NCBI GenBank assembly: GCA_037481835.1
Contig: JBBFKW010000007.1
Span: 32,214 to 96,213 of the forward strand
Source: Desulfosoma sp.
GTDB taxonomy: Bacteria; Desulfobacterota; Syntrophobacteria; Syntrophobacterales; DSM-9756
DNA: 64,000 nucleotides
Direction: 5' to 3'
In this document: positions 1 to 64,000 of the stretch, piece after piece
Numbering within the stretch: the stretch's first letter is position 1
Layout: the number at the start of each line of letters is the position of its first letter
The notes under the pieces: generated by a model
Databases searched by the model: none
Told to the model about the DNA's origin: nothing
Seen by the model: only the letters and a program-made list of their open reading frames with translations
Translations under genes and position numbers: made by a program

Positions 1-2739
1 GGTGTTCGCCCTGGATCCCGAGAAAGTGATCGAATCCGAACCTTGTGCCGGGCTTTGATTTCGTGCCGGATGGTCACGGTGGATATGGACGGCATCATGG
101 AGCGGGTTTCCGGCCGGCCGGGAATGGTGTCCAACCTTGTGGCCGTTTCCCCCATCTTGGACGCCTTGAGCGCAGCCGGCCTCCCCTTCGACTGGGCACA
201 GGACAAAGATGCGCTCGTCCAAGGCTTTCCCGATGCGGTTCTGAAAAATCCCAAGCTCCTCGGCCTCTATCGGGAAGCCATGGAAAGGGCTCGTCGCGAA
301 CGCCGCGAGTGGCCGTCCCCCGTTGCAGGAAATGGTGCCGGCAAAAGCGATTTCGGGGAAGCATCCGCGGGAGCCACACCGGCCTTTCCCGCTGGGCAAA
401 GCCGGGGGTGCGCGGAAGATCCCGGGGATGCGCTCATGATCATGGGTGGCACATTGGCGGGGATGGTTCTCTCCCAGATCGCCCTGCCGGAACACCCGCT
501 TTTTTACGTGGGATTCCCCATCACGCCCGCGGGCAATCCCTTCTATGCCATGGCGGAAGCTTTTGCCAACGGGCACCCTTATATCGTGGTCGATGAGCTG
601 AACCCGTCGGAAAAAGTGGCCGCGGAAAAGCTCTTGGGAGTGGCCCGAACGGGACTGTTTCTCCCCGTGACGTTTACGGCTTCCCAGGGCTGGCGGCTTT
701 TTACTGAAATCATCCCGCAGTTCGTCGGCGCTCGCTTGGAAGGTCTCTTTCTTTTGACAAAGAGGGCCCTTGCGGCGCCTAACCTCAACATCGAGGAAAG
801 CCATACCGATTTCATGACCTTTAGGGACGACGGCGGGATCATGCTGGCCCCCAAGAGCATTCAGGAATACGTCCCCTGTTTGTACCTGGCTCGGCTGCTC
901 ACTCACTTCGCCAAGCTCCCCGTCGTTCTTTCCATCGGCGGCATCACGGACACGCACAAGATCGGCCTGACCCGGGTGCCGCCCGACATCGTGGTGCGCC
1001 GCTGGCTTACGGAGACGCTGCAGGGATTCGATTTCTTGGAAGGGCGGATCGTCAATCCATCCGGCCACCGGGTGGTGCACGGTCCCAGCTGCACCGCCGC
1101 CACGTACCAGGAAACCCAAAGCGAAGTGGAAAAAGCCCACGCCATGGTGTGCCGGGTGTGGCCCTATGCGGTGGAAGCCGTGCGCCGGCTGACCGGGGTG
1201 GCTTTGAACCCGCTGGAAGTGCGGGTGGCCGGAACGGCCATGGAAGAAGCCGTCCCAGAGAGCGCTTCCTCCGTCGAAACTCTGCTCATGCTCCAAGGCT
1301 CTCTCTTCCCCAACGCCGTGGAAGCTTTGCAGGAATTGGAAGAAGAAGGCTGGCGGGCAATGGGCTGCGTGTCCGTGCGGCTCATGAACCCCTTCCCCGA
1401 AGAAGAGATCCAACATTGGATCGGCGGTCTCAGGGCTTTGGCGGTTTTGGATCGATCCAACAGTTTCGGGTCCGTCCCGCCGCTGGCTTCCCGCATTTTC
1501 AACGCGTGCGCCCGTCGCCGAAAGGATGGATCCAGAGCCGGGCCGATCGTTTTGAGAACTCTTGTGGGAGGTTTGGGCGGCCGGGAAATCACCGTGCCGG
1601 AAATGAAAGCTCTGATCCTTTCCACCCATCTTCTTTTCAGTCCATGGGAACCCTGGGAAGGTGAAGCCCTGGGACGATGGGTAGAGGAAGACGGCGCGCT
1701 TCGGGATTGGATCGAAGAATTGGCTGCTTTGGAGATGCGAGCTCTGGAACGGCATACACGGGTACCGAAGCCTGTCAAGGCCCAGGGGCCGGATGGAGAT
1801 CTGTTCTTCAAAGAGCGGATCCGCCGCCAGATTGTCCAACGGGACTATGTGGGCCTGCTCGCCCACTACAACCAGGTGGAATTCGTGGCGCCGAGAGAAG
1901 TTTACGGAGAGACGGCCCTGAGGCAGCAGCTGGTCATCGAGCTGGAAAAGCGCCTCGCTCGGCTGGCCGCCGAAAGCGGCCGCCGTGACTGGCGCCGTGC
2001 CTTGGTGCTCCTGCACTACGGGACTTCGGAGGAGGATCGCGAAAGAGCGCGAATCTTGCTTTCGGGATTGACCGAGGCCCCCTTTGCAGGGCGACTGCTG
2101 CGTCGCTACGGCCTGGACGGTGATGAGAGAGGAGGGCCCGTCGCGGCCCAAGCCCGCCCAATGGACCTTTCCTCGGGTGCGCCCGCCGTCCCGTGGACGT
2201 GCCTCCTTGAAGAGGAAGAAAGAAAGGCCGAAGCGCTTCCCGCCGTGGCCTACGAGGCGGAAGAAGCCGAGCGCATCGAAAGAGCGATTCGGAACCTTGT
2301 GGATCTTTCGAGCAGGCGGCCGCTGTTCCTCAACCCCGAAGACTACGATCGTCTCCTCCTGGAAGCCCTGGCTCACGAGGCGGATTCCCAGTGGGCCCGG
2401 ATCGTGACGGCCTCGGGGGAACCCTCGGCTTCCCAGCAGGAAGGATACCTGTGGACCTATCGGGATGTGATCGATCGATGCCTGCACCGCGAAGTTCTGG
2501 GGAAATTTTACGCTCCGGAAATTGAAGAGCTTTTCGACGGGCAGGGCCGGGATGGGCTTAGAAAACTTTTCGAAAGCCTCGAACCGTCCCTGGCCTTGGA
2601 AGAAAAGAAAAGGATCGTGGAAGAGCATTTGCGGCGCCGCATGTCCACTGAATGGACCAAGTCCCATGATTTTTATCTGGAAGTTTTCCGAACTTGGGTG
2701 TGGCCCGAAATCAGCGGACAGGGCGCAATGGGCACATAG
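1..2739 (+). CDS. 2-oxoacid:ferredoxin oxidoreductase subunit, gamma-like C-terminal part fused to PorA-type alpha domains, plus ~370-aa unknown C-terminal extension (5'-truncated by window edge)
   Basis: Frame is open from base 1. N-terminal VTVDMDGIMERVSGRPGMVSN resembles the end of a POR gamma domain. Alpha motifs present: GFPITP (YPITP-like), SEKVAA, TASQG, KRALAAPNLNI..SHTD, LDRSNSFG, GLGGREIT. Confidence 0.8.
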   Translation, partial: GVRPGSRESDRIRTLCRALISCRMVTVDMDGIMERVSGRPGMVSNLVAVSPILDALSAAGLPFDWAQDKDALVQGFPDAVLKNPKLLGLYREAMERARRERREWPSPVAGNGAGKSDFGEASAGATPAFPAGQSRGCAEDPGDALMIMGGTLAGMVLSQIALPEHPLFYVGFPITPAGNPFYAMAEAFANGHPYIVVDELNPSEKVAAEKLLGVARTGLFLPVTFTASQGWRLFTEIIPQFVGARLEGLFLLTKRALAAPNLNIEESHTDFMTFRDDGGIMLAPKSIQEYVPCLYLARLLTHFAKLPVVLSIGGITDTHKIGLTRVPPDIVVRRWLTETLQGFDFLEGRIVNPSGHRVVHGPSCTAATYQETQSEVEKAHAMVCRVWPYAVEAVRRLTGVALNPLEVRVAGTAMEEAVPESASSVETLLMLQGSLFPNAVEALQELEEEGWRAMGCVSVRLMNPFPEEEIQHWIGGLRALAVLDRSNSFGSVPPLASRIFNACARRRKDGSRAGPIVLRTLVGGLGGREITVPEMKALILSTHLLFSPWEPWEGEALGRWVEEDGALRDWIEELAALEMRALERHTRVPKPVKAQGPDGDLFFKERIRRQIVQRDYVGLLAHYNQVEFVAPREVYGETALRQQLVIELEKRLARLAAESGRRDWRRALVLLHYGTSEEDRERARILLSGLTEAPFAGRLLRRYGLDGDERGGPVAAQARPMDLSSGAPAVPWTCLLEEEERKAEALPAVAYEAEEAERIERAIRNLVDLSSRRPLFLNPEDYDRLLLEALAHEADSQWARIVTASGEPSASQQEGYLWTYRDVIDRCLHREVLGKFYAPEIEELFDGQGRDGLRKLFESLEPSLALEEKKRIVEEHLRRRMSTEWTKSHDFYLEVFRTWVWPEISGQGAMGT

Positions 2740-2753
2740 GACGGGGGGCGACC

Positions 2754-5700
2754 ATGGGCATGGAAGGACTCAGCTCGCAGTATTCCCTGGAACAATTCTA
2801 TGCGGAGCTTTCCACAGACCAGGAACGAGCCTTTCACAAGACGGCGCGAGACGTCACCGCGGCTTTGGCCGAACGCTTCCGGTTCCGGGATGCCGTTCGG
2901 GACGTGCACAACGCTGTGGAACAAGCTCTCGTCGCCCTGCGAAAAATCGACATGGCTTGGGACAGCGCCCCCGAAGGGGCGTGCCTGCGGGTTTTTCGCA
3001 GGAAATGGTTCGAGGCGGCGCCTCTTGTGGAACATGTCCGACGTGTGGGTTTTTTTTCAACACACCCCGTGGATCTTCTCCCCTGGGTCCGATGGTTCCT
3101 CCTTGTGGAAAACTACCATCGGACGGACCCTGTCCACCACGACCGCCGGTTGGACCGCCTGCGCTTCCTCAAGACCGAAAATCCCCACGCCCCGTGCATC
3201 AGCCACGAAGATGTGCTTCTGTGGCTCGAACACCAGCTTCTTGTCCACGAACGCGAGCCCTTGTCCGCGATCGCTGAAAAATGCGCCGAGCAGCTCCGAA
3301 ACCGGTTGGATGAAACCCTCAGGCCCCACACGGCCCTCGATGCTTTCTTTTTCGTCCTGTTGCGATGCCACCAGTTTTGTCTGGCTGAAACCATGACCGA
3401 AGACGATGCGAGGCGTCTTCAAACCGTCCTGGGATGGCGCCGGTTCCTCTCTCTGACGGATCTCATGCTCGTGGTCATCCATCGGGTCCTCGATCGGGAA
3501 CCTTTGCCGGACGCCGTGACGGTTCTCGATGAGCTGATGGCGGATGGGTTCCAGATTCGCCATGCGAGCTTCAAAGACCCGTACGAAGCGGATGTGGTGG
3601 CCGCGGAAGATACGGCCCGCTTCGATGAGACGACGATCCGGCTGTTCGCATCGGTGGATAAGCTTCACGGCATTTTGGAAAGAGATTGCGCGGCGGTCTT
3701 CCAAGAATGGCAGGCTCGGCGGGGAAAGGTTTTGGACGAGCTTGAGGAGGAGATTTGCGAGCTGAGGGAGATGATCGCCAACCCGCTGCCTCGAAAACAC
3801 CTCATCGGCCGAACCATTCGATTGCTAACGTCCTGGTGCTTGGCTCACGGGAAGCCGGGTGACGAGGCCTGGGAAAACATGTCGTCCGAAGAAGGCCTTA
3901 GAGCGCTCGTCGATCGGGTTCGGGCGTCTTTTCCCGAAGGGGTTCTCAAGGCTTTGGTGCGCCAGCGGCGCGGGTATGAATTGACCACTCGAAAAGAGCT
4001 GGCCCTTCGGATCGAAAGGGAATGCCGCCTGCAGTGGGAAAGTTTTCGAAAAGAGCCGGGTTCTCGAGCCTACGGGGAGGTTGATTTCCGGATTGCTGAG
4101 CGCGTTCGGGCCTTGGCTTCGGGGCCGGTCCCACCGGAAAAGGGTGATGCGGACGCACTCAAGGTCGAAACCCTTGCCGGCTTGGCCGACCTAATCCGGC
4201 GGCGCAAGATTTCCGATGAGGCGGTTTCGTCGTCGTTATGCTTGGGATTGGACGTGTTTTTCCCCACCATGGGAACGCCTTTGGAATTTGTGGAAAGCCT
4301 AAGAGACTTGGTACCTTACGAAGAATTGTGCAACCGCGCTCCGTCGGCGCAAAAGGGCGGACCGGAGGAGGCTGTGGCCTTGTACGAGAGAACCCTGGCC
4401 CGTTTTGCCGGGGCGTTCTACCGATTCGTTGTTGCCCAGGGCAAGAAGGAGGCCGGCCTGCCGCTTGAGCTTTCTTTAAGCGAAATTCCTGAACTGGCGG
4501 CGGTGATGGTCCCTCCGTGGGGTGCCCTGACCGAGGGGTTGCTGCGCAGTGCCGTCCGTAAATTTCAGCATCAATCGGCGCCTCTTTACCGCCGCCGGAA
4601 GAATCCCATCTGCTTGGATGAAGAAGAATTCGGCGTGCACCTGGCTCATTTCGTCATGTGCGAGCTCAAGGCCGATGTGAAGCACTCCGCCGAAACGGGG
4701 ACCCTGGCTGCGGTGCGAAAAGCCGTGACGGAGGAAGCTCTTCGGGTCGTCGTTCCGGACCGCGTCCGAACCCTCACGAGCCCGGAAAGATTCCTACTTC
4801 AATGGGCGGGGATCTTGGACTCCCGGCAGGGCGCCGAAGAGCTGCAGAGAGCCGTGGCGGGGGCTCTTCCCGGCTTGGACTGCGGTGCGTGTGGGGAAAG
4901 CCGATGCGCCTCCTTTGCCCAGGGACTCCTCCAAGGGCGGCGTCGCATCCGCGAGTGCGTACATCTCAGCCCCGCGGGGCAGCGGCACATCGAGGCCATG
5001 GTGCAGGAACATCTCTCCAAAGTCTCGCGAGGAAACGGTGTCGGATCGGCCTACGAACTTTTCCGGAATCCGGCCCTGTGGAGGCGTCTGCCGAAAGCGG
5101 ACCCATTGAGGCGTTCGGTAGTCAAGGTGGTAGATGTGGGCCGACAAGAGGAGCGGCGTCGGGTCATGGATCACGCTTTCCGGAGCTGGCAGGGGCTCGA
5201 TTCCAAGCCGGACGTTTACAAGAGGCCGGACCCGGAGGCTTTTTATCAAGCTCTTGTGGAAACCATCGGGTATGAGGCCACCGAAAGGATTCGCCCCGAG
5301 GAACGCCGGTGGTTGGCCGAGCACGGCCGAATCCGCCTGGAGAAGGAACTGGAAAAGCTGGAGAAGCGCACGGATTGGCTCACGCTGGAGCGGCTCCTCA
5401 TTTCCGGCGGGCCTTCGAGCCTTGAGGCGGATCCCGAAACCCAAGCCCTGCGCGCCTATGAGGCGATGGCCTACCTGCATCAGCTGCACGAGGACGACCG
5501 ACGGCGCCTTTTGGTCCATCGCCTGGAAAGCTTCGAAGAGGGGTTTTCCCAGTGGTGGAATCAAGATCTCCTCACCATGAACCACCCCCGCTACCGGATC
5601 GATAACTGGGAAGAATTTTCCAAGGTCATCAAGAACGCCTTTTGGCATCAGGAAAATTTCCCGCCGCCCCGGCGTGTGGCGGAAGAGCTCTTGGAGCACA

Positions 5701-7619
5701 TGGAGCAGAGCGGCGAAAAGGAAGTCTTTTTCCGGGATGTGCTGTCTTCATGGGTCCAGGACTTTCGGGGGGCGGGGGATCTTTTCCCGCAAGGGCGGAG
5801 GGACGAGGCGGGAACCGACCGCCGGGAAATCGAAAACTTGTCCGATCTGCGCCGGATTTTGGCTCGGTTGTGCCGGGATACGAGGCCTGCCGCCGAAAAG
5901 GCGGACTTTTCCGCATCGGTGCCGGGTTCAACCCGCCGTCGCATCGACGCCGTTTGGAAGGCCTTTCAAAAGTCGCCCGTGACTTTCGCGGCGACCTTTT
6001 CCCTGTCCGACGGGGATTTCACCGACCTGGAAAAACAGCATGTGAGGGATCGCCTCGGGGGGCAGCTCCCGGCGGATCTTTCCCTGGTGCCGTCCATGGC
6101 CGGAGGCCTTGAAGCTCTCGTGCTGGGATTGATCGGCGCCCTGCTGGAACAACAGGATCATCAAAGGCGGTTGGCTGCCCTGACGGAAGAAGCCGTGCGC
6201 TGCGAACAGGCCGAAAAGCTTCCGCAGGAAGCTGTGCGGGCGTGGATTTTCGAGGCCCTGGAGGCAGGCCATGAACCTCGGCAGATTCTGGAAAAAGTGC
6301 TGGGGTGGTTTCACCAGTTTCCCCTGTGGAAAGACCGGATCCTCGTGGATGCGCTCCAGAAGATGGTGAGCCTGACCCGCTGGCGAAACCTCCTGGAAAC
6401 TTTCCCGGGGGTGGTTCTGGAAGGGATTCCTGCGGAAGTCAGGGAAAGCTACGCGCGAACGTTTTCTCGATGGATGGAAAGGGTCGCAGAGGCCGTAGGG
6501 CGATTAGGGGATTTTGATCGAGAACGGCTGCTTTACTACCTATTTGTTCTGGCCAAGAGGGAAGGCGATTTGGACGTCATCACGGCCCTTTTGCGGGAAA
6601 TCCGGGAGACGTCGGATGTCATCGAGGCGGCGTGGCTGCAGTTCACCAACGATCGGCTGACGGAAGTTCTGCCCGCCCCTCCGACCAAGGGCCTGGAAGC
6701 TCGCTACAGCCTGCTGATCAACCGCCTCAAGGACCTGGAACCCGTGTGTCGAGGTCTGATGCAAGGCCTGTCTCGAAGCGAAAAACCTGATGTGGCGGCG
6801 GCGGTGCGCGAACTGCAGCTCTACATGCGATTTCACATGGTTCGCGATGAGGCCGAAGCCATGGATGCGGACGCCTGTTTCGAAACTTTTTGGGAGGAAG
6901 GCTACAACCTGGAAGGGTTGGACAAGGAAACGCTCCGTCAGGCTTTCCTGGCGGAATGGAAAAACCGGGAACGATGGCGAAAAGACCGGGTGTGGCTCAT
7001 GACCATGGCCGTCGCCCGAAGGCTTGCATCCCAGAGCCATGAGCTCTACGAGGCGGACAAGGCTTTTGCCAAAATGCGCCAGGGCCTTCTCAAGGAGGAT
7101 GGACCTGAAGAAGGCCGGGATGTGTGCCGGCGCCGGGGAATCGCCCTGGGCACGGTCAAGGAAGCCATGTACCGCGAGTTGTCCGAACTCTTGGAAAGGG
7201 AACGGATGGATTCCTTCAGGACGCGTATTCGCCAGATCGTGCATCAGTTGGACCGCAAAAGATTGCGGATCGTGCAGGCCTGGTTTTCGGGATCCATCGA
7301 CCGCTACAGCGTTTTCCACGTGCTCAGGCAGTATCAGAAGCGGGCTGAGCCGCCGAGCGACGACGATTTTCGAGAGTTTTTCATGGAACAGTGGTTTCGG
7401 CGTGTGGACCGGCTGCGGGAATCGGATCGCGCGGACCGCGACGATCGGATTCGAGAAGTGGATGAAGGATTTCACGCCCTCTTGGGGGTGTCTCCTCTGG
7501 CGCTGGAAAAAGAAGCGGCAAAGGAGGCAGCCGAGGCCTGGAAGTCCTGGATCCGAGAGACCGAAGAAGAGATCCGTCGTAGGCTGATTGCGGACGAGGT
7601 GCCTACGGCGCCCTTATGA
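2754..7619 (+). CDS. Very large (~1620 aa) hypothetical protein with internal RnfB/AcsC-type [4Fe-4S] motif
   Basis: Long ORF starting 14 nt after the previous stop, purine-rich RBS-like GGACGGGGGG before ATG 2754. Motif LPGLDCGACGESRCASFAQGLLQG-x6-CVHL at ~4866-4967. The rest is unrecognised and looks helical/charged. Confidence 0.75.
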   Translation: MGMEGLSSQYSLEQFYAELSTDQERAFHKTARDVTAALAERFRFRDAVRDVHNAVEQALVALRKIDMAWDSAPEGACLRVFRRKWFEAAPLVEHVRRVGFFSTHPVDLLPWVRWFLLVENYHRTDPVHHDRRLDRLRFLKTENPHAPCISHEDVLLWLEHQLLVHEREPLSAIAEKCAEQLRNRLDETLRPHTALDAFFFVLLRCHQFCLAETMTEDDARRLQTVLGWRRFLSLTDLMLVVIHRVLDREPLPDAVTVLDELMADGFQIRHASFKDPYEADVVAAEDTARFDETTIRLFASVDKLHGILERDCAAVFQEWQARRGKVLDELEEEICELREMIANPLPRKHLIGRTIRLLTSWCLAHGKPGDEAWENMSSEEGLRALVDRVRASFPEGVLKALVRQRRGYELTTRKELALRIERECRLQWESFRKEPGSRAYGEVDFRIAERVRALASGPVPPEKGDADALKVETLAGLADLIRRRKISDEAVSSSLCLGLDVFFPTMGTPLEFVESLRDLVPYEELCNRAPSAQKGGPEEAVALYERTLARFAGAFYRFVVAQGKKEAGLPLELSLSEIPELAAVMVPPWGALTEGLLRSAVRKFQHQSAPLYRRRKNPICLDEEEFGVHLAHFVMCELKADVKHSAETGTLAAVRKAVTEEALRVVVPDRVRTLTSPERFLLQWAGILDSRQGAEELQRAVAGALPGLDCGACGESRCASFAQGLLQGRRRIRECVHLSPAGQRHIEAMVQEHLSKVSRGNGVGSAYELFRNPALWRRLPKADPLRRSVVKVVDVGRQEERRRVMDHAFRSWQGLDSKPDVYKRPDPEAFYQALVETIGYEATERIRPEERRWLAEHGRIRLEKELEKLEKRTDWLTLERLLISGGPSSLEADPETQALRAYEAMAYLHQLHEDDRRRLLVHRLESFEEGFSQWWNQDLLTMNHPRYRIDNWEEFSKVIKNAFWHQENFPPPRRVAEELLEHMEQSGEKEVFFRDVLSSWVQDFRGAGDLFPQGRRDEAGTDRREIENLSDLRRILARLCRDTRPAAEKADFSASVPGSTRRRIDAVWKAFQKSPVTFAATFSLSDGDFTDLEKQHVRDRLGGQLPADLSLVPSMAGGLEALVLGLIGALLEQQDHQRRLAALTEEAVRCEQAEKLPQEAVRAWIFEALEAGHEPRQILEKVLGWFHQFPLWKDRILVDALQKMVSLTRWRNLLETFPGVVLEGIPAEVRESYARTFSRWMERVAEAVGRLGDFDRERLLYYLFVLAKREGDLDVITALLREIRETSDVIEAAWLQFTNDRLTEVLPAPPTKGLEARYSLLINRLKDLEPVCRGLMQGLSRSEKPDVAAAVRELQLYMRFHMVRDEAEAMDADACFETFWEEGYNLEGLDKETLRQAFLAEWKNRERWRKDRVWLMTMAVARRLASQSHELYEADKAFAKMRQGLLKEDGPEEGRDVCRRRGIALGTVKEAMYRELSELLERERMDSFRTRIRQIVHQLDRKRLRIVQAWFSGSIDRYSVFHVLRQYQKRAEPPSDDDFREFFMEQWFRRVDRLRESDRADRDDRIREVDEGFHALLGVSPLALEKEAAKEAAEAWKSWIRETEEEIRRRLIADEVPTAPL

Positions 7620-7728
7620 AAAAGGCCGCACCCTTATTTTCCGCCCTTTTCGACCTCGGCGGGTCGTCACGGCGTGATGAACGCCGCGGCCGGCCACGGA
7701 AAAGAAGAATATTCAAGGAGTCGTCGCC

Positions 7729-10700
7729 ATGAGCGCCTATCAACCTTTGGACCCGAACATGACATGTCGTCCCTCGTGGTGGGTGGAACGTCTTCGGTGC
7801 GTTTCGGGCCGCCCAGTTCCAGTTCGGGACACGCGCATCCCGAAAGACGGGAAACCTCTGGCGGCGGTCGTCGGTGCCCTTCGGGCAGGATTGGACGAGC
7901 TGCGGTTGCTTGTAGGGGCGGATTCGGAGGCTTTCCGGGGTTTTGTCGAAGGGCTGCGCGCCGAGGCCTTGGGACCGTGGGGAGAGGATCCTGAGCGCCG
8001 TTTGGTCGGGCTGGTTAAAGAGGCTTTGGGGCGAAGGGATTGGCGCGAAAAAGACATCATCGACATGATTCTCGCCTATCTCACGGCGCTGGGTCCTTCG
8101 CTGCCCGAAGATGTGAGAATGTCTTGGGAAAGGTTGGAAAGGGCGGCGAAGGCGCGCAACGGTGCCGAGCGCACGCTCATGGAAGGCCTCATCAGCGAAG
8201 CGCGGGGGCGTCTTGGCGGCTTGGCGTGGGCCCGGGAGCATGCCTTGGAAAAAGGACCCCGTGAGGGCGCCTTCGGCCTTTCTTCCCTTCGATGGCTTCG
8301 AGAAACACTGGCCGCCATGACGGGATGCGCCGGCGATCTCGCCGACCGTTCCGATGAGGAGTTGGCGCGCCTGAGTCCGGCCGAGATATGGCAGGATTTG
8401 GACGAGGCTTTGACGAAAGCCTGGGGGAAAACGGGCCGGAGCTTTCCCGTCAAAGATTTGGAAAAAGCTTCCTTGTATCTCATGGAGGACATGGGAGCGA
8501 GGAGTCCCAACCATCGGTTCTTCATCCGTTTTCTCATTGAAGACGAAGCGGCCTATCGGCGCCTCTTGAGAACCTGTTACGCCGACGAAACGGTGCAGAG
8601 GGCCTGTTTGGATCAGGAATGCGAGCGGTTCAACCGTCTTCCGGAACATGCGGCCCACCGGGTGTTCTACGACGCCGACGAAAAAACGTGGTGGCTTAAA
8701 GCGTTTTTCCTCAGGCCGGACGTGGTGCACTGTTTCGTGGAACGGGAAAGAGCCAAGGATATTTACCATGTCCTCGCGGGACTGGAACCTAAAGCCTATC
8801 TGCCTCGGGTGCTCCATGAAGTTCAAGGGCTTTTCGGGTATGTGACACCGGAGGCGTGCCGCCACATCGTCCAGCGCCTCGGCTTGGATCCCGAAGACGT
8901 TCTTCGGGTGATCGCCTCCTACAAGCAGTACAGCGCCGATCCCTCGGGGGACATCATCATCTACGTGTGCAAGGGAACAGCGTGTTTTCTCCGCGGCCAG
9001 CCTGAACTGTCGCGTCGGCTCACTGAGGAAATCGGGGCGGAAGTGGACGCCGTGGGCCGCTACGGGGTGCAGTATGTGGAGATGGATTGTTTCGGGGTGT
9101 GCCATCTGGCTCCCGTGGTGCGCGCCGGAAATCGTTTCTATGGAAAGCAAAAGGCGGAAGATATTCCCCGGCTGGTGAATAGCCTCATCCAGGGCCCCGA
9201 CTACGAAAACCGGCAACGGTTCGTGTCGCGCCTTTTGGAAAAGATGCGTGCCGACAGCGTCAGCGAGCCCGTGGATGCTTTGAGGGTCGAATCCGTGGGA
9301 AAATTTTCCAAAGTCGACCGCTTGGGAGTGCGGGAAGAGGGCGCGTGGGACGATTCTTTGGAGGGATGTTCGGTAATTTTGGACGACAAGGGCGCTGTTT
9401 CCATACTCCTACCGGACGGTTTCGCGCACGGCGTAGGCCGACTGGTCCCTCGGGTTCTTCCTTTCATCATGCGGGATGCGGACGGTTTCAATCGTTTCGG
9501 CGCCGTCGTTCTCGATGATCATCGTCGGGCGGCACGGGTGTTGGGCGTGCCCGACCTGACGGACGAGGAGGTGATCCGGGGCGCGCTTCGTCCGACGGCT
9601 CGAGTCGTGGACGGCCGCGTGGTGCTCTCTTCCCATGAAAAGACCGTGGTGCTGGGCCCTTATACGGATCGGGTGCTCATCGCCGACGCCCCTGATGCCT
9701 ACGTCGCCGTTGTTTTGGCGGAAGGAGGTGCTTCAGGTCCTTTCGTCGAAACCGAAGCAAGAGGCCCTGACAGGGTTGCGTCCGAAGAGGCCTCTTTCCG
9801 GGCGGGCCAAGACCGGGTTGTTTTGGATTTCGCCGCTGCAGGGCGTCCGTCCTGCATGGCGTCCTATCGAGCGGCGGGGGGCTATGAGTCGGTCTACCGG
9901 GTGCTGGGATTTCGCGGGGAGCCCCCGTGGGATCCGGAACGGATCATCGCGGAAGTGCGGGACGCGAAGCTTCGGGGACGGGGCGGGGCGGGCTTTCCCA
10001 CGGGACGCAAGTGGGAAGCCATGTTACGGGCCGTGTGTCGGATCGATCCCGAAGACGGCAACCAAGACCCGGTGAAACTCATCGTGGCCAACGGCGACGA
10101 AGGAGACCCGGGGGCCTTCATGGACCGCACGCTCATCGAGGAAAAACCCCATCAGGTTCTGGAAGGAATGATCTTGGCCGCCGTTGCCGTGGGCGCCCGC
10201 TACGGGGTGATCTATGTGCGAAAAGAGTATGAAGACGCCGTGAGAAGCCTGGAGGACGCGCTTTTCGAGGCACGGCGCTGCGGGTTTCTCGGGCGGGATA
10301 TTTTTGGAGTGTCCGGATTGCACTTTGACGTGGAAATCCGATTGGGGGCCGGGGCGTTCGTGGCCGGAGAGAAGCGGGCCATCATGCGGGCCATTGAAGG
10401 AAAGCCTGCAGAACCCACCATCAAGGCCCCGTCCAACACCGTGCGCGGGCTTTGGGGAAAGCCCACACTGCTCAACAACGTGGAAACCTTTGCCAATGTC
10501 CCCGTCATTCTTCACCGAGGGAGCGCCTGGTATGCCCGGCTGGGCACGTCCCGAAGCGGCGGGACCAAAATCTTTTCCGTCGCCGGCATTGTCAAGAAAA
10601 CCGGGCTCGTGGAAGTCCGCTTCGGCAAGACCCTTGGGGATGTCATCGAAATCTGCGGCGGAATCCAGGACGGAAAGAAACTCTCCGGAGTCCAGATCGG

Positions 10701-11394
10701 GGGGCCGTCCGGAGCCATCCTGTCCTTGACCGGCGCTCGGGCTTACCTGCTCCAGACGCCTTTGGATTTCGACACGTTCAACGATGCCGGCGCCATGTTG
10801 GGTTCCGGCGGGTTGGTCTTTATCGGAGAAGACGACGACGTCGTCCGGCTGGCTCGCCATTTTACGGATTGGCTTTCGGAAGAATCCTGCGGTCAATGCC
10901 CGTCGTGTTTTCGAGGCACCCGGGCCTTGGGGCGTGTCCTGGACAAGATCCTGGCCGGTCAGGGCACAGCGGGCGATATTCACGAATTGTGGGCTTTGAG
11001 CGATGTGGTGCGGGCCGGAAGTCAGTGCGGCCTAGGAACAACCGCCGCCAACCCCGTGACCAGCGCCTTGCGGTTTTTCCCCGCGTCCTTTTTCCACTAC
11101 CTGCTCGGCAACCCGGAGATGCAACCTCGCGATGTCTTTGAGGCCCTGGAGGCCCTGAGGCTCCTGACACGACAGGAAATCGTTCGTGTTGCGGGAGTGC
11201 GCCGACACGTGGAAGGGGCGGCTTTCACGCTGAAACGGCATCTGGTGCGGTTCCTGGTGGAAGAAATCGAAAAAATCGATCGCTACCGGCCGTTGCCTTC
11301 CCGAATGACCGATCGGTTGCTCCGGTTGCTGGGCCTGCCGCGCTACGAAGTGGGCCAAAGAGAAGTCGTCATGGAATGGCGCGATGTGGCATAA
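7729..11394 (+). CDS. Fusion of unknown N-terminal domain + NuoE/HydC-like [2Fe-2S] domain + NuoF/HydB-like FMN/NAD(P)H-binding domain
   Basis: AAGGAG RBS. LHEVQGLFGYV, CKGTAC...CFGVC (NuoE-type 2Fe-2S). LRGRGGAGFPTGRKW, NGDEGDPGAFMDR, NNVETFANV, GGPSG, ESCGQCPSC...CGLG (NuoF FMN and N3-type cluster motifs). Confidence 0.88.
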   Translation: MSAYQPLDPNMTCRPSWWVERLRCVSGRPVPVRDTRIPKDGKPLAAVVGALRAGLDELRLLVGADSEAFRGFVEGLRAEALGPWGEDPERRLVGLVKEALGRRDWREKDIIDMILAYLTALGPSLPEDVRMSWERLERAAKARNGAERTLMEGLISEARGRLGGLAWAREHALEKGPREGAFGLSSLRWLRETLAAMTGCAGDLADRSDEELARLSPAEIWQDLDEALTKAWGKTGRSFPVKDLEKASLYLMEDMGARSPNHRFFIRFLIEDEAAYRRLLRTCYADETVQRACLDQECERFNRLPEHAAHRVFYDADEKTWWLKAFFLRPDVVHCFVERERAKDIYHVLAGLEPKAYLPRVLHEVQGLFGYVTPEACRHIVQRLGLDPEDVLRVIASYKQYSADPSGDIIIYVCKGTACFLRGQPELSRRLTEEIGAEVDAVGRYGVQYVEMDCFGVCHLAPVVRAGNRFYGKQKAEDIPRLVNSLIQGPDYENRQRFVSRLLEKMRADSVSEPVDALRVESVGKFSKVDRLGVREEGAWDDSLEGCSVILDDKGAVSILLPDGFAHGVGRLVPRVLPFIMRDADGFNRFGAVVLDDHRRAARVLGVPDLTDEEVIRGALRPTARVVDGRVVLSSHEKTVVLGPYTDRVLIADAPDAYVAVVLAEGGASGPFVETEARGPDRVASEEASFRAGQDRVVLDFAAAGRPSCMASYRAAGGYESVYRVLGFRGEPPWDPERIIAEVRDAKLRGRGGAGFPTGRKWEAMLRAVCRIDPEDGNQDPVKLIVANGDEGDPGAFMDRTLIEEKPHQVLEGMILAAVAVGARYGVIYVRKEYEDAVRSLEDALFEARRCGFLGRDIFGVSGLHFDVEIRLGAGAFVAGEKRAIMRAIEGKPAEPTIKAPSNTVRGLWGKPTLLNNVETFANVPVILHRGSAWYARLGTSRSGGTKIFSVAGIVKKTGLVEVRFGKTLGDVIEICGGIQDGKKLSGVQIGGPSGAILSLTGARAYLLQTPLDFDTFNDAGAMLGSGGLVFIGEDDDVVRLARHFTDWLSEESCGQCPSCFRGTRALGRVLDKILAGQGTAGDIHELWALSDVVRAGSQCGLGTTAANPVTSALRFFPASFFHYLLGNPEMQPRDVFEALEALRLLTRQEIVRVAGVRRHVEGAAFTLKRHLVRFLVEEIEKIDRYRPLPSRMTDRLLRLLGLPRYEVGQREVVMEWRDVA

Positions 11395-11452
11395 AGGCAA
11401 AAGTGAAGAGGGAAATCCAGCTGTCAGGAAAACGTTGCCCTGGAGGGGGACC

Positions 11453-12022
11453 ATGATGACCAAAGAGAGAACGTACTTCCAAGCCTTTCGAGAAATGGTG
11501 CAGGTGGTGAGCGGCACCTTGGATGTGCAGGTGGTGCTGCAGGCCATGGTGAGCACGATTCCCCAGGTCTTGGGGGCCAAGGCCTGTGCCGTCCGCCTCC
11601 TGGACCCCAAAGGCCGCACTCTGGAATTGGCCGCCAGTCACGGACTCAGTGACGCCTACATCCACAAGGGGCCTGTCGATGCGGACCAAAGCCTTGCCGA
11701 AACGCTTCAAGGAAAGACCGTCGTCATCCACGATGCATCGACGGACCCTCGAGCCCAGTACGGCGAAGCGGCCCGCAAGGAGGGGATCGTGGGCATCTGT
11801 TCCGTTCCCCTTAAGGTCAAAGGGAGGGTGATCGGGGTCCTGAGAATTTACACCGAGGAGCCCAAGGAGTATGTCCCCGACGAGCTGGCCTTTGTGGAGG
11901 CTTTGGGAGAATTGGGAGGCATTGCCATTGAAAACGCCCGTATGTACGAGCGGCTGAAAAAGGATTACGAAGAGGTCATGAGCGATGTCTTTCGCTTTGT
12001 GGGGTATCGGCGCAGCCTGTGA
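11453..12022 (+). CDS. Stand-alone GAF domain protein
   Basis: GGAGGGGG RBS before ATG 11453. LELAASHGLS, SVPLKVKGRVIGVLRIY, IAIENARMY are typical GAF signatures. Confidence 0.85.
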   Translation: MMTKERTYFQAFREMVQVVSGTLDVQVVLQAMVSTIPQVLGAKACAVRLLDPKGRTLELAASHGLSDAYIHKGPVDADQSLAETLQGKTVVIHDASTDPRAQYGEAARKEGIVGICSVPLKVKGRVIGVLRIYTEEPKEYVPDELAFVEALGELGGIAIENARMYERLKKDYEEVMSDVFRFVGYRRSL

Positions 12023-12102
12023 TCCGGACTGCACGGGGGGGAGCGGCTGGGGAAATCCTACGAAAACGGTCGTGTAAGATATCAGGAAAGTTAAGAAATT
12101 TT

Positions 12103-12129
12103 TAAAGTTTCCCGCCGATTCGCCGATAG
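12103..12129 (+). promoter_or_regulatory. Sigma-28 (FliA)-type promoter
   Basis: TAAAGTTT (12103-12110) - 11 nt - GCCGATAG (12122-12129) versus consensus TAAAGTTT-N11-GCCGATAA. Confidence 0.8.
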
Positions 12130-12207
12130 TTTTTTTAGATGGCGGCGAACGCCCGCTCAAGGGGAGAGCGTGCGGGCTTGAATCCGGTCAGAGTGAGGGC
12201 GGCGGAA

Positions 12208-13263
12208 ATGGCGGTCGGGGCGGTTGCAGCGGTTGCGGAGAAGGACTACGGCGCTCTGGATTTTCGAAAAGCGAAGAAACAGTCCCTGGACGGGCCGGTC
12301 AAAATCGAAGATCTGGGCTACGTGCCTTTTCCGGTGAAATTTTTGGTTCCGGATTTCATGATCCCGTGCGATCTCTTTGTTCCCGTGCTGGCCAAAGGGG
12401 AAGAGCTTCCCACCTTCGTCAAGGTCTTGGACCGAGGGCAGTTTTTTTCCGAGGAGTGGAGGTTCGCGCTCAAGGAACAGCGTGTGGACATGCTCTATGC
12501 GGAAGAAGACGCCGCGATGGGCCTCGACGACTATTTCGCCGAAGTCCTCCATGCCTTCACCGAAGACGAGGTGACCCCCACGTGGCAAAAGGCCCTGGTT
12601 TTGTACAATTACGGGGAATTTCTCGCCCGGCGCCTCTTTCAGGATGTGCATGACGGGGATCTCTTCGAAAAAACGATCCATTGGGCAGACTCCGTCGTTG
12701 GGCTCGTCCAGGGGCAGCAGGCGAAGGTTTCCGTGATCTATCGGCTGTTTTCCCGAGATTACGAAACTTTCAACCACAGTGTCCAGGTGGCGATGCTGGC
12801 CGCGGCTTTTTGCGGCTTTTGCGGCTGGCGCTCCGAGGACGCGACTCGTGTCGGTGTCGCCGGGCTTTACCACGATATCGGAAAAATCTGGGTAGACCAG
12901 AGGATCCTTCTCAAGCCCTCATCCCTCACCCGTGAAGAATTCGGCCAGATCCGTCGGCATCCGCAGGCCGCTTACGACCATTTGGCGGCCTTAGACTGGA
13001 TGAACGCCGATCAGTTATCCGCCGTTCGCGAACATCACGAATCCATGGACGGCACGGGCTATCCTCAGGGGCTCAAAGGAGCGGACATCCATCCATACGC
13101 TCGGGTTTTGCACATCTGTGATTGTTTTGACGCCTTGACCACCCACCGGCCCTACAAAAAAGCCGTCACCCCTTACAAGGCCTTGAAGCTCATGCAAAGT
13201 GAGATGAGGCTTTCTTTCGATCGACACCTCCTGTATAAATTCATTCAATTTCTCGGTTCTTGA
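12208..13263 (+). CDS. HD-GYP domain protein (putative c-di-GMP phosphodiesterase)
   Basis: [39 protein letters not shown]. Start uncertain: ATG 12139 lies almost at the predicted transcription start, so ATG 12208 is preferred. Confidence 0.9.
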
Positions 13264-13321
13264 GCCGTACCGGCCGAGAAAGCCGAAAAATTCGAAACTG
13301 GAGACAGTATTGAGGTGCGCG

Positions 13322-14923
13322 ATGCCTGAAAGACAGGTCTATCTTTACGACACCACTTTGCGTGACGGGACGCAGGCCGAGGACTTCAACCTTTCCTTGG
13401 CCGATAAGATCCGGGTGGCTCTGAAATTGGATGATCTTGGGATTCATTACATCGAAGGGGGATGGCCGGGATCCAATCCCAAGGACGAGGAATTTTTTGC
13501 GGAGATCCGAAATTACGAACTGAAACGGGCCAAGATCGCCGCCTTCGGATCCACGCATCACCCGAGTAATCGGGCCGATCAGGACGCCAATCTGCGCGCC
13601 TTGGTGGACGCCAAGACTCCCGTGGTTACCATTTTCGGCAAGAGTTGGACGGTGCACGTCAAGGATGCCTTGAAAACCACGTTGAACAAGAACCTGGAAA
13701 TCATCCGAGACAGCTTGGCTTTCCTCCGGCCGCAGGTGGAGACGCTCTTCTATGATGCCGAACACTTTTTCGACGGTTTCCGGGACAATCCTGAATACGC
13801 TCTGGCCACCTTGGCCAAAGCCGTGGAAGGCGGGGCGGAATGCCTCATTTTGTGTGACACCAACGGCGGGAATCTGCCGTCGACCATTCAGGAAGCCATC
13901 AAAGCCGTGCAGGCCCGTTTTCCCAACGTTCCCTTAGGGATTCACGCCCATAACGATTCGGACTTGGCTGTGGCCAATTCACTGGCGGCGGTGGAAATGG
14001 GCGTCGTCCAGGTTCAAGGGACCTTCAACGGTGTGGGGGAGCGCTGCGGTAACGCAAACCTGTGTTCCATCATCCCCACGCTGTGCCTGAAGATGAACAT
14101 CCCGTGTTTGGCTCCGGAAGATCTGAAAAAACTCAGGCGAGTCAGCCGATTCATCCTGGAAATTGCCAATGTGCCGCCCAACCGTTACCAACCTTACGTG
14201 GGCCGAAGCGCCTTCGCCCACAAAGGCGGGGTCCATATCAGCGCCGTGGAACGCAGCCCCCGCACCTACGAACACATTGATCCGGAACTGGTGGGCAACA
14301 AGCGCCGATTTCTCATCTCCGACCTGTCTGGCAGGGCGGCTGTTCAGAGAAAAGCCGTGGAATTCGGCATCCCCCTTACTTCCAAGGACCCTGTGGCCTT
14401 GCAGGTGCTCAATCAAATCAAGGAACTGGAACATCAAGGCTATCAGTTTGAAGCCGCCGAGGCCAGCTTTGAACTGCTCATCAACAAGGCCATGGGCCGG
14501 TTCAAGAAATACTTCGAACTCATCGGATACCGCGTGGTGGACCAAAAGCTCAGCGAAAACGGGGAGCCGGTGTCGGAAGCCACCATCCGCGTCCGCGTCG
14601 GGGGGCAGGAAGAGCATACGGCGGCCCTGGGGCAGGGGCCGGTGAACGCCCTGGACAACGCGCTGCGCAAGGCTCTGGAAAAGTTCTATCCCGAACTCAA
14701 AGGCATGGAGCTCACGGACTACAGGGTTCGCGTTCTTCCCGGCAAGGAAGGGACGGCGGCCAAGGTGCGCGTGCTCATCGAATCCCACGACGGCAAGGAA
14801 CACTGGGGGACCGTGGGCGTTTCCCACGACATCTTGGAAGCCAGCTGGCAGGCCCTCGTGGACAGCATCAACTACAAAATGTACATGGGGGAAAAGGCCC
14901 AAGAAACCAAGACGGCCAAATAA
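13322..14923 (+). CDS. cimA: Citramalate synthase (LeuA/CimA family)
   Basis: [55 protein letters not shown]-terminal allosteric domain (GPVNALD...WGTVGVS). Confidence 0.9.
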
Positions 14924-15265
14924 TCTTAATGGGCCTGGCGAGGGCGAACGGCAGCGTGACGGAATAATGGGGATTGCCGACGGCATGTTGTCGCCAGTCC
15001 CGAACGATCATGGGTGCCCTTGCCTCACCCGGCATGGGTGAAAAAGCGGGCCGGGCAGGCACTCTTTGTGGAAGCGCCGAGAGGGGCGACCGTCCCTCAT
15101 CGCGCTTTTCGCCTCTCCCACTGTAGACCAAAGCCGAAGTTTTTTCACAACAAGGTGTCCCGCTCCCTCGTTTCCGCTCACGATGCTTTCTTTGCGCCTG
15201 GGCGCGAGACCTTTTTTACCTCGCGCCAAGGGGAGTCGTCTCGGTCGCTCCGGTTCGTCGCCTTT

Positions 15266-16639
15266 CTAGTTGTTGAGGCTTTGGACGGGTGCGGGGATGC
15301 GGCCGCCGAGCCGAATGAATTCCGTGGAGAGATCCCCATTGGGTATGGGAATGATGGTCGCCTCTCCCAGTAGGCCCCCGAAGTAGGCTTTTTCTCCCGC
15401 TTTTTTTCCGGGGACTGGGATGAGCCGGGCTGCGGTGGTTTTTCGGTTGATAACACCGATGGCCATTTCGTCAGCGATGATGGCGGCGAGGGTTTCGGCG
15501 GACGTATCGCCCGGCAGAGCCACCATATCGAGCCCGACGGAGCAGACGCTGGTCATGGCTTCGAGCTTTTCCAGGCTGAGATGCCCCTTTCGGGCCGCCT
15601 CGGAAATGTTCAGATCTTCGCTCACGGGGATGAACGCGCCGCTCAAGCCGCCCACATAGCTGCTGGCAAAGGCGCCGCCTTTCTTGACTGCATCGTTGAG
15701 CAAGGCCAAGACCGCCGTCGATCCCGGGGCGCCGATGCTTCCCAGGCCCAGGCTCTGGAAGATTTCCCCCACACTATCCCCCACGTTGGGTGTGGGCGCC
15801 AGGCTGAGGTCCACGACACCGAAGGGGATTTCGAGGCGGCGGGCCACTTCCCGGCCGATGAGTTCCCCGACGCTCGTGACTTTGAAGGCCGTCCGTTTGA
15901 TGACTTCGGCCAGCCGGCCCAAATCCAGCGCGGGATTGGTCCGTCGCGCCCGATCGATGGCTTTTCGCACCACTCCGGGACCGCTCACCCCCACGTTGAT
16001 GACGCATTCCGGTTCGCCGACACCCAGGTAGGCTCCCGCCATAAACGGAATATCTTGGGGAATGTTTGCAAAGACGCACAGCTTGGCGCACCCGATGCCG
16101 TCCGCGTGGGCGGTAGCCGAGGCGGTGCGTTTGATGACATGGCCCATCATGAGAACGGCATCCATGTTAATGCCCGCCTTGGTGGCGGCCACGTTGACCG
16201 AAGCACAGACCCGCTCGGTTTGAGCAAGGGCTTCCGGAATGGCGTCGATGAGGCTCACATCTCCGTTGGTGAACCCTTTTTCCACCAAGGCGCTGAAGCC
16301 GCCGATGAAGTCCACGTGAACCTCTTGGGCGGCCTCGTCCAGCGTTCGGGCGACCTTGATGAGATCGTCCCGAGCGAAAGCGGCGCCCACCACGGCGATG
16401 GGGCTGACGGCAACGCGTTTGTTCACCACCGGGATGCCGTACTTGTCTCCCACGTCATCGCACACGGCAACGAGATTTTGGGCAAGGCGGACGATTTTTC
16501 GTCGCACCTTGTCGCAGAACCTGTCCACGTCCGGGTCGGCGCAGTCGAAAAGACTCACGCCTAGGGTGACCGTGCGGACATCCAGATGTTCGCTGCGAAG
16601 CATTTCCAGAGTGGAGAGAATTTCCCGATCCGAGAGCAT
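15266..16639 (-). CDS. PFL-like / UPF0210 (DUF711) family protein
   Basis: LDVRTVTLGVSL, GIPVVNKRVAVSPI, KLEAMTSVCSVGLDM; paired with an ACT gene as is typical for the family. Confidence 0.9.
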   Translation of the reverse strand: MLSDREILSTLEMLRSEHLDVRTVTLGVSLFDCADPDVDRFCDKVRRKIVRLAQNLVAVCDDVGDKYGIPVVNKRVAVSPIAVVGAAFARDDLIKVARTLDEAAQEVHVDFIGGFSALVEKGFTNGDVSLIDAIPEALAQTERVCASVNVAATKAGINMDAVLMMGHVIKRTASATAHADGIGCAKLCVFANIPQDIPFMAGAYLGVGEPECVINVGVSGPGVVRKAIDRARRTNPALDLGRLAEVIKRTAFKVTSVGELIGREVARRLEIPFGVVDLSLAPTPNVGDSVGEIFQSLGLGSIGAPGSTAVLALLNDAVKKGGAFASSYVGGLSGAFIPVSEDLNISEAARKGHLSLEKLEAMTSVCSVGLDMVALPGDTSAETLAAIIADEMAIGVINRKTTAARLIPVPGKKAGEKAYFGGLLGEATIIPIPNGDLSTEFIRLGGRIPAPVQSLNN

Positions 16640-16685
16640 GGTGCGTCCTGACTCCTAAAGGAATGTGGCCCTTGAAAGGATGGGA

Positions 16686-17243
16686 TCAAATGCGGTGGAT
16701 CGCCTCGAAAATGTCCCTGTGTTGAAGACTCAAATCCAAGCCCAGGTCTTCCGCCCTTTGGCGAAGAGCCTTGCGAAACGCCTGCTGGTCGATATGCAAG
16801 GGAATATCCACTTCGTAGATCATGATGTTTCGCCGGGGGTCGGCCCCTCCGCGGAAGGCGGCCCGAAGATTTGTGATGTTCACCCCGAACCGGGCCATCA
16901 CGTCCGTAATGCCGGCCACAAGCCCCAGGCGGTCCGGACCGATAGTGGTGACGACGAAAGGTTCGCTGGGTGGTGCCTCATACCGGCCGGCTTCTTGCGT
17001 GGGCTTGAGGAGCACGGCCAGGCCCATGGGCTTGAGGTGCTCCTGCAGTTTCTTTTCCAAGTCCTCCATGGAGAGGTCCTCGGGCAAGGAAGCGATAAAG
17101 ATGCCGGCGAATTCCGACTGCAAAATGGTTTGACTCACATCTTCGATATTGCATCGGTTTTCCGAAAGGACTCGGGAAACCGCGGCAACAATCCCGGGCC
17201 TGTCGGACCCGAGGACGGAAATGACAACCTTAGCCGCAGGCAT
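16686..17243 (-). CDS. Double ACT-domain protein (GcvR-like)
   Basis: GSDRPGIVAAVS and GPDRLGLVAGIT ACT motifs, C-terminal QHRDIFEAIHRI; GGAGGT RBS before ATG 17243. Confidence 0.85.
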   Translation of the reverse strand: MPAAKVVISVLGSDRPGIVAAVSRVLSENRCNIEDVSQTILQSEFAGIFIASLPEDLSMEDLEKKLQEHLKPMGLAVLLKPTQEAGRYEAPPSEPFVVTTIGPDRLGLVAGITDVMARFGVNITNLRAAFRGGADPRRNIMIYEVDIPLHIDQQAFRKALRQRAEDLGLDLSLQHRDIFEAIHRI

Positions 17244-17725
17244 GGCCGAAACCTCCGTGTGCAGGGACAAACTCATCGAGAGGCCCGCACGCTAGCGTGA
17301 GCACGAAAAGAAGTCAATGATCCGAAAAGGAAGCTTCAAGGTTTGCTCGACGGGACTGAAAAGACATGCCGGTATCAGCATGCCACCGATGATCCTTGTG
17401 GCGCCGGCGCCCTATCGATACGAGATTCAATCGAGCGGCCCCTTTCGTCATGGCCGTTAAAAACCCTCGGCACCGCGTTCCGCTGGAAAGGGCGGCCTCC
17501 AAGCCCGATCGGGCGTCCCGGCGGGTTTCCAATGAGGCGCTCGGCGTGCTTTTGTGGAAACCCGATAGGGTCTTGGTCGCACGGGAGCTCCGACACGAAA
17601 ATGTCGCTCGACTTTGAGCGCCCCTCTTGTTAAAAGTTTCAGTAAGCGTGTCCCTGAAGAGCAGGTTTTATGCGTCCGTATGTTTCCGACGTGACGTGAC
17701 CGTCACGTTCTCGAGGAGCGTTCCC

Positions 17726-19243
17726 ATGAAAGTCCTTTTGGTTTATCCGGAAGTTGCTGAAACGTTTTGGAGTTTCAAGCATGCGCTGCGCATTGTGCGC
17801 CGCAAGGCGGCGTTCCCGCCGCTGGGTCTTCTCACCGTGGCCGCCCTCCTGCCTGACCATTGGCAGAAAAAGGTCGTGGACATGAACACGCGACCGCTGG
17901 AAGACAGAGACCTACTGTGGGCGGACTATGTGTTTGTGAGCGCCATGATCGCCCAACGGCGTTCCACCAGAGAAGTGGTCCAGCGGTGCGCTCGCCTGGG
18001 TGTGCCCGTGGTGGGGGGAGGGCCGTTGTTTTACGGCTACGCTGAAGATTTTCCAGAGGTCTCCCACCTGGTCATCGGGGAGGGTGAGGCCCTTGTTCCG
18101 GAATTGGCGAAGGATTTGGAGGGAGGGCGCGCTCGGCCATTGTATCGAACGGACGAGCATCCCGACTTGGATCAGACGCCGCTGCCCCTTTGGGACCTCA
18201 TTCGGTTGAAAGATTATGCCAGCATGAGTGTCCAGTATTCCCGGGGATGCCCGTTCAACTGCGAGTTCTGTGACATAATCGTCTTGAACGGCAGGAAGCC
18301 GCGCACCAAGTCTCCGGAACAAATGATCGCCGAACTGGAGGCCCTTTACAGCAGAAAATGGAGGGGGTCGGTCTTCATCGTGGACGACAACTTCATCGGC
18401 AACAAACACCGTGTGAAGGGAGTACTGGAAGCCATAATCCGCTGGCAGGAACGGCGCGGGTGGAAGTTCAGCTTTTACACCGAGGCGTCCGTGGATTTGG
18501 CCGAAGACAAGGAACTCATGGATCTCATGGTGCGTGCCGGTTTCAACAAAGTTTTCTTGGGATTGGAAACCCCGGCGACGGAAAGCCTCAAAGAATGCGG
18601 CAAGGGTCAAAACCTTCGCCGCCCCTTGGATGAGTCGGTCCGAATCATTCAGAACAGTGGCCTTGCGGTCATGGGCGGCTTTATCATCGGCTTTGACAAC
18701 GATCCACCCGACATCTTTCAAAAGCAGGTCCATTTCGTCCAGTCCACGGGCGTCGTGACGGCCATGATCGGCCTGCTGACCGCCGTGCCCGAAACGCGAC
18801 TTTACAAGAGGCTGGAAAGGGAGGGTCGACTATTGTTCAAGCCCAGCGGCGACAATACGAGCCTCGAAGGGACCTTGAACTTCATTCCGAAAATGGATCG
18901 GCAAAAGATCATGGAAGGCTACCGGTGGGTGATGGATACCATCTATTCCCCCACCATGTATTACGAGCGGATCAAAGCTTTCTTGGAAACATATCGGCCG
19001 CGGGCCAAAGCCGCCTTGGAAAAAAACGATCTTGTCACTTTCGTGCGTTCCCTGTGGTATCTTGGGGTGCGTGACACCAAGGCGTCTCGATCCTGTTTCT
19101 GGAAACTCCTCAAGGAAACCCTCGTGCACTATCGTTCAAGCCTTACCGATGTGGTGACCGTGCTCGTCTACGGCTATCACTTCCGGAAGCTCTTTCACTC
19201 GGGCATGTTCCACGGCCATGAGGTTACCGACGGGCGTTCCTGA
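17726..19243 (+). CDS. B12-binding domain radical SAM protein (DUF4070 C-terminus)
   Basis: PPLGLLTVAA B12-binding start, SRGCPFNCEFC (CxxxCxxC), VDDNFIGN; GAGGAG RBS before ATG 17726. Confidence 0.9.
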   Translation: MKVLLVYPEVAETFWSFKHALRIVRRKAAFPPLGLLTVAALLPDHWQKKVVDMNTRPLEDRDLLWADYVFVSAMIAQRRSTREVVQRCARLGVPVVGGGPLFYGYAEDFPEVSHLVIGEGEALVPELAKDLEGGRARPLYRTDEHPDLDQTPLPLWDLIRLKDYASMSVQYSRGCPFNCEFCDIIVLNGRKPRTKSPEQMIAELEALYSRKWRGSVFIVDDNFIGNKHRVKGVLEAIIRWQERRGWKFSFYTEASVDLAEDKELMDLMVRAGFNKVFLGLETPATESLKECGKGQNLRRPLDESVRIIQNSGLAVMGGFIIGFDNDPPDIFQKQVHFVQSTGVVTAMIGLLTAVPETRLYKRLEREGRLLFKPSGDNTSLEGTLNFIPKMDRQKIMEGYRWVMDTIYSPTMYYERIKAFLETYRPRAKAALEKNDLVTFVRSLWYLGVRDTKASRSCFWKLLKETLVHYRSSLTDVVTVLVYGYHFRKLFHSGMFHGHEVTDGRS

Positions 19244-19287
19244 CCCGGAAAGGGAAAAAACGCGCGCCACACTTTCCCGTTTTTCGT

Positions 19288-19788
19288 CTAGGTGGGGTTG
19301 ATTTCGGCCGCCGCCTCAAGGCGGCCGAAATGGGCGAACCGGCGGCGAAGGTCGCCTGTGTGAGGAACAAAACGCAGCCGACGCGTCGTCGGGCCGAGGA
19401 TTTCCAAGAAAATATCCAGCCTTGCCGAAGGGAGGAAGGGCCCGAGCCGTTCGGGCCATTCCACCACGGCGACGCCGTCCCCGAAAAGAGCTTCCCTCCA
19501 GGGGAGGGTTTCCAACTCGTCGGGATCGCCCAGGCGGTAGCCGTCCATGTGGTAGAGGCGAAGCCGCCCTTCGTATTCGTTGATGATGGTGAAGGTCGGG
19601 CTCGTGACGGCCGTTCCCGCGGGGACTCCCAAGCCTCGAGCGATCCCTTTGGTAAGGAGGGTCTTGCCCGCTCCCAGTTCTCCCCACAAGGCCACCACAT
19701 CGCCCGCGACCAAGCGTTTTCCCACGGCTTCCCCCAAGGCCAAGGACGCCTCGGGTGACGCGGATTCCACGCACAGGCTTTCCGTCAT
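19288..19788 (-). CDS. tsaE: tRNA threonylcarbamoyladenosine biosynthesis ATPase
   Basis: GELGAGKT, VTSPTFTIINEY, HMDGYRL, VEWPE; ATGA overlap with the nnr stop. Confidence 0.92.
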   Translation of the reverse strand: MTESLCVESASPEASLALGEAVGKRLVAGDVVALWGELGAGKTLLTKGIARGLGVPAGTAVTSPTFTIINEYEGRLRLYHMDGYRLGDPDELETLPWREALFGDGVAVVEWPERLGPFLPSARLDIFLEILGPTTRRLRFVPHTGDLRRRFAHFGRLEAAAEINPT

Positions 19789-21338
19789 GCTTTTTCCAAC
19801 GCTCCGATCACGAAGGGGATGTGTTCCAAGAGATCCCCCGCCAAAAGACCGCGCGTCGTCAGTCCTCGGCACACCTTTTCGGCCGCGGCGCCGTGGACGT
19901 ACACCCCGAGGCACGCCGCATGGAACGGATCCAGTCCCTGGGCGATGAATCCCGCTATCATACCGGTCAAGACATCCCCCATGCCGCCCGAGGCCATGGC
20001 TGGTGTCCCGGAGCCGTTGACGGCCAGCCGCCCGTCCGGGGCGGCGATGACGGTGCGATGGCCTTTGAGAACGACGATGACACCGTGCGTGCGGCTGAAT
20101 TCCTGAGCGGCCCGGAGCCGATCGGCCTGGACGTCCGGGACGGAGCAGCGGAGCAATCGCGCCATTTCCCCCGGATGGGGCGTCAGGATCACGGGAACGG
20201 CCGCCTTGTGCAGGGTTTGGGGAGCATCAGCCAGGAGGGTCAAGGCGTCCGCATCCAGCACCAAGGGGCAGGGCGAGCGGGCGATGAGATCCTCGACCAG
20301 GCGGCGGGTTTCTTCATGGAGTGAAATACCCGGCCCGAGGGCGAAAGCCTCTTTGTCTTCCAGGAAGGCAAGGATTTCCGGTCCCGCCGCCTCCGCGGCG
20401 CTCTGCTCCGACGTTTCCGCAATGGGCAGGGTCATGGCTTCGGTGAGCTTGACTTCCAGGATGGGGTTCAGGGAACGGGGAATGAAAAGGGTCACAAGCC
20501 CCGCCCCCACCCGCGCCGCGCCCAAGCAGGCCAGCGTCGCGGCACCGGTTTTTCCCGGGGAGCCGGAAAGGACGCACACGTGCCCCGCCCGTCCTTTGTG
20601 GGTTTCGGCCGGCCGCGGCCGCAGCCACTGGCGGCAGGTGTCCTCGTCCAGCCACCATCGCGGGATGCCCGCGGAGGCCACCACGGCGGGAGGAATGCCG
20701 ATATCCACCACATGGAGCGTCCCGACCAGGGCATCTCCCTGGGCGATTCTCTGGCCGACTTTGGGCAGTCCGAAAGTGGCCGTCGCCGTCGCGCGAACGG
20801 CCGCCCCCAGAATCTTTCCCGTGGAGGCATCCAGACCCGACGGCACATCTACGGCGAGCACCGGTTTTTCCAAGGCGTTGAGCGCTTCGATGACGTCGCG
20901 GTACAGCCCTTGGACGGGACTGGACAGACCCGTGCCGAGAATGGCATCGACGATGACGTCCGCTTCGCGGATGAGGGCGAATTGAGATGAAAAATCGGAA
21001 CTTTCATCCCAGTGGCAGGGCCTGAGTCCGATGTTTTCCAAGATCCGGTAATTGATCAAAGCGTCGCCCCGGAGCCGTTCCGCCGGTCGCAGGCAGACGA
21101 CGCGCACCGAGGCGCCGCGAGTGTGCAAGAGGCGCGCGATGACGAAACCGTCTCCCGCGTTGTTGCCTGTGCCGGCAACAACCACGACGCGGCGTTGGGC
21201 CAGGTCGGGAAGAATCCGTTCAAAAAAGGCCAAGGCCCCCCGAGCCGCGTTTTCCATGAGCACGACCCCGGGAATGCCGATTTCTTCGATGGTCCGTCGG
21301 TCCAGTTCGGCCATTTCTTGAGCGGTGACGAGAATCAT
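19785..21338 (-). CDS. nnr: Bifunctional NAD(P)H-hydrate epimerase/dehydratase (YjeF)
   Basis: LMENAA, GNNAGDG, DAILGTG, DVPSG, HKG, LDADAL, TPHPGE, GGMGDVL. Confidence 0.93.
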   Translation of the reverse strand: MILVTAQEMAELDRRTIEEIGIPGVVLMENAARGALAFFERILPDLAQRRVVVVAGTGNNAGDGFVIARLLHTRGASVRVVCLRPAERLRGDALINYRILENIGLRPCHWDESSDFSSQFALIREADVIVDAILGTGLSSPVQGLYRDVIEALNALEKPVLAVDVPSGLDASTGKILGAAVRATATATFGLPKVGQRIAQGDALVGTLHVVDIGIPPAVVASAGIPRWWLDEDTCRQWLRPRPAETHKGRAGHVCVLSGSPGKTGAATLACLGAARVGAGLVTLFIPRSLNPILEVKLTEAMTLPIAETSEQSAAEAAGPEILAFLEDKEAFALGPGISLHEETRRLVEDLIARSPCPLVLDADALTLLADAPQTLHKAAVPVILTPHPGEMARLLRCSVPDVQADRLRAAQEFSRTHGVIVVLKGHRTVIAAPDGRLAVNGSGTPAMASGGMGDVLTGMIAGFIAQGLDPFHAACLGVYVHGAAAEKVCRGLTTRGLLAGDLLEHIPFVIGALEKA

Positions 21339-21356
21339 TGGCGTTCCCTCTGAAAT

Positions 21357-21761
21357 TCAGGCGAACGGAGTGGGAGGATCGTGGGTTTCCAGGAGTGCGA
21401 CCGCTGCGCCGTAGAGGCCGTCGTCGGTCAGGCTGATGTGCCAGGCATGCACGCCCAGAGCGTGGACGAAGGCTCGAGCCCTTTCGGAAAGCATGAGAAG
21501 TGGTTTTCCAGAAGGGTCATTGCGGATTTCCATGTCTTTCCAATGAAGCGGGGCGCGCACGCCCGTTCCCACCGCTTTGGCGAAAGCCTCTTTGGCGGCG
21601 AAACGCAGAGCGAAGCACGCCGCTCTATTTTTTTTGGCCCCGCAGGCCTGCTTTTCAAACGCGGTAAAAACCTTTTCCAGGAATCGGTCGCCCCACCGGA
21701 CCAGGCCCGCCTCCACGCGGTCGATGCGCACCATATCGATCCCGATGCCGTAGACGCCCAT
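21357..21761 (-). CDS. acpS: Holo-[acyl-carrier-protein] synthase
   Basis: GIGIDMV, RFAAKEAFAKAVGTG, GKP, HISLTD; TGATG coupling with pdxJ. Confidence 0.93.
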   Translation of the reverse strand: MGVYGIGIDMVRIDRVEAGLVRWGDRFLEKVFTAFEKQACGAKKNRAACFALRFAAKEAFAKAVGTGVRAPLHWKDMEIRNDPSGKPLLMLSERARAFVHALGVHAWHISLTDDGLYGAAVALLETHDPPTPFA

Positions 21762-22477
21762 CAGCCGTTCACCAAATCGATCATTTCCCTCACGGCCCGC
21801 TCCATTCCCACAAGAACGGCCCGGGCGATGACAGCGTGGCCGATGCTGAATTCTTCGATTTCCTTGATCACGCGGAGCCAGAGCACATTGCGGTAGTCCA
21901 CGCCGTGGCCCGCATGGACGATGAGGCCGATTTTGGCCGCCAGCTTGGCCGCCTCTTGGACCCGGTCGAATTCTTCCTGGCGTTGGGCGTAGGATTTTGC
22001 TTCGGCGAAGGATCCCGTATGGATTTCCACGCAATCGGCGTCGATTTTGGCCGCCGTCTTGACATGTTTGGGATCGGGATTGACGAAAAGGCTGACAAAA
22101 ATGCCCCCCTCATGCAATCGCTTGATGGCTTCGGCCAGGGGCTCTTCATACAGGACCACGTCCAGGCCGCCTTCGGTGGTCAGTTCCTGGCGTTTTTCCG
22201 GGACCAGGGTCACCAAATCCGGCTTGATCCTGAGCGCCGTCTCGATCATTTCCGCCGTGGCCGCCATTTCCAGATTCAGCCGCGTCTTGACCGTGCGGCG
22301 AAGGATTTCCACATCCCGATCCTGAATATGACGACGATCTTCCCGAAGATGAACCACGATGCCTTGGGCTCCGGCCAATTCCGCCAGGGCGGCGGCCACA
22401 ACCGGGTCCGGTTCCGAGGCGAGCCGGGCTTGGCGTACCGTTGCCACGTGGTCCACATTGATGGCTACCCGTGCCAC
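21761..22477 (-). CDS. pdxJ: Pyridoxine 5'-phosphate synthase
   Basis: NVDHVATVRQAR, HLREDRRHIQ, VPEKRQELTTEGGLD, AGHG; AGGAGG RBS before GTG 22477. Confidence 0.95.
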   Translation of the reverse strand: MARVAINVDHVATVRQARLASEPDPVVAAALAELAGAQGIVVHLREDRRHIQDRDVEILRRTVKTRLNLEMAATAEMIETALRIKPDLVTLVPEKRQELTTEGGLDVVLYEEPLAEAIKRLHEGGIFVSLFVNPDPKHVKTAAKIDADCVEIHTGSFAEAKSYAQRQEEFDRVQEAAKLAAKIGLIVHAGHGVDYRNVLWLRVIKEIEEFSIGHAVIARAVLVGMERAVREMIDLVNG

Positions 22478-22490
22478 GTTTTTATCCCTC

Positions 22491-22976
22491 CTAGGCTTCC
22501 TGCGAAAAATCCGTCCGATACCACGCAAAACGGGCAGGTTCGCGCCCAAGTTGATCCAAGAGGTTCAATGTGAGAGCGTCCATGGTGGCTGCTTCGGCGG
22601 GGTCGGCGTGATCGTAGCCGAGCAGGTGAAGGATGCCGTGGACCAAGAGGAGGTCCAGGATTTCGTCCAGGGAGCAGGCCGCCTTCTCGGCCATGGCCTG
22701 GGCCGTTTCCACCCCGATGACCACATCGCCCAGCATCTGGGGCGCGATCTCGGCGAAGTCCCCCTCTCGCATGGGAAAAGACAACACATCGGTCGGCTCG
22801 GCGATGCCGCGGAACCGTGCGTTCAAATCGGCCATTTCTTCATCATCCGTCAAGACAAGGCTCAATTCCCCGTCACTGCAGTCCAAGGCGTTTAAGATCC
22901 GTTCGGCTGTTTGCACCAGCCGCCCCAGGTCGATCTTTATCCGGTCGCAATTCACGCTGATTTGAATCTGGGCCAT
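22491..22976 (-). CDS. ybeY: rRNA maturation endoribonuclease YbeY
   Basis: PTDVLSF, LGDVVI, HGILHLLGYDH. Confidence 0.95.
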   Translation of the reverse strand: MAQIQISVNCDRIKIDLGRLVQTAERILNALDCSDGELSLVLTDDEEMADLNARFRGIAEPTDVLSFPMREGDFAEIAPQMLGDVVIGVETAQAMAEKAACSLDEILDLLLVHGILHLLGYDHADPAEAATMDALTLNLLDQLGREPARFAWYRTDFSQEA

Positions 22977-25365
22977 GGGGTTTCCCCTTCGCGGAACACG
23001 GCTGTGCCGGGTATTCGATGCGCTTGTGATGCACGGTGGCCAGGATCTGGTGGAAATGCTTGGCGATTTGATGGAGGTCCTTGAGGGTCAGCTCGCATTC
23101 ATCCAGTTGCCCGTCGGTGAAGGCATTGTTGATGAGGCGGCTCACCATGCCCTGAATGCGGGCCGGAGTGGGTTCACTCAAGGAACGGCACGCGGCTTCC
23201 ACCATATCCGCCAGCATGACCAGACCGGCTTCCTTGGTCTGCGGCTTGGGGCCGGGATAACGATAGTCGTCGATGTTGATGGGGGGCAACTCGGCCCCCT
23301 TGGACGTTATCGCCTTTTCCCGTGCTTCCAAGGCCTTCTGATAGAAATAGGAAATCAGGCTCTTGCCGTGATGCTGGTTGATGATGTCGATGATGGGCTT
23401 TCCGAGGCGATGTTTTTTCGCCAATTCCACCCCGTCTTTGACGTGGGAAGTGAGGATGAGGCTGCTCATGGATGGGGCGAGCTTTTCGTGCCGGTTTTCC
23501 GCGTCGAACTGATTTTCGATGAAGTACAAAGGCTTCTTGATCTTTCCGATGTCGTGGTAGTAGCCGGCCACCTTGGCGAGCAGGGAATTGGCCCCGATGG
23601 ACTTGGCGGCCGCTTCCGTCATGTTGCCCACGATGAGGCTGTGATGATAGGTCCCCGGGGCTTGAATCATGAGTTCCTGAAGAAGGGGCTGATCCATGCT
23701 GGCCAGTTCCAAGAGTCGGATGTCCGTGGTGTAGCCGAACAAGAGTTCCGCTAGGGGGGTAAACCCTGTGGCCAGGACCCCTGAGACGATCCCGCCCATG
23801 AAGCCCAGGAAGGCGTTGGTCAGAAGGGCGACCGAGGTCGAATCTTCGTGGAAGAGAGCCAGGAGGACGACGCAGGCGGCGTTGCCCGCCCCGGTGAGCA
23901 ACCCGGCGCGGATGGGAACCAGCCGGTTGCGGCAAGGATTGACCCCGTAACTGCCGATGAGCGACCCCAGGAGGACGAAAGCGAACACCTGGAAGTCGTT
24001 GCCGCATACCAAGGCGACGAACACACTGACCGCCACGGAAAAAAAGACGGCGACCGTCAACCCGAAGAAAATGCTCGCCAGCATGGCGCCGGCGGCCACG
24101 GGCACGGCGAAAAGGAAGCTGCGGTGGTCGAAGTAGCCGGGGTTGTTGCCGACCGAGGCGCTGATCCACTCGGCGGTGCGGCATAGGATCAAGAGAACGA
24201 GTAGGAGGCTAGCCAGGAAGACATAGTCGCTGCGTTGAAGACGCACGGACGGGATCCGCAGCGAAAGCATGTGCCAGAGCACGGCCAGGAAAAGGCAGGA
24301 GAACAGGAAAACACCCGTGAAGGCCGAAACTCCGTGCCCTTTGGGCAGCATGGCGGCGTAGGCGCCGAGCCTATGAACGTCTTCGTCTGTGAGCCGCTGG
24401 CCGTCCCGGATAATCATCTCGTTTTTCTTGATTTGGATGTAGACCGGTTTGACGGCTTCTGCAGCGGCGCTTTCAGCCTGTTGGGTTTCAAAGCGATTGA
24501 AGAAAAGGTTGGGTTCCAGAAGCTGGGCACAGAGGAAGGCGACGGCCCTGGCCAGATAGATGTCGCCCTCTTGCTGGAGAATCATCGTCACGGCCTTTTC
24601 ACGGGCTCGACGAATGTCGGGAAATTCGCTGAGGGACCCGAAGGTTTCTTCTCGAAGCGAAGGGATCATTCGGACCACAATGGGCCGGGCTTCCATTCGA
24701 AGGTGCTGAAAGGCGGCCAGGTCCGGATCGTCGGCTCCGGGCAGAATCCCGTGGTCGAAAAAGGTCTGAAGCCATGTGCCGACACGGTTTTCCAAGGATT
24801 CCGAAAAGCCATCGGCAGTCAGGATCAGGTAGATGTTGTCCGGGACGGAAAAGCCCAAGGCCCCTTCGAAGGTGGGCCGATGGGGTCCGAACCGGCTCTC
24901 CCGGGACACCCCGTCACGGTGCGGGAAGCGCCTGAGGAGCTCCACCCGGCGATCGGGCATGAGTCCCAGGGTTTCCTGAAGCAGGAGATCATGGAGGACT
25001 CCCCGCATGGTTTTAAAGGCTTTGGCCAATCGAAGCGCCGCGGTCTGAGCGGCCTTTTCATGAAGGTCAAAGATGAGCGGCGCTTCGCGGCGCGCCGCGT
25101 CTCGCTTCCGGGTCGTCGCCTCGTTGTCCAGGAGCAAAAAATCCCGGTCCGCCTTGATGTTTTGGGTGGCCACGTCCCCCACCCGATAAACGGGAGGGCG
25201 TTTGACAAAAGACGGGGTGATGATGAGGGCGGCTGCCAGAGAGAAGGCCAAAACCAAGATGACCTTGGCGTGTTCGGGATGGTTCCACCACTCAAGGATC
25301 CGGGCGCGGCCGTCGGGGGTTTCAGGGGACAACCGCCGGTTTTCCGGTTTCTTGTCTTTGTCCAT
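22873..25365 (-). CDS. Membrane-bound HD-family phosphohydrolase (7TM-HD, PgpH-like)
   Basis: Extracytoplasmic domain, multiple TM helices, APGTYHHS, YHDIGK, YFIENQ, QHHG, YRYPGPKPQTKEA, MLAD; in the phoH-HD-ybeY arrangement. Confidence 0.88.
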   Translation of the reverse strand: MDKDKKPENRRLSPETPDGRARILEWWNHPEHAKVILVLAFSLAAALIITPSFVKRPPVYRVGDVATQNIKADRDFLLLDNEATTRKRDAARREAPLIFDLHEKAAQTAALRLAKAFKTMRGVLHDLLLQETLGLMPDRRVELLRRFPHRDGVSRESRFGPHRPTFEGALGFSVPDNIYLILTADGFSESLENRVGTWLQTFFDHGILPGADDPDLAAFQHLRMEARPIVVRMIPSLREETFGSLSEFPDIRRAREKAVTMILQQEGDIYLARAVAFLCAQLLEPNLFFNRFETQQAESAAAEAVKPVYIQIKKNEMIIRDGQRLTDEDVHRLGAYAAMLPKGHGVSAFTGVFLFSCLFLAVLWHMLSLRIPSVRLQRSDYVFLASLLLVLLILCRTAEWISASVGNNPGYFDHRSFLFAVPVAAGAMLASIFFGLTVAVFFSVAVSVFVALVCGNDFQVFAFVLLGSLIGSYGVNPCRNRLVPIRAGLLTGAGNAACVVLLALFHEDSTSVALLTNAFLGFMGGIVSGVLATGFTPLAELLFGYTTDIRLLELASMDQPLLQELMIQAPGTYHHSLIVGNMTEAAAKSIGANSLLAKVAGYYHDIGKIKKPLYFIENQFDAENRHEKLAPSMSSLILTSHVKDGVELAKKHRLGKPIIDIINQHHGKSLISYFYQKALEAREKAITSKGAELPPINIDDYRYPGPKPQTKEAGLVMLADMVEAACRSLSEPTPARIQGMVSRLINNAFTDGQLDECELTLKDLHQIAKHFHQILATVHHKRIEYPAQPCSAKGKPHGPDSNQRELRPDKDRPGAAGANSRTDLKRLGLQ

Positions 25366-25373
25366 AGGGCCGC

Positions 25374-26387
25374 CTATCGAGGATCCGTGGGTTTTCTCGG
25401 CGGTATCCTGCGCTCGGCATTTTCGTAGGCTTCGATGATATCTTGGACGAGGCGGTGGCGGACCACATCCACATGGGAGAAGAAGATGAACCGGAGTCCC
25501 CGAATGCCCTGCAGGAGCTCCATGGCTTCAATCAGGCCGGACGGTTTGTTGTCGGGCAAGTCGATTTGGGTCACGTCCCCTGTGATGACCGCCTTGGAGC
25601 CCAAGCCGAGGCGGGTCAAGAACATTTTCATCTGTTCGCTGGTGGTGTTCTGCGCCTCATCCAAAATGACGAAAGCCTCGTTCAGCGTGCGCCCCCTCAT
25701 AAAGGCCAGCGGGGCCACTTCGATGGCACCGCGCGCCAGGAGCTTGGACGCCTTCTCGAAATCCATCATGTCGTGAAGGGCGTCGTAGAGGGGTCTCAGG
25801 TAGGGGTTGACTTTTTCGGCCAGGTCCCCCGGGAGGAACCCCAGTTTTTCTCCGGCTTCCACGGCCGGCCTGACCAAAATGATCCGCCGCACCTGATCGG
25901 CCGTGAGCGCCGACACGGCCATGGCCATGGCGAGGTACGTCTTTCCCGTACCGGCGGGACCGATGCCGAACACGATGTCGTGGGATCGAATGGCCTCGAT
26001 GTATTCCTTCTGCTTGAGGCTCTTGGGCGTGATGACGCGCTTGCTCGACGTCACGAAGACCTTGTCGAGGAAGATGTCTTCCAGGCGGCTCCGGGGATTG
26101 TCGCTGAGGATCCTGACGGCGTACAGGACATCGGATGCATAGAGAGGGTAGCCCTTGTGCAGGAGGGCTTCCAGTTCGTCCAGAACGCGTTCCGCTAGGG
26201 TCACATGCGCTTTCTCTCCCGTGATGGTCACTTGAGTGCCGCGCACATGGAGGCGCACATCCAGCTGTTTTTCGATGATCTTGAGATGGGTGTTGCGTTC
26301 CCCGGCGAGGTCCTGGAGCACGGACGGGTCGTCGAAGACCTTGTTTTGAGAGCAGGCGACGGAATCGGGCATGCGAGACGCCAACAA
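25374..26387 (-). CDS. phoH: PhoH-family ATPase
   Basis: GPAGTGKTYLA, RPAVEAGEKLGFLPGD, RGRTL, DEAQN, VRHRLV. Start uncertain (TTG 26387 with AAGGA RBS, or ATG 26372). Confidence 0.92.
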   Translation of the reverse strand: MLASRMPDSVACSQNKVFDDPSVLQDLAGERNTHLKIIEKQLDVRLHVRGTQVTITGEKAHVTLAERVLDELEALLHKGYPLYASDVLYAVRILSDNPRSRLEDIFLDKVFVTSSKRVITPKSLKQKEYIEAIRSHDIVFGIGPAGTGKTYLAMAMAVSALTADQVRRIILVRPAVEAGEKLGFLPGDLAEKVNPYLRPLYDALHDMMDFEKASKLLARGAIEVAPLAFMRGRTLNEAFVILDEAQNTTSEQMKMFLTRLGLGSKAVITGDVTQIDLPDNKPSGLIEAMELLQGIRGLRFIFFSHVDVVRHRLVQDIIEAYENAERRIPPRKPTDPR

Positions 26388-26624
26388 AGGGTTTTCCTTT
26401 CTTGCGGAATCGTGCGGGATCGTCCCAACACAGCTGTGAAATATCATCCGCCGCACCGTCTGACAATGACTTCTTGAAAACCGAACCGGATGGGTGCCCC
26501 GGCATCCCTCCCCAAAATGGGAAAATCCGTTGAACCGCCCTGGGCAAATATTTTATGGTTCATTTCGAGATGCGGGCGGTCAAAGCGGTTTCGGTGAAAA
26601 AAGCTGCTGCGGGAGAAAAGGGCG

Positions 26625-27224
26625 GTGAACGTTCTGGATTGGATGCTCATCATCGTGGGCGCCTTATCCCTGGTGCGTGGGCTCTGGCGCGGCGCCGTTT
26701 CTCAGATTTTCGGCCTTCTCGGCTTTGCGGGCGGCTTTTTCCTGGCTTACCGTCACGGGGAGGCTCTCGGCGCTCGCCTGGCGATGCATTTTCCGTCTCT
26801 TCCCCAGCCCGTGCTCTTCAGCGATGTTCTGCTGTTCGTTCTCACCTGGTTTTTGGTCGCCCTTGCCGGGGCGTGGATCGCTCGGAGCCTGCACAGCGGA
26901 GGCCTGGGAGGGCCGGATCGGCTCATGGGCGGGTCCTTGGGCCTGCTTAAAGGGGCATTGGTGGTGATCGTCCTGGTGTGGGGGCTGAGCTTCATGGTGC
27001 CTCCGGATCATGCGCTCTGGAAGCAGTCTCGGCTTGTCCCTTATGTGCAGCAGGCGACCCAGCTCTTGGTGGAGGCGGCTCCTGAGAGTTTTCGCCAAAA
27101 ACTGCACGATCCCACGAGGAAATCACCCGCTCTACCGCGCGGAAAGAACGGACAGCCGCCGGGTTCGGAAAGGGAGAGCAATGCCAGTTCCGGAAAAAAT
27201 GAAAGCGGAAAACGAGCCCTGTGA
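26625..27224 (+). CDS. cvpA: CvpA family membrane protein
   Basis: MNVLDW..., RGLWRG, DRLMGGSLGLLKG, SRLVPY; four hydrophobic segments. Confidence 0.85.
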   Translation: MNVLDWMLIIVGALSLVRGLWRGAVSQIFGLLGFAGGFFLAYRHGEALGARLAMHFPSLPQPVLFSDVLLFVLTWFLVALAGAWIARSLHSGGLGGPDRLMGGSLGLLKGALVVIVLVWGLSFMVPPDHALWKQSRLVPYVQQATQLLVEAAPESFRQKLHDPTRKSPALPRGKNGQPPGSERESNASSGKNESGKRAL

Positions 27225-27981
27225 GAAAAATGATCGATGGGGCAAGGTGGCGCGGCTTTGGGAGATCATCGATCGCCTGCGGGGTGAAAACGGCTGTCCC
27301 TGGGACCGGCAACAAACCCCCGAAAGCGTTCAAACCTACCTGGTCGAAGAGGCTCATGAAGCGGCCGCCGCCGTCCGAGCCGGAGCCGTGGAAGAGGCCT
27401 CCGAAGAATTGGGGGATGTCCTGTTCATGGTTCTCTTCCTGATCCACCTCTATGAAGAGGCGGGTCGGTGCACCTTGGAGGCGGTGTGCGACCGCATCGC
27501 GGACAAGATGATTCGCCGGCACCCCCATGTTTTCGGGACAACGACCGTGGATTCCGCGGCGGATGTTCGGATCAACTGGGAAAAGATCAAGGAAAAAGAA
27601 AAGAAGGACCGTCCCTTGGCGGAATTGGGTGTCCCTGATACGCTCCCGGCCCTCATTCGGGCCTACCGCGTGCTTAGCCGGGCGAAAAGCGTCGAAGTTT
27701 TCGGCCTGCCCGCCGAAGACGAAGAATCGGCGCTTCTCGAGTCCTTGTCGCGCCTGGGGCGGACTCAGGAAATGGAAAAAGAACAAGCGTCGCACGAGAT
27801 CGCTCGTGCCCTGTTGGCATTGGTGGCCCTGGCTCGACGCCACGGGCTCCGCCCGGAAGATTGCCTCCACGCCTACTTGAACCGCGCGGAACAACAAGCA
27901 CGGGACCGGGACCCTGCCACGGCGTCCGCCCCGAGCGATCAGAGCGGGTCGTCCCAGCGCAGGGCATCCATGACCGCATGA
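27181..27981 (+). CDS. mazG: MazG-family nucleoside triphosphate pyrophosphohydrolase
   Basis: LRGENGCPWDRQQT, EEAHE, EELGDVLF, KMIRRHPHVF, NWEKIK. Confidence 0.88.
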   Translation: MPVPEKMKAENEPCEKNDRWGKVARLWEIIDRLRGENGCPWDRQQTPESVQTYLVEEAHEAAAAVRAGAVEEASEELGDVLFMVLFLIHLYEEAGRCTLEAVCDRIADKMIRRHPHVFGTTTVDSAADVRINWEKIKEKEKKDRPLAELGVPDTLPALIRAYRVLSRAKSVEVFGLPAEDEESALLESLSRLGRTQEMEKEQASHEIARALLALVALARRHGLRPEDCLHAYLNRAEQQARDRDPATASAPSDQSGSSQRRASMTA

Positions 27982-28658
27982 CACGAACAGCTGGTGGCCA
28001 CCAGGTAGGCGCCGGGGGACCGGAGGATCACAGACAGGGCCTCCTTAAGCTGTTCTCCCGTGTATCCACCGACTCCCGGCGCCAACTGCCGGCTCTGGAT
28101 GACGACCGTGCCGTAGTCGGCGATGGCCATCTTTTGGAGGGTTTGATAGAGTTTTTCAGGGCGCGGCTTTTTGGTGATGGTGCAGAAATCTTCAGGCTCC
28201 GGGCAATCGTCCGGGCAGCGGAAAGCGGCGTGGCTGGCGTAAAGGGTGCCGGACGGCGTGCGGATCGGATGGGGCACCAAAGCGTCCACATCGTGGGGGA
28301 CCGGCATACGGTGGACCGTGCCCCGCTTCCCCAGTTCCATGACGATCCAGCCGAGGGCCACATGAACGGGGACGGCAGGGATGATCCACTGGTTGTCGAA
28401 AAGGACATGGTTCGACAGGAACACGAAAACATCCCCGCGGACCATGATCAATCCTTCTTTTTTCGGAATCTCGCGAAGCCGATGGGGATCGGCGTCCACG
28501 ATCACGCCCTGGGTCGGCTCATCGCCTTTGAAAAGCCGCTCCACTGCGAGGCGCCCGAAACGGCCCGCACCCAAGATCCACACCGTGGCTTCAAGGCCCA
28601 TGGGGTGCGGAAAGGGTTCTTCCGCGGGCCACATCCACACTTGGCTCGTCTGCGCCAT
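27939..28658 (-). CDS. Hypothetical protein with N-terminal Rossmann-like motif and Cys-rich C-terminus
   Basis: ILGAGRFG, IIPAVPVH, CPDDCPEPEDFC, SRQLAPGVGGY, ATSCSCH; GGAGG RBS. Confidence 0.7.
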   Translation of the reverse strand: MAQTSQVWMWPAEEPFPHPMGLEATVWILGAGRFGRLAVERLFKGDEPTQGVIVDADPHRLREIPKKEGLIMVRGDVFVFLSNHVLFDNQWIIPAVPVHVALGWIVMELGKRGTVHRMPVPHDVDALVPHPIRTPSGTLYASHAAFRCPDDCPEPEDFCTITKKPRPEKLYQTLQKMAIADYGTVVIQSRQLAPGVGGYTGEQLKEALSVILRSPGAYLVATSCSCHAVMDALRWDDPL

Positions 28659-28708
28659 CCCGTTCCACCTCCGTCGTGGAAAAAATCGTTGCCGAAAAGG
28701 GGCACGCC

Positions 28709-29110
28709 ATGAGCAATCTGTTTACCATTTTTGAGAAGATCGCGGAACAGAGGATACAAGAAGCGATGGAACGGGGGGAATTCGACAATCTTCCGGGCGC
28801 CGGAAAGCCGCTGACCCTGGAGGACGACAGCCATTTGCCTGCCGACCTGAGGATCGCCTACAAAATCCTGAAAAACGCGGATTGCCTCCCGCCCGAATTG
28901 GAACTGCGCAAAGAAATTCGCACCACCGAAGAGCTCCTCTCGGGGATCCAAGACACCCAGGAAAAATATCGCCAGATGAAGAGGCTCAATTATCTCATCC
29001 TCAAGCTCAATACCATGCGCCGGATATCCCCCCTCCTGGAGGAGCACCAAGTCTACTATCCCAAGGTTTTGGACCGCCTGGCCAAGGATAAGGAGAAGAA
29101 GGACGCGTGA
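28709..29110 (+). CDS. DUF1992 (DnaJ-related) domain protein
   Basis: IAEQRIQEAMERGEFDNLPGAGKPL, YKILKNADCLPPELELRKEI. Confidence 0.85.
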   Translation: MSNLFTIFEKIAEQRIQEAMERGEFDNLPGAGKPLTLEDDSHLPADLRIAYKILKNADCLPPELELRKEIRTTEELLSGIQDTQEKYRQMKRLNYLILKLNTMRRISPLLEEHQVYYPKVLDRLAKDKEKKDA

Positions 29111-30318
29111 CGAGCATTCCTGCGGCCTCCCCAACGTGTCGATTCGGATGTGATGTCTTTCTCGAGGATCCTCCCAGCTGGCTTTTCCAAAAGCGCATCG
29201 GCGTCTTGGCCAATCAGGCGTCGGTGTGTGCCGACTTTACCCACGTCATCGACGCCCTGGCGGCGCGTGGGGCGCGGCTGAGCGCCGTTTTTTCGCCGCA
29301 GCACGGCTTTTACGCGGAAAAACAAGCCAACATGATCGAATCCGATCATGGCCGCCACAAGGACTATGATGTGCCCATCTTCAGCCTTTACGGCGAGACG
29401 CGGCAACCCACGGAGGCCATGCTGGACCTCATCGACGTCCTCCTCGTGGACCTCCAAGACGTTGGCACCCGTGTCTATACCTACGGGACCACGGTCGGGT
29501 TGTGTGTGGAAGCTCTGTCGAAACGTTCCATCCCAATGGTGGTTTTGGATCGGCCCAATCCCATCGGAGGCTGTCGAGTGGAAGGCAATGTGGTTCGGGA
29601 AGGGTACCGATCCTTTGTGGGCCGTTATGCCCTGCCCATGCGCCACGGGCTGACCATCGGGGAACTGGCCTCGTGGGTGGCCCGGCAGGAAGGCTGTGAA
29701 GGGCTTGTGAGCGTCGTCCGAGTTCAAGGCTGGAGGCGAAATAATCTGTGGCCCGCCACCAAGCGGCCGTGGATTTTCCCGTCGCCCAATATGCCGACGT
29801 GGGAAACGGCGCTCCTTTATCCCGGGATGGTCTTGCTGGAAGGGACCAACCTGAGTGAAGGGCGGGGAACGACCTTGCCGTTCCAGTTAGTGGGCGCACC
29901 GTACCTGGACCCCGATGCCGTGCGGGACCGCATGGATGCCTCGGCTCTCCAAGGCCTTGTGCTCCGAACCGTGGAATTCGAACCCACCTTCGACAAATGG
30001 GCGGGAAGGCGATGCCGCGGCTTTCAACTCCACATCACGGACCCCGAAATTTTCCGGCCGTATCGGTTCGGTTTGGCCTTTCTTCAGGCGGTCCTTCGGG
30101 TGCATCGGAAATCGTTTCGATGGCTCCCGCCCCCCTACGAATACGAAGAGCGGCACCTGCCCATCGATATTCTCACAGGAGACCCCGTGATCCGCACAAA
30201 ATTGGAGGACGGTCAAGCGGTGACGGATTTGGAGCGGGGGTGGGAAGAAGATTTGGAAGCTTATGAGGCCGGGCGCCGTGGGATCCTTCTTTACGACGGT
30301 GAGCCCGAGGACCCGTAA
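29107..30318 (+). CDS. DUF1343 / NamZ-family exo-beta-N-acetylmuramidase
   Basis: FSPQHG, SLYG, DLQDVGTRVYTY, LDRPNP, RHGLTIGE, PSPNMPT, EGTNLSEGRGT. Confidence 0.88.
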   Translation: MTSIPAASPTCRFGCDVFLEDPPSWLFQKRIGVLANQASVCADFTHVIDALAARGARLSAVFSPQHGFYAEKQANMIESDHGRHKDYDVPIFSLYGETRQPTEAMLDLIDVLLVDLQDVGTRVYTYGTTVGLCVEALSKRSIPMVVLDRPNPIGGCRVEGNVVREGYRSFVGRYALPMRHGLTIGELASWVARQEGCEGLVSVVRVQGWRRNNLWPATKRPWIFPSPNMPTWETALLYPGMVLLEGTNLSEGRGTTLPFQLVGAPYLDPDAVRDRMDASALQGLVLRTVEFEPTFDKWAGRRCRGFQLHITDPEIFRPYRFGLAFLQAVLRVHRKSFRWLPPPYEYEERHLPIDILTGDPVIRTKLEDGQAVTDLERGWEEDLEAYEAGRRGILLYDGEPEDP

Positions 30319-30330
30319 CGGCGCAAGGAC

Positions 30331-31785
30331 TTAACCTTCCAGAGTGAGCAAGACCGCCTCGGCCACGTGCCTCATGGACTTGCGGGTGTCCATGCTCTTT
30401 TTCTGCAACCAGCGGTAGGCTTCCTCGCCGGTGAGGTTGAGCCTGGAGATGAGGACATCTTTGGCCTTTTCGATGATCTTCCTCTTTTCCAGTTCTTCTT
30501 GAATGATCGTGGTCTTCACCATGAGTTCGGTGTTTTCGATGGCCACAGCGGCTTGATTGGCCACGGCGGTCAGCACGTTCATCTCCAGCTCGGTGAACCG
30601 ATGGGGCCGGGACGTGTAGCAGTTGATGACGCCGATGACGCGGTCCTTGACGCGCATGGGGATACTGAGCATGGAGACGAGGCCGAGGCGCTTGGCCAGT
30701 TCTTTTTCCTTGTAATAGGGGTCCTCCAGGACGTTGAGGGAAATGTGCGGTTTGTTTTCAACGACGACCTTGCCGACGACGCCTTCCCCGACCTTGAGCA
30801 CCCGATCTTTGACGTAATCGGGATTGATGGCTTGCGTCGCCCGCAGGCGCAGCACGCGTTCTTGCTCATCGAGGAGCCATAAGGAACACACGCTGGAATT
30901 CATCACTTCCGCGGTGACCATCACGATGAGCCGCAAAATATCTTCCAGGTATTGGTCCGAAGTGATGGCCTTGCTGATCACGGTGAGAGCTTCAACACTC
31001 TTGTCCGCGGGGCTGGGTTCCATCGATCTTTGCGCCGCCTGAGCGAATTCGTCCAGATACCCTTCAGCGAACCGTAGCGGCGGGCGGCGCTTGTGGAGCG
31101 TTCGGGACCGGAGCTCTTCAATGCGTTTTCGAACCGCTTGGGGCACCGCCGCCTGGCGGCCGCTCAAAAAGCTATCCAGGTGCTTGTAGGTGAAGCCCAT
31201 TTCCCCTTCGTCGGTCTGACCGGCCCACAACCCCGCCGAAGGGGGTTTCGTGATGATGGAATGGGGAAGTTTCAGCGCTCGGGCCAGCTTCTGAACGTCT
31301 TTTTTCAGCAGGTGAATAATGGGTTGGATGTCCGCCGCGCCGTCTCCATGCTTCGTGAAGTACCCGATTTCCCATTCGCTGCGATTGCTGGTGCCCATGA
31401 CCAAGAAGCCGAGTTCGGCGGCCTTGTGGTAGAGGACGGCCATGCGCACTCTGGCCTTGAGGTTTCCCAGGAGACGGGGATCGTTGCAGGAGAGGGTTTC
31501 CGCGAGCCGATCCACGACAGGCCCCAGATCGATTTCTTCGCAGGAAATGCCCACGTGCCGACAGACCAATCGCGCATCGGCCAGATCGTCCGGAGCATTG
31601 TGACATGGCAGGATGAGCCCGAGGACGTGCTCCCCCAGGGCCTTTTTCGCCAAAGCGGCACAGACGGCGGAGTCGATGCCTCCGCTGATGCCGACGACCA
31701 CGCCCCGGGCTCCGGCGCCCCGGACGCTCTCCGCAATCCATTGCACCAGACGCGCGATGTCTTCGGAGTGCTTTCGGCCGGCCAT
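30331..31785 (-). CDS. nadE: NH3-dependent NAD+ synthetase fused to GAF and ANTAR domains
   Basis: N-terminus: GISGGIDSAV, NLKARVRM, GTSNRSE.IGYFTKHGDG, PPSAGLWAGQTDE. Middle: GAF (SIPMRVKDRVIGVINCY...AVAIEN). C-terminus: ANTAR (LEKRKIIEKAKDVL...EAYRWLQKKSMDTRKSMRHVAEAVL). Single uninterrupted ORF. Confidence 0.9.
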   Translation of the reverse strand: MAGRKHSEDIARLVQWIAESVRGAGARGVVVGISGGIDSAVCAALAKKALGEHVLGLILPCHNAPDDLADARLVCRHVGISCEEIDLGPVVDRLAETLSCNDPRLLGNLKARVRMAVLYHKAAELGFLVMGTSNRSEWEIGYFTKHGDGAADIQPIIHLLKKDVQKLARALKLPHSIITKPPSAGLWAGQTDEGEMGFTYKHLDSFLSGRQAAVPQAVRKRIEELRSRTLHKRRPPLRFAEGYLDEFAQAAQRSMEPSPADKSVEALTVISKAITSDQYLEDILRLIVMVTAEVMNSSVCSLWLLDEQERVLRLRATQAINPDYVKDRVLKVGEGVVGKVVVENKPHISLNVLEDPYYKEKELAKRLGLVSMLSIPMRVKDRVIGVINCYTSRPHRFTELEMNVLTAVANQAAVAIENTELMVKTTIIQEELEKRKIIEKAKDVLISRLNLTGEEAYRWLQKKSMDTRKSMRHVAEAVLLTLEG

Positions 31786-31930
31786 GCTTGCATGCTCCGC
31801 TTTGGGGTTTCGTTGCAAGGGGTGGGACCCCGTTTTTCCCAAGGAATCGGCCGTCTCAGCCGTTACATGCGAAGGTCTGTTTTACCCAGCACGACGGTTC
31901 AAAGCACCCATGGGCCTTGTCGCCCGGGAT

Positions 31931-32596
31931 CTAACGGACGAGATGCCCGATACGGTTGTAGCGCACGAAAAACCGATCGGGATCCAACGTGAGTTCCCCG
32001 TCCTTGTTCCACGACCAATAAATGATGAAAGCTTTTCCCCTCAAGGCCGAGGCATCCACGAAGTGCCAAAACCGACTGTCGTAACTCTCGTCGCGGTTGT
32101 CCCCCATGACGAAAAACCGGTGTTCGGGCACGACAAGCGGGCCGAGGTTGTCTCGCGGACTTACGGCCGCCGGCAAAATCCGAGGGTCCGTGAACCGCAC
32201 GTAAGGTTCATCCAAAGGTTTTCCATTGATAAAAACCTTTTTGTCCTTTATGGAAAGCGTATCCCCAGGAACCCCGATGACGCGCTTGATGAAGTCTTTG
32301 GACGGGTCTTGGGGGTACTTAAAGACGACGATATCCCCGCGCCGCGGCTGGTCCCAGTGGATGATTTCCTTGTCGACGACCGGCAGTTTGATGCCGTATC
32401 GGAACTTGCTGACGAGGATATGGTCCCCGATGAGCAGGGTGGTCATCATGGATCCCGAAGGAATCTTGAACGCCTGAACGATGAAGGCTCGTATGAACAG
32501 AGCCAAAAGAACGGCGATCAGGATGGCTTCCGAATACTCGCGGACCGTGCTTTTTTTCTTCCGCTTGACCGATTCCGATTGGGAAAAAACGCTCAA
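31931..32596 (-). CDS. lepB: Signal peptidase I
   Basis: IPSGSM, RGDIVVF, FIKRVIG.PGD, GDNRDESYDSRFW; GGAGG RBS before TTG. Confidence 0.95.
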   Translation of the reverse strand: MSVFSQSESVKRKKKSTVREYSEAILIAVLLALFIRAFIVQAFKIPSGSMMTTLLIGDHILVSKFRYGIKLPVVDKEIIHWDQPRRGDIVVFKYPQDPSKDFIKRVIGVPGDTLSIKDKKVFINGKPLDEPYVRFTDPRILPAAVSPRDNLGPLVVPEHRFFVMGDNRDESYDSRFWHFVDASALRGKAFIIYWSWNKDGELTLDPDRFFVRYNRIGHLVR

Positions 32597-32720
32597 CGCC
32601 GCCTCCGATCCTGCCGATTATCCATAGAGAGCGTTTCCGTTTGTGTGTTGGAAGGGCTTGATGTAAATAACAAAAGAAAGTGAGTGTCAACGCCAAAGTG
32701 CACAGGGAGCCGTAGGGCGC

Positions 32721-33776
32721 ATGTTCCGAAAGCGTAAAGAATTGGTCGGCGTCGATGTGGGGTCGTATGCGGTCAAGATGGTCCAGCTGACCGAAGGCAA
32801 GTCTGGCCATAAGCTGGAAAACCTGGGCATGGCCCTGCTGCCCCACCAAGCCGTTTCCGACGGTCGCATCGCTCAGCCGGAGATCGTGGCCGATGTCCTT
32901 CGCAAGCTCTCGAAGAACCTTAAAATCAAGCCCGGTCCCATCGCCGCCTCCGTGTCCGGCTACGAAGTCATGATCAAGAAAATCGAAATGCCCACCATGA
33001 CAGAGGAGGAATTGGGCGCTCGACTCCGTCAGGAAATCGCCCAATATGTGCCGTACCAATTGGACGAAGTGACCGTGGACTACGAGATCCTGGACGTTTC
33101 CAAGAGCCGTGCGAAGTTCATGGATGTGCTCCTTGTGGCGGCCAAAAAGGAGGCCGTCTCCTCCTATGTGGGGATGCTCTCCACGGCGGGGTTTGAGCCC
33201 GTGGTCGTCGATGTGGATTACTTCGCTTTGAGCAACGCCTTTGAAGCGACCTACGGCGTTTTTCCCGAAGAAAACATCGCCTTGATGGATATCGGGGCCT
33301 CCAAGACCACGATGACCATCGTCCAGGCCGGGCGTCCCCTTTTCACCCGGGATCTGACTTTCGGCGGCCACAGCATCACCCATCGCATCGCCGCGGAATT
33401 TGAAACATCCATGGAAAACGCTGAAAGGATCAAGCTGGGACTCGGCTCAGACAGCGTGGACCGGGCTCGGTTGGAAAAGGCTTTCGTGGAGACCCTGGCC
33501 GAATGGGGCACGGACGTCAAAAGGGCCTTGGACTTTTTCTTCAGCCATTTCCCCGAAGCCAAACTGCATAAAATTTACCTCAGCGGCGGGTCGGCACGGG
33601 TTCCCGGCTTGGAAAAATTCCTGGAAGCCGAACTGGGGATTCCCACCGAGGTATGCAACCCCTTGCAACACCTGGAAGTGGACCCCGCTCGCTTTGACCC
33701 GGCATACCTGGAGCAGATCGGACCTCAGATGACCATCGGCCTTGGACTCGCACTCAGGAGAGCAGGGGACAAATGA
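32721..33776 (+). CDS. pilM: Type IV pilus assembly protein PilM
   Basis: VGVDVGSYAVK actin-like motif, LLVAAKK, DIGAS, LSGGSA, GLALR. Confidence 0.92.
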   Translation: MFRKRKELVGVDVGSYAVKMVQLTEGKSGHKLENLGMALLPHQAVSDGRIAQPEIVADVLRKLSKNLKIKPGPIAASVSGYEVMIKKIEMPTMTEEELGARLRQEIAQYVPYQLDEVTVDYEILDVSKSRAKFMDVLLVAAKKEAVSSYVGMLSTAGFEPVVVDVDYFALSNAFEATYGVFPEENIALMDIGASKTTMTIVQAGRPLFTRDLTFGGHSITHRIAAEFETSMENAERIKLGLGSDSVDRARLEKAFVETLAEWGTDVKRALDFFFSHFPEAKLHKIYLSGGSARVPGLEKFLEAELGIPTEVCNPLQHLEVDPARFDPAYLEQIGPQMTIGLGLALRRAGDK

Positions 33777-34426
33777 TCCGCATCAACCTCTTGCCTGCGG
33801 AAAAGAAGCCGATCCCAAGCACCGCACGCCGCTATCTTGTCCTGTTCGCCGCGAGTGTCCTTGTGACGGCGGTGGCCATCGCTTTCATCTGGACCGGCCA
33901 GGCCAGGGACATAGAAAGGCTGCAACGGCGGGAATCGGAACTCAAGGCGGAAGCGGCCAAGTACGCCAAGTATGAAAAGATCCTTCAGGAGTTGAAACAG
34001 CAGAGGGAGACCATCGAAAAGAAGAAGGAAATTATCCGAGGGCTTGAAAGGGACCGGGATAAAATGGCCCGGGTTCTGGCGCTTTTGAGCCTCTGGGTTC
34101 CGGCGGAAAGGGTGTGGTTCGAGTCTGTCACGGTGACCGACAATAAGGTAGAGGTCAGCGGGATCGCTTTGAGCAACGAAAGTGTGGCGGAATTCATGAG
34201 GAATCTCGAACAGTCCCCCTTTGTGGTGCGGGGCAGCGTGGTCTTGGCCCATTCCAAGCAGACGGCCATGGGGGACCGCAAGCTCAGGGAATACCGACTG
34301 ACGTGGTCCATGGTGCCCTACTCCCAGGTCAAGGCGGCGTTGGCGCAAAAGGACCAGAGCCCGGGGGGACCCGCTCCGGAAAAGGCGTCGCCTGGGCCGG
34401 CGGCTCAGGAAAAACCTCAAGGCTGA
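33773..34426 (+). CDS. pilN: Type IV pilus assembly protein PilN
   Basis: N-terminal MIRINLLP motif, TM helix, coiled coil, VAEFMRNLE; overlaps pilM stop. Confidence 0.9.
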   Translation: MIRINLLPAEKKPIPSTARRYLVLFAASVLVTAVAIAFIWTGQARDIERLQRRESELKAEAAKYAKYEKILQELKQQRETIEKKKEIIRGLERDRDKMARVLALLSLWVPAERVWFESVTVTDNKVEVSGIALSNESVAEFMRNLEQSPFVVRGSVVLAHSKQTAMGDRKLREYRLTWSMVPYSQVKAALAQKDQSPGGPAPEKASPGPAAQEKPQG

Positions 34427-34441
34427 CGCCCGGAGGCATGC

Positions 34442-35053
34442 ATGAAGAAGGTATCCTTGCCCATAGAGGCCATCGAAGCGAAAATCGACGATCTGCCCGT
34501 GGCGCACAGGGTGTTGGTTCTCGTTGTGACCATATTGGCTCTGGCCGCCGCGTTCTACTACTTTAAGTACGAGCCTCAGAACAAGCGGATCCGGCAGCTT
34601 CGCACCAGCATTCAGAATGAGGAAACCCGGCTGGCCACGCTGAAAAAGTATGCCGCGGAATCCGAAAAGCTGGCTCAGGAAGTGGAGAAAGCCCAGGAAG
34701 AATTTGCGGCCATGCTCAAGCTGCTTCCCGACCAGAGAGAAATTCCCGCCCTGCTGGAAACGGTGTCCCAGATCGGCGCTCAGGAAGGATTGGAAAATTT
34801 GCTGTTCCAACCCCTCCCGGAAATCCCCCATGAATTCCATGCCACGATCCCGGTGCGGTTGGATCTTGTGGGCCGTTACCATCAGCTGGGGTTGTTTCTC
34901 GATAAGATCAGCCGCTTGGGCCGCATCATCCAAGTGGACTCCATGGCACTCAAGCGGCGAAGCGATTCTTCCTTGCAAGTTTCCTGCAATTTTTCCACGT
35001 ACCGGTTTCTCGAAGAGCACGAAAGGAAAAAACCCGAACCCAAGAAGAAGTGA
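34442..35053 (+). CDS. pilO: Type IV pilus assembly protein PilO
   Basis: TM + coiled coil, LPDQREIPALL, GRYHQLGLFL..ISRLGRII, TYRF. Confidence 0.9.
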   Translation: MKKVSLPIEAIEAKIDDLPVAHRVLVLVVTILALAAAFYYFKYEPQNKRIRQLRTSIQNEETRLATLKKYAAESEKLAQEVEKAQEEFAAMLKLLPDQREIPALLETVSQIGAQEGLENLLFQPLPEIPHEFHATIPVRLDLVGRYHQLGLFLDKISRLGRIIQVDSMALKRRSDSSLQVSCNFSTYRFLEEHERKKPEPKKK

Positions 35054-35138
35054 TCCGAAAAGAATGGAAACAGCACTGAGTCTTCCGTGGGGATAGGGCT
35101 GAACGGATCGGCTGGAGACACCAAAGACAGGACGGGAT

Positions 35139-36977
35139 ATGATGAAGCTCCGGAATTCCTTTGAAAGTCTCGGAAAAAGAGCCGTTGCCTCCGCGGTGTG
35201 CGCCTTGTTCCTGACGGCATGGGCTTTCGCCCAGCCGCCTGGTCAGACGGCGCCCGGAACGGCCGCACCCGGCGCCGGGGCCGTGCCGTCCGGGGAACGG
35301 GTGAAGGTTTTCGGCGTTCAAGCGAAGGACTTTCCCGATCGCATCGAGGTTTCCGTGGCGACCGACAGGCCGCCGGCCCTCTATCGCGCCGTGCCGCAGG
35401 GGTCTAAAGGCTTTCAAATCGTTTTGGAAGGAGTGACGACGAGTCTCGGGTCCGGAACCGTCCCGACGGGGTCAAAGCGCCTGGGGTCCCTGAAGGTCTC
35501 TTCCGACGGCTTCGGCGTATTCACGGTTTCGGGCACGGTCGCCTCAGGTGTGGATCGACTGGAAAGCGCCGCGGAAGAAGAGCGCTTGGTGGTCCACGTG
35601 TATCCGAAAAAGGTGCAGGAAAAGGCGGCCTTCGGGGTGCCGGGGGCCGATGAAGGGAATCGGGAAGGCCGCCCCCCCAAGGATGCGGGCCGTCCGGGAG
35701 TGGCGACGGCAGCAACGCCCGCCCTTGAACCCAGTTCCTCTCCCGTAAACGTCTACCAGGGCAAACCCATCAGCCTGGACTTGCAGGACGCGGATTTGAC
35801 CAACGTGTTGCGCCTCCTTGCCGATGTGAGCGGCGTCAACATGGTGGTGGAGCCGGACGTGAGCGGCAAGGTGACCCTGAAGGTCGAAAATATCCCGTGG
35901 GACCAGGTTCTGGACATGGTCCTGATGATGAACCGGCTGGGGAGGGAGGAAGTCGGCGGGGTCCTCCGCATCGCCAAGGAAGACAAGTTACGCCAGGAGA
36001 TGAAAGAGCGCGAAGAGCGCATGAAGATGGAACAACAGCTCTTGCGCACCAAGAAAGATCTGGGGGAACTGGATACCGCCTACCTGCAGATCAACTACGC
36101 CGATCCAGGAGAGATTGCGGCCAAGATCTCGGAGATCAAAAGTGCGGACGGCAAAATCAGCGTGGATCAGCGCACGGGCATGATCCTCTACACAGATTAT
36201 CCCGCCCGCATCGAGGCGGCCAGGGGGATCATCAGGCGGCTTGACAAACCCACTGATCAAGTGCTTATAGAGGCGCGGATCGTGCAGCTCAACACCACGG
36301 CATCCAGAGACCTGGGGGTCCAGTGGGGCTTTAATTTGACCAAAACGACCGATCATCAAGTGAATACGAACTACGCTGTAGATCATCCCGTAGCGGCCAC
36401 CTCCAGCGCAAGCCTCAGTGTGGGAAAGCTCGTGGGCACAACACTGTGGAATCTGGATTTGCGCCTGCTCGCCGCGGAACAGGCCGGACGGGGAAAAATC
36501 ATTTCCGCGCCGCGCGTTTTGACCATGAACCACGTCAAAGCGACCATTTCCCAGGGCACGCAGATCCCTTACCAGGCGCAAAGTGAAGACGGGATTTCCA
36601 CGGAATTCAAGGATGCCACGCTGGAACTGCAGGTGACGCCGCATGTCACACCCGACGGCCGGGTGCGGCTGCAAATCCAAGCCAAGAAAGAGGCTCCCAA
36701 TTACACCCAAGTCATTCCCGGACAACCTCCGGCCATCGACAGCCGCAAGGTGGATACGGAGCTCCTGGTGGACGACGGGGCCACCGTCGTGATCGGCGGC
36801 ATTATCGAAGAAAACCAATCGGACACGGAAAGCCGGACACCGGGACTTCACAAGGTGCCCGTGCTGGGACATCTCTTCAAATCCCAGTCTTCACGACTGG
36901 AGAAAAACGAACTGCTGATTTTCATCAATCCACAGATCGTGGACATTTCCAGGGGGACGGTTCGAGCGGGATCCTAG
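35139..36977 (+). CDS. pilQ: Type IV pilus secretin PilQ
   Basis: Signal peptide, YQGKPISLDLQDADL, IPWDQVLD, QVLIEARIV, LQVTPHVT, VPVLGHLFK, ELLIFINP. Confidence 0.92.
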   Translation: MMKLRNSFESLGKRAVASAVCALFLTAWAFAQPPGQTAPGTAAPGAGAVPSGERVKVFGVQAKDFPDRIEVSVATDRPPALYRAVPQGSKGFQIVLEGVTTSLGSGTVPTGSKRLGSLKVSSDGFGVFTVSGTVASGVDRLESAAEEERLVVHVYPKKVQEKAAFGVPGADEGNREGRPPKDAGRPGVATAATPALEPSSSPVNVYQGKPISLDLQDADLTNVLRLLADVSGVNMVVEPDVSGKVTLKVENIPWDQVLDMVLMMNRLGREEVGGVLRIAKEDKLRQEMKEREERMKMEQQLLRTKKDLGELDTAYLQINYADPGEIAAKISEIKSADGKISVDQRTGMILYTDYPARIEAARGIIRRLDKPTDQVLIEARIVQLNTTASRDLGVQWGFNLTKTTDHQVNTNYAVDHPVAATSSASLSVGKLVGTTLWNLDLRLLAAEQAGRGKIISAPRVLTMNHVKATISQGTQIPYQAQSEDGISTEFKDATLELQVTPHVTPDGRVRLQIQAKKEAPNYTQVIPGQPPAIDSRKVDTELLVDDGATVVIGGIIEENQSDTESRTPGLHKVPVLGHLFKSQSSRLEKNELLIFINPQIVDISRGTVRAGS

Positions 36978-37001
36978 GAACGAGCGGAACTGAAGGGGAT
37001 T

Positions 37002-37715
37002 ATGGTCCGAAAAAACACACGATCTTTGGGCCTGAGGGGGCGCTGTTTTTCCACGGCGCGCTGGGTCGGAGGGTTTTCCCTTATCTGGATGGTTTTGGCG
37101 GCGATCGGGTGCACGATGCAGGGCCCGACCCCCCAAGGGCAATTGCAAGGAAAAAGCTCGCAAGCAACAGACAAGGCAAGCTCCGAGGCTCAGAAGCCTT
37201 TCGGCGACCTGAAGCCCGTGCGCATCGATTACCTCAGACCGACCGAAGAGGTGCGTTTCCCTGAAATCTACATCTACAAAGACAAGAGGCGCCTCTATGT
37301 GATGGACGGCGACGTTTTGGTCCGCAATTTCCCGGTGGGTTTGGGCAAGAACCCCAAAGGCGACAAGAAATGCGAAGGGGACGGCCGGACTCCGGAAGGG
37401 AATTTTTTCATCTGTTTTAAGAATCCAAGAAGTCGCTTCTTCAAATCCCTGGCCCTGTCCTATCCCAGCCGGCGCCATGCCGAACAAGCCTTTTCCGCAG
37501 GCTTGATCTCCCCGACCCAGTACAGGGACATCATTTTGGCCCTGGATCGGCTCCTTCAGCCGCCGTGGGACACGCCCCTGGGAGGAGAAATCTACATCCA
37601 CGGGGGTGGAGCCTACGGAGACTGGACCGATGGGTGCATCGCGCTCTACAACAGCGACATGACGGAACTGTACCAGATCGCCGACCGGGGCACCCGTGTG
37701 GAAGTTCGTCCTTAA
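37002..37715 (+). CDS. L,D-transpeptidase (YkuD) family protein, possible lipoprotein
   Basis: KDKRRLYV, EGDGRTPEG, IYIHGG...WTDGCIAL; LAAIGC lipobox-like. Start uncertain. Confidence 0.85.
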   Translation: MVRKNTRSLGLRGRCFSTARWVGGFSLIWMVLAAIGCTMQGPTPQGQLQGKSSQATDKASSEAQKPFGDLKPVRIDYLRPTEEVRFPEIYIYKDKRRLYVMDGDVLVRNFPVGLGKNPKGDKKCEGDGRTPEGNFFICFKNPRSRFFKSLALSYPSRRHAEQAFSAGLISPTQYRDIILALDRLLQPPWDTPLGGEIYIHGGGAYGDWTDGCIALYNSDMTELYQIADRGTRVEVRP

Positions 37716-37756
37716 GAATTCGCGACGCCCTGTGCAGCCCCCTGTGACATGCCCTC

Positions 37757-38152
37757 TCAGAGACGCCAGCGCCGCCTTTCGTCCCATTCCTTGAAGGCCT
37801 TGGCCACGGCCGAAAGGGCGAAACGGGGATTGCTGAGGTAGGCCCAGTTGGTTTTCAGGAAATCTTCTTTCAGTTCCTGAAAAGTTTTCTCCTTTTCCCT
37901 TTCGTCGATGAAATGACGTGCCTTGCTGTGACGATAGGGAAAAGGGTTTCCTTTCTCCCGAGCGAATTGCTCCGCCAGGGACCGGTCGGAGGTGAGCTTT
38001 TCGAGGATCTCGGGAGTCAAGGGCACAGGGATTTCCATCATCACTTCCACGTACCAACGATCTCCCGCAAGTTTTTTGGATCGGTCGTAGATTTTCAGTT
38101 CCAGATTGTTAGGAAGAATCAACGATTCCACAGGATCCTGCTGAATTTTCAT
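37757..38152 (-). CDS. Hypothetical protein
   Basis: 131-aa ORF with AAGGAGG RBS; DRSKKLAGDRWYV...RHFIDE...YLSNPRF; fills the gap between called genes. Confidence 0.7.
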   Translation of the reverse strand: MKIQQDPVESLILPNNLELKIYDRSKKLAGDRWYVEVMMEIPVPLTPEILEKLTSDRSLAEQFAREKGNPFPYRHSKARHFIDEREKEKTFQELKEDFLKTNWAYLSNPRFALSAVAKAFKEWDERRRWRL

Positions 38153-38344
38153 CGCGTTCGCCTCCTTGGGAGTGAGCTTGCACGCTTTCCATTACAGGAA
38201 GGGCGGTCCTTTTGACAAGGCTCAAGCCCATTGGAAGCACTTTGCGGGGCATTGACGTCATGGGCGAAAGAGGGTAAGAGAACGCATCGCCCAGGGGCGG
38301 AATCCCTGGAGGCGCTTCAAAGAGTGGACGTCGAGGTGTGCGGC

Positions 38345-38941
38345 ATGACGAAAAGGAAATACATTCAGGTTCGATGGCATGGCCGTGGAGGGCAGGGCGC
38401 CGTGACGGCCGCGATGATTCTCGCCGAAGCGGCTTTTGAGGAAGGCTATCAGGGGGTGACGGCGGCCCCGTTCTTCGGAGCGGAAAGAAGAGGGGCGCCT
38501 GTTATCGCCACCAATCGCTTCTCATGGAAGCCTATCCGCACCTATTCCCTGGTGGTTCAGCCGGACATCGTCGTCGTTCTGGACGAAACCCTGCTGGACG
38601 TCGTGGATGTGTCGGCGGGGTTGCAACCCGACGGCCTTGTGCTCATCAATACGGCAAGGAACCCGGAAGATTTTCGGTTCCGGGAACCCTTTACGGTGGC
38701 GACGACCAACGCGACGGCCTGCGCTAAAGAGGCGGGGTTAGTCGTCTCCGGGACCGTCATATCCAATACGGCCATTCTCGGCGGGTTCGCCAAGGCTTCG
38801 GGGTTGGTCAGCCTGGAGAGCCTCGAAAGGGCTTTTAGGCATCACTTCAACGGAGACGCTTTGGAGAAAAACCGACAAGGAGCGCGCCTGGCCTATGAGA
38901 GGACGGCCGTGATGGGCGAATGCCGTTTGGAATGCGCCTGA
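38345..38941 (+). CDS. 2-oxoacid:ferredoxin oxidoreductase gamma subunit
   Basis: VRWHGRGGQGAVTA, FGAERRGAPV, PDIVVVLD, NTAILG; GAGG RBS before ATG 38345. Confidence 0.92.
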   Translation: MTKRKYIQVRWHGRGGQGAVTAAMILAEAAFEEGYQGVTAAPFFGAERRGAPVIATNRFSWKPIRTYSLVVQPDIVVVLDETLLDVVDVSAGLQPDGLVLINTARNPEDFRFREPFTVATTNATACAKEAGLVVSGTVISNTAILGGFAKASGLVSLESLERAFRHHFNGDALEKNRQGARLAYERTAVMGECRLECA

Positions 38942-38977
38942 GACACCCTCGACGGGACGCTCCACTTAGGGAAAAGG

Positions 38978-39277
38978 ATGGATAAGGCCATGGTGGAACC
39001 TCGAAAAGACCCCTTTACCTATGCCCACTCTTCCGCCTGTGAGGGCGAAGGAGGCCGCACGGGCGATTGGCGCTCCGAAAGGCCTGTGATCGACCCTGAA
39101 AAGTGCACCCCGACGAAAAACAAAAAGCCCTCGTGCTTCCTGTGTTGGCTCTACTGCCCGGAAGGCGTCATCAGCCGGAGCATCCCCGTGGAGATCAATT
39201 ACGAGTATTGTAAGGGTTGCGGCATTTGCGCGGAAGAATGCCCGACCCGAGCCATTGAGATGGTGCCGGAAGAATAA
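38978..39277 (+). CDS. 2-oxoacid:ferredoxin oxidoreductase delta subunit (2x[4Fe-4S])
   Basis: TGDWRSERPVID..KC-x9-CFLCWLYCPE and YEYCKGCGICAEECP. Confidence 0.9.
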   Translation: MDKAMVEPRKDPFTYAHSSACEGEGGRTGDWRSERPVIDPEKCTPTKNKKPSCFLCWLYCPEGVISRSIPVEINYEYCKGCGICAEECPTRAIEMVPEE

Positions 39278-39284
39278 GGGCTTG

Positions 39285-40049
39285 TTATCCGCCGATCTTG
39301 CGGGCGCGGATCACTTCCGTCCAGAAGGGGTCCGCCTCGCAGTTCCGACTCACGATTTCCACGGACCCAAAGCCGACCTCTTCCAAAACCTCTCTCAGCT
39401 CGCCCTCTTCGAGAGACCCGTTCACACACCACAGCCACCCTTCCGGGGGGGATCCCCAGTCGGGAGGAAGGGGGCCGGTACGGACGAGGTCCAGCATCAA
39501 GAGGGCTCCCGTCTTTTTCAAGACCCTGTGGACTTCGGCCAAGAGCTTTTCTTTCGTCTCGAAGAGGTTGAAAACCCCGTTCATGAGCACGAGATGGAAA
39601 GCTTCGCGATGGAAGGGAAGGCGCTCCCCGTCGGCCTGAACCCAATAAACTCGAGGAGGGTCCGCGCCATGGCCGCCAAGCCGGGGATCAATGAACGCTT
39701 TTCCGAGGGAGAGGGCTTCACGGGCCACATCCACATTGATGATAGGGCCGACGGGCGCCGTTTTTGCCGGAAGCAGAAAGAACCCATCCAGGCCCACGCC
39801 GGCCCCAAGGTTCAGAACGCTCGCCCCCGGGGGCAACCCGGAAGGAATCCACGGCACCGGGTTGCCGCAGGGAAAAAATCGGGCCCACAAGGCTTCGGGC
39901 ACCATGTCCACCAGGCGGGCATCGTACCCGAGCCTTCGCGCCAGGGCTTTGCCATGGACAATAGGGAGATCCTTATGGGCTCCGTCGCGATAGAGGCGCC
40001 GGTAACCATCCTGAACGAAGGCTTTCACGCGATCTCGGCACTCCGGCAT
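39285..40049 (-). CDS. Class I SAM-dependent methyltransferase (ArsM-like)
   Basis: FPCGNP, VLNLGAGVGLDG, ADGERLPF, NGVFNL, EVHRVLK, W.WCVNG. Confidence 0.8.
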   Translation of the reverse strand: MPECRDRVKAFVQDGYRRLYRDGAHKDLPIVHGKALARRLGYDARLVDMVPEALWARFFPCGNPVPWIPSGLPPGASVLNLGAGVGLDGFFLLPAKTAPVGPIINVDVAREALSLGKAFIDPRLGGHGADPPRVYWVQADGERLPFHREAFHLVLMNGVFNLFETKEKLLAEVHRVLKKTGALLMLDLVRTGPLPPDWGSPPEGWLWCVNGSLEEGELREVLEEVGFGSVEIVSRNCEADPFWTEVIRARKIGG

Positions 40050-40149
40050 TTGTCGTTCCCCGACCGTTGTCAGCCCCGGCGGCGCATGCTAAAAAAAGCT
40101 ATCGTCTGTGCATCGGCGCTGTGTCTCCAAGAGAAAAAGGGGGAAGAAG

Positions 40150-40437
40150 ATGGCTATTCGAGTGCTCATCGAACGGATCGTGGACCCCGAAAATGAGCTG
40201 CGCGTTCAACAAAAGCTTGTGGAGCTTCGAGCCAAGGCGATGCAAACCGGGGGGTACATCTCCGGGGAGACCTTGCGCGCCGTCAACAACCCGCAAAAAT
40301 TCCTCGTCATCAGTACCTGGGCCAGCTTGGACGATTGGAAAGCCTGGGAAAGAAACCCCGAGCGCGAAAGGATCCAAAAGGAGATTGACGCGCTGTTGAG
40401 GGCGCCGTCCAGAGTGGAAGTCTACGCGTACACTTAG
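40150..40437 (+). CDS. Antibiotic biosynthesis monooxygenase (ABM) family protein
   Basis: GGYISGETL, LVISTWASLDDWKAW; AGGGGG RBS before ATG 40150. Confidence 0.85.
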   Translation: MAIRVLIERIVDPENELRVQQKLVELRAKAMQTGGYISGETLRAVNNPQKFLVISTWASLDDWKAWERNPERERIQKEIDALLRAPSRVEVYAYT

Positions 40438-40458
40438 AGTTTGCCCGACAATAAAAAA

Positions 40459-40541
40459 ATGGCGATGTTTTTCCTGCGAGCGCGGGTCTGCGGCCCGCTT
40501 GTGGGGCGGGCGAGACACCCGCGCTCCCGGGAGAAAGCCAT
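40459..40541. repeat. GC-rich imperfect inverted repeat (REP/REPIN-like hairpin)
   Basis: GAGCGCGGGT..GCCCGC / GCGGGC..ACCCGCGCTC arms at 40478-40526, with outer ATGGC..TTTTTCC / GGAGAAAGCCAT pairing; lies between convergent genes. Confidence 0.6.
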
Positions 40542-40759
40542 TCTCGCACACGTTCCTAGAGCTTCTCCGACAATGGCCAATGGGCCACGTTACCATGAAA
40601 GCCGAGCTCAAAGGGTCGGAAGGCCGGATTTTCATGGTTCGCTGTTTCTCCCCGGCGCTGGAACCCGGCAAAAATCGCGGACGCGGTGACCCACGCGCTG
40701 TCATTTCGACACTGCCGCTTGCGCGGGAGTCACGGTATGGCAAGTTCCCGGACACGCGC

Positions 40760-41332
40760 CTAGGCCTGAGGCGCCCGGGGCTTTCGTTTGGAGAAGAAGC
40801 GGTCCCGTTCACTATAGATGCAGCCGCAGTACTGCTGCCGATAAAGCCCCAGGGCTTGGGCTTTTTTCTGTCCTTCCGCCCATCCCTCCCGAAAATCGGC
40901 GTAATGGAAAGGGATGGAAAATCGTGACGCGGCCTCGCCGGCGATCTGTCGAATCATGTCGTGGTTCTGTCGCTTACTGTAAAGAAGGGTGGTGGTAAAG
41001 GCGTCGAATCCGCTCTTTTTGGCAAGCCGCGCCGTCGTTTCGATTCTTTTCGCGTAGCAGTAAAGGCACCGTCGGCTTTCTCGAAAGGCGACCTCCCTGA
41101 AAAATTCCTCTAGTTCGTAATCCTCTCGAACGATCATCGGAACATCGGCTGTCGCCGCCACTGTCCGAGCCGTTTCCAGGCGCCTCTGCCATTCCTGATA
41201 GGGCTGGATGTGGGGATTGTAGAAAAACCCATGGATCTTCCATCCCTCGGCGGCCAGGACGTCCAGGGGGTAGAGAAGGCAAGGGCCGCAGCAAGCGTGG
41301 ATCAAAATGCGTCCCGGATCCTTCGGGCTCAT
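40760..41332 (-). CDS. queH: Epoxyqueuosine reductase QueH (DUF208)
   Basis: LIHACCGPC, FYNPHIQP, RCLYCY, FTTTLLYS, YRQQYCGCIYS. Confidence 0.9.
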   Translation of the reverse strand: MSPKDPGRILIHACCGPCLLYPLDVLAAEGWKIHGFFYNPHIQPYQEWQRRLETARTVAATADVPMIVREDYELEEFFREVAFRESRRCLYCYAKRIETTARLAKKSGFDAFTTTLLYSKRQNHDMIRQIAGEAASRFSIPFHYADFREGWAEGQKKAQALGLYRQQYCGCIYSERDRFFSKRKPRAPQA

Positions 41333-41354
41333 GGTTTCCTCCTCACCCCGCCCC

Positions 41355-42812
41355 TCATGCCGGGCAATGACCCCGCTGGCTCCGCTCCCGAAGGGCTTCG
41401 CACAACCGTGCGGGAATGCCGTCCATGCTCCCGTTACTCATGAGGACCACCACGTCTCCGTGCCGTAATTCCTTCAAAAGGGCGGGCACCACGGGTTCCC
41501 CTTCATGGAACAGGTGGGCGGGAACGCCATCTTTGCGGATGTCCTGGACCAATTGCACGGTATCCAGCCGTTCTTCGAGGGGGATGGTATGAAATCCGGC
41601 GGGTTCCTTGATGCCGACCCAATGGGCGTCTCGAAAAACGTCCGAGTATTCCTTCTGGAAAAAGCGGCGTCGGCTCGAGTTGGTCCGGGGCTCGAAAACC
41701 GCCAGGAGGCGCCGCCCCGGATGAAAAGCTCTGATGGCCCTCAGCGTTTCGCGAACAGCGGTCGGGTGGTGTGCGAAATCGTCCAGGACGAGAATCCCGT
41801 CTTCTTTATGGATGATTTCCTGCCGTCTTTTCATGCCGCTAAAGCCCGCCAGGGCGGATCCCAGCGGCTCCATGGGAAGGCCCACAAGGCGACAGACGGC
41901 CATGGCGGCGAGGGCATTCAAGGCGTTGTGTCGACCCGGAAGGGGCGAAGACAGAAGATGGCCTTCCCCGTCCGGTGAAACCACGCGAAGGTGCGTCATC
42001 CCGTCCGCTACGTCGGTTTCTTCGAGACGCCACAAGCATTGGGCGCTCGTGCCGTAGGTGATAACCGTTCCAAGGCATGATCGGGCGATATCCAGACATC
42101 GAGGGTCATCGCCGTTGACGACCAAAAAGCCCTCATCAGGAAGGATTCGGCTCAATGCGCGAAAGGCATCGGTGACGTGTTCCACATCCCGGTAAATGTC
42201 CGCGTGGTCGAATTCGATGCTCGTCACCACGGCGATCCACGGCTTGTAGCGCAAGAATTTCGGCTGCTTGTCGAAAAACGCCGTATCGTACTCGTCGCCT
42301 TCCAACACCATGAACGGCCCCCGGCCGATGCGGTAGCTTTGCCCCCATCCTTTGACAAACCCGCCCACGAAAACGGTGGGGTCCAGCCCGGCGGATTCCA
42401 GAAGCCATCCCAGCAAACCTGTGGTGGTCGTCTTGCCGTGCGTGCCGCACACGACCAAGCTTTTCCGGCTGTGTAAGAAGAACCGATCCAATGCCTGAGG
42501 CATGGAGAGCAACGGCAGGCCAAGGGCCCGCGCCTGACTCACTTCGGGATTGTCTTTGCGGATGACGTTTCCCACTATCACCGCATCGGGCTGAGTTTCC
42601 ACAAGGTTCTGCGGATTCCATCCCGGCAGGACGGGAATGGATTTTTCCGCAAGAAAGGTACTCATGGGTGGATAGACGTTGGTGTCGGAACCGACGACAT
42701 CGTAGCCTTGGTCTTTCAGCATGCAGGCGAGGGTGCCCATGGCGATGCCGCTGACGCCCATAAAATAGATCCGGTTCGGTCGGGCGGCTTCTGTCGATGC
42801 GGCGGATATCAT
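41355..42812 (-). CDS. mpl: Murein peptide ligase (MurC/Mpl family)
   Basis: GVSGIAMGTLA, GSDTNVYPPMS, GTHGKTTT, EGDEYDTAFFDK, EFDHADIY, DDFAHHPT, FEPRTNS. Confidence 0.9.
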   Translation of the reverse strand: MISAASTEAARPNRIYFMGVSGIAMGTLACMLKDQGYDVVGSDTNVYPPMSTFLAEKSIPVLPGWNPQNLVETQPDAVIVGNVIRKDNPEVSQARALGLPLLSMPQALDRFFLHSRKSLVVCGTHGKTTTTGLLGWLLESAGLDPTVFVGGFVKGWGQSYRIGRGPFMVLEGDEYDTAFFDKQPKFLRYKPWIAVVTSIEFDHADIYRDVEHVTDAFRALSRILPDEGFLVVNGDDPRCLDIARSCLGTVITYGTSAQCLWRLEETDVADGMTHLRVVSPDGEGHLLSSPLPGRHNALNALAAMAVCRLVGLPMEPLGSALAGFSGMKRRQEIIHKEDGILVLDDFAHHPTAVRETLRAIRAFHPGRRLLAVFEPRTNSSRRRFFQKEYSDVFRDAHWVGIKEPAGFHTIPLEERLDTVQLVQDIRKDGVPAHLFHEGEPVVPALLKELRHGDVVVLMSNGSMDGIPARLCEALRERSQRGHCPA

Positions 42813-44005
42813 AAAGAAACTCCCTTAGTTGACGCTGGAAGGAAACGACCTTGGGAAAGCACAATTTGCATGATCTTATCATGCACCAGGGGGCGAAACA
42901 GGCGGATCCGATCATCATCGCGATGGGGATGGATGCGGTTGGTCAAAAGAATCACCGTCACCGCCCGATCCAGATCCATCCAGAAGGACGTGCCGGTGAA
43001 TCCCAGATGGCCGATGGTGTTTGGAGAAAAGAACCGACCGGCGCTGGACCCTTGGGCGCTGGGACGATCGAACCCCAGGCACCCCCTGTCCCCGAAGGGT
43101 TTTTCCAAAAGCTCTTGCCCTTCCATGAACACTCGGGCGGTTTCGGGCGTGACGGCCAAAAGAAGCTCGGAGCGCTCACCTCCGTAAAGGCGCAGAAGGC
43201 TTTGGGCCCATTGCCATACATCGTCCACAGAGCCGAAAAGGCCTGCATGGCCGGCCACACCGTTCAGGCACCAGGCGTTTTCGTCGTGGACTTCCCCGCG
43301 CATGAGTCGCCCCCTCCATGGGCATCGTTCCGTTGCCACGCATGTCCTGTGGGTCTCCTTTTCCTGCGGGATGGCAAAAAGGGGGATGTCCTTTTCCGTG
43401 TGGGCTTCGAACCGACGGTATCCCAGATGCCACGGTTTTCCTGGAAGGCGGATCCGCTCGGCGAACAATCGATCAAGAGTCATCCCGGAGACGTCTTCCA
43501 GGATCCACCCCAAGAGCAGATAGCCCAGGTCGCTGTAGAGCCTTGCAGAGCCGGGTTTGTGCACAAGGGGTTCTTGGAGGATCCATCCCATGAGAACATT
43601 TTTTCGGTTTTTCGGGGGGACGCTGATCAGTTCGCGAAAATAGGGCCGGTAATGGGGAAGACCCGATCGGTGGGAAAGAAGGTGTTCCACGGTGAGCGCC
43701 CGCTTGCCTTCGGGAAGCACACGAGATGGGAAGAACCGGCTGAGTGGGTCATGCAAGCGGATGAGGCCTTCCGAGACGAAAACCATGAAAAGGGTTGCGG
43801 TGGCCATGGGTTTGGTAAGGGAGGCCAAATCAAAGAGGGACGATGAATGGACGGGTTCCGCACCGGGGTCGAAGGAGACGGTGCCCCAGGAGCCGGAAAA
43901 GACCTTGTGGCGCCCCACTGCGACGAGCAGGCAGGCTCCTGAAAAAACCCCATCGAAAAGGGCCGATTGAAAGAGAGGAGATACGGCGTGTTCCAAGGAT
44001 GTCAT
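42809..44005 (-). CDS. Beta-lactamase-family serine hydrolase
   Basis: FDLASLTK (SxxK), LLSHRSG, YSDLG, GEVHDENA, GHAGLF, GHLGFTGTS, LTNR; ATGA overlap with ldcA. Confidence 0.88.
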   Translation of the reverse strand: MTSLEHAVSPLFQSALFDGVFSGACLLVAVGRHKVFSGSWGTVSFDPGAEPVHSSSLFDLASLTKPMATATLFMVFVSEGLIRLHDPLSRFFPSRVLPEGKRALTVEHLLSHRSGLPHYRPYFRELISVPPKNRKNVLMGWILQEPLVHKPGSARLYSDLGYLLLGWILEDVSGMTLDRLFAERIRLPGKPWHLGYRRFEAHTEKDIPLFAIPQEKETHRTCVATERCPWRGRLMRGEVHDENAWCLNGVAGHAGLFGSVDDVWQWAQSLLRLYGGERSELLLAVTPETARVFMEGQELLEKPFGDRGCLGFDRPSAQGSSAGRFFSPNTIGHLGFTGTSFWMDLDRAVTVILLTNRIHPHRDDDRIRLFRPLVHDKIMQIVLSQGRFLPASTKGVSL

Positions 44006-44940
44006 CGCTCGCCGAAAACAGGTTCTTCCGCGTAAAAGCTTTGGGTCGCCGTGTCCAGCCGATACGTGACCCCAAGAGGCAGCACGTGGTTCCAACGACC
44101 GTGTCCGAAAGGCAGGTCCATGACCACGGGGATGCCGTAAGGGAGGACATGTTCCGCAAAGAGGGTGCGGATTTCGTCGGGATCACCGCAGCCGACGAAA
44201 GAACCGCACACCACGGCTTTGACCGCATGGAAGACACCGGCCAGGGCCAAATGGACCAGCATGCGGTCGATGCGGTACGGCGCCTCGTTCTTGTCCTCGA
44301 GAAAAAGCAATCGTCCCTGGAAGTTCGGTGCCCAGGGCGTTCCCAAAAGGTGGGTGATACAGGTGAGATTGCCGCCCACCAGGGGGCCGGAAGCCCTTCC
44401 TTCATGAAGGATCTGGTGCCGTTCAAGCGGCCAGGAAAAAGCCCTTCGCCCTTCCAGAAACGCCAGCGTCTCGGAACAGTCGGCGGGATGGTCGGCCCAT
44501 TCCACGGCATTGGGGCCGTGAAAGGTGATCCATCCGGCTACGGCTCCCAGCGCGGCATGCAGGAAGGTCACGTCGCTGTAGCCGAGAAAAACCTTGCAGG
44601 GGCCCTTCATATCGGCAAAGGAGAGGCGGCTGAGCAGACGGCTGGAGCCGTAGCCGCCCCGAAGGCAAAAGACGGCATGAACATCAGGGTCTTCCAAGGC
44701 CTCCCACAGGTCTTCCGCTCGAAAGGCATCCTCCCCTGCGAGATATCGGTACCTTTGAAACACGTTCCGACCGAGGCGGACACGATAGCCGATCTGTTCC
44801 AGGCGCGTGCTCACCTTGGCCACCGCGCCTTCGGGAAAAGTCCCCGCCGGGGCGGACAGGGCAATGGTCATGCCCGGCTGCAGGCGCTGCGGTGTCTGGG
44901 CGGGAGCGACCGGGCCATGACGGAAGCGCAGCCCACGCAT
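44002..44940 (-). CDS. ldcA: LD-carboxypeptidase (peptidase S66)
   Basis: RGGYG, GYSDVT, HGP, GGNL, FLED, FGH. Confidence 0.88.
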   Translation of the reverse strand: MRGLRFRHGPVAPAQTPQRLQPGMTIALSAPAGTFPEGAVAKVSTRLEQIGYRVRLGRNVFQRYRYLAGEDAFRAEDLWEALEDPDVHAVFCLRGGYGSSRLLSRLSFADMKGPCKVFLGYSDVTFLHAALGAVAGWITFHGPNAVEWADHPADCSETLAFLEGRRAFSWPLERHQILHEGRASGPLVGGNLTCITHLLGTPWAPNFQGRLLFLEDKNEAPYRIDRMLVHLALAGVFHAVKAVVCGSFVGCGDPDEIRTLFAEHVLPYGIPVVMDLPFGHGRWNHVLPLGVTYRLDTATQSFYAEEPVFGER

Positions 44941-44942
44941 GG

Positions 44943-45713
44943 TCAGTGCCGGTTCCTATCGAAGAGGATTTTCAGTCCCTTGAGGGTCAAGAAATCGTCG
45001 ACCCTTTCAATGGCGGGGCATTCGCTGGCGATGAGCGACGCAAGGCCTCCCGTGGCCACGACTTTGAGCGGCTTTTGGATTTCGCGCTTCATGCGGGCGA
45101 TGATGCCTTCCACCAGCCCCGCATAGCCGTAGACGATGCCGGCGTTCATGGAAGCGATCGTGTTCTTGGCCAGGATGGATTTGGGTTTGGCGAAGATTTC
45201 CACGCGGGGCAGTTTGGATGCCTTTTGGAACAGAGCCTCGCACGAAATCAAAATGCCCGGGCAGATAACCCCGCCCATGTATTCGCCTCGCTCCGAGACG
45301 TAATCGAAGGTGGTGGCCGTGCCGAAATCCACGACGATGACGGCGGTCTGAAAAGTTTCATAGGCGGCGACGGCATTGACGATCCGGTCGGCTCCCACTT
45401 CCTTGGGATTGTCGTAAAGAATGGGCATGCCGGTTCGGATGCCCGGGCCGACCACGAGGGGTTCCGTGTGGAAATACTTGCGGCAAAAACCCTCGATGTG
45501 GTTCAAGACGGGCGGCACGACGCTGGAGACGATCACGTCGGTGACGACGGAAAGGGGGAGGTTTCGGCTTTCCAGGAGGTTTTTGAGCAAAATGCCGTAT
45601 TCATCCACGGTCATGTGCACTTCCGTGCGGATGCGCCAGTCGTGCACCAAGACCTCTTCGTCGTACAAGCCGAGCACCGTGTTGGTGTTGCCCACATCCA
45701 TGACGAGCAGCAT
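44943..45713 (-). CDS. coaX: Type III pantothenate kinase
   Basis: [28 protein letters not shown]. Confidence 0.93.
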
Positions 45714-45749
45714 GAAGAAGCTTTCTCCTGAACGCGCGCGGAGGCGGCT

Positions 45750-47108
45750 TTAGGCGTTATTGCAATGTTTCGAGATGAGTTCCGCCAGTTCTTCCGCCAA
45801 TTGGTGGATCAAAGGCTCGTCCCTGCCTTCCAGCATGATGCGGATGACGGGCTCCGTTCCCGAGGGGCGGATGAGGCATCGCCCGTCGGAGCCGAGAATT
45901 GCTTCCACCTTGGCCACTTGGGCCATAATTTCAGGGATTTCTTGGATATCCCTCTTTTGAGCCACCCGGACGTTTTTCAGGGTCTGCGGAAACCTTTCCA
46001 TGACGGCTTTCAATTCCGAAAGGGGTTTTTCCGTTTCCAGCATGACGGATAAAACCTGCAGGGCGGAAAGAATGCCGTCTCCAGTGGTGGTGTGGTCCAT
46101 AAACACGATATGGCCCGACTGTTCGCCGCCCAGGTTCAGTTGGTCCTGAGTCATGCGTTCCACCACGTAACGGTCTCCCACGGCAGTCCTCACCAATCGG
46201 ATGCCCATGTTGCGCAGAGCCACTTCCAGGCCCATGTTGCTCATCACGGTGGCCACAACCGTGCGTTTGCAGAGCTTGCCTTTGTCCGCCAGGTGCTTGG
46301 CGCAAATGGCCATGAGCTGATCCCCGTCCAGGATGTCACCTTTTTCGTCGGCCAGGATGACCCGATCCGCATCCCCGTCGAAGGCGATGCCCAGCTGGGC
46401 CTGGTTTTCCTTGACCAAACGCGCCATATGTTCGGGATGCAGTGAGCCGCACTGATGGTTGATGTTCTTTCCGTTGGGCCGATCGCCCATGAGGATGACC
46501 TGGGCCCCCAATTCTTCAAAGACGGCAGGCGCCACCTTGTAAGCGGCCCCGTGGGCGCAGTCGAGCACGATGCGCATTCCTTCCAGGGTGAGATGGCGTG
46601 GAAAGGTATTCTTCAGGTACACGATGTATCGGCCCTGGGCGTCGTCGATCCTTTTGGCCCGGCCGATTTCGCCCACGTCCGGCCTCGGCAGCGATTCCAC
46701 TTCCCTGGTCAGGATGAGCCGTTCGATTTCGGCTTCCACATCATCGGGCAGTTTGAACCCCGTGTTGGCGAAAATCTTGATCCCGTTGTATTCATAAGGG
46801 TTGTGTGAAGCCGAAATGACGATTCCTGCATCAGCGCGCATGCTCGCGGTGATGAAAGCGATTCCCGGCGTGGGCAGGGGTCCCAGGAGGAGTACATCCA
46901 CCCCCATGGCGCAAATGCCCGCCGTCATGGCGTTTTCGATCATATACCCGGAAAGGCGCGTGTCCTTGCCGATGACGATTTTGGGCCTTCGGTGCCGGCT
47001 TTTAAAAAGATGGGCCGCTGCAAGCCCCACCTTCATGGCGATATCGGTGGTCATGGGAAACTCATTGGCGATGCCGCGAATGCCGTCCGTGCCGAAAAGC
47101 TTTTCCAT
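45750..47108 (-). CDS. glmM: Phosphoglucosamine mutase
   Basis: [42 protein letters not shown]. Confidence 0.95.
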
Positions 47109-47128
47109 GGTGTTCTCCACGAGGGTTC

Positions 47129-48010
47129 TTATGGTGACGAAGCTTCGGGCCACAAGGCGTCTCGGAGCGCATCGGCCATCACGGCCGCCTGACGGTGGAC
47201 GTGGACGTCATGCACCCGGACGATATGCGCTCCTGCCGCAATACCGAAGGCGTTGGCGACCGCGGTGCCGATCTCGCGATGTTCCACGGATGCGTCCAGG
47301 ATAGTGCCGATGAAACGTTTTCTCGAGGCGCCGAGCACAATGGGCCGTTCCAGGCAGGCCAGAGTGTCCAGGTCGCGGATGAGGCGTAAATTGTGCGTGA
47401 CCGTTTTGCCGAAGCCGATTCCCGGATCCACAAGGATTTGGTTCCGATCGATGCCCGCCGCCACAGCCGCCCCGATCCGATCTTCCAAGAAGCGGACGAT
47501 TTCGGAAAGAAGCGCCGCGTAACGGGGGGATTCCTGCATGGTCTTGGGCGTGCCGAGCATATGCATCAAGATCACGGGCACCCCGGCTTCGGCGGCGACG
47601 GCCCCCATTTCAGGATCGAAACGCAGAGCGCTCACATCATTCAAAATGTCGGCACCAGCCCGGAAGGCCCGATAGGCCACTTCGGCTTTTGTCGTGTCGA
47701 TGGAAATGGGGATGTCCGTTCGTGATCGGATTTCTTCAATGACAGGAAGAACGCGGCGCAGTTCCTCTTCCACGGAGACGGGATCGGAAAACGGTCGGGT
47801 GGATTCTCCCCCGATATCCAAAATGTCGGCGCCGGCTTCAACCAAAGCCATGGCGCGGGCGACGGCGGCGTCGCGGGTAGCCCATTTGCCGCCGTCGGAA
47901 AAAGAATCGGGGGTCACGTTGACGATCCCCATGAGGAGGGTGCGCCGACCCAGGGTCCAGTCGCGGGATCGCAGCGTGAGGTGGAAAACCGGTCTCGGCC
48001 CGACGTTCAT
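47129..48010 (-). CDS. folP: Dihydropteroate synthase
   Basis: [36 protein letters not shown]. Confidence 0.95.
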
Positions 48011-50013
48011 TTGGTGCCGGCTCCCGGAACGTTCCCGTCGGGTTGTGCGGGGCCGTGATCTTCCGCCCCGACATCTGATGCGGAAGAAGTGCTTTCCCTT
48101 TCAGGGGAAGACGTTCCCGAATCGTCCGCCGCCGACGCGGCGCCCTTGGGCAGCTCCTCACTGGGGGCGGCCGAACCTTGCGGAGTCGTTTCTTCCGCCG
48201 TGCGAGGTCGGGCTAGGTCGGGACGAAGGTCGGCGATGATGCGCTCGATATCCTGATTTTCCAAAGTTTCCTTTTCCAACAACGCGCCCGCAACGGCTTC
48301 CAGGATTTCTCGGTGGCTTTCCAAGATCTCTTTGGCCTTCCGGTAGTTTTCTTCCACGATGCGGCGGACTTCCTGATCGATCTGAATGGCCGTCTGTTCG
48401 CTGTAATCCCTGTGGTGCTGCACGATTTCCCGCCCCAGGAAAACCTGGTCGTCCATCTTGCCGAAACTCAGCGGTCCCATGCGTTCGCTCATGCCCCATT
48501 CGCAGACCATGCGCCGAGCCAGATGGGTTGCCCTTTCGATGTCGTTGGATGCCCCCGTGGTCTGATGGCCGAAGACGATCTCTTCCGCGGCCCGCCCGCC
48601 CATGAGGATCGCAATGTTGTTCAAAAGATACTCTTTCGGGTACGTATGCCTTTCGTCTTGGGGCAGCTGCTGGGTCAACCCCAGCGCCCGGCCTCGGGGG
48701 ATGATGGTCACCTTGTGTACAGGGTCCGTGCCGGGCAGGAGCCGTGCCACCAAAGCATGCCCCGCTTCGTGGTACGCGGTGGTCCGCTTCTCCTCCTCGC
48801 TGAGGATCATGCTCTTGCGTTCCAACCCCATCATCACCTTGTCTTTGGCCTCCTCGAAGTCGGCCATCTCGATCTTGTCCTTGTTGCGTCGAGCGGCCAA
48901 CAGGGCGGCTTCATTCACCAGGTTCTCCAGGTCGGCTCCCGAAAAGCCCGGCGTCCCCTTGGCGAGCGTCTTCACATCCACGTCTTCGGCCAAAGGCTTT
49001 CCCCGCAGGTGCACCGACAGGATGCCCTCACGGCCTCGGATGTCGGGCACCGGGACTACGACCTGGCGGTCGAATCGGCCGGGACGCAGGAGCGCCGGAT
49101 CCAGGACGTCGGGCCGGTTGGTGGCGGAAATCAAAATAACACCTTCGTTGGATTCGAACCCATCCATTTCCACGAGCAACTGGTTTAGGGTCTGTTCCCG
49201 TTCGTCATGGCCCCCGCCCAGCCCTGCCCCTCGATGCCGGCCCACGGCATCGATTTCATCGATAAAGATGATGCAGGGAGCGAACTTCTTGCCTTGCATG
49301 AAAAGGTCCCGCACGCGGGAGGCGCCTACGCCGACGAACATTTCCACGAAATCCGACCCGCTGATGCTGAAGAAGGGCACGCCGGCTTCCCCGGCGATGG
49401 CTCTGGCCAGCAGGGTCTTGCCGGTGCCGGGGGCCCCGACCAAGAGCACCCCCTTGGGGATGCGCCCCCCGAGCCGCGTGAACTTCTTGGGGTCTTTAAG
49501 GAATTCCACGATCTCCTGGAGTTCCTCCTTGGCCTCGTCTACCCCGGCCACGTCCTTGAAGGTCACCTTCCGCGCATCTTCACTCAGGAGCCGGGCACGG
49601 CTCTTGCCGAAACTCATGGCCTTGCCGCCGCCCATTTGCATCTGGCGCATGAAAAAGATCCACACGCCGATCAGGAGCAGCATGGGAAACCAGCTGATGA
49701 GAATCGTCATGTACCACGGGGATTCTTCCTTGGGTTTGGCCTGGATTTCAATCCCGCGCTCCCTCAAAATCCGGATCAGATCGGGGTCCTGGGGCACGAA
49801 GGTGCGAAACGGGCTGCCGTTCACGTACACCCCCAGGATGTGGTCCCCCTGGATGGTGACCTGGGCCACTTCCCCCTTGCGCACGGCATCGAGAAACTGG
49901 CTGTAGGTCGTCTCCAGCCGCGACGTCTGCGGCTGGTTGAACATGTTGAAAAGCAAGATGACCATGAGGCTGATGACCAGCCACAGGGCGAGATTCTTGT
50001 AAAAGGGGTTCAA
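48007..50013 (-). CDS. ftsH: ATP-dependent zinc metalloprotease FtsH
   Basis: Two TM helices, [37 protein letters not shown] before TTG 50013. Confidence 0.97.
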
Positions 50014-50107
50014 GGTTTCCTCCTTTACGCCGACCACGGGCGCCGTGGTTGCGGCTTGTAGCGCCCACCGGCCGGGTCAGCCGACGTCCGGGCCTTTGTC
50101 GCGGCGA

Positions 50108-50136
50108 ATTTTAACACCATGCGCTGACGCTGTGAA
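50108..50136 (-). promoter_or_regulatory. Sigma-70-type promoter for the ftsH operon
   Basis: Minus strand TTCACA - 17 nt - TAAAAT with extended -10 TG, about 95 nt upstream of ftsH. Confidence 0.6.
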
Positions 50137-50142
50137 CTGTCT

Positions 50143-51144
50143 TTATGGGCGAGACAGTCCCAGTCTGTCGAGCCCCTTGCGGTACCAGCCGTCGCCGCGC
50201 CGGGTGCGAAAAGATGCCTCAACGGCTTCCACATCGGGCGCCGCCTTCAGAATTTGTCGCAACAGCCTGATTTTCGTTGCGTCATCCAAGAGGGGAATGT
50301 CGCAGACGAAAGACACCCATGCCCTGAAAGATTCCTCGCGCCGCGCCGGCTCTTGGGACGCGCACAGGGCGTGGAGCTTCGTGCATGCCAGCACCAGGTC
50401 CCTTTCTTCGTCGTCGGCAAAGGTTCGGGTGCCGTACACTCGGATGGCTTCTTTGCCCACTTGGTTGATCACGGCGATGGAAAACCAACGGACAAGCCAT
50501 TGGAGGCTTTCCCGGGACAGTTCCTTGCCGACCCAGTACAAGGGGTTGTTCCAATTTTTGATGGACCAAAGCACACGTGCCGCCCTGTAGAGGAAACGAT
50601 GGCGTTTCAAGGATTGGACGAACGCGGATTCGTTCACCCTGCGGTAGGTCCGATAAAGGGTTCGATAGTGCCCAATGGGCCGGCTGGAAAGAAGCCGAAA
50701 GGGCCCCCGACGCACGATGTTTTCAAGGCGGGATGCCGTGCGCCGTGACAGGGCGAGAAGATCTTCCAAAGAAGCCTGGTATTCCGGTTCCTCTTTGTCA
50801 GGGTGATAAATGGAGGCGACGGTGCGCACGATGTCTTGAGCTTGGGCAAGGAAGGCGTCAAAGGACAACGTGATTTCCGTATCCGGCGTGGACCACACCT
50901 TCCGGCGCAGCTCCCGCACATAGGCTACGGCGGCTCGGTCCTTGTCGCTCAAGGAAGACTCTTCGAGAAAACAAAAAGGCTCCTCCGAAGCCTCTTCCAG
51001 CAGCATGTTCCAATGACGGCGCAGCCGTTTGCGGATCAGGTGGATGGAAACAAGGGAGGCGACGGCCAGCACCGAAAGGATGAGACTGACGGGATGGGCG
51101 AAAAAAACGTCTAGGGCCTGCCGAACTGCTTCATGCCAGGTCAT
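50143..51144 (-). CDS. Hypothetical protein with N-terminal membrane anchor
   Basis: ATG 51144 overlaps the upstream stop (ATGA); hydrophobic segment SLILSVLAVASLVSIHLI; NPLYW motif. Confidence 0.7.
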   Translation of the reverse strand: MTWHEAVRQALDVFFAHPVSLILSVLAVASLVSIHLIRKRLRRHWNMLLEEASEEPFCFLEESSLSDKDRAAVAYVRELRRKVWSTPDTEITLSFDAFLAQAQDIVRTVASIYHPDKEEPEYQASLEDLLALSRRTASRLENIVRRGPFRLLSSRPIGHYRTLYRTYRRVNESAFVQSLKRHRFLYRAARVLWSIKNWNNPLYWVGKELSRESLQWLVRWFSIAVINQVGKEAIRVYGTRTFADDEERDLVLACTKLHALCASQEPARREESFRAWVSFVCDIPLLDDATKIRLLRQILKAAPDVEAVEASFRTRRGDGWYRKGLDRLGLSRP

Positions 51145-52286
51145 GGGTTCGAAGGCGCCGCCGACGGGGCAGGGCCGGTCCAGATCCAGTGCTTGAGCGC
51201 AGGCAGGGCGTCCGAGGACCATGAGGGGGTGAGGCGCAGGGTGAGAAATTCTCGGTAGGCGGCGTCCAGAACGGCCAAAACTTCATCGATGAAAAACATT
51301 TTTTCCAGGAATCGGCCGTCCGGATCGTCTTCTTCGCTGTGCGGCAGCTGCTTGGGGGTTTTCAGACCTTTGACCGCCCACAGATCCCGATCCAGACTGA
51401 CCATGTACTCGTTGTCGCCCACTGTGAGGAGCCACTGGGCCTCTTCCACCATCTTGCCCTGGCGGAGTGCTGTGCGGGCTTCATCCAGGGCGCCCGCTTG
51501 GGTCGTGCAGATGACCCGTTCCTTGCCGTCATCCTGTCGGCTCAAAACCACCCGCTCTCCCAAGGCGACGGAAGCGGAAGCGCCATCCGCCAACGGCACC
51601 CGCCCCCCTTGGGTTTCCGTAACGAACCACAGCCAGGTCAGGAACTCGTAGCCGAGAAACCGGCCTTCATGCATGGCGTGTGGGGATTTGAGGGAAATGA
51701 GGCCGGAGAGGACGTCTTTGAGGCGTTCGGGCAAAGACAGGCCGTGGATCGCCCATTGGGCGTGGTAAAGGGGGACAGGATGGAGTTTGAAGATTCCCTC
51801 GAAATGCGCCAAAAAGGCCTCGAGCATTTTCAAACTCGCCGTGCCCACAAGAAGCCGGTGCCGGGCGGGCGCCCACACCACCTCGCAGCCCGACGGCTGC
51901 GGCAGGACGCGCTCCAGGAGATGGTTCTGAATCGCCTCGCGCATTTTGAGCCGTTCGTGCCGGGGCGGATACTTGCCGTCGTGCTCCGCTCTGTAGGCCT
52001 GAACGGCATCGCGTTCATACTGCTTGAACACCAGGGTGGGGACCTTCCGCTGATCCACGCGGAATTGGAAAGCCACGTATTCGGCTTTTCGGTATCCGGC
52101 ATAGGGAAAGGAAGCGTCGAAAAGATCTTCCCAGTGCGCAAACCCCTTCGGGGATTCGCTGCTTTCCGTCGCATCCCGATACGCTCCGTCCCGAAGGCTT
52201 TCGTCGACGAAGGACCAAAAATCAGCGACGGACGGATCCGGCAGATAAAAACGCGTCAGAGTGACCGTTCCCCCCTGGAGAGCCAT
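51141..52286 (-). CDS. RdgC-like recombination-associated protein
   Basis: GTVTLTRF, FRVDQRKVP, FLGYEFLTWLWF, EARTALRQGK resemble deltaproteobacterial RdgC-family proteins (recalled, not searched). Confidence 0.6.
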   Translation of the reverse strand: MALQGGTVTLTRFYLPDPSVADFWSFVDESLRDGAYRDATESSESPKGFAHWEDLFDASFPYAGYRKAEYVAFQFRVDQRKVPTLVFKQYERDAVQAYRAEHDGKYPPRHERLKMREAIQNHLLERVLPQPSGCEVVWAPARHRLLVGTASLKMLEAFLAHFEGIFKLHPVPLYHAQWAIHGLSLPERLKDVLSGLISLKSPHAMHEGRFLGYEFLTWLWFVTETQGGRVPLADGASASVALGERVVLSRQDDGKERVICTTQAGALDEARTALRQGKMVEEAQWLLTVGDNEYMVSLDRDLWAVKGLKTPKQLPHSEEDDPDGRFLEKMFFIDEVLAVLDAAYREFLTLRLTPSWSSDALPALKHWIWTGPAPSAAPSNP

Positions 52287-52313
52287 GATGCCGATCCTGA
52301 AGAGGGTGCCGGG

Positions 52314-52439
52314 CTATGACGTCTGGGCGGCGTCGGCGGGAGGCAGGAGCCCCTTGGCTCGCAGCTTTTTCCTTTTTTCCCGCCTTCTGCGGCGTCGTTC
52401 CAGTTCTCTGCGGCGTTCGATCTTTTTGTGCCGGGCCAT
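52314..52439 (-). CDS. Small Arg/Lys-rich protein (41 aa)
   Basis: GAGGAGG RBS; MARHKKIERRRELERRRRRREKRKKLRAKGLLPPADAAQTS*; too short to appear in the ORF track. Confidence 0.65.
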   Translation of the reverse strand: MARHKKIERRRELERRRRRREKRKKLRAKGLLPPADAAQTS

Positions 52440-52566
52440 AGCCGAGCCTCCTCGTGTATCGGTAAGAACCTTGGAAAACTATGGGAAAAATTGAGCCGGT
52501 CCCCACGGCCGGCTCGTCCATCCATCCATTGCAAGCGGCTTTATTTAACGGATGCCTTCCGAAGCG

Positions 52567-53148
52567 TCAATGGGAAAGCTGCCCGTCCGCCCGTTCCGTG
52601 ACGAAGGTTTCCATAAAACGGCATGCCCCGAAAGCGCTGAGAACGGCTTCCATACCGGGGATCTTCAATTCCCTGAGAAGATCCATGGTTTCCCGGTGGA
52701 CTCTCGCTTCTTCCGCATCCCTTTCCCTTTCCGGAGCTTCGAATCGCTGGAGGAAGCGGGCGAACCGCACCACGTGGATGAGTTCGTGGGTCACAATGTA
52801 GGTGGCCAGCGGAAGTAAGGACAAGTGGGCGTCCCGGGTGAGCGCCTTTCGGATCACATGATCCTGCAGGCAAATCTTGAAATAGTCACCATGGCGGCTG
52901 GCCAGAATCTTATCGCGGGGGGGAAAGGCGTAACGGCGGATTTGAGCAAAGGCCTCATCGGTGATTTCTTCGCCATGGAGGTCCTTGAGGGACTGGATGT
53001 CGTAGCGATAGCGCTTCCACTGGGATGTGGAAATCTTGTAATGGTCGCTGATGAGCTCCTCGGCGATGCGGATGGCTTCCGCCAAGACGAGGATTTCGTG
53101 CCCATCGAAAGGGATGCGTGTGCCGGAAGGCTGCCGTTTCTCCTCCAC
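52567..53148 (-). CDS. Hypothetical protein with HExxH motif
   Basis: YIVTHELIHVVRF followed by EEARVH; 193-aa ORF in a co-oriented run. Confidence 0.7.
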   Translation of the reverse strand: MEEKRQPSGTRIPFDGHEILVLAEAIRIAEELISDHYKISTSQWKRYRYDIQSLKDLHGEEITDEAFAQIRRYAFPPRDKILASRHGDYFKICLQDHVIRKALTRDAHLSLLPLATYIVTHELIHVVRFARFLQRFEAPERERDAEEARVHRETMDLLRELKIPGMEAVLSAFGACRFMETFVTERADGQLSH

Positions 53149-53234
53149 CGTCCATCACCCGTGCCCGAACTTTGTGTGCCGTCCAAACAAGAAATCTATA
53201 GAAGATCGAGAAGAAAAACGAAACCATTTCTTTC

Positions 53235-53264
53235 TTGACGTTAACGTAAGCTTAGGCCTAAAGT
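53235..53264 (+). promoter_or_regulatory. Sigma-70-type promoter overlapped by palindromic operator
   Basis: TTGACG - 18 nt - TAAAGT; perfect palindrome ACGTTAACGT at 53238-53247. Confidence 0.55.
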
Positions 53265-53462
53265 AACCAGGCGCCCGGTCTTCGCCGCAGGGTGCCCGTT
53301 TTTTCACAAGCCGGAAACGCTTTGGCGGGTGTGCCGGGAAAGAAACATTCGGGGCAGGAAAGGGGGGATGAGCCGTCTGTGTCGGCGGAGGGCCGAAGGC
53401 ATGAAGGGGCTATTGTGGAGAAGCGCAATCGCGTTGTGCAACGGATGTGGAGGGGGAATGCG

Positions 53463-55223
53463 ATGAGTTGGAAAGGTGTGGCGATCGCCCTGTTGTGCGG
53501 CTTTGTGGCGACGGTGACGGGGATAGGCGGCGTTTCGGCTCAACAACCGGCCAAGGACATCACGGAAGAAGTCATTGTGGGGCCGGGCAGTGTGAGCGTG
53601 GCCACCAAGAAAGACGTCATGATGAGCTTCGGGGCTTTGGTGCGTTTCATCCCCACGTCGGAATCCAACTGGGATTTCGGGATGAGCGACAATCTGGGAG
53701 GCAAGAGCTTCTTCGGCGGCAAGTACAGTGGAACGCTTTTCGAGACGCACAGCAACGAGAGCGGCACGGTTCGGGGCGGCTATATCCGTAACGAAGACAA
53801 GATCTATTTCAATGCCATGCCGCAGGACCGCAAGTGGTCTTTTTACGCCGCGTTGGAATATGACCGTCCCATCGACACGGACACGGTGGACAACCGCGGC
53901 GGCCGGGGCGACAGCAGCAACTTCGGTCTGGAGCGCCTCAACGTGAGCGTGGCTTTGCCGTACGAGACCCGCTTCCACGCCGGCTGGGACGTGTGGGGCT
54001 TTGATCACTACGACGGGGCCTCCATGGTCTACGCCGATGACAACCCGGGTTTCTGGCTGGACGGCACGGCGGGCAAACTGTCGTACAGCATCGGCTACTT
54101 CAAGCTGGCGGAAAACAACTTCCAGACCAGCCTCACGGGCACCATCGGCAAATATGAATTCGCGGCCAACGATGACGACCGCGATCTCATCGCCGCCTAC
54201 GCCGATTACAAAATCAACGACAAGCACAAAGTAAAATTTTTCTATGGCTATGATCGCATCCGCGCCATTCCGGTGAGGGACTTTTATACGGCGGCCTGGG
54301 GGGCGGCTCGGAGCGCGACGGGCATTAGCATGGCCAAAGTCTATGACCTTCTGGGGCTGGACGGCTCGCCTCCCGACCCCAGCGATCCCGACTTCCCGTT
54401 CGCCTACGGAGCCAAATACGCCGTGAGTGGGGGCAGTCCCAAGACGGATTCCCATCATGTGGCGTCCTACTATGTGGGTAACATCGGGCCCGTGGAACTC
54501 TTCCTGGAAGGGGCGTATCAGTTCGGTTCGGCCGACAACGTCCAAAAGCTCAAATACAGCAGCTATGACATTTCGGCCTATGCCTTGGCGGCCGACGTGA
54601 CCCTGGAACTGAAAGACTGGGTCGGCTTCAGCGTCAAACCCCACGTGGGAGTCATGTATACCTCGGGGGACGACGATCCCAACGATGACAAGCTGGAAGG
54701 CTACAACGGCATTGAAAACGCCCAGCGCTTCTCCAACCGCTGGGGCGGTGAAAACACGATCATCGCCGACACCAACTTTGTTTTGGGGACCGCTCTCTAC
54801 GGATACCTGCCGGAATTTTACGGAAACGGGACACCCATTTTCACCGGCGGGCTGCAGAACTTTGCCGGCTACGGCAACGGCCGCGGCGACAACCCCGGTT
54901 TGACCATGTTCAGTGTGGGCCTGACAGCCTCGCCGAAGAAGTTCATCATCTACCGGACCAACCTGAACAACTTCTGGTGGAACGAAGACATCAAGGTGAA
55001 GAGCTTCGTCTATCCCTACGGCGAAACCTGGGTCAAATCCGGTTACGTCGGTTCCGAATGGGATAACGAGCTCACGGTGGCTCTGCACAAGAACATGTTC
55101 GTCAAGGGGCAGGTGTCCTTCTTCTTCCCGGGTGAGGTCATCGAAGACGTGACGGCCGCTCTGGGAGCCAAGAGCGACGATACGGCATCGCGGGTGGCCG
55201 CGGAGCTCATCTGGAATTTCTAG
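53463..55223 (+). CDS. Outer-membrane beta-barrel protein (porin-like)
   Basis: GGAGGGGG RBS, signal peptide (…GGVSA), Gly/Tyr/Asp/Asn-rich alternating strands, YTSGDDD motif, terminal ELIWNF (C-terminal Phe). Confidence 0.8.
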   Translation: MSWKGVAIALLCGFVATVTGIGGVSAQQPAKDITEEVIVGPGSVSVATKKDVMMSFGALVRFIPTSESNWDFGMSDNLGGKSFFGGKYSGTLFETHSNESGTVRGGYIRNEDKIYFNAMPQDRKWSFYAALEYDRPIDTDTVDNRGGRGDSSNFGLERLNVSVALPYETRFHAGWDVWGFDHYDGASMVYADDNPGFWLDGTAGKLSYSIGYFKLAENNFQTSLTGTIGKYEFAANDDDRDLIAAYADYKINDKHKVKFFYGYDRIRAIPVRDFYTAAWGAARSATGISMAKVYDLLGLDGSPPDPSDPDFPFAYGAKYAVSGGSPKTDSHHVASYYVGNIGPVELFLEGAYQFGSADNVQKLKYSSYDISAYALAADVTLELKDWVGFSVKPHVGVMYTSGDDDPNDDKLEGYNGIENAQRFSNRWGGENTIIADTNFVLGTALYGYLPEFYGNGTPIFTGGLQNFAGYGNGRGDNPGLTMFSVGLTASPKKFIIYRTNLNNFWWNEDIKVKSFVYPYGETWVKSGYVGSEWDNELTVALHKNMFVKGQVSFFFPGEVIEDVTAALGAKSDDTASRVAAELIWNF

Positions 55224-55263
55224 CCTTCCGGATGTTGTTTCCCTTAACGACGTGAACCCCATT

Positions 55264-55306
55264 GGGGTATAGTGGGTGTTCGTTCAAGCCCCTATACCCC
55301 GTTTTC
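55264..55306 (+). terminator. Stem-loop after porin gene (putative terminator or mRNA stabiliser)
   Basis: GGGGTATAG / CTATACCCC 9-bp arms (55264-55300) followed by GTTTTC. Confidence 0.55.
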
Positions 55307-55336
55307 ATTAATCAGATGGTTGTCGGAGACCAATCC

Positions 55337-56401
55337 ATGAAAGGCGTGTCGGCAGCAAATCCCCTCTTGTGCTTCTTGACGCTGTTGGTCCTTGCGGCGG
55401 GAAGCGGCTGTGAGTCGTCCCCGGACATCGTGAGTCGGGATCGGGCGCCCGGCCAAAAGTACTCGGCTGCAGAAGTCCGAGAGATCCTGGTGGATCTTCC
55501 GTTCCTTCTTTCAGGAGATTATTTCCGGGAGAGACAGGATCTCAAGCCCTTTGTCCTTTCGGATATCCTTTCCGGGGCGGGAAAGGGGTCCGCGGAGACG
55601 GCGAAGGAGTCCCAGGAGGCGCAGGAAAAGAGGCTGGCCAAGCTGGAGGCGGCCGTGTTCGAAGGGCGCCGTCCCGGCCTTCCGACCGGAGACGTGCTGC
55701 GATGGAAGGTGGGGTTCCTCATGGATACCCAGGGAGTGCCGTCCTACCTGGCGGATCGACTCCTGACCCAAGCGGATCGCCTATCCGTCACCTACGACGT
55801 GCTTTTCATCCATCACCGGGATCTGGAACAGGTCCTGTCCCAGACGGACTGCCTCCAGCGTCACGACTTAGGGTGCATCGTGCGGATCACGGCCATCTAT
55901 CCGGGCGTGCGCTTTCTCGCCCTTGTGGAATCCCTGAGCGTCCCGGCAACGTTCCCAGGAACGGCAAAGGCCCGGTTCGGGGTTGTGGACGCGGGGGTGG
56001 GCTATCGCTTTCCGCTGCAGCAGATGGAAATGCCCCTCAAGGATCCCGCCGATGTGGAGACCTTCCTGGAACTCATCGCCCGCCGGAGCTATGAGCAGGC
56101 TTTGGACCACAAGGGGCTGATGCCGTGGACGACCCACGTGTTTTCGGATCAGAAGGGGGAATGGTTCGTCAGTGCGGGGCATCGCTCGGGCCTCATGGTC
56201 GGGGATCTCTTGGACATCATCGGGGAAGGGAGGCTGGTCAATTCCCCCACTGGGACCCCGGCGGCTTGGGTTCCGGGAAACGCCAAGGGGCGACTGCGCG
56301 TGGAGCGGCTCTTCGGGGATGACCTGGCCGTATGTGTCCTTGTGTCTGGATCGCCCCCCAACATGGAAGACTGGCTCATACCCGTGCGCACGGCCAAATG
56401 A
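55337..56401 (+). CDS. Putative lipoprotein
   Basis: GGAG RBS; hydrophobic signal ending LAAGSGC; C-terminal AG..SGL.VGD.L beta domain reminiscent of FlgT-C/CsgG-type proteins. Confidence 0.7.
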   Translation: MKGVSAANPLLCFLTLLVLAAGSGCESSPDIVSRDRAPGQKYSAAEVREILVDLPFLLSGDYFRERQDLKPFVLSDILSGAGKGSAETAKESQEAQEKRLAKLEAAVFEGRRPGLPTGDVLRWKVGFLMDTQGVPSYLADRLLTQADRLSVTYDVLFIHHRDLEQVLSQTDCLQRHDLGCIVRITAIYPGVRFLALVESLSVPATFPGTAKARFGVVDAGVGYRFPLQQMEMPLKDPADVETFLELIARRSYEQALDHKGLMPWTTHVFSDQKGEWFVSAGHRSGLMVGDLLDIIGEGRLVNSPTGTPAAWVPGNAKGRLRVERLFGDDLAVCVLVSGSPPNMEDWLIPVRTAK

Positions 56402-56438
56402 GGCCTGTTTTCTCGGGCCTGTCGGGGTGGGGACGACG

Positions 56439-57266
56439 ATGATCCCTTTGCGAGAGAGGATTCAGTGGGCCCTTGAGGAAGACATCGGCTCAGGGGACGT
56501 GACGACCGCGGCCACGGTTCCAGAAGACCGCACGGGCGTTGCTTTTGCGGTGACGCGGGAATCCTGCGTAGTCTCAGGCATGAAAGCCTTCCGGCTGGTT
56601 TACGACATCCTGGACCCTGCGGTGGAGGTCCAAGTGACCCACGACGATGGAAGCCTCGTCGCTGCGGGGACGACCTTGGCTATCTTGCGGGGGCCCTTGC
56701 GCTCCATCCTCACCGGCGAACGAACGGCCCTCAATCTTGTGCAGCGCCTGAGCGGCGTGGCCACGTGCACGCATCGTCTCGTGGAAGCGGTGAGGGGGAC
56801 AGGCTGCGCCATTCTGGATACGCGGAAGACGACCCCATTGTGGAGGGATCTGGAAAAAGCCGCCGTAAGGCACGGAGGCGGGCGCAATCACCGGTTCGGA
56901 TTGTATGACGGGGTGCTCATCAAGGACAACCACATCGCCGCGGCTGGAGGACTGCGTCACGCCGTGGAAAAGGCGCGCTCAAGCAGCTCCCATATGCTGC
57001 GCATCGAAGTGGAAGTGGACACCGTGGAACAGCTCCGAGAGGCCCTCGAAGCCGGTGTGGATGTCGTCATGCTGGACAATTTCTCCCTGGAAGAGATTCG
57101 CCGAGCGGTGTCTCTGGTGCAAGGGCGGGCCTTTGTGGAGGTGTCCGGCGGGATCACGTTAGAAAAAGTGAGAGCCATCGCCGGATGCGGTGTCCATTTC
57201 ATCAGCGTGGGCGCCCTCACCCACTCGGCCCCGGCCATCGACATCGGCCTCGACATCCCGGGGTAA
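56439..57266 (+). CDS. nadC: Quinolinate phosphoribosyltransferase
   Basis: EDIGSGDVTT, ERTALN, DTRKTTP, HRFGL.D.VLIKDNH, EVEV, MLDN, SGGI, GALTHS. Confidence 0.95.
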   Translation: MIPLRERIQWALEEDIGSGDVTTAATVPEDRTGVAFAVTRESCVVSGMKAFRLVYDILDPAVEVQVTHDDGSLVAAGTTLAILRGPLRSILTGERTALNLVQRLSGVATCTHRLVEAVRGTGCAILDTRKTTPLWRDLEKAAVRHGGGRNHRFGLYDGVLIKDNHIAAAGGLRHAVEKARSSSSHMLRIEVEVDTVEQLREALEAGVDVVMLDNFSLEEIRRAVSLVQGRAFVEVSGGITLEKVRAIAGCGVHFISVGALTHSAPAIDIGLDIPG

Positions 57267-57400
57267 CCCATAGAGCTGGAAATAGACCTCGGAGATCACG
57301 CGCACAGCGGGCCGCCCTGAACGTCCCCCGCGGAACGAGCCGGCACAAAAGGCAATCCCTGCCCTCTAGGTTTGATTTTCCGGCTTTGAGGGATCGGCAT

Positions 57401-58750
57401 TCAGCGCCGAAAGACCCCTTTGGCAATGAAACCGGCGGCTTCCCTCGCTTGGCGAAGCAGGGACGGCACGTCCACGGTTTTTAATACCCGGTTGCGCACG
57501 ACCGGCACCCCGTCGACCCACACATGCCGCACGTCGGATGCCCGGGCGGCGTAGACAACATGGGAGACGGGATCGTAGAGCGGGCAAAGATGCGCCTGTT
57601 CCACGTCCAAAGCCACCATGTCTGCTTTTTTCCCCACTTCCAGGCTTCCCGTCTCTTTCCCCCACCCCACCGCGTGGGCTCCCATCCGGGTGGCCATGAG
57701 GAGCACTTGGCGCGCATCGCAGACCGTCGGGTTTCCCGAGACAGCCTTGTGAACCCGAGCGGTCAGGCTCATTTCGGAAAAAAGATCGAGATCGTTATTG
57801 CTGGCGCATCCGTCGGTTCCAAGGCCCACCATGATTCCGGCCTCCAGCATGGCGGGAATGGGGGAAATTCCGGAAGCGAGCTTGAGGTTGCTTTCCACGT
57901 TGTGGGCGATGCGGGTGCCCGTTTCGGCCAGCAGGCGGATCTCATGGTCGTCGACCCACACGGCGTGGGCGCACAGGGTGTGGGTGTCCAAAATCCCCAG
58001 TCGTTCCAGGTGACGAACGGGACTCAGACCGTATTGGGATCGAATCGTATCCACCTCCCATCGGGTTTCTGAGACATGAATCTGGAAGAGCAGCCCCCTG
58101 TCGGTACACAGGCCTTTGGCCCACTGCAGGGTTTCCGGGCGGCAGGTGTAGGGGGCATGGCAGAAGAGGGACGGCCGGAGGCGCGGGGACGTGCGGGGAA
58201 ATTTTTCTAGGAATTCATGGACCCGATCGCGAACGGCCGTGGGGTCGGGCGCGTCCGGCGCCGGGAAATCCAGGATTCCTTGCCCCAACACGGCCCGGAT
58301 TCCGCAAAGGTCCGCAGCATGCGCCGCCGCCTCTTCAAAAAAGTACCCGTCACAAAAGCAGGTTGTCCCGCCGAGGAGCATTTCCGCGCAGGAAAGGAGT
58401 GTACCCAGGAAGACGAAGTCGGGCTTCACGTGGCGGGATTCCGCAGGAAAGATGCGTTCGTTCAGCCAGCGATCCAAGGGAAGGTCGTCCCCCAACCCGC
58501 GAAAGAGGCTCATGGCCCCGTGGACGTGCGTATTGACCAGGCCGGGAAGAAGAACGTGTCCCGGAAGCGTCACGGTCTCTTTCGCTTCATAACGTTGTTC
58601 CAGTGATGAAGGCGTTCCCACGGCCGTGATGGTTCCTTCATGGATGGCGATCGCCCCGGGGCTGAAAACATGAAAGGCTTCGTTGCAGGTGATCACGTGG
58701 TCCACGCGCGTGATAAGGAGATCCACGGAGGTCTTTTCTCGGGTGTTCAT
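57401..58750 (-). CDS. Amidohydrolase, MTA/SAH deaminase (MtaD/DadD) family, copy 2
   Basis: PGLVNTHVH, FRGLGDDLPL, HAPYTC, HVSE, GTDGCASNN. Confidence 0.85.
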   Translation of the reverse strand: MNTREKTSVDLLITRVDHVITCNEAFHVFSPGAIAIHEGTITAVGTPSSLEQRYEAKETVTLPGHVLLPGLVNTHVHGAMSLFRGLGDDLPLDRWLNERIFPAESRHVKPDFVFLGTLLSCAEMLLGGTTCFCDGYFFEEAAAHAADLCGIRAVLGQGILDFPAPDAPDPTAVRDRVHEFLEKFPRTSPRLRPSLFCHAPYTCRPETLQWAKGLCTDRGLLFQIHVSETRWEVDTIRSQYGLSPVRHLERLGILDTHTLCAHAVWVDDHEIRLLAETGTRIAHNVESNLKLASGISPIPAMLEAGIMVGLGTDGCASNNDLDLFSEMSLTARVHKAVSGNPTVCDARQVLLMATRMGAHAVGWGKETGSLEVGKKADMVALDVEQAHLCPLYDPVSHVVYAARASDVRHVWVDGVPVVRNRVLKTVDVPSLLRQAREAAGFIAKGVFRR

Positions 58751-58759
58751 GGGGGTGCC

Positions 58760-60076
58760 TCATGAGCGTAGGGTCCGGGCGATGGCTCGCACTTCGGCCA
58801 TGACCCTTTCCAAATCAATGGTTGTCAGCCGCCGGTCCTCCATAACAAGGCGCCCTCCAATGAGACTGTGGCGCACATCGGATCCCTTGGCGGCGTAGAC
58901 CAGATGGCTTACGGGATCGTAGACCGGGGTGAGGTGCGGTGCCGAAAAGTCCACAACGATAAGGTCTGCGGCGAAACCCGGCCGGATCTGGCCGACCACG
59001 TCTTCCAGCCCGAGGGCCTTGGCGCCGTGTCTCACGGCCATGCGCAGAACCGTATCGGCAGGCAGGACCGTGGGATCCATGGCCGCGGCTTTGTGGATCT
59101 TGGCGCAGGTGCCCATTTCCCCGAAAAGGTCCAGATTGTTGTTGCTGGCGCACCCGTCCGTTCCCAGGGCCACACAAACACCCCGTCGCAGCAAGGCGGG
59201 AACGGGAGCGAATCCCGAGGCAAGCTTCAAGTTGCTTTCCGGGTTGTGGGCCACGATGACCCGGTGTTCGGCAAGGAGCTCCATGTCCCGCTCGTCCAGA
59301 TCCACGCAGTGGTCGGCGATCAGCCGGTCGTGGAGCACCCCCAGGGCCGCCAGGTGGGCCACAGGCCGGCGGGCGTAGCGCCCCTGAACTTCCCGCACTT
59401 CGGCGCTGTTTTCCGAAAGATGGGTCACCATGGGCACATCGTACTTTCGGGCCAGGGCAAAACAGCGCCGGTAGAGCTCGGGCGAACAGGTGTAGGGCGC
59501 ATGGGGTTCTACGGCCACCCGGATCAAGGGATCGTCTTTCCACTGAAGGATCAGGTCTTCGGTGAACTGCAGACCGTGATCCACCGGACCATAATGGGGA
59601 GAGGGAAAGTCGTAGAGGACTTCTCCCACAAGGGCGCGCATCCCGGCTTCTTTGGCCGCTTGGGCGACCTTGTGTTCAAAGAGATACATATCGCAAAAGG
59701 CCGTTGTGCCGGAAAGGATCATTTCCGCGCAGCCCAGCAGCGTGCCCCAATAGACCCAGGACTCGGTGAGCCGGCTTTCGGCGGGAAAAATGTGCTTTTG
59801 GAGCCAGTCCATGAGGGGCAGGTCGTCGGCAAGGCCGCGGAACAAGGTCATGGCCGCGTGCGTGTGGGCGTTTACAAGGCCGGGGAGCACCACACATCCG
59901 GAGGCATCCAAAAGACGCACGGGATCGAAGCGCATTTCCAGATCGTCGCTTGGACCCACGGCGTCGATCGAGCCGTTGCGGACCGCCACGGCACCGTCGC
60001 GGATGACCGTTCCCTGGTCGTCCAGCGTGAGGATCCATGCGTGGGTGAGGAGCACGTCACACGGGGTTTTCGCCAT
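58760..60076 (-). CDS. Amidohydrolase, MTA/SAH deaminase (MtaD/DadD) family, copy 1
   Basis: PGLVNAHTH, FRGLADDLPL, PHAPYTC, HLSE, HNPESNLKL, GTDGCASNN. Confidence 0.87.
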   Translation of the reverse strand: MAKTPCDVLLTHAWILTLDDQGTVIRDGAVAVRNGSIDAVGPSDDLEMRFDPVRLLDASGCVVLPGLVNAHTHAAMTLFRGLADDLPLMDWLQKHIFPAESRLTESWVYWGTLLGCAEMILSGTTAFCDMYLFEHKVAQAAKEAGMRALVGEVLYDFPSPHYGPVDHGLQFTEDLILQWKDDPLIRVAVEPHAPYTCSPELYRRCFALARKYDVPMVTHLSENSAEVREVQGRYARRPVAHLAALGVLHDRLIADHCVDLDERDMELLAEHRVIVAHNPESNLKLASGFAPVPALLRRGVCVALGTDGCASNNNLDLFGEMGTCAKIHKAAAMDPTVLPADTVLRMAVRHGAKALGLEDVVGQIRPGFAADLIVVDFSAPHLTPVYDPVSHLVYAAKGSDVRHSLIGGRLVMEDRRLTTIDLERVMAEVRAIARTLRS

Positions 60077-60932
60077 GGGACGATTTTCCTTGGGCTAAAG
60101 CGGAAATTTTCGGCAGTGCCCGTTCCAGAAGGGTCATGAGACGGGGACCGGAAGCTGAAGCGGTCCGGATGACTTGTTCCAGAGGGACGGGTTCGTAGCA
60201 ATCCGGGCGGTTCACATTGGAAATGACGGAAAGGCCCAGGACTTCCAACCCCGCATGCACGGCCGCAATGACTTCCGTCACCGTGGACATCCCTACGGCG
60301 TCGGCTCCCGCGGCCCGCAGGAACCGGGTTTCCGCCGCCGTTTCCATGCTGGGGCCCAGCACACCCGCATAGACGCCTTCCCTGAGGAGGATTCCGGCCC
60401 TGAGGGCTTCTTGTCGGGCGATTTCCTGCAGCCTTCGGCTGTAGGGCTCGCTCATGTCCGGAAACCGCGGTCCCAAAACATCCACATTGGGCCCGACCAG
60501 GGGGTTTCGGCCGGTGAAGTTGATGTGGTCCGTAATGAGCATCAAATCACCGGGACGAAACAGGGGGTTCAGGCCTCCGGCGGCATTGGAAAGGATCAAG
60601 ACCATGATGCCCAGGCGGGCCATGAGCCGGATCGGGAAGGCGATGTCTTGGGGGCTGTAGCCTTCATAGAGATGAAAGCGTCCCTGCATGGCCAGGATGT
60701 CCACCCCGGCCCACGTTCCCCACAAATATCGGCCGTGGTGGCTTTCCACCGTGGACACCGGATGATGGGGAACGGCTTCATAGTCAAGACAGCCGTGCAC
60801 GGTCATGGCATCGGCTACGGCTCCCAGGCCCGTGCCGAGGATCACTGCACATCGGGGTTGGCCCGTCATGGCGGACCCGAGAACCTTTCGGGCTTCTTCG
60901 AGATGATTTACCATGAGGCCGAACTCATCCAT
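60057..60932 (-). CDS. Purine-nucleoside phosphorylase (trimeric, inosine/guanosine type)
   Basis: ILGTGLG, QGRFHLYEG, SNAAGGLN, GPSMET.AE, VGMSTV.E, ISN. Confidence 0.9.
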   Translation of the reverse strand: MDEFGLMVNHLEEARKVLGSAMTGQPRCAVILGTGLGAVADAMTVHGCLDYEAVPHHPVSTVESHHGRYLWGTWAGVDILAMQGRFHLYEGYSPQDIAFPIRLMARLGIMVLILSNAAGGLNPLFRPGDLMLITDHINFTGRNPLVGPNVDVLGPRFPDMSEPYSRRLQEIARQEALRAGILLREGVYAGVLGPSMETAAETRFLRAAGADAVGMSTVTEVIAAVHAGLEVLGLSVISNVNRPDCYEPVPLEQVIRTASASGPRLMTLLERALPKISALAQGKSSHGENPV

Positions 60933-61098
60933 GGGATCTTCCTCTGTGTGAGCGTTTTTGGGGAATGTGCCGGGGGCGGCGTCCCATGCCGAACCATCAA
61001 TTGACAGAAAGCCGCCTTTTTGTAAAGATCCGCCGACTTTCAGCTCGTAAGCCGCGGGCGGAATGTGTGGATCGTTTTTAGAAGGCGGAGTGCTCTAC

Positions 61099-62325
61099 GT
61101 GAACCAAATCATCCTTGTTCTGGGAATGCTGGCCGGGATGTACATGGCCTGGAACATCGGCGCCAACGATGTGGCCAACGGCATGGCTTCGGCTGTCGGG
61201 GCCAAAGCCATCACCCTTCGCCAGGCTGTCTTCATCGGCGGCATACTGGATTTCATCGGGGCCACGTTTATCGGGTCTCACGTGACCACCACTATCCGGG
61301 AGAATATCCTGGTCGCTCAGAACGTCACCCAAGATCCGCACGTGATGATGCTGGGGCTCCTAGCCGCCCTGCTGGCGGCAGCCTTCTGGGTGTTTTTTTC
61401 CACGTGGAGCCAGTTTCCCGTGTCCACGACCCATTCCATCGTCGGGGCCATCATCGGCTTCGGTCTTGTCTCCGGAGGGGTCAAAGCCATCCAGTGGGCT
61501 AAAATTTCCACCATCGTCTTAAGCTGGATCATCTCCCCCTTTTTTGCCGGTCTCCTTGCCCTCCTCGTCTTTCAGTTCATGCGGAAGGCCATTTTGGAGC
61601 GCCGCAATGCCTTCGTGCGGGCTCTGCGCTGGAGCCCCCTTTTCGCGGGGGCGACGATCTTCATTGTGGTGCTTTCGTTCCTCATGAAAACCCCCCTGGG
61701 CACAAGCCTCCATCTATCCGATAAGGCCGCGGTGGGCACGGCGCTGGCCAGCAGCCTGATTTTGGGCTTCCTCGCCCAGGAATGGTTGGGCCGAACGATC
61801 CGCAAAATCGATGAAGAGGGCGTGGAGGAAATCTTTCGCCGTTTCCAGGTGTTTACCTCGTGCTATGTGGCTTTGGCCCATGGGGCCAACGACGTGGCCA
61901 ACGCTGTCGGCCCCGTAGCGGGGATCTACGCCATCTATGCGACCCAAACCGTGGCGTCCACGACGCCGGTGCCCTCATGGCTCCTAGCGGGCGGTGGACT
62001 CTTCATCGCTCTCGGGGTTTTCACATGGGGGTATCGGGTCATTGAAACGCTGGGATGCCGAATCACCACGCTCACCAACACCCGGGGCTTCGCCGTGGAT
62101 TTCGGCACGGCCACCTCGGTGCTTGTGGCCTCCAAGATGGGCCTGCCGGTGTCCACCACGCACGCGGCGGTGGGGGCCGTCATCGGGGTGGGGCTTGCCG
62201 GAGGCTTGGCGGCCGTGGACTTCAAAGTGGTCTTTAAGATTGTGCTCTATTGGGTTATCACTCTTCCACTTGCGGCCTTGCCCACCATGGCCATTTTCAA
62301 GATCCTCTTGTGGCTCTTTCATTAA
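61099..62325 (+). CDS. PiT-family inorganic phosphate transporter
   Basis: Two GANDVAN motifs and two PVSTTH motifs; GGAG RBS before GTG 61099. Confidence 0.93.
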   Translation: MNQIILVLGMLAGMYMAWNIGANDVANGMASAVGAKAITLRQAVFIGGILDFIGATFIGSHVTTTIRENILVAQNVTQDPHVMMLGLLAALLAAAFWVFFSTWSQFPVSTTHSIVGAIIGFGLVSGGVKAIQWAKISTIVLSWIISPFFAGLLALLVFQFMRKAILERRNAFVRALRWSPLFAGATIFIVVLSFLMKTPLGTSLHLSDKAAVGTALASSLILGFLAQEWLGRTIRKIDEEGVEEIFRRFQVFTSCYVALAHGANDVANAVGPVAGIYAIYATQTVASTTPVPSWLLAGGGLFIALGVFTWGYRVIETLGCRITTLTNTRGFAVDFGTATSVLVASKMGLPVSTTHAAVGAVIGVGLAGGLAAVDFKVVFKIVLYWVITLPLAALPTMAIFKILLWLFH

Positions 62326-62340
62326 AAAAGGAGACGGGGA

Positions 62341-63009
62341 ATGCGTTCGGCGTTTTTCAGCATCTTTCGTAAATCTCCCTTTGAGGGGTTGTTGCGCCAT
62401 GCGGAGATCATTCGGGAGGCGGCGCCGCTTTTCAGGATGGCCTTCATCGCCTACCTGGATGAAAGCCGGTCGGATTTCGAAAAGTACCAGAACAAGGTGA
62501 CGATGCTGGAAAGCGAAGGCGACGCTGTCAAGCGCAACATCCGCGGCCATTTGCCGCGAGGGATCCTTTTGCCCATGGATAAGTTTCAGCTGTTGTGGTA
62601 CCTGCGAGAACAGGACAAGATCCTGGATTCGACGCAGGATTCCCTGCACTGGCTTTCTTATCGAAACACCCCTATTCCCGATGAATATGTGGACGACCTC
62701 TTGTTAATGGTGGATAAGATCACCAGCGTCCTCAAGTCCATCCACCCGTTGGTGGCGGCGGCGGAAAGCTACTTCCAAAGCTTTTCCGAAAACCACCGGA
62801 CCATGGTCAAAAGTGCTATCAAGCAAATCCGCGAGTACGAGTTTGAATCGGACCAAGTGGAACGCAAACTCATCGCCGATTTTCTTAACTATCCCTTCGA
62901 TAACCCCACATCGGCCTTCCATCTTGTCCGCCTGGTGGAATACATGGGCGATATTTCCAACCATGCCCAGAATGCCGGGGACATGATGCGGGCCATGATC
63001 GCCCGATAA
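62341..63009 (+). CDS. DUF47 / PhoU-like phosphate transport regulator
   Basis: KSPF, E.EGDAVKRNIR..LP, EFESD.VE, ISNHAQNAGD; immediately follows pit. Confidence 0.88.
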   Translation: MRSAFFSIFRKSPFEGLLRHAEIIREAAPLFRMAFIAYLDESRSDFEKYQNKVTMLESEGDAVKRNIRGHLPRGILLPMDKFQLLWYLREQDKILDSTQDSLHWLSYRNTPIPDEYVDDLLLMVDKITSVLKSIHPLVAAAESYFQSFSENHRTMVKSAIKQIREYEFESDQVERKLIADFLNYPFDNPTSAFHLVRLVEYMGDISNHAQNAGDMMRAMIAR

Positions 63010-63042
63010 ACCCTTTTTCGCATGACGCCCCCATCCCGCCGG

Positions 63043-63080
63043 AACCCCTCGGAGAGCCCCCGAAAGCCCGAGGGTTTTTT
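63043..63080 (+). terminator. Putative intrinsic terminator after DUF47
   Basis: CCCTCGG / CCGAGGG stem followed by TTTTTT. Confidence 0.45.
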
Positions 63081-63102
63081 GTGCCAACCTTCGCCAGCCC
63101 CC

Positions 63103-64000
63103 GTGATTCCCGAGAGGATCCCTTATCCCGAAGATCTGCCCATTACCGCGCGCAAGGAGGCCATCGTGCAGAGCCTTCGCGAGCACCGCGTGGTGGTGGT
63201 CACGGGGGATACGGGATCGGGAAAGAGCACCCAGCTTCCCAAAATGTGCATGGAAGCCGGTCTGGGAGCGGGGCGACTCATCGGTATTACCCAGCCCCGG
63301 CGCATTGCCGCCGTCACGCTGGCTCGCCGGGTTGCCGGAGAGCTGGGGGAACCCCTAGGGCAGCTTGTGGGCTACAAGATTCGGTTTCAGGAACGCCTCT
63401 CTGCCCGAACCCGCATCAAATTCATGACCGACGGCATCCTCCTGGCCGAAGCCCAGTCCGATCGGTTTTTCAGAGCCTACGACGTGGTCATCGTTGATGA
63501 GGCCCACGAACGCAGCCTCAATATCGATTTTCTACTCGGGTTGCTGCGCAAGGCCCTGGCGAAGCGCTCGGATCTGAAGCTCGTCATCACTTCGGCCACC
63601 ATTGACCCGGAAAGCTTTTCCCGCGCGTTTGACAACGCCCCCATGATCGAAGTGACGGGTCGCACCTATCCTGTGGAGATCCGGTATCGCCCGCCGGATC
63701 CCGCGGCGCAGGAAGAAAGCACGGCGGTGGATCTGGCCGTGGAGGCCGTGGTCGACCTCCGAAGGGAAGGGCTGCGCGGGGATGTTCTCGTGTTCATGCC
63801 CACGGAAAACGATATCCGGGAAACCTGCGCTCGGCTGGAGGACGCACATTTGCCGAACACGGTGGTCTTGCCGCTCTACGGGCGGCTTGCCGGATCCGAT
63901 CAAGAAAAGGTCTTCCTGAGGCTCCCCCAGGAAAAGATCGTCGTTGCCACCAACGTGGCGGAGACATCCGTGACCATTCCGGGAATCCGATGCGTGGTGG
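63103..64000 (+). CDS. hrpA: ATP-dependent RNA helicase HrpA (3'-truncated by window edge)
   Basis: YPEDLPI, GDTGSGKSTQLPK, TQPRRIAA, TDGILL, DEAHERSLNIDF, SAT, ATNVAETS. Start uncertain (GTG 63103 or ATG 63022, same frame). Confidence 0.92.
   Translation, partial: MIPERIPYPEDLPITARKEAIVQSLREHRVVVVTGDTGSGKSTQLPKMCMEAGLGAGRLIGITQPRRIAAVTLARRVAGELGEPLGQLVGYKIRFQERLSARTRIKFMTDGILLAEAQSDRFFRAYDVVIVDEAHERSLNIDFLLGLLRKALAKRSDLKLVITSATIDPESFSRAFDNAPMIEVTGRTYPVEIRYRPPDPAAQEESTAVDLAVEAVVDLRREGLRGDVLVFMPTENDIRETCARLEDAHLPNTVVLPLYGRLAGSDQEKVFLRLPQEKIVVATNVAETSVTIPGIRCVV

Follow-up and report, generated by a model that had tools for sequence, protein, structure and literature searches.

What reaction could be catalysed by the products of a gene cluster that joins an OFOR to a giant Fe-S protein and a NuoE-NuoF fusion? 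We addressed this question for a locus of Desulfosoma sp., within a window of 64,000 nucleotides (the whole stretch of DNA analysed). The locus holds four ORFs in one orientation, the first of them open at its 5' end, with intergenic gaps of 14 (A-B), 109 (B-C) and 58 nt (C-D), as the initial annotation had described. The features are as follows.

1..2739, + strand: gene A, 3' part, residues 1251-2162 of a 2,162-aa single-chain OFOR
502..1602, + strand: OFOR alpha domains I and II of A, with FPITP (Thr1425), Glu1454, Arg1505 and Leu1512
1648..2736, + strand: C-terminal extension of A, residues 1800-2162, no family match
2754..7619, + strand: gene B, 1,621 aa, one Fe-S motif
4866..4961, + strand: PF04060 [4Fe-4S] motif of B, Cys710, 713, 718 and 735
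7729..11394, + strand: gene C, 1,221 aa, with a helical N-domain (1-350), NuoE, a beta-rich insert (490-700), NuoF and a short tail
8797..9183, + strand: NuoE/BfuC-like [2Fe-2S] domain of C, Cys414, 419, 454 and 458
9847..11094, + strand: NuoF/BfuB-like FMN and [4Fe-4S] domain of C, Cys1054, 1057, 1060 and 1100
10366..10377, + strand: G-E-K-R of C, residues 880-883, replacing G-E-E-T
11453..12022, + strand: gene D, 189-aa stand-alone GAF protein (Pfam GAF)

Downstream of gene C lie the GAF gene D and an HD protein; as annotated initially, no NuoG, HydA, Fdh or GltD gene follows C among the window ORFs searched with Pfam. The GAF protein had been counted as part of the system. We rejected it as a core subunit, because it is present in 17 of the 21 loci with room for it but missing from L054, L056, L058 and L070, and the A+B+C fusion protein P0160 has no GAF match. 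By its distribution, gene D is accessory. Membrane anchoring was likewise rejected, as a crude hydropathy scan found no 19-residue window above 1.9 in A-D. A promoter and terminator scan of the region stayed at chance level (1 vs 3.0; 26 vs 22.8). We found no enrichment of the full Rex palindrome upstream of gene A, and the single site at one mismatch in the whole genome is not at this locus.

Domains and cofactor ligands of the large proteins

Pfam matches and coding signals bear out the initial description of an OFOR, a one-motif Fe-S protein and a NuoE+NuoF fusion, each with long unrecognised stretches. These stretches are real coding sequence, judged by homologue identity, codon-position changes and folding. 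Median identity is 0.16-0.45 among gene B homologues and 0.26-0.50 for the gene C extensions; changes at the third codon position exceed those at the first and second in 9/9 segments compared with locus L062; and two unrecognised stretches have predicted folds with mean pLDDT of 83 and 80.

Gene A begins 3.75 kb before the window (G000:C7:28464, window position -3749), and the first window ORF encodes its last 912 residues. Its order is N-terminal extension, delta, insertion, beta, helical linker, gamma, alpha and C-terminal extension, with the two delta [4Fe-4S] clusters at 197-239, beta (TPP, proximal [4Fe-4S]) at ~530-800 and gamma at ~1097-1350. Pfam recognised Fer4 (191-240), POR_N (1418-1631) and PFOR_II (1676-1784). 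The TPP-binding beta domain that had been expected upstream lies inside gene A itself (PorB match 533-720; PDB 9bt4_C, E 5.6e-7); it aligns with 9bt4_C and 5c4i_C, and GGDGG (634-638), SNTGG (677-681) and Cys541/544/578/757 are invariant. The gamma (CoA-binding) domain matches PF01558 at E 1.4e-4, below the cut-off here and above it in homologue P0043. In the alpha domain, aligned to 6cin and 7plm, Thr1425, Glu1454 and Arg1505 occur in 49/49 rows (residue roles from PMC5020499), and the eight delta Cys occur in 47/49, with two gaps. Nineteen catalytic and Fe-S ligand positions are invariant (47-49 of 49 rows, the remainder being gaps), and the TPP, Fe-S and substrate residues are all intact.

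The substrate pocket carries Thr, Arg, Leu and Asn as in DaPFOR, while the position of DaPFOR Ile843 is occupied by an invariant Glu581. Pyruvate-specific enzymes have Ile or Val there, and the substrate may therefore not be pyruvate. The last ~165 residues of the C-terminal extension stand behind a poorly conserved linker, and the extension is a candidate docking module. Since the genome also encodes a separate, ordinary four-gene POR (11 POR_N matches in total), gene A is not needed for ferredoxin reduction.

PF04060 (705-736) is the sole Pfam match in gene B, and its motif has relatives in the N-terminal clusters of RnfB and of the large subunit of the corrinoid Fe-S protein (AcsC type). 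Residues 690-1615 are predicted to be almost wholly alpha-helical, without a transmembrane helix. A fold search with this model gave no clear match beyond the Fe-S domain (Foldseek TM of about 0.1 at best), the best Z of 6.5 being to RnfB across that domain; an ESM Atlas search with gene B gave no usable match, and hhalign among 12 unknown segments gave no pair above 20% probability. Complex prediction for a single pair, B 70-880 with A 1990-2155, returned an ipSAE of 0.00 twice, against a mark of 0.32. We propose that gene B serves as scaffold and electron bridge.

Gene C matches 2Fe-2S_thioredx (357-485), Complex1_51K (743-925), SLBB and NADH_4Fe-4S (1041-1121), and contains the C1 [2Fe-2S], FMN site and B1 [4Fe-4S]. 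A fold search with the model of residues 1-710 matched NuoE only. Two nuo clusters in the same genome, on C1 and C14, each have their own NuoF. Lys882 of gene C aligns with FdsB Glu259, the NAD/NADP discriminator, and GEKR is found in all 33 matched homologue rows (some duplicates) and in the fusions described below, including P0159 and P0160. The 18 comparison NuoF sequences have GEET (15) or GEST (3) and no basic residue. FdsB E259K and E259R gain NADP+ activity (PMC10671435); because E259K accepts both cofactors at low efficiency (68 with NADP+ and 81 with NAD+; PMC10671435), GEKR predicts NADP+ acceptance, not exclusivity. From this motif, the cofactor of gene C is probably NADP(H).

Co-inheritance, synteny and fusions

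The three large genes occur in the same 6 of 401 genomes of the phylum. In 25 loci anchored on B, gene A lies upstream in 20/20 with upstream sequence and C downstream in 22/22 with downstream sequence; anchored on A (17 loci), B is next in 11/11 and C present in 8/8 loci with room. Six proteins of 2,980-3,020 aa are full B+C fusions and form a single clade (63-82% identity), and P0159 is a further, more divergent, partial B+C fusion. P0160, an Omnitrophota-type giant protein of 7,473 aa, is a single sequence on one contig and joins A, B and C in order; none of the motifs is lost, at 23-48% identity. Because giant proteins of Omnitrophota are chains of many enzymes (bioRxiv 10.64898/2026.06.07.730766), this triple fusion may reflect operon capture instead of contact. 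A NuoF tree of 22 rows, built by a quick method, suggests an order of fusion and fission and does no more than suggest it, as its two most divergent rows are on long branches.

Proposed reaction and its alternatives

Synteny, co-occurrence and the B+C and A+B+C fusions support the initial proposal of one complex leading from a 2-oxoacid to a pyridine nucleotide. Two findings that would have refuted that proposal, broken synteny elsewhere and a missing upstream beta domain, were looked for and did not turn up. We give an even chance to a specific form of it, in which A, B and C would make up a ferredoxin-independent, non-bifurcating 2-oxoacid:NADP+ oxidoreductase complex (CoA-acylating), functionally like PNO and built from other parts. 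With the domains, intact ligands, co-inheritance, fusions and GEKR motif in hand, we infer the physical binding, electron order, NADP+ preference, substrate and direction.

One soluble ABC complex of about 550 kDa per unit, probably dimeric as other OFORs, would decarboxylate the 2-oxoacid at the TPP of A and transfer the acyl group to CoA, with pyruvate as the likeliest single candidate substrate. Electrons would flow through the proximal [4Fe-4S] cluster of A and its two delta [4Fe-4S] clusters to the one [4Fe-4S] of B, a substitute for both free ferredoxin and NuoG, and from B through the [4Fe-4S]/FMN site of C to NADP+. The large helical additions would hold the parts together. Transfer from pyruvate/acetyl-CoA (-500 mV) to NADP (-380 mV) is downhill (PMC9304861, Table 1). 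Of the two directions considered initially, oxidation is retained, and reductive carboxylation by ABC without bifurcation is unlikely. Also speaking against this main reading, an NfnAB-like pair in the genome (L100) could supply NADPH, and the NuoF of C retains marks of bifurcating subunits.

The same complex could be NAD+-linked or dual-specific, in effect a 2-oxoacid:NAD+ oxidoreductase like PadEFGHI. Most NuoF-type subunits are NAD-specific and FdsB E259K retains NAD+ activity, but we consider this version unlikely, as the loss of the acidic residue and the presence of two basic residues are invariant family-wide, P0159 and P0160 included, and are found in 0/18 other NuoF sequences.

Coupling through the ferredoxin pool alone appears similarly improbable. 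Here A would be a free-standing OFOR reducing soluble ferredoxin, and B+C a co-regulated ferredoxin:NADP+ reductase. This would fit the delta domain of A, given that the DaPFOR delta domain passes electrons to external ferredoxin (PMC5020499), and the occurrence of A as a separate gene in every Desulfobacterota locus seen. It is opposed by about 1,100 family-specific residues in A that are missing from ordinary OFORs, by the fact that A, B or C never occurs alone in the 401 genomes, and by the union of all three in one chain in P0160. Nor does any ferredoxin family recur beside the cluster among neighbouring ORFs of at least 120 aa, a clustering that does not fully cover small ferredoxins.

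The retained NuoF marks bear on a third alternative, non-canonical bifurcation or confurcation, to which we assign a slim chance. The B1-FMN-C1 site of C would split NADPH electrons, the clusters of B and of the A delta domain would form the low-potential branch in place of B3/B4 and power the reductive carboxylation of an acyl-CoA, and a high-potential acceptor would be encoded elsewhere. Such a system would amount to a new bifurcating or confurcating type, again with a slim chance: an NADP(H)-switched, BfuB-derived B1-FMN-C1 site with the B and OFOR clusters as built-in low-potential branch, performing NADPH-assisted carboxylation or oxidation of a non-pyruvate 2-oxoacid (invariant pocket Glu), also within the 7,473-residue Omnitrophota chain. 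The minimal site B1-FMN-C1 (PMC11829005) is present, and among solved structures the NuoF domain is closest to the bifurcating subunits HydB/NfnB. All three bifurcating-type marks (Ala796/Met798, Phe877 and GGPSG) occur in 38/41 rows by the criteria of PMC7311640, whose number 367 is not aromatic in chain 7p5h_B and was mapped instead to the GAGA[F/Y] position. Set against this, no BfuA/NuoG-like or other third-substrate gene family recurs beside the homologous loci, and the C-terminal CxxCxxC (2x[4Fe-4S], B3/B4, IPR017896) is found in 0/41 rows of the gene C family. Gene C also lacks any Cys beyond Cys1100, and the stretch that separates its NuoE and NuoF domains has no conserved Cys (B2/B5 sites missing). 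Homologues without B2-B5 do not bifurcate (PMC9304861), and B3/B4 are essential, their deletion abolishing bifurcation (PMC11829005). The missing CxxCxxC and B2-B5 thus favour the non-bifurcating reading.

Chance neighbours, misassembly or decayed genes, which frameshift-broken homologous loci (L050, L061 and L066) might suggest, are refuted by synteny and invariant residues, with A-B-C intact and in order in records of the cultured species Desulfacinum infernum, D. hydrothermale and Desulfoferrobacter suflitae, a synonymous excess and a conserved upstream element, TGTGAA...TTGAC.

If the favoured NADP+-linked complex is real, it would be a bacterial route from 2-oxoacids to NADPH that arose independently of eukaryotic PNO, and a predicted way for anaerobes to make NADPH without free ferredoxin. 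It would provide a natural NADP-type NuoF, whose GEKR site could be a template for making NuoF-type enzymes use NADP, and an Fe-S subunit of 1,600 residues with no clear fold match, replacing ferredoxin and NuoG. The triple fusion would be one concrete, complete enzyme within an Omnitrophota-type giant protein. As the NuoF keeps bifurcating-type residues and has lost B2-B5, the family is a natural case in which to test which features let Bfu enzymes bifurcate. Thermophilic sulfate reducers that can be grown in culture carry it (Desulfacinum, Desulfosoma and Desulfoferrobacter records), which makes it amenable to purification and structure determination.

Comparison with known systems

A literature search that included the supplement text of PMC9304861, apart from Supplementary Table 1, gave no description of the ABC system. 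The predicted pyruvate oxidoreductase-linked BfuABC, Por-Bfu (Schut et al. 2022, PMC9304861), likewise has OFOR modules encoded with a BfuB/BfuC-type FMN, [4Fe-4S] and [2Fe-2S] core, and each is proposed as a single complex from pyruvate to pyridine nucleotide. Por-Bfu includes BfuA, B2-B5 and Por subunits made as four separate chains, and its proposed activity is bifurcation with NAD and ferredoxin (PMC9304861). ABC has neither BfuA nor B2-B5; its OFOR is one delta-beta-gamma-alpha chain, and it also has a helical Fe-S subunit and a motif of the NADP type.

Gene C has C1, FMN and B1 only, as do complex I NuoEF, FdsBG, HoxF and Syntrophus HydB (PMC7311640); in S. aciditrophicus HydB, NuoE is likewise fused ahead of NuoF (PMC7311640). 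Non-bifurcating modules of this type draw their electrons from a NuoG-like partner and work with NAD, whereas gene C has no NuoG partner, additions of 350, 210 and 100 residues, bifurcating-type marks and GEKR. No complex I neighbours (NuoG, membrane subunits) were found beside gene C or at homologous loci. That a NuoF homologue can be NADP-specific in nature is shown by Clostridium autoethanogenum HytB (PMC5861303), which belongs to a bifurcating complex of hydrogenase and formate dehydrogenase.

The phenylglyoxylate:NAD+ oxidoreductase PadEFGHI matches A poorly: the PadG match on the alpha domain is weak (E 7.8e-9, far below cut-off), and A scores 34.5 bits against the alpha subunit model NF045764, whose cut-off is 700. 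PadEFGHI has five ordinary-sized subunits, uses NAD+ and an aromatic substrate, and has a flavoprotein that is not known to be NuoF-like; it has none of the giant additions of ABC. What the two have in common is direct reduction of a pyridine nucleotide by a bacterial enzyme of the OFOR family (Hirsch et al. 1998, cited in PMC5109826).

A counterpart in proposed net reaction is PNO, which Euglena and Cryptosporidium have (PMC6856725), with TPP/CoA-dependent pyruvate oxidation, NADP+ as acceptor and no free ferredoxin. Profile searches of genes A-C gave no match to families of the flavodoxin, FAD or FNR type. In PNO, a PFOR is joined to a flavodoxin/FNR module that resembles cytochrome P450 reductase, whereas ABC would deliver its electrons via NuoE-NuoF and its FMN, with the bridging subunit as a protein of its own.

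Conservation of the locus

The four open reading frames lie where the initial annotation had placed them, with gaps of 14, 109, and 58 nt: gene A (2-oxoacid oxidoreductase, OFOR), gene B (1,621-aa Fe-S protein), gene C (1,221-aa NuoE-NuoF fusion), and gene D (189-aa stand-alone GAF protein). The first is truncated by the window edge; gene A starts at C7:28464 (C7, contig JBBFKW010000007.1), and its product (P0004) has 2,162 residues.

G000:C7:32214-96213, the window in the Desulfosoma genome (G000)
L002:1183-1240 (G000:C7:28187; L002 covers gene A and upstream DNA), about 277 nt before gene A and outside the window, conserved promoter-like element TGTGAA-N9-11-TTGAC

A search of 41 relatives gave full-length gene B matches in 12 genomes including G000, and the order A-B-C recurred in all 11 others fetched, with one contig stopping inside C and one copy frameshifted. 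When family-specific segments of each gene were searched separately against a single sample of 401 genomes of the phylum, A, B, and C each returned the same six. Both the synteny and the co-occurrence that the initial annotation had raised for the three large genes were thus borne out, A-B-C standing in every locus with room. Among 25 B-anchored loci, nine of which duplicate records of the 41-relative survey and whose kin are not independent, A preceded B in 20/20 with upstream sequence and C followed in 22/22 with downstream sequence. In 17 A-anchored metagenome loci, B came next in 11/11 and C in 8/8 of those with room. Named carriers include Desulfosoma, Desulfacinum, Desulfoferrobacter, Desulforhabdus, Desulfobacca, other Syntrophobacteraceae, and Desulfobacterales MAGs; database names of their proteins are generic. 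Several frameshifts, from sequencing error or decay, break homologous clusters L050, L061 (= L028), and L066.

Gene D trails the cluster in 17 of the 21 loci with room. It appears to serve redox operons as an accessory, because its paralogues border other redox clusters: G000:C2:142976-144025 (tandem GAF) precedes an Hdr-Flx cluster, and C14:53374-53907 follows a nuo cluster. Locus L059 carries the tandem-GAF version. An HD-domain (HD-GYP-like) gene follows gene D at window 12139-13263, adjoining in seven close-relative loci only.

The upstream element was present in 21 of 24 loci, the pattern having been derived from the very loci on which it was scored, and occurs at two sites in the whole of G000, compared with 0-3 in shuffles. 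Its sequence is consistent with a single promoter whose -35 hexamer adjoins an operator half-site, and the half-site beside the hexamer resembles that of Rex. G000 has a Rex-family gene; a full Rex box was sought at the gene A element without a match.

Domain composition of the three proteins

The beta domain that the initial annotation expected upstream is present within gene A itself.

P0004 residues 191-241, delta domain
P0004 residues about 530-800, beta domain
P0004 residues about 1097-1350, gamma domain
P0004 residues 1418-1790, alpha domain
P0004, 19 key positions: eight delta Cys, four beta Cys, Asp636, Ser677, Asn678, Thr1425, Glu1454, Arg1505, Arg1140

About 1,100 residues between and flanking these domains have no family match. 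In a 49-sequence alignment, counting the rows covering each position, all 19 were identical in every covering row. Gene A is, by these invariant OFOR positions, a true OFOR, whose sequence leaves its substrate unfixed. OFOR Thr and Arg hold the substrate carboxylate, and the DaPFOR pocket comprises Leu121, Ala219, Ile843, and Asn996 (PMC5020499, in excerpt). Gene A retains the pocket Leu and Asn, and the Ile843 position is the invariant Glu581 (ETGCMSE, versus TGCLEV in 9bt4_C by alignment), which may point to a substrate other than pyruvate. Pyruvate enzymes carry Ile/Val in place of this residue (L002:3204-3206). G000 has 11 POR_N matches; an ordinary gamma-delta-alpha-beta cluster on C5 is among them. 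P0097 (1,322 aa) is the delta-beta part of A alone and may be a true split or a fragment.

The sole family match in gene B is PF04060 (residues 705-736), which has four conserved Cys and is akin to the clusters at the N-terminus of corrinoid Fe-S protein and of RnfB. AlphaFold2 gave a nearly all-helical model for residues 690-1615 (pLDDT 83.2, pTM 0.69; 29 sequences). The gene B profile, run against 1.84 billion representatives, found 28 matches at 1e-30 or better; most of the weaker matches among those listed span the Fe-S motif only.

Gene C begins with a helical N-domain, followed by NuoE, a beta-rich insert, and NuoF, and ends in a tail of 100 residues (residues 1-710 modelled at pLDDT 79.8, pTM 0.79). 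The nearest solved relatives of its NuoF part are bifurcating HydB/NfnB subunits.

Proposed electron path and probable pyridine nucleotide

We propose with moderate confidence that a single complex would catalyse 2-oxoacid + CoA + NADP+ -> acyl-CoA + CO2 + NADPH. Electrons would pass from TPP through three A clusters and the B cluster to N3/B1 (the B1-type [4Fe-4S] of NuoF) and FMN in C, a reaction downhill by ~120 mV on the values in PMC9304861 (in excerpt).

The canonical GAGAF/Y-V-C-G-E-E-T is replaced by GAGAFVAGEKR in all 33 matched rows and all fusions. The comparison set of 31 further PF01512 loci in the phylum included 18 that matched the motif and 13 that did not; the 18 comprised 15 GEET, 3 GEST, and no basic form. 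The alignment to T. maritima HydB shows Lys at +17 and Phe at +20 from the second Glu, the spacing of FdsB Glu259, Lys276, and Leu279, which places Lys882 of gene C at the Glu259 position. That Glu contacts the ribose 2'-OH, and E259K, E259R, E259G, and E259Q gained NADP+ activity and lost NAD+ affinity, their specificity being low and dual (PMC10671435, in excerpt); HytB is a natural NADP-specific NuoF homologue (PMC5861303, in excerpt). Gene C thus probably prefers NADP(H). The same complex linked to NAD is unlikely beside the conserved basic motif, although the dual specificity of the FdsB variants speaks for it. Another possible NADPH source is an NfnA- and NfnB-like gene pair (L100, G000:C2:210692-213799).

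For the NADP-linked complex, we infer physical binding of A, B, and C from natural fusions and co-inheritance. B and C share one open frame without N in L045, a Desulfobacterales MAG locus. Six complete B+C fusions (2,980-3,020 aa; several in more than one assembly) form a single clade at 63-82% identity, and P0159 (2,242 aa) joins a distant partial B to C. P0160 (7,473 aa) has the three parts in unchanged order, with A at about 1094-3414, B at 3578-5091, and C at 5384-6812, and keeps every Cys, TPP, YPITP, GRGGAGFP, and AGEKR motif. Its N-terminal domain resembles clusters with Omnitrophota as the commonest phylum (score 0.93-0.94), and giant proteins of that type often string enzymes together (bioRxiv 10.64898/2026.06.07.730766, in excerpt), so the argument from P0160 is weakened, though not removed. 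Separate enzymes connected via free ferredoxin are about as improbable as the NAD-linked form given the fusions and the shared inheritance. The N-terminus of P0160 is signal-like, ahead of an Fe-S enzyme.

The B-C linker is homologous across all fusions, persists as a decayed N-terminal stretch in gene C of the Desulfobacca type, and is lost in the window. A quick-method NuoF tree, with two other NuoF as the outgroup, placed fused forms basally and a second time between two split groups (SH-aLRT 89-96), which tentatively suggests, given its long branches, that B and C were originally one chain. The linker of P0103-P0108, P0159, P0160, and L045 has HAAH/HAGH and DHxxxH, a candidate metal site; the decayed linker is seen in L058-L060. 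P0128/P0129 represent a B+C fusion that comes in two parts from a single contig, and may reflect either a true split or fragments.

Relation to known systems

The sequence marks defined for bifurcating NuoF-type subunits (PMC7311640, in excerpt) are kept in 38 of 41 gene C rows, duplicates counted. A C-terminal ferredoxin domain was found in 0/41 rows, no Cys lies beyond 1100 in gene C, and no BfuA gene was found within the cluster. The bifurcating Bfu family is defined by that domain, its clusters, and BfuA (PMC9304861, in excerpt); gene C is therefore, as judged from its sequence, Bfu-derived yet not a Bfu member. Non-canonical bifurcation, which the retained marks would favour, is slightly less probable than the NAD-linked and free-ferredoxin rivals, as bifurcation is lost upon B3/B4 deletion (PMC11829005, in excerpt). 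G000 also has two complex I-like clusters (G000:C1:128000-146000 and C14:37900-53100); the NuoF encoded on C1 shows GEST, with a Cys domain at its N-terminus and a 2x[4Fe-4S] domain at its C-terminus, like Nuo-Bfu.

A-B-C is a real, conserved architecture that would couple an OFOR to pyridine nucleotide with a new subunit; no description of it was found in the literature searched, which took in few subscription papers and not Supplementary Table 1 of the Bfu paper. In function A-B-C would resemble pyruvate:NADP+ oxidoreductase (PNO; named in PMC6856725, in excerpt) and PadEFGHI (PMC5109826, in excerpt), but it belongs to neither. Predicted Por-Bfu is built partly alike, but A-B-C stands outside it.

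Follow-up and report, generated by a model that had tools for sequence, protein, structure and literature searches.

A giant helical protein with one embedded iron-sulfur domain probably links a 2-oxoacid oxidoreductase to a NADH-type flavoprotein in Desulfosoma

In anaerobes, electrons from the oxidation of 2-oxoacids normally go to free ferredoxin. In the pyruvate:NADP+ oxidoreductase of Euglena and Cryptosporidium, and in the NAD+-dependent phenylglyoxylate oxidoreductase PadEFGHI, a 2-oxoacid:ferredoxin oxidoreductase (OFOR) is wired to its own flavoprotein, and the 2-oxoacid reduces NAD(P)+ without free ferredoxin. The set of three genes described here, A-B-C, would resemble these enzymes in that respect. 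It differs from them in the flavoprotein module, theirs being P450-reductase-like or other, and to our knowledge neither of them has a giant helical linker subunit.

A second likeness is to the Por-Bfu enzymes, predicted to consist of BfuABC and four Por subunits. In the part of Schut et al. (2022, PMC9304861) that deals with these enzymes, the genes for an OFOR likewise accompany those for a NuoE/NuoF-type NAD(H) module, and gene clusters of this type are reported from syntrophic Proteobacteria too. As described there, the ferredoxin-type domains of BfuB carry extra clusters, and the enzymes include a BfuA subunit. In A-B-C, by contrast, the predicted OFOR is one rearranged chain of 2,162 residues, and the 1,621-residue protein B is inserted between it and the flavoprotein C. 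Since C has only 8 invariant cysteines and no Fer4 domain, and the cluster contains no BfuA-like gene, A-B-C was rejected as a BfuABC system under the definition in that part of PMC9304861.

Gene B and its predicted iron-sulfur domain

The window (the whole stretch of 64,000 nucleotides that was analysed) contains gene B at 2754..7619 on the plus strand, within an open frame of 2694-7619 (+). The ATG at 2754 is preceded by a G-rich Shine-Dalgarno-like stretch. The product, almost all-helical as modelled, has 1,621 amino acids, in keeping with the roughly 1,620 given in a preliminary description of this DNA; the database copy, which starts two residues later, has 1,619. Conservation spans the whole of B, and invariant Arg, Glu, His and Trp occur in clusters (R123, R132, R135, H270, D275, W934-W935-N936 and REIRETSD are examples). 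On conservation and AF2 models, several regions can be delimited. Residues 30-460 (2841..4133, +) form a conserved N-terminal helical region rich in invariant Arg, Glu, His and Trp; C209 is invariant as well, and H206 nearly so. Residues 811-990 (5184..5723, +) form a conserved helical block that holds the motif WWNxDLL...DWE(D/E)FSKVIKNA(F/Y)WHQE and is found in the fusion proteins P0046 and P0049 too. Residues 1255-1600 (6516..7553, +) are the best conserved: REIRETSD at 1281-1288 is invariant, and column conservation over 1261-1290 is 0.88. Two blocks that had been picked out as conserved-looking, FSQWWNQDLLTMNHP (931-945) and LLREIRETSDVIEAAWLQFT (1279-1298), both fall inside the best-conserved stretches.

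The absence of an obvious transmembrane helix, noted earlier, agrees with the hydropathy of B, which peaks at 1.75 (Kyte-Doolittle, average over a 19-residue window) at residue 1109; the maxima of its soluble-enzyme neighbours A and C are similar. BLASTP detected no resemblance of B to A or to C, nor any repeats within B. In profile-profile comparisons, the probabilities for B with the N-terminus of C, the C-terminus of A and the middle of C were only 2.1%, 0.3% and 0.1%.

In RnfB and in the corrinoid iron-sulfur protein (CFeSP), the cluster of the small domain PF04060 transfers electrons. A motif of this RnfB/AcsC type had been proposed for the middle of B, and Pfam, a PDB profile search and fold matches now agree on it. 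The motif, LPGLDCGACGESRCASFA...C, covers residues 705-735 with cysteines 710, 713, 718 and 735 (codons 4881-4883, 4890-4892, 4905-4907 and 4956-4958, +), and lies in a predicted [4Fe-4S] domain at residues 694-757 (4833..5024, +). PF04060 ('FeS') matches residues 705-736 with an E-value of 3e-10 (40.1 bits against a gathering cut-off of 23) and also matches all 21 members of the alignment, in which the four cysteines are invariant at identities down to 30%. All 36 family proteins that cover the site have the pattern CxxCx4Cx16-17C, with x17 in a fusion of 7,473 amino acids. The PDB profile search with B returned only CFeSP large subunits (4djd_C, E 2e-7, the alignment being limited to its residues 7-57) and RnfB (7zc6_B, E 9e-5). 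The modelled domain fits 4djd_C over 51 columns with an rmsd of 1.4 A (Foldseek, probability 1.00), and RnfB 9eri_B over 59 residues with an rmsd of 2.0 A (VIA, Z 6.6, which is weak alone because it is below 8). On these matches the cysteine motif of B is that of an RnfB/CFeSP-type Fe-S domain, presumably binding a cluster.

The resemblance of B to these proteins is to this one small helical domain with its CX2CX4CX16C ligands. In B the domain is in the middle of 1,621 residues, whereas in RnfB and the CFeSP large subunit it is near the N-terminus. RnfB has ferredoxin domains after its FeS domain, and CFeSP has a TIM barrel and corrinoid domains; B has none of these, nor a membrane anchor. We rejected B as an RnfB (TIGR01944 17 bits against a cut-off of 68.7, no Fer4, and no rnf genes among the neighbours examined) and as a CFeSP large subunit, AcsC/CdhE (NF003195 26.1 bits against a cut-off of 306). 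On either side of the domain pLDDT falls below 50, at 686-693 and 757-764 (758-763 in the other half-model), and an insertion hot-spot of variable length follows residue 762. In the models the domain looks tethered by low-confidence, flexible-looking linkers.

Outside this domain, searches of Pfam and NCBIfam that allowed E-values up to 1 found no family in B, and no PDB sequence matches its flanks. Lenient Pfam searches with the flanks and with unassigned parts of A and C gave HEPN_RES_NTD1 (4 of 21 members, E at least 0.017), Peptidase_M8 and PAH, which we regard as sub-threshold noise. AF2 models of the two halves of B are confident and almost all-helical (pLDDT 81 and 80), with block values mostly of 84-97 up to about residue 340 and of 87-94 in the helices of 1255-1600. 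With these half-models as queries, a Foldseek search of the PDB yielded no match at E <= 1e-3. In a wide VIA search the highest Z values were 6.6 and 6.5, and the matches were only the Fe-S domain or short helical fragments; residues 30-460 found no fold match in these half-protein searches. The queries are of 800 and 932 residues, and a known fold in one sub-domain may escape them. The ESM Atlas offered neither a usable match to the whole of B nor a model of it. The earlier remark that the flanks carry no recognisable motif is borne out at each of these levels, and the results support the view, offered at the time as a possibility, that they constitute a new protein family, with no relatives detectable outside the A-B-C system.

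The neighbouring genes and their order

Gene A is upstream of B. The window contains its C-terminal 912 codons (1..2739, +); the whole gene (L028:2251-8739) starts 3,750 nucleotides upstream of the window and encodes 2,162 amino acids. Its Pfam domains are Fer4 (191-257), POR_N (1418-1631) and PFOR_II (1676-1784). There is also a weak POR gamma match (E 0.0013, about 1113-1291), the PFOR beta subunit 9bt4_C matches residues 535-783 (E 4.5e-7), and the NCBIfam matches include a Pad name. Twelve cysteines are invariant in 13 sequences, enough for three [4Fe-4S] clusters. Judged by its domains, A is a rearranged single-chain OFOR with delta, beta, gamma (weak) and alpha parts.

Gene C (7729..11394, +) encodes a NuoE-NuoF fusion of 1,221 amino acids, with a NuoE-like [2Fe-2S] domain at 357-485 and a NuoF-like FMN/NADH/[4Fe-4S] module at about 700-1121. 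In addition it has 356 system-specific residues at its N-terminus and a middle stretch at 487-735. The best PDB match is HydB 7p5h_B (E 2e-116), covering residues 137-558 of the 626 in that chain, and the NuoF part scores higher against the HydB subunit of bifurcating hydrogenases (393 bits) than against NuoF of complex I (288 bits). Only 8 cysteines are invariant in 14 sequences of C, in which no further conserved cysteine and no ferredoxin-type (Fer4) Pfam domain was found. The A-B-C cluster encodes no NuoG/HydA-like subunit. On gene order and natural fusions, A and C encode a complete OFOR and a NAD(P)H/FMN module as one unit, of a putative 2-oxoacid:NAD(P)+ oxidoreductase type.

The start of the next gene overlaps the end of C by 11 nucleotides. 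It encodes a stand-alone GAF-domain protein of 212 amino acids (11384..12022, +), a homologue of which is downstream of C in 13 of the 16 loci that extend far enough; a HD-GYP protein then follows in the closest relatives. The GAF protein is a possible fourth, regulatory component. Beyond A-B-C-GAF no neighbours are conserved across genera (65 flank ORFs in 10 loci).

In every locus that extends upstream of B (20 of 20) the gene found there is A, and in every locus that extends past B (22 of 22) it is C. The gap between A and B is 14 nucleotides. A promoter and terminator scan of 2400-13400 gave counts at the shuffle expectation, with no terminator-like excess. Natural fusions keep the same order. 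B and C are fused in L020 and P0034, which share 58% identity across 2,396 aligned columns, and therefore the fusion is seen in two species. P0046 has a Met start at about residue 780 of B, lacks the PF04060 domain and runs on into C. P0049, of 7,473 amino acids, has A, B with its cysteine motif and C on one chain in this order; for its last 661 residues no homologues were found. Gene order and fusions support the conclusion that B belongs with A and C. It had been suggested that B is an electron-relay or scaffold subunit between the OFOR and the flavin module. Its placement between them stands on this evidence, while a relay is suggested by the inventory of cofactors.

A proposed redox complex and alternative roles for B

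B probably links the 2-oxoacid-oxidising enzyme to the NADH-type flavoprotein, and several suggestions can be made as to how. The domain content, the cysteine conservation, the strict gene order and the natural fusions have computational support only; we infer a physical complex, cluster binding, the sequence of the electron carriers, a mobile Fe-S domain and the substrate. The proposed redox complex would be soluble and made of three proteins, with B as the middle subunit. A would supply TPP, a proximal [4Fe-4S] cluster and a ferredoxin domain with two clusters, and C would be the NuoE/NuoF-type NAD(P)H:FMN module with one [4Fe-4S] cluster (at the N3 position) and one [2Fe-2S] cluster. B, in which a recognisable catalytic domain is absent, would serve as a very large all-helical scaffold that associates with A through its N-terminal half and with C through the C-terminal one. 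Its low-potential [4Fe-4S] cluster would be at the junction of the halves, on the flexible-looking linkers. Electrons would pass from the 2-oxoacid to TPP, through the three clusters of A to the cluster of B, and then through N3 and FMN to NAD(P)+. The inventory of cofactors (12 cysteines in A, 8 in C, no NuoG/HydA) leaves a gap that a single cluster might close. Because C lacks the extra Bfu clusters, non-bifurcating 2-oxoacid:NAD(P)+ oxidoreduction is the simplest overall reaction.

If correct, B would take the place of the NuoG/HydA-type subunits in other NuoEF-containing enzymes. It would share with NuoG, HydA and 'BfuA' the role of connecting a N3-type cluster with a catalytic subunit, but there is no sequence or fold relationship between them. 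Those subunits have several clusters, while B has one, and no 2Fe-2S or ferredoxin-type Pfam domain occurs in it. Complex prediction with residues 1250-1621 of B and 1-356 of C gave ipSAE values of 0.01 and 0.00 (mark 0.32), from 13-row alignments and without controls, and speaks neither for contact nor against it. Against a relay, the ferredoxin domain of A might dock straight onto the N3 side of C, in which case the main path would not need the cluster of B, and P0046 lacks the PF04060 domain. We consider the chances about even that electrons pass from a 2-oxoacid to NAD(P)+ in a soluble complex of about 5,000 residues, with B as its scaffold and single-cluster relay.

The size of B invites other suggestions. 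About 1,560 conserved residues are far beyond the needs of one relay cluster, and B may have an extra role. It might bind a third partner (ferredoxin, a CoA or acyl carrier, or a further substrate), or form with the FMN of C a new site for splitting or joining electrons, and the complex would then exceed a simple 2-oxoacid:NAD(P)+ reaction. The conservation of the whole length with its invariant Arg, Glu, His and Trp clusters, and the fact that the C-terminal 350 residues are the best conserved, are in line with this, as is the nearness of the NuoF part of C to HydB. In addition, conventional OFORs of several subunits are encoded at no fewer than five loci of the same genome, and A-B-C presumably does something different. 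However, invariant charged residues are equally well explained as interface residues, and neither a family nor a fold with a catalytic or ligand-binding function was detected in B. The additional clusters regarded as a requirement for bifurcation in the work on Bfu cited above are also missing from C. A function of this kind is rather unlikely, though worth keeping in mind.

We also think it unlikely, but not far-fetched, that B is a structural and regulatory subunit whose cluster senses redox state, O2 or NO. Electrons would then go directly from the ferredoxin of A to N3 of C, and the complex would be turned on or off by the oxidation state or the integrity of the cluster in B, possibly with the GAF protein taking part. 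The relevant part of PMC6615313 lists PF04060 among the sensory N-terminal domains of sigma-54 activators. The translational coupling of the GAF gene to C, its recurrence across the loci, the HD-GYP protein in the closest relatives and the low-confidence linkers that tether the Fe-S domain all fit a sensor as well. Against it, RnfB and CFeSP, the best-matching solved contexts, use the cluster for electron transfer, and B is found between A and C in the single-chain fusion. Moreover, since C is without a NuoG-like partner, a bridging centre is to be expected.

A bolder suggestion, which we regard as quite improbable, is that the tethered Fe-S domain swings on its 1,600-residue scaffold between the OFOR and NuoEF, gating or splitting electrons by a mechanism unrelated to Bfu, Etf, Nfn and Hdr. 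The oxidation or synthesis of 2-oxoacids could then be coupled to NAD(H) and a second partner, and the scaffold would have one or more new folds. If true, A-B-C would represent a giant soluble redox machine of a new class, with about 5,000 residues per protomer, over half of it helical sequence without detected relatives. Finally, that B is functionally unrelated to its neighbours, or is a decaying gene or a chance frame in GC-rich DNA where long spurious antisense frames occur (one of 1,635 residues is opposite gene A), is hardly credible in view of full-length homologues with invariant motifs at about 23-30% identity, confident AF2 models, strict gene order and natural fusions.

Distribution and significance of the A-B-C system

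The preliminary description called B an orphan, which is too strong. There are 22 clusters of near-length homologues and 33 matches among 1.84 billion representative proteins; the full-length homologues have no systematic breaks. Hence the family is very small, though not a strict orphan. B is present in 6 of 401 sampled genomes of the phylum, and profiles of its N-terminal and C-terminal halves match the same six; ten further genomes match the N-half profile through the Fe-S domain alone. In these 401 genomes the two halves of B occur only with the A-B-C system. A literature search found no paper on B or on the A-B-C gene cluster, and the sequencing runs with the locus are of DNA, from hot-spring and sediment metagenomes, with no RNA run among them. 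A-B-C is a rare and unstudied set of three genes with B in the middle.

Desulfacinum infernum, Desulfacinum hydrothermale, Desulfosoma caldarium and Desulfoferrobacter suflitae are cultured carriers, so the question of what A-B-C does is directly testable. B is a good target for structure determination because about 1,560 of its residues, all those that are not part of the cofactor domain, have no relative detected by sequence or by half-protein fold. It would be a way to learn how very large scaffolds organise electron transfer. If the proposed relay through B is true, a self-contained route to NAD(P)+ via a dedicated linker protein would contrast with the delivery of electrons to free ferredoxin, and it would bear on the balance of the ferredoxin and NADH pools in sulfate-reducing and syntrophic Syntrophobacterales.

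Sequence, conservation and spread of B

The gene that we call B (2754-7619, forward strand) lies in an open frame running from 2694 to 7619. Its ATG at 2754 follows a G-rich stretch resembling a ribosome-binding site and gives a product of 1,621 residues; the database copy starts two residues further on, at the next Met. The preliminary description presented this protein as an orphan, a label that goes too far. Among 5.8 billion clusters searched by a word index, 22 near-length homologues were found (31-100% identity), all with the Pfam domain PF04060; the only names among them, '(Fe-S)-binding protein' and 'Putative Fe-S cluster', come from Desulfosoma and Desulfacinum. The family is nevertheless small: an exhaustive profile search with residues 800-1621, which exclude the Fe-S domain, found only 33 proteins (E <= 1e-3) among 1.84 billion representatives.

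When 401 genomes were sampled evenly across the phylum, the C-terminal half of B turned up in six: that of the window, all three others sampled in its family, one of four in a sister family and one of 12 in a distant family. The N-terminal-half profile finds the same six, and ten further genomes match the Fe-S domain only. Scanning species-representative genomes gave 25 B loci, from Desulfacinum, Desulfosoma, Desulforhabdus, Desulfoferrobacter and Syntrophobacteraceae and Syntrophobacterales MAGs, and more distantly from Desulfobacca and 'Desulfobacterales' MAGs. In one Desulfosoma MAG (locus L003) and in database proteins P0006 and P0007, B is about 105 residues shorter (1,483-1,487 versus 1,592 aa in other Desulfosoma), perhaps because part of the C-terminal variable region has been deleted or misassembled; at L003 the tblastn match is in two pieces. 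At L019 and L026, from long-read MAGs, A and B are matched in 2-5 pieces with short frames (623 aa in L026, for instance), a pattern suggestive of frameshift errors or decay; both loci were excluded from the alignments.

In a 21-sequence alignment conservation spans the full length of B, with many invariant Arg, Glu, His and Trp residues and an invariant C209. Two blocks picked out earlier as conserved-looking (931-945 and 1279-1298) do belong to the parts of the protein that are conserved best. Outside the Fe-S domain no Pfam or NCBIfam model matched B even at E up to 1, and Pfam likewise found nothing more in the 21 aligned homologues, in agreement with the earlier view of flanks without a recognised motif. 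The claim that there is no obvious transmembrane helix and no signal peptide holds as far as the Kyte-Doolittle scale can tell: the top 19-residue window averages 1.75, against 1.75 in the soluble neighbour A and 1.68 in C. Among the sequencing runs searched, no RNA run contained the gene.

The Fe-S domain and the helical halves

An RnfB/AcsC-type [4Fe-4S] motif had been placed in the middle of B, and so it is. The motif occupies residues 705-735, and the domain clearly belongs to PF04060 ('FeS'; residues 705-736, E 3e-10, 40.1 bits, cut-off 23). The NCBIfam matches, to CdhE/AcsC, MobB/FeS proteins and RnfB, are short ones over the same 40-60 residues and score far below threshold. C710, C713, C718 and C735 are invariant in the 21-sequence alignment, and the pattern CxxCx4Cx16-17C is kept in 36 of 36 family proteins covering the site; of the 17 proteins that lack the pattern, 16 are fragments that do not reach the site and one, P0046, starts beyond it. 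When the whole alignment was used as a profile against the PDB, it was this domain that gave the hits, all of them to CFeSP large subunits and RnfB. Its model superimposes on CFeSP 4djd_C over 51 columns (Foldseek against PDB, rmsd 1.4 Å, probability 1.00), and in a VIA search, which does not depend on Foldseek, the best Z, 6.6, was that of residues 692-752 with RnfB 9eri_B (59 residues, rmsd 2.0 Å).

AF2 models, built on 16-row alignments drawn from the loci, predict that B is almost all helix in both its halves (residues 1-800, mean pLDDT 81.4, pTM 0.68; residues 690-1621, 80.4 and 0.68). Apart from the Fe-S domain, Foldseek matched neither half to the PDB at E <= 1e-3. Beyond 9eri_B, VIA returned only short helical fragments with Z <= 6.5, values that its own notes treat as background for helical proteins. 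As half-protein models, in which a known fold of one sub-domain could escape, the flanks match no PDB fold, and their sequences match no Pfam or NCBIfam family. Since residues ~694-757 are edged by stretches of pLDDT below 50 (686-693 and 757-764 in the first model, 758-763 in the second) and an insertion hot-spot follows residue 762 (up to 40 residues in relatives), we infer that the Fe-S domain may be tethered.

B is a new protein family. Our literature search found no report on it or its gene cluster; Supplementary Table 1 of PMC9304861 lay outside the comparison.

Neighbouring genes and natural fusions

B is preceded by A, a single-chain 2-oxoacid:ferredoxin oxidoreductase (OFOR), in 20 of 20 loci extending upstream, and followed by C in 22 of 22 reaching past B; a GAF gene follows C in 13 of 16. 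Two of the loci, L017 and L018, seem to be duplicates from one population. No other neighbour is conserved across genera (65 flank ORFs, ten loci). B evolves faster, with ~29-43% identity in most loci versus ~50-60% for A and ~50-62% for C.

The product of A (2,162 aa), whose gene starts 3,750 nt upstream of the window, has a two-cluster ferredoxin domain (191-257), a PFOR beta-type part (535-783; 9bt4_C, E 4.5e-7), a weakly matched gamma (POR) part (~1113-1291, E 0.0013) and alpha domains I and II (1418-1784), with 12 invariant Cys in 13 sequences. The family models that come closest are those of pyruvate and general 2-oxoacid enzymes, every one scoring far under its cut-off. Conventional multi-subunit OFORs are encoded at five or more other loci of the same genome (contigs C5, C7 at 111134-115576, C18, C11, C4 and C14), so the A-B-C set is an addition and not the sole OFOR; no NifJ-type single-chain PFOR exceeds the TIGR02176 cut-off there. 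Opposite A, in a GC-rich region (about 0.60), lie antisense open frames of 1,635 aa (3760-8667, reverse strand, of L028, the window locus with its upstream DNA) and 889 aa (1-2667 of the window, reverse strand), which we take as spurious.

C (7729-11394, 1,221 aa) joins a NuoE-like [2Fe-2S] domain to a NuoF-like FMN/NADH/[4Fe-4S] module and has ~600 further residues without a match. Its only eight invariant Cys (14 sequences) are the NuoE and N3 ligands, and it contains no ferredoxin-type domain. By the definition in the pertinent part of PMC9304861, it resembles non-bifurcating NuoEF homologues and not BfuB. Overlapping its stop by 11 nt is the gene for a stand-alone GAF protein (11384-12022, forward strand, 212 aa), closest in NCBIfam to the GAF domains at the N-termini of PtsP and NifA (E ~5e-9, far under cut-offs); it may be a small-molecule-sensing fourth component. 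Then come an HD-GYP-type phosphodiesterase (12139-13263, forward strand, 374 aa, HD_5 at 204-364), restricted to the closest relatives (Desulfacinum and Desulfosoma loci), and citramalate synthase (13310-14923). The window also encodes a DUF711 protein (15266-16639, reverse strand, 457 aa, E 6e-188), whose homologue at L002, a Desulfacinum locus, is adjoined by an ACT-domain protein.

Natural fusions argue most strongly that A, B and C would work as one unit. At L020, B and C share a single open frame with no stop. P0034 (2,980 aa) has the same arrangement; aligned with L020 over 2,396 columns it shows 58% identity, so the fusion exists in two species and is no assembly slip. P0046 (2,242 aa) has its Met start at about B residue 780, lacks PF04060 and consists of the C-terminal half of B and then C; the fusions suggest that this half goes with C. 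In P0049, one chain of 7,473 aa, an unmatched head of 1,090 residues leads into A (1094-3335). B follows, matched by profile at 3843-4402 and 4487-5092 and with its Cys motif at 4353, and then C (5392-6812) and an unmatched tail of ~660 residues, for which a search found no homologues.

What B might do

By inventory, A would hold TPP and three [4Fe-4S] clusters, B one [4Fe-4S], and C a [4Fe-4S] (N3), FMN and a [2Fe-2S]. Other enzymes that contain NuoEF use a NuoG/HydA-type subunit to connect N3 to the catalytic module. The gene cluster here contains no BfuA/NuoG-like gene. On the most economical reading, B would connect A's ferredoxin domain with the N3 cluster in C, by a single Fe-S cluster whose tethered domain would sit where an A-proximal and a C-proximal helical half meet. 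The outcome would be a 2-oxoacid:NAD(P)+ oxidoreductase that is soluble and does not bifurcate. Electron flow in this scheme is inferred from the predicted cofactors.

A one-cluster relay does not account for the size of B and its full-length conservation, and its conserved helical domains may have a role of their own, for instance as a coupling site of a new kind. Alternatively, the Fe-S cluster of B may serve for sensing: PF04060 is found in the sensory parts of sigma-54 activators, according to the relevant section of PMC6615313. The definition in the text of PMC9304861 excludes A-B-C as a Bfu enzyme. B is no RnfB or CFeSP subunit either, as it falls short of their family scores and lacks the accompanying domains.

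Conceptually, A-B-C is like pyruvate:NADP+ oxidoreductase and phenylglyoxylate:NAD+ oxidoreductase. It is also like the predicted Por-Bfu clusters, as these are outlined in the text of PMC9304861. It differs from those systems in that its OFOR is a rearranged single chain, in the NuoE-NuoF fusion and, chiefly, in the 1,621-aa linker B, which has no detected relatives outside its family. The novelty is at the level of a component, the B family; the system itself is a variation on a known scheme.
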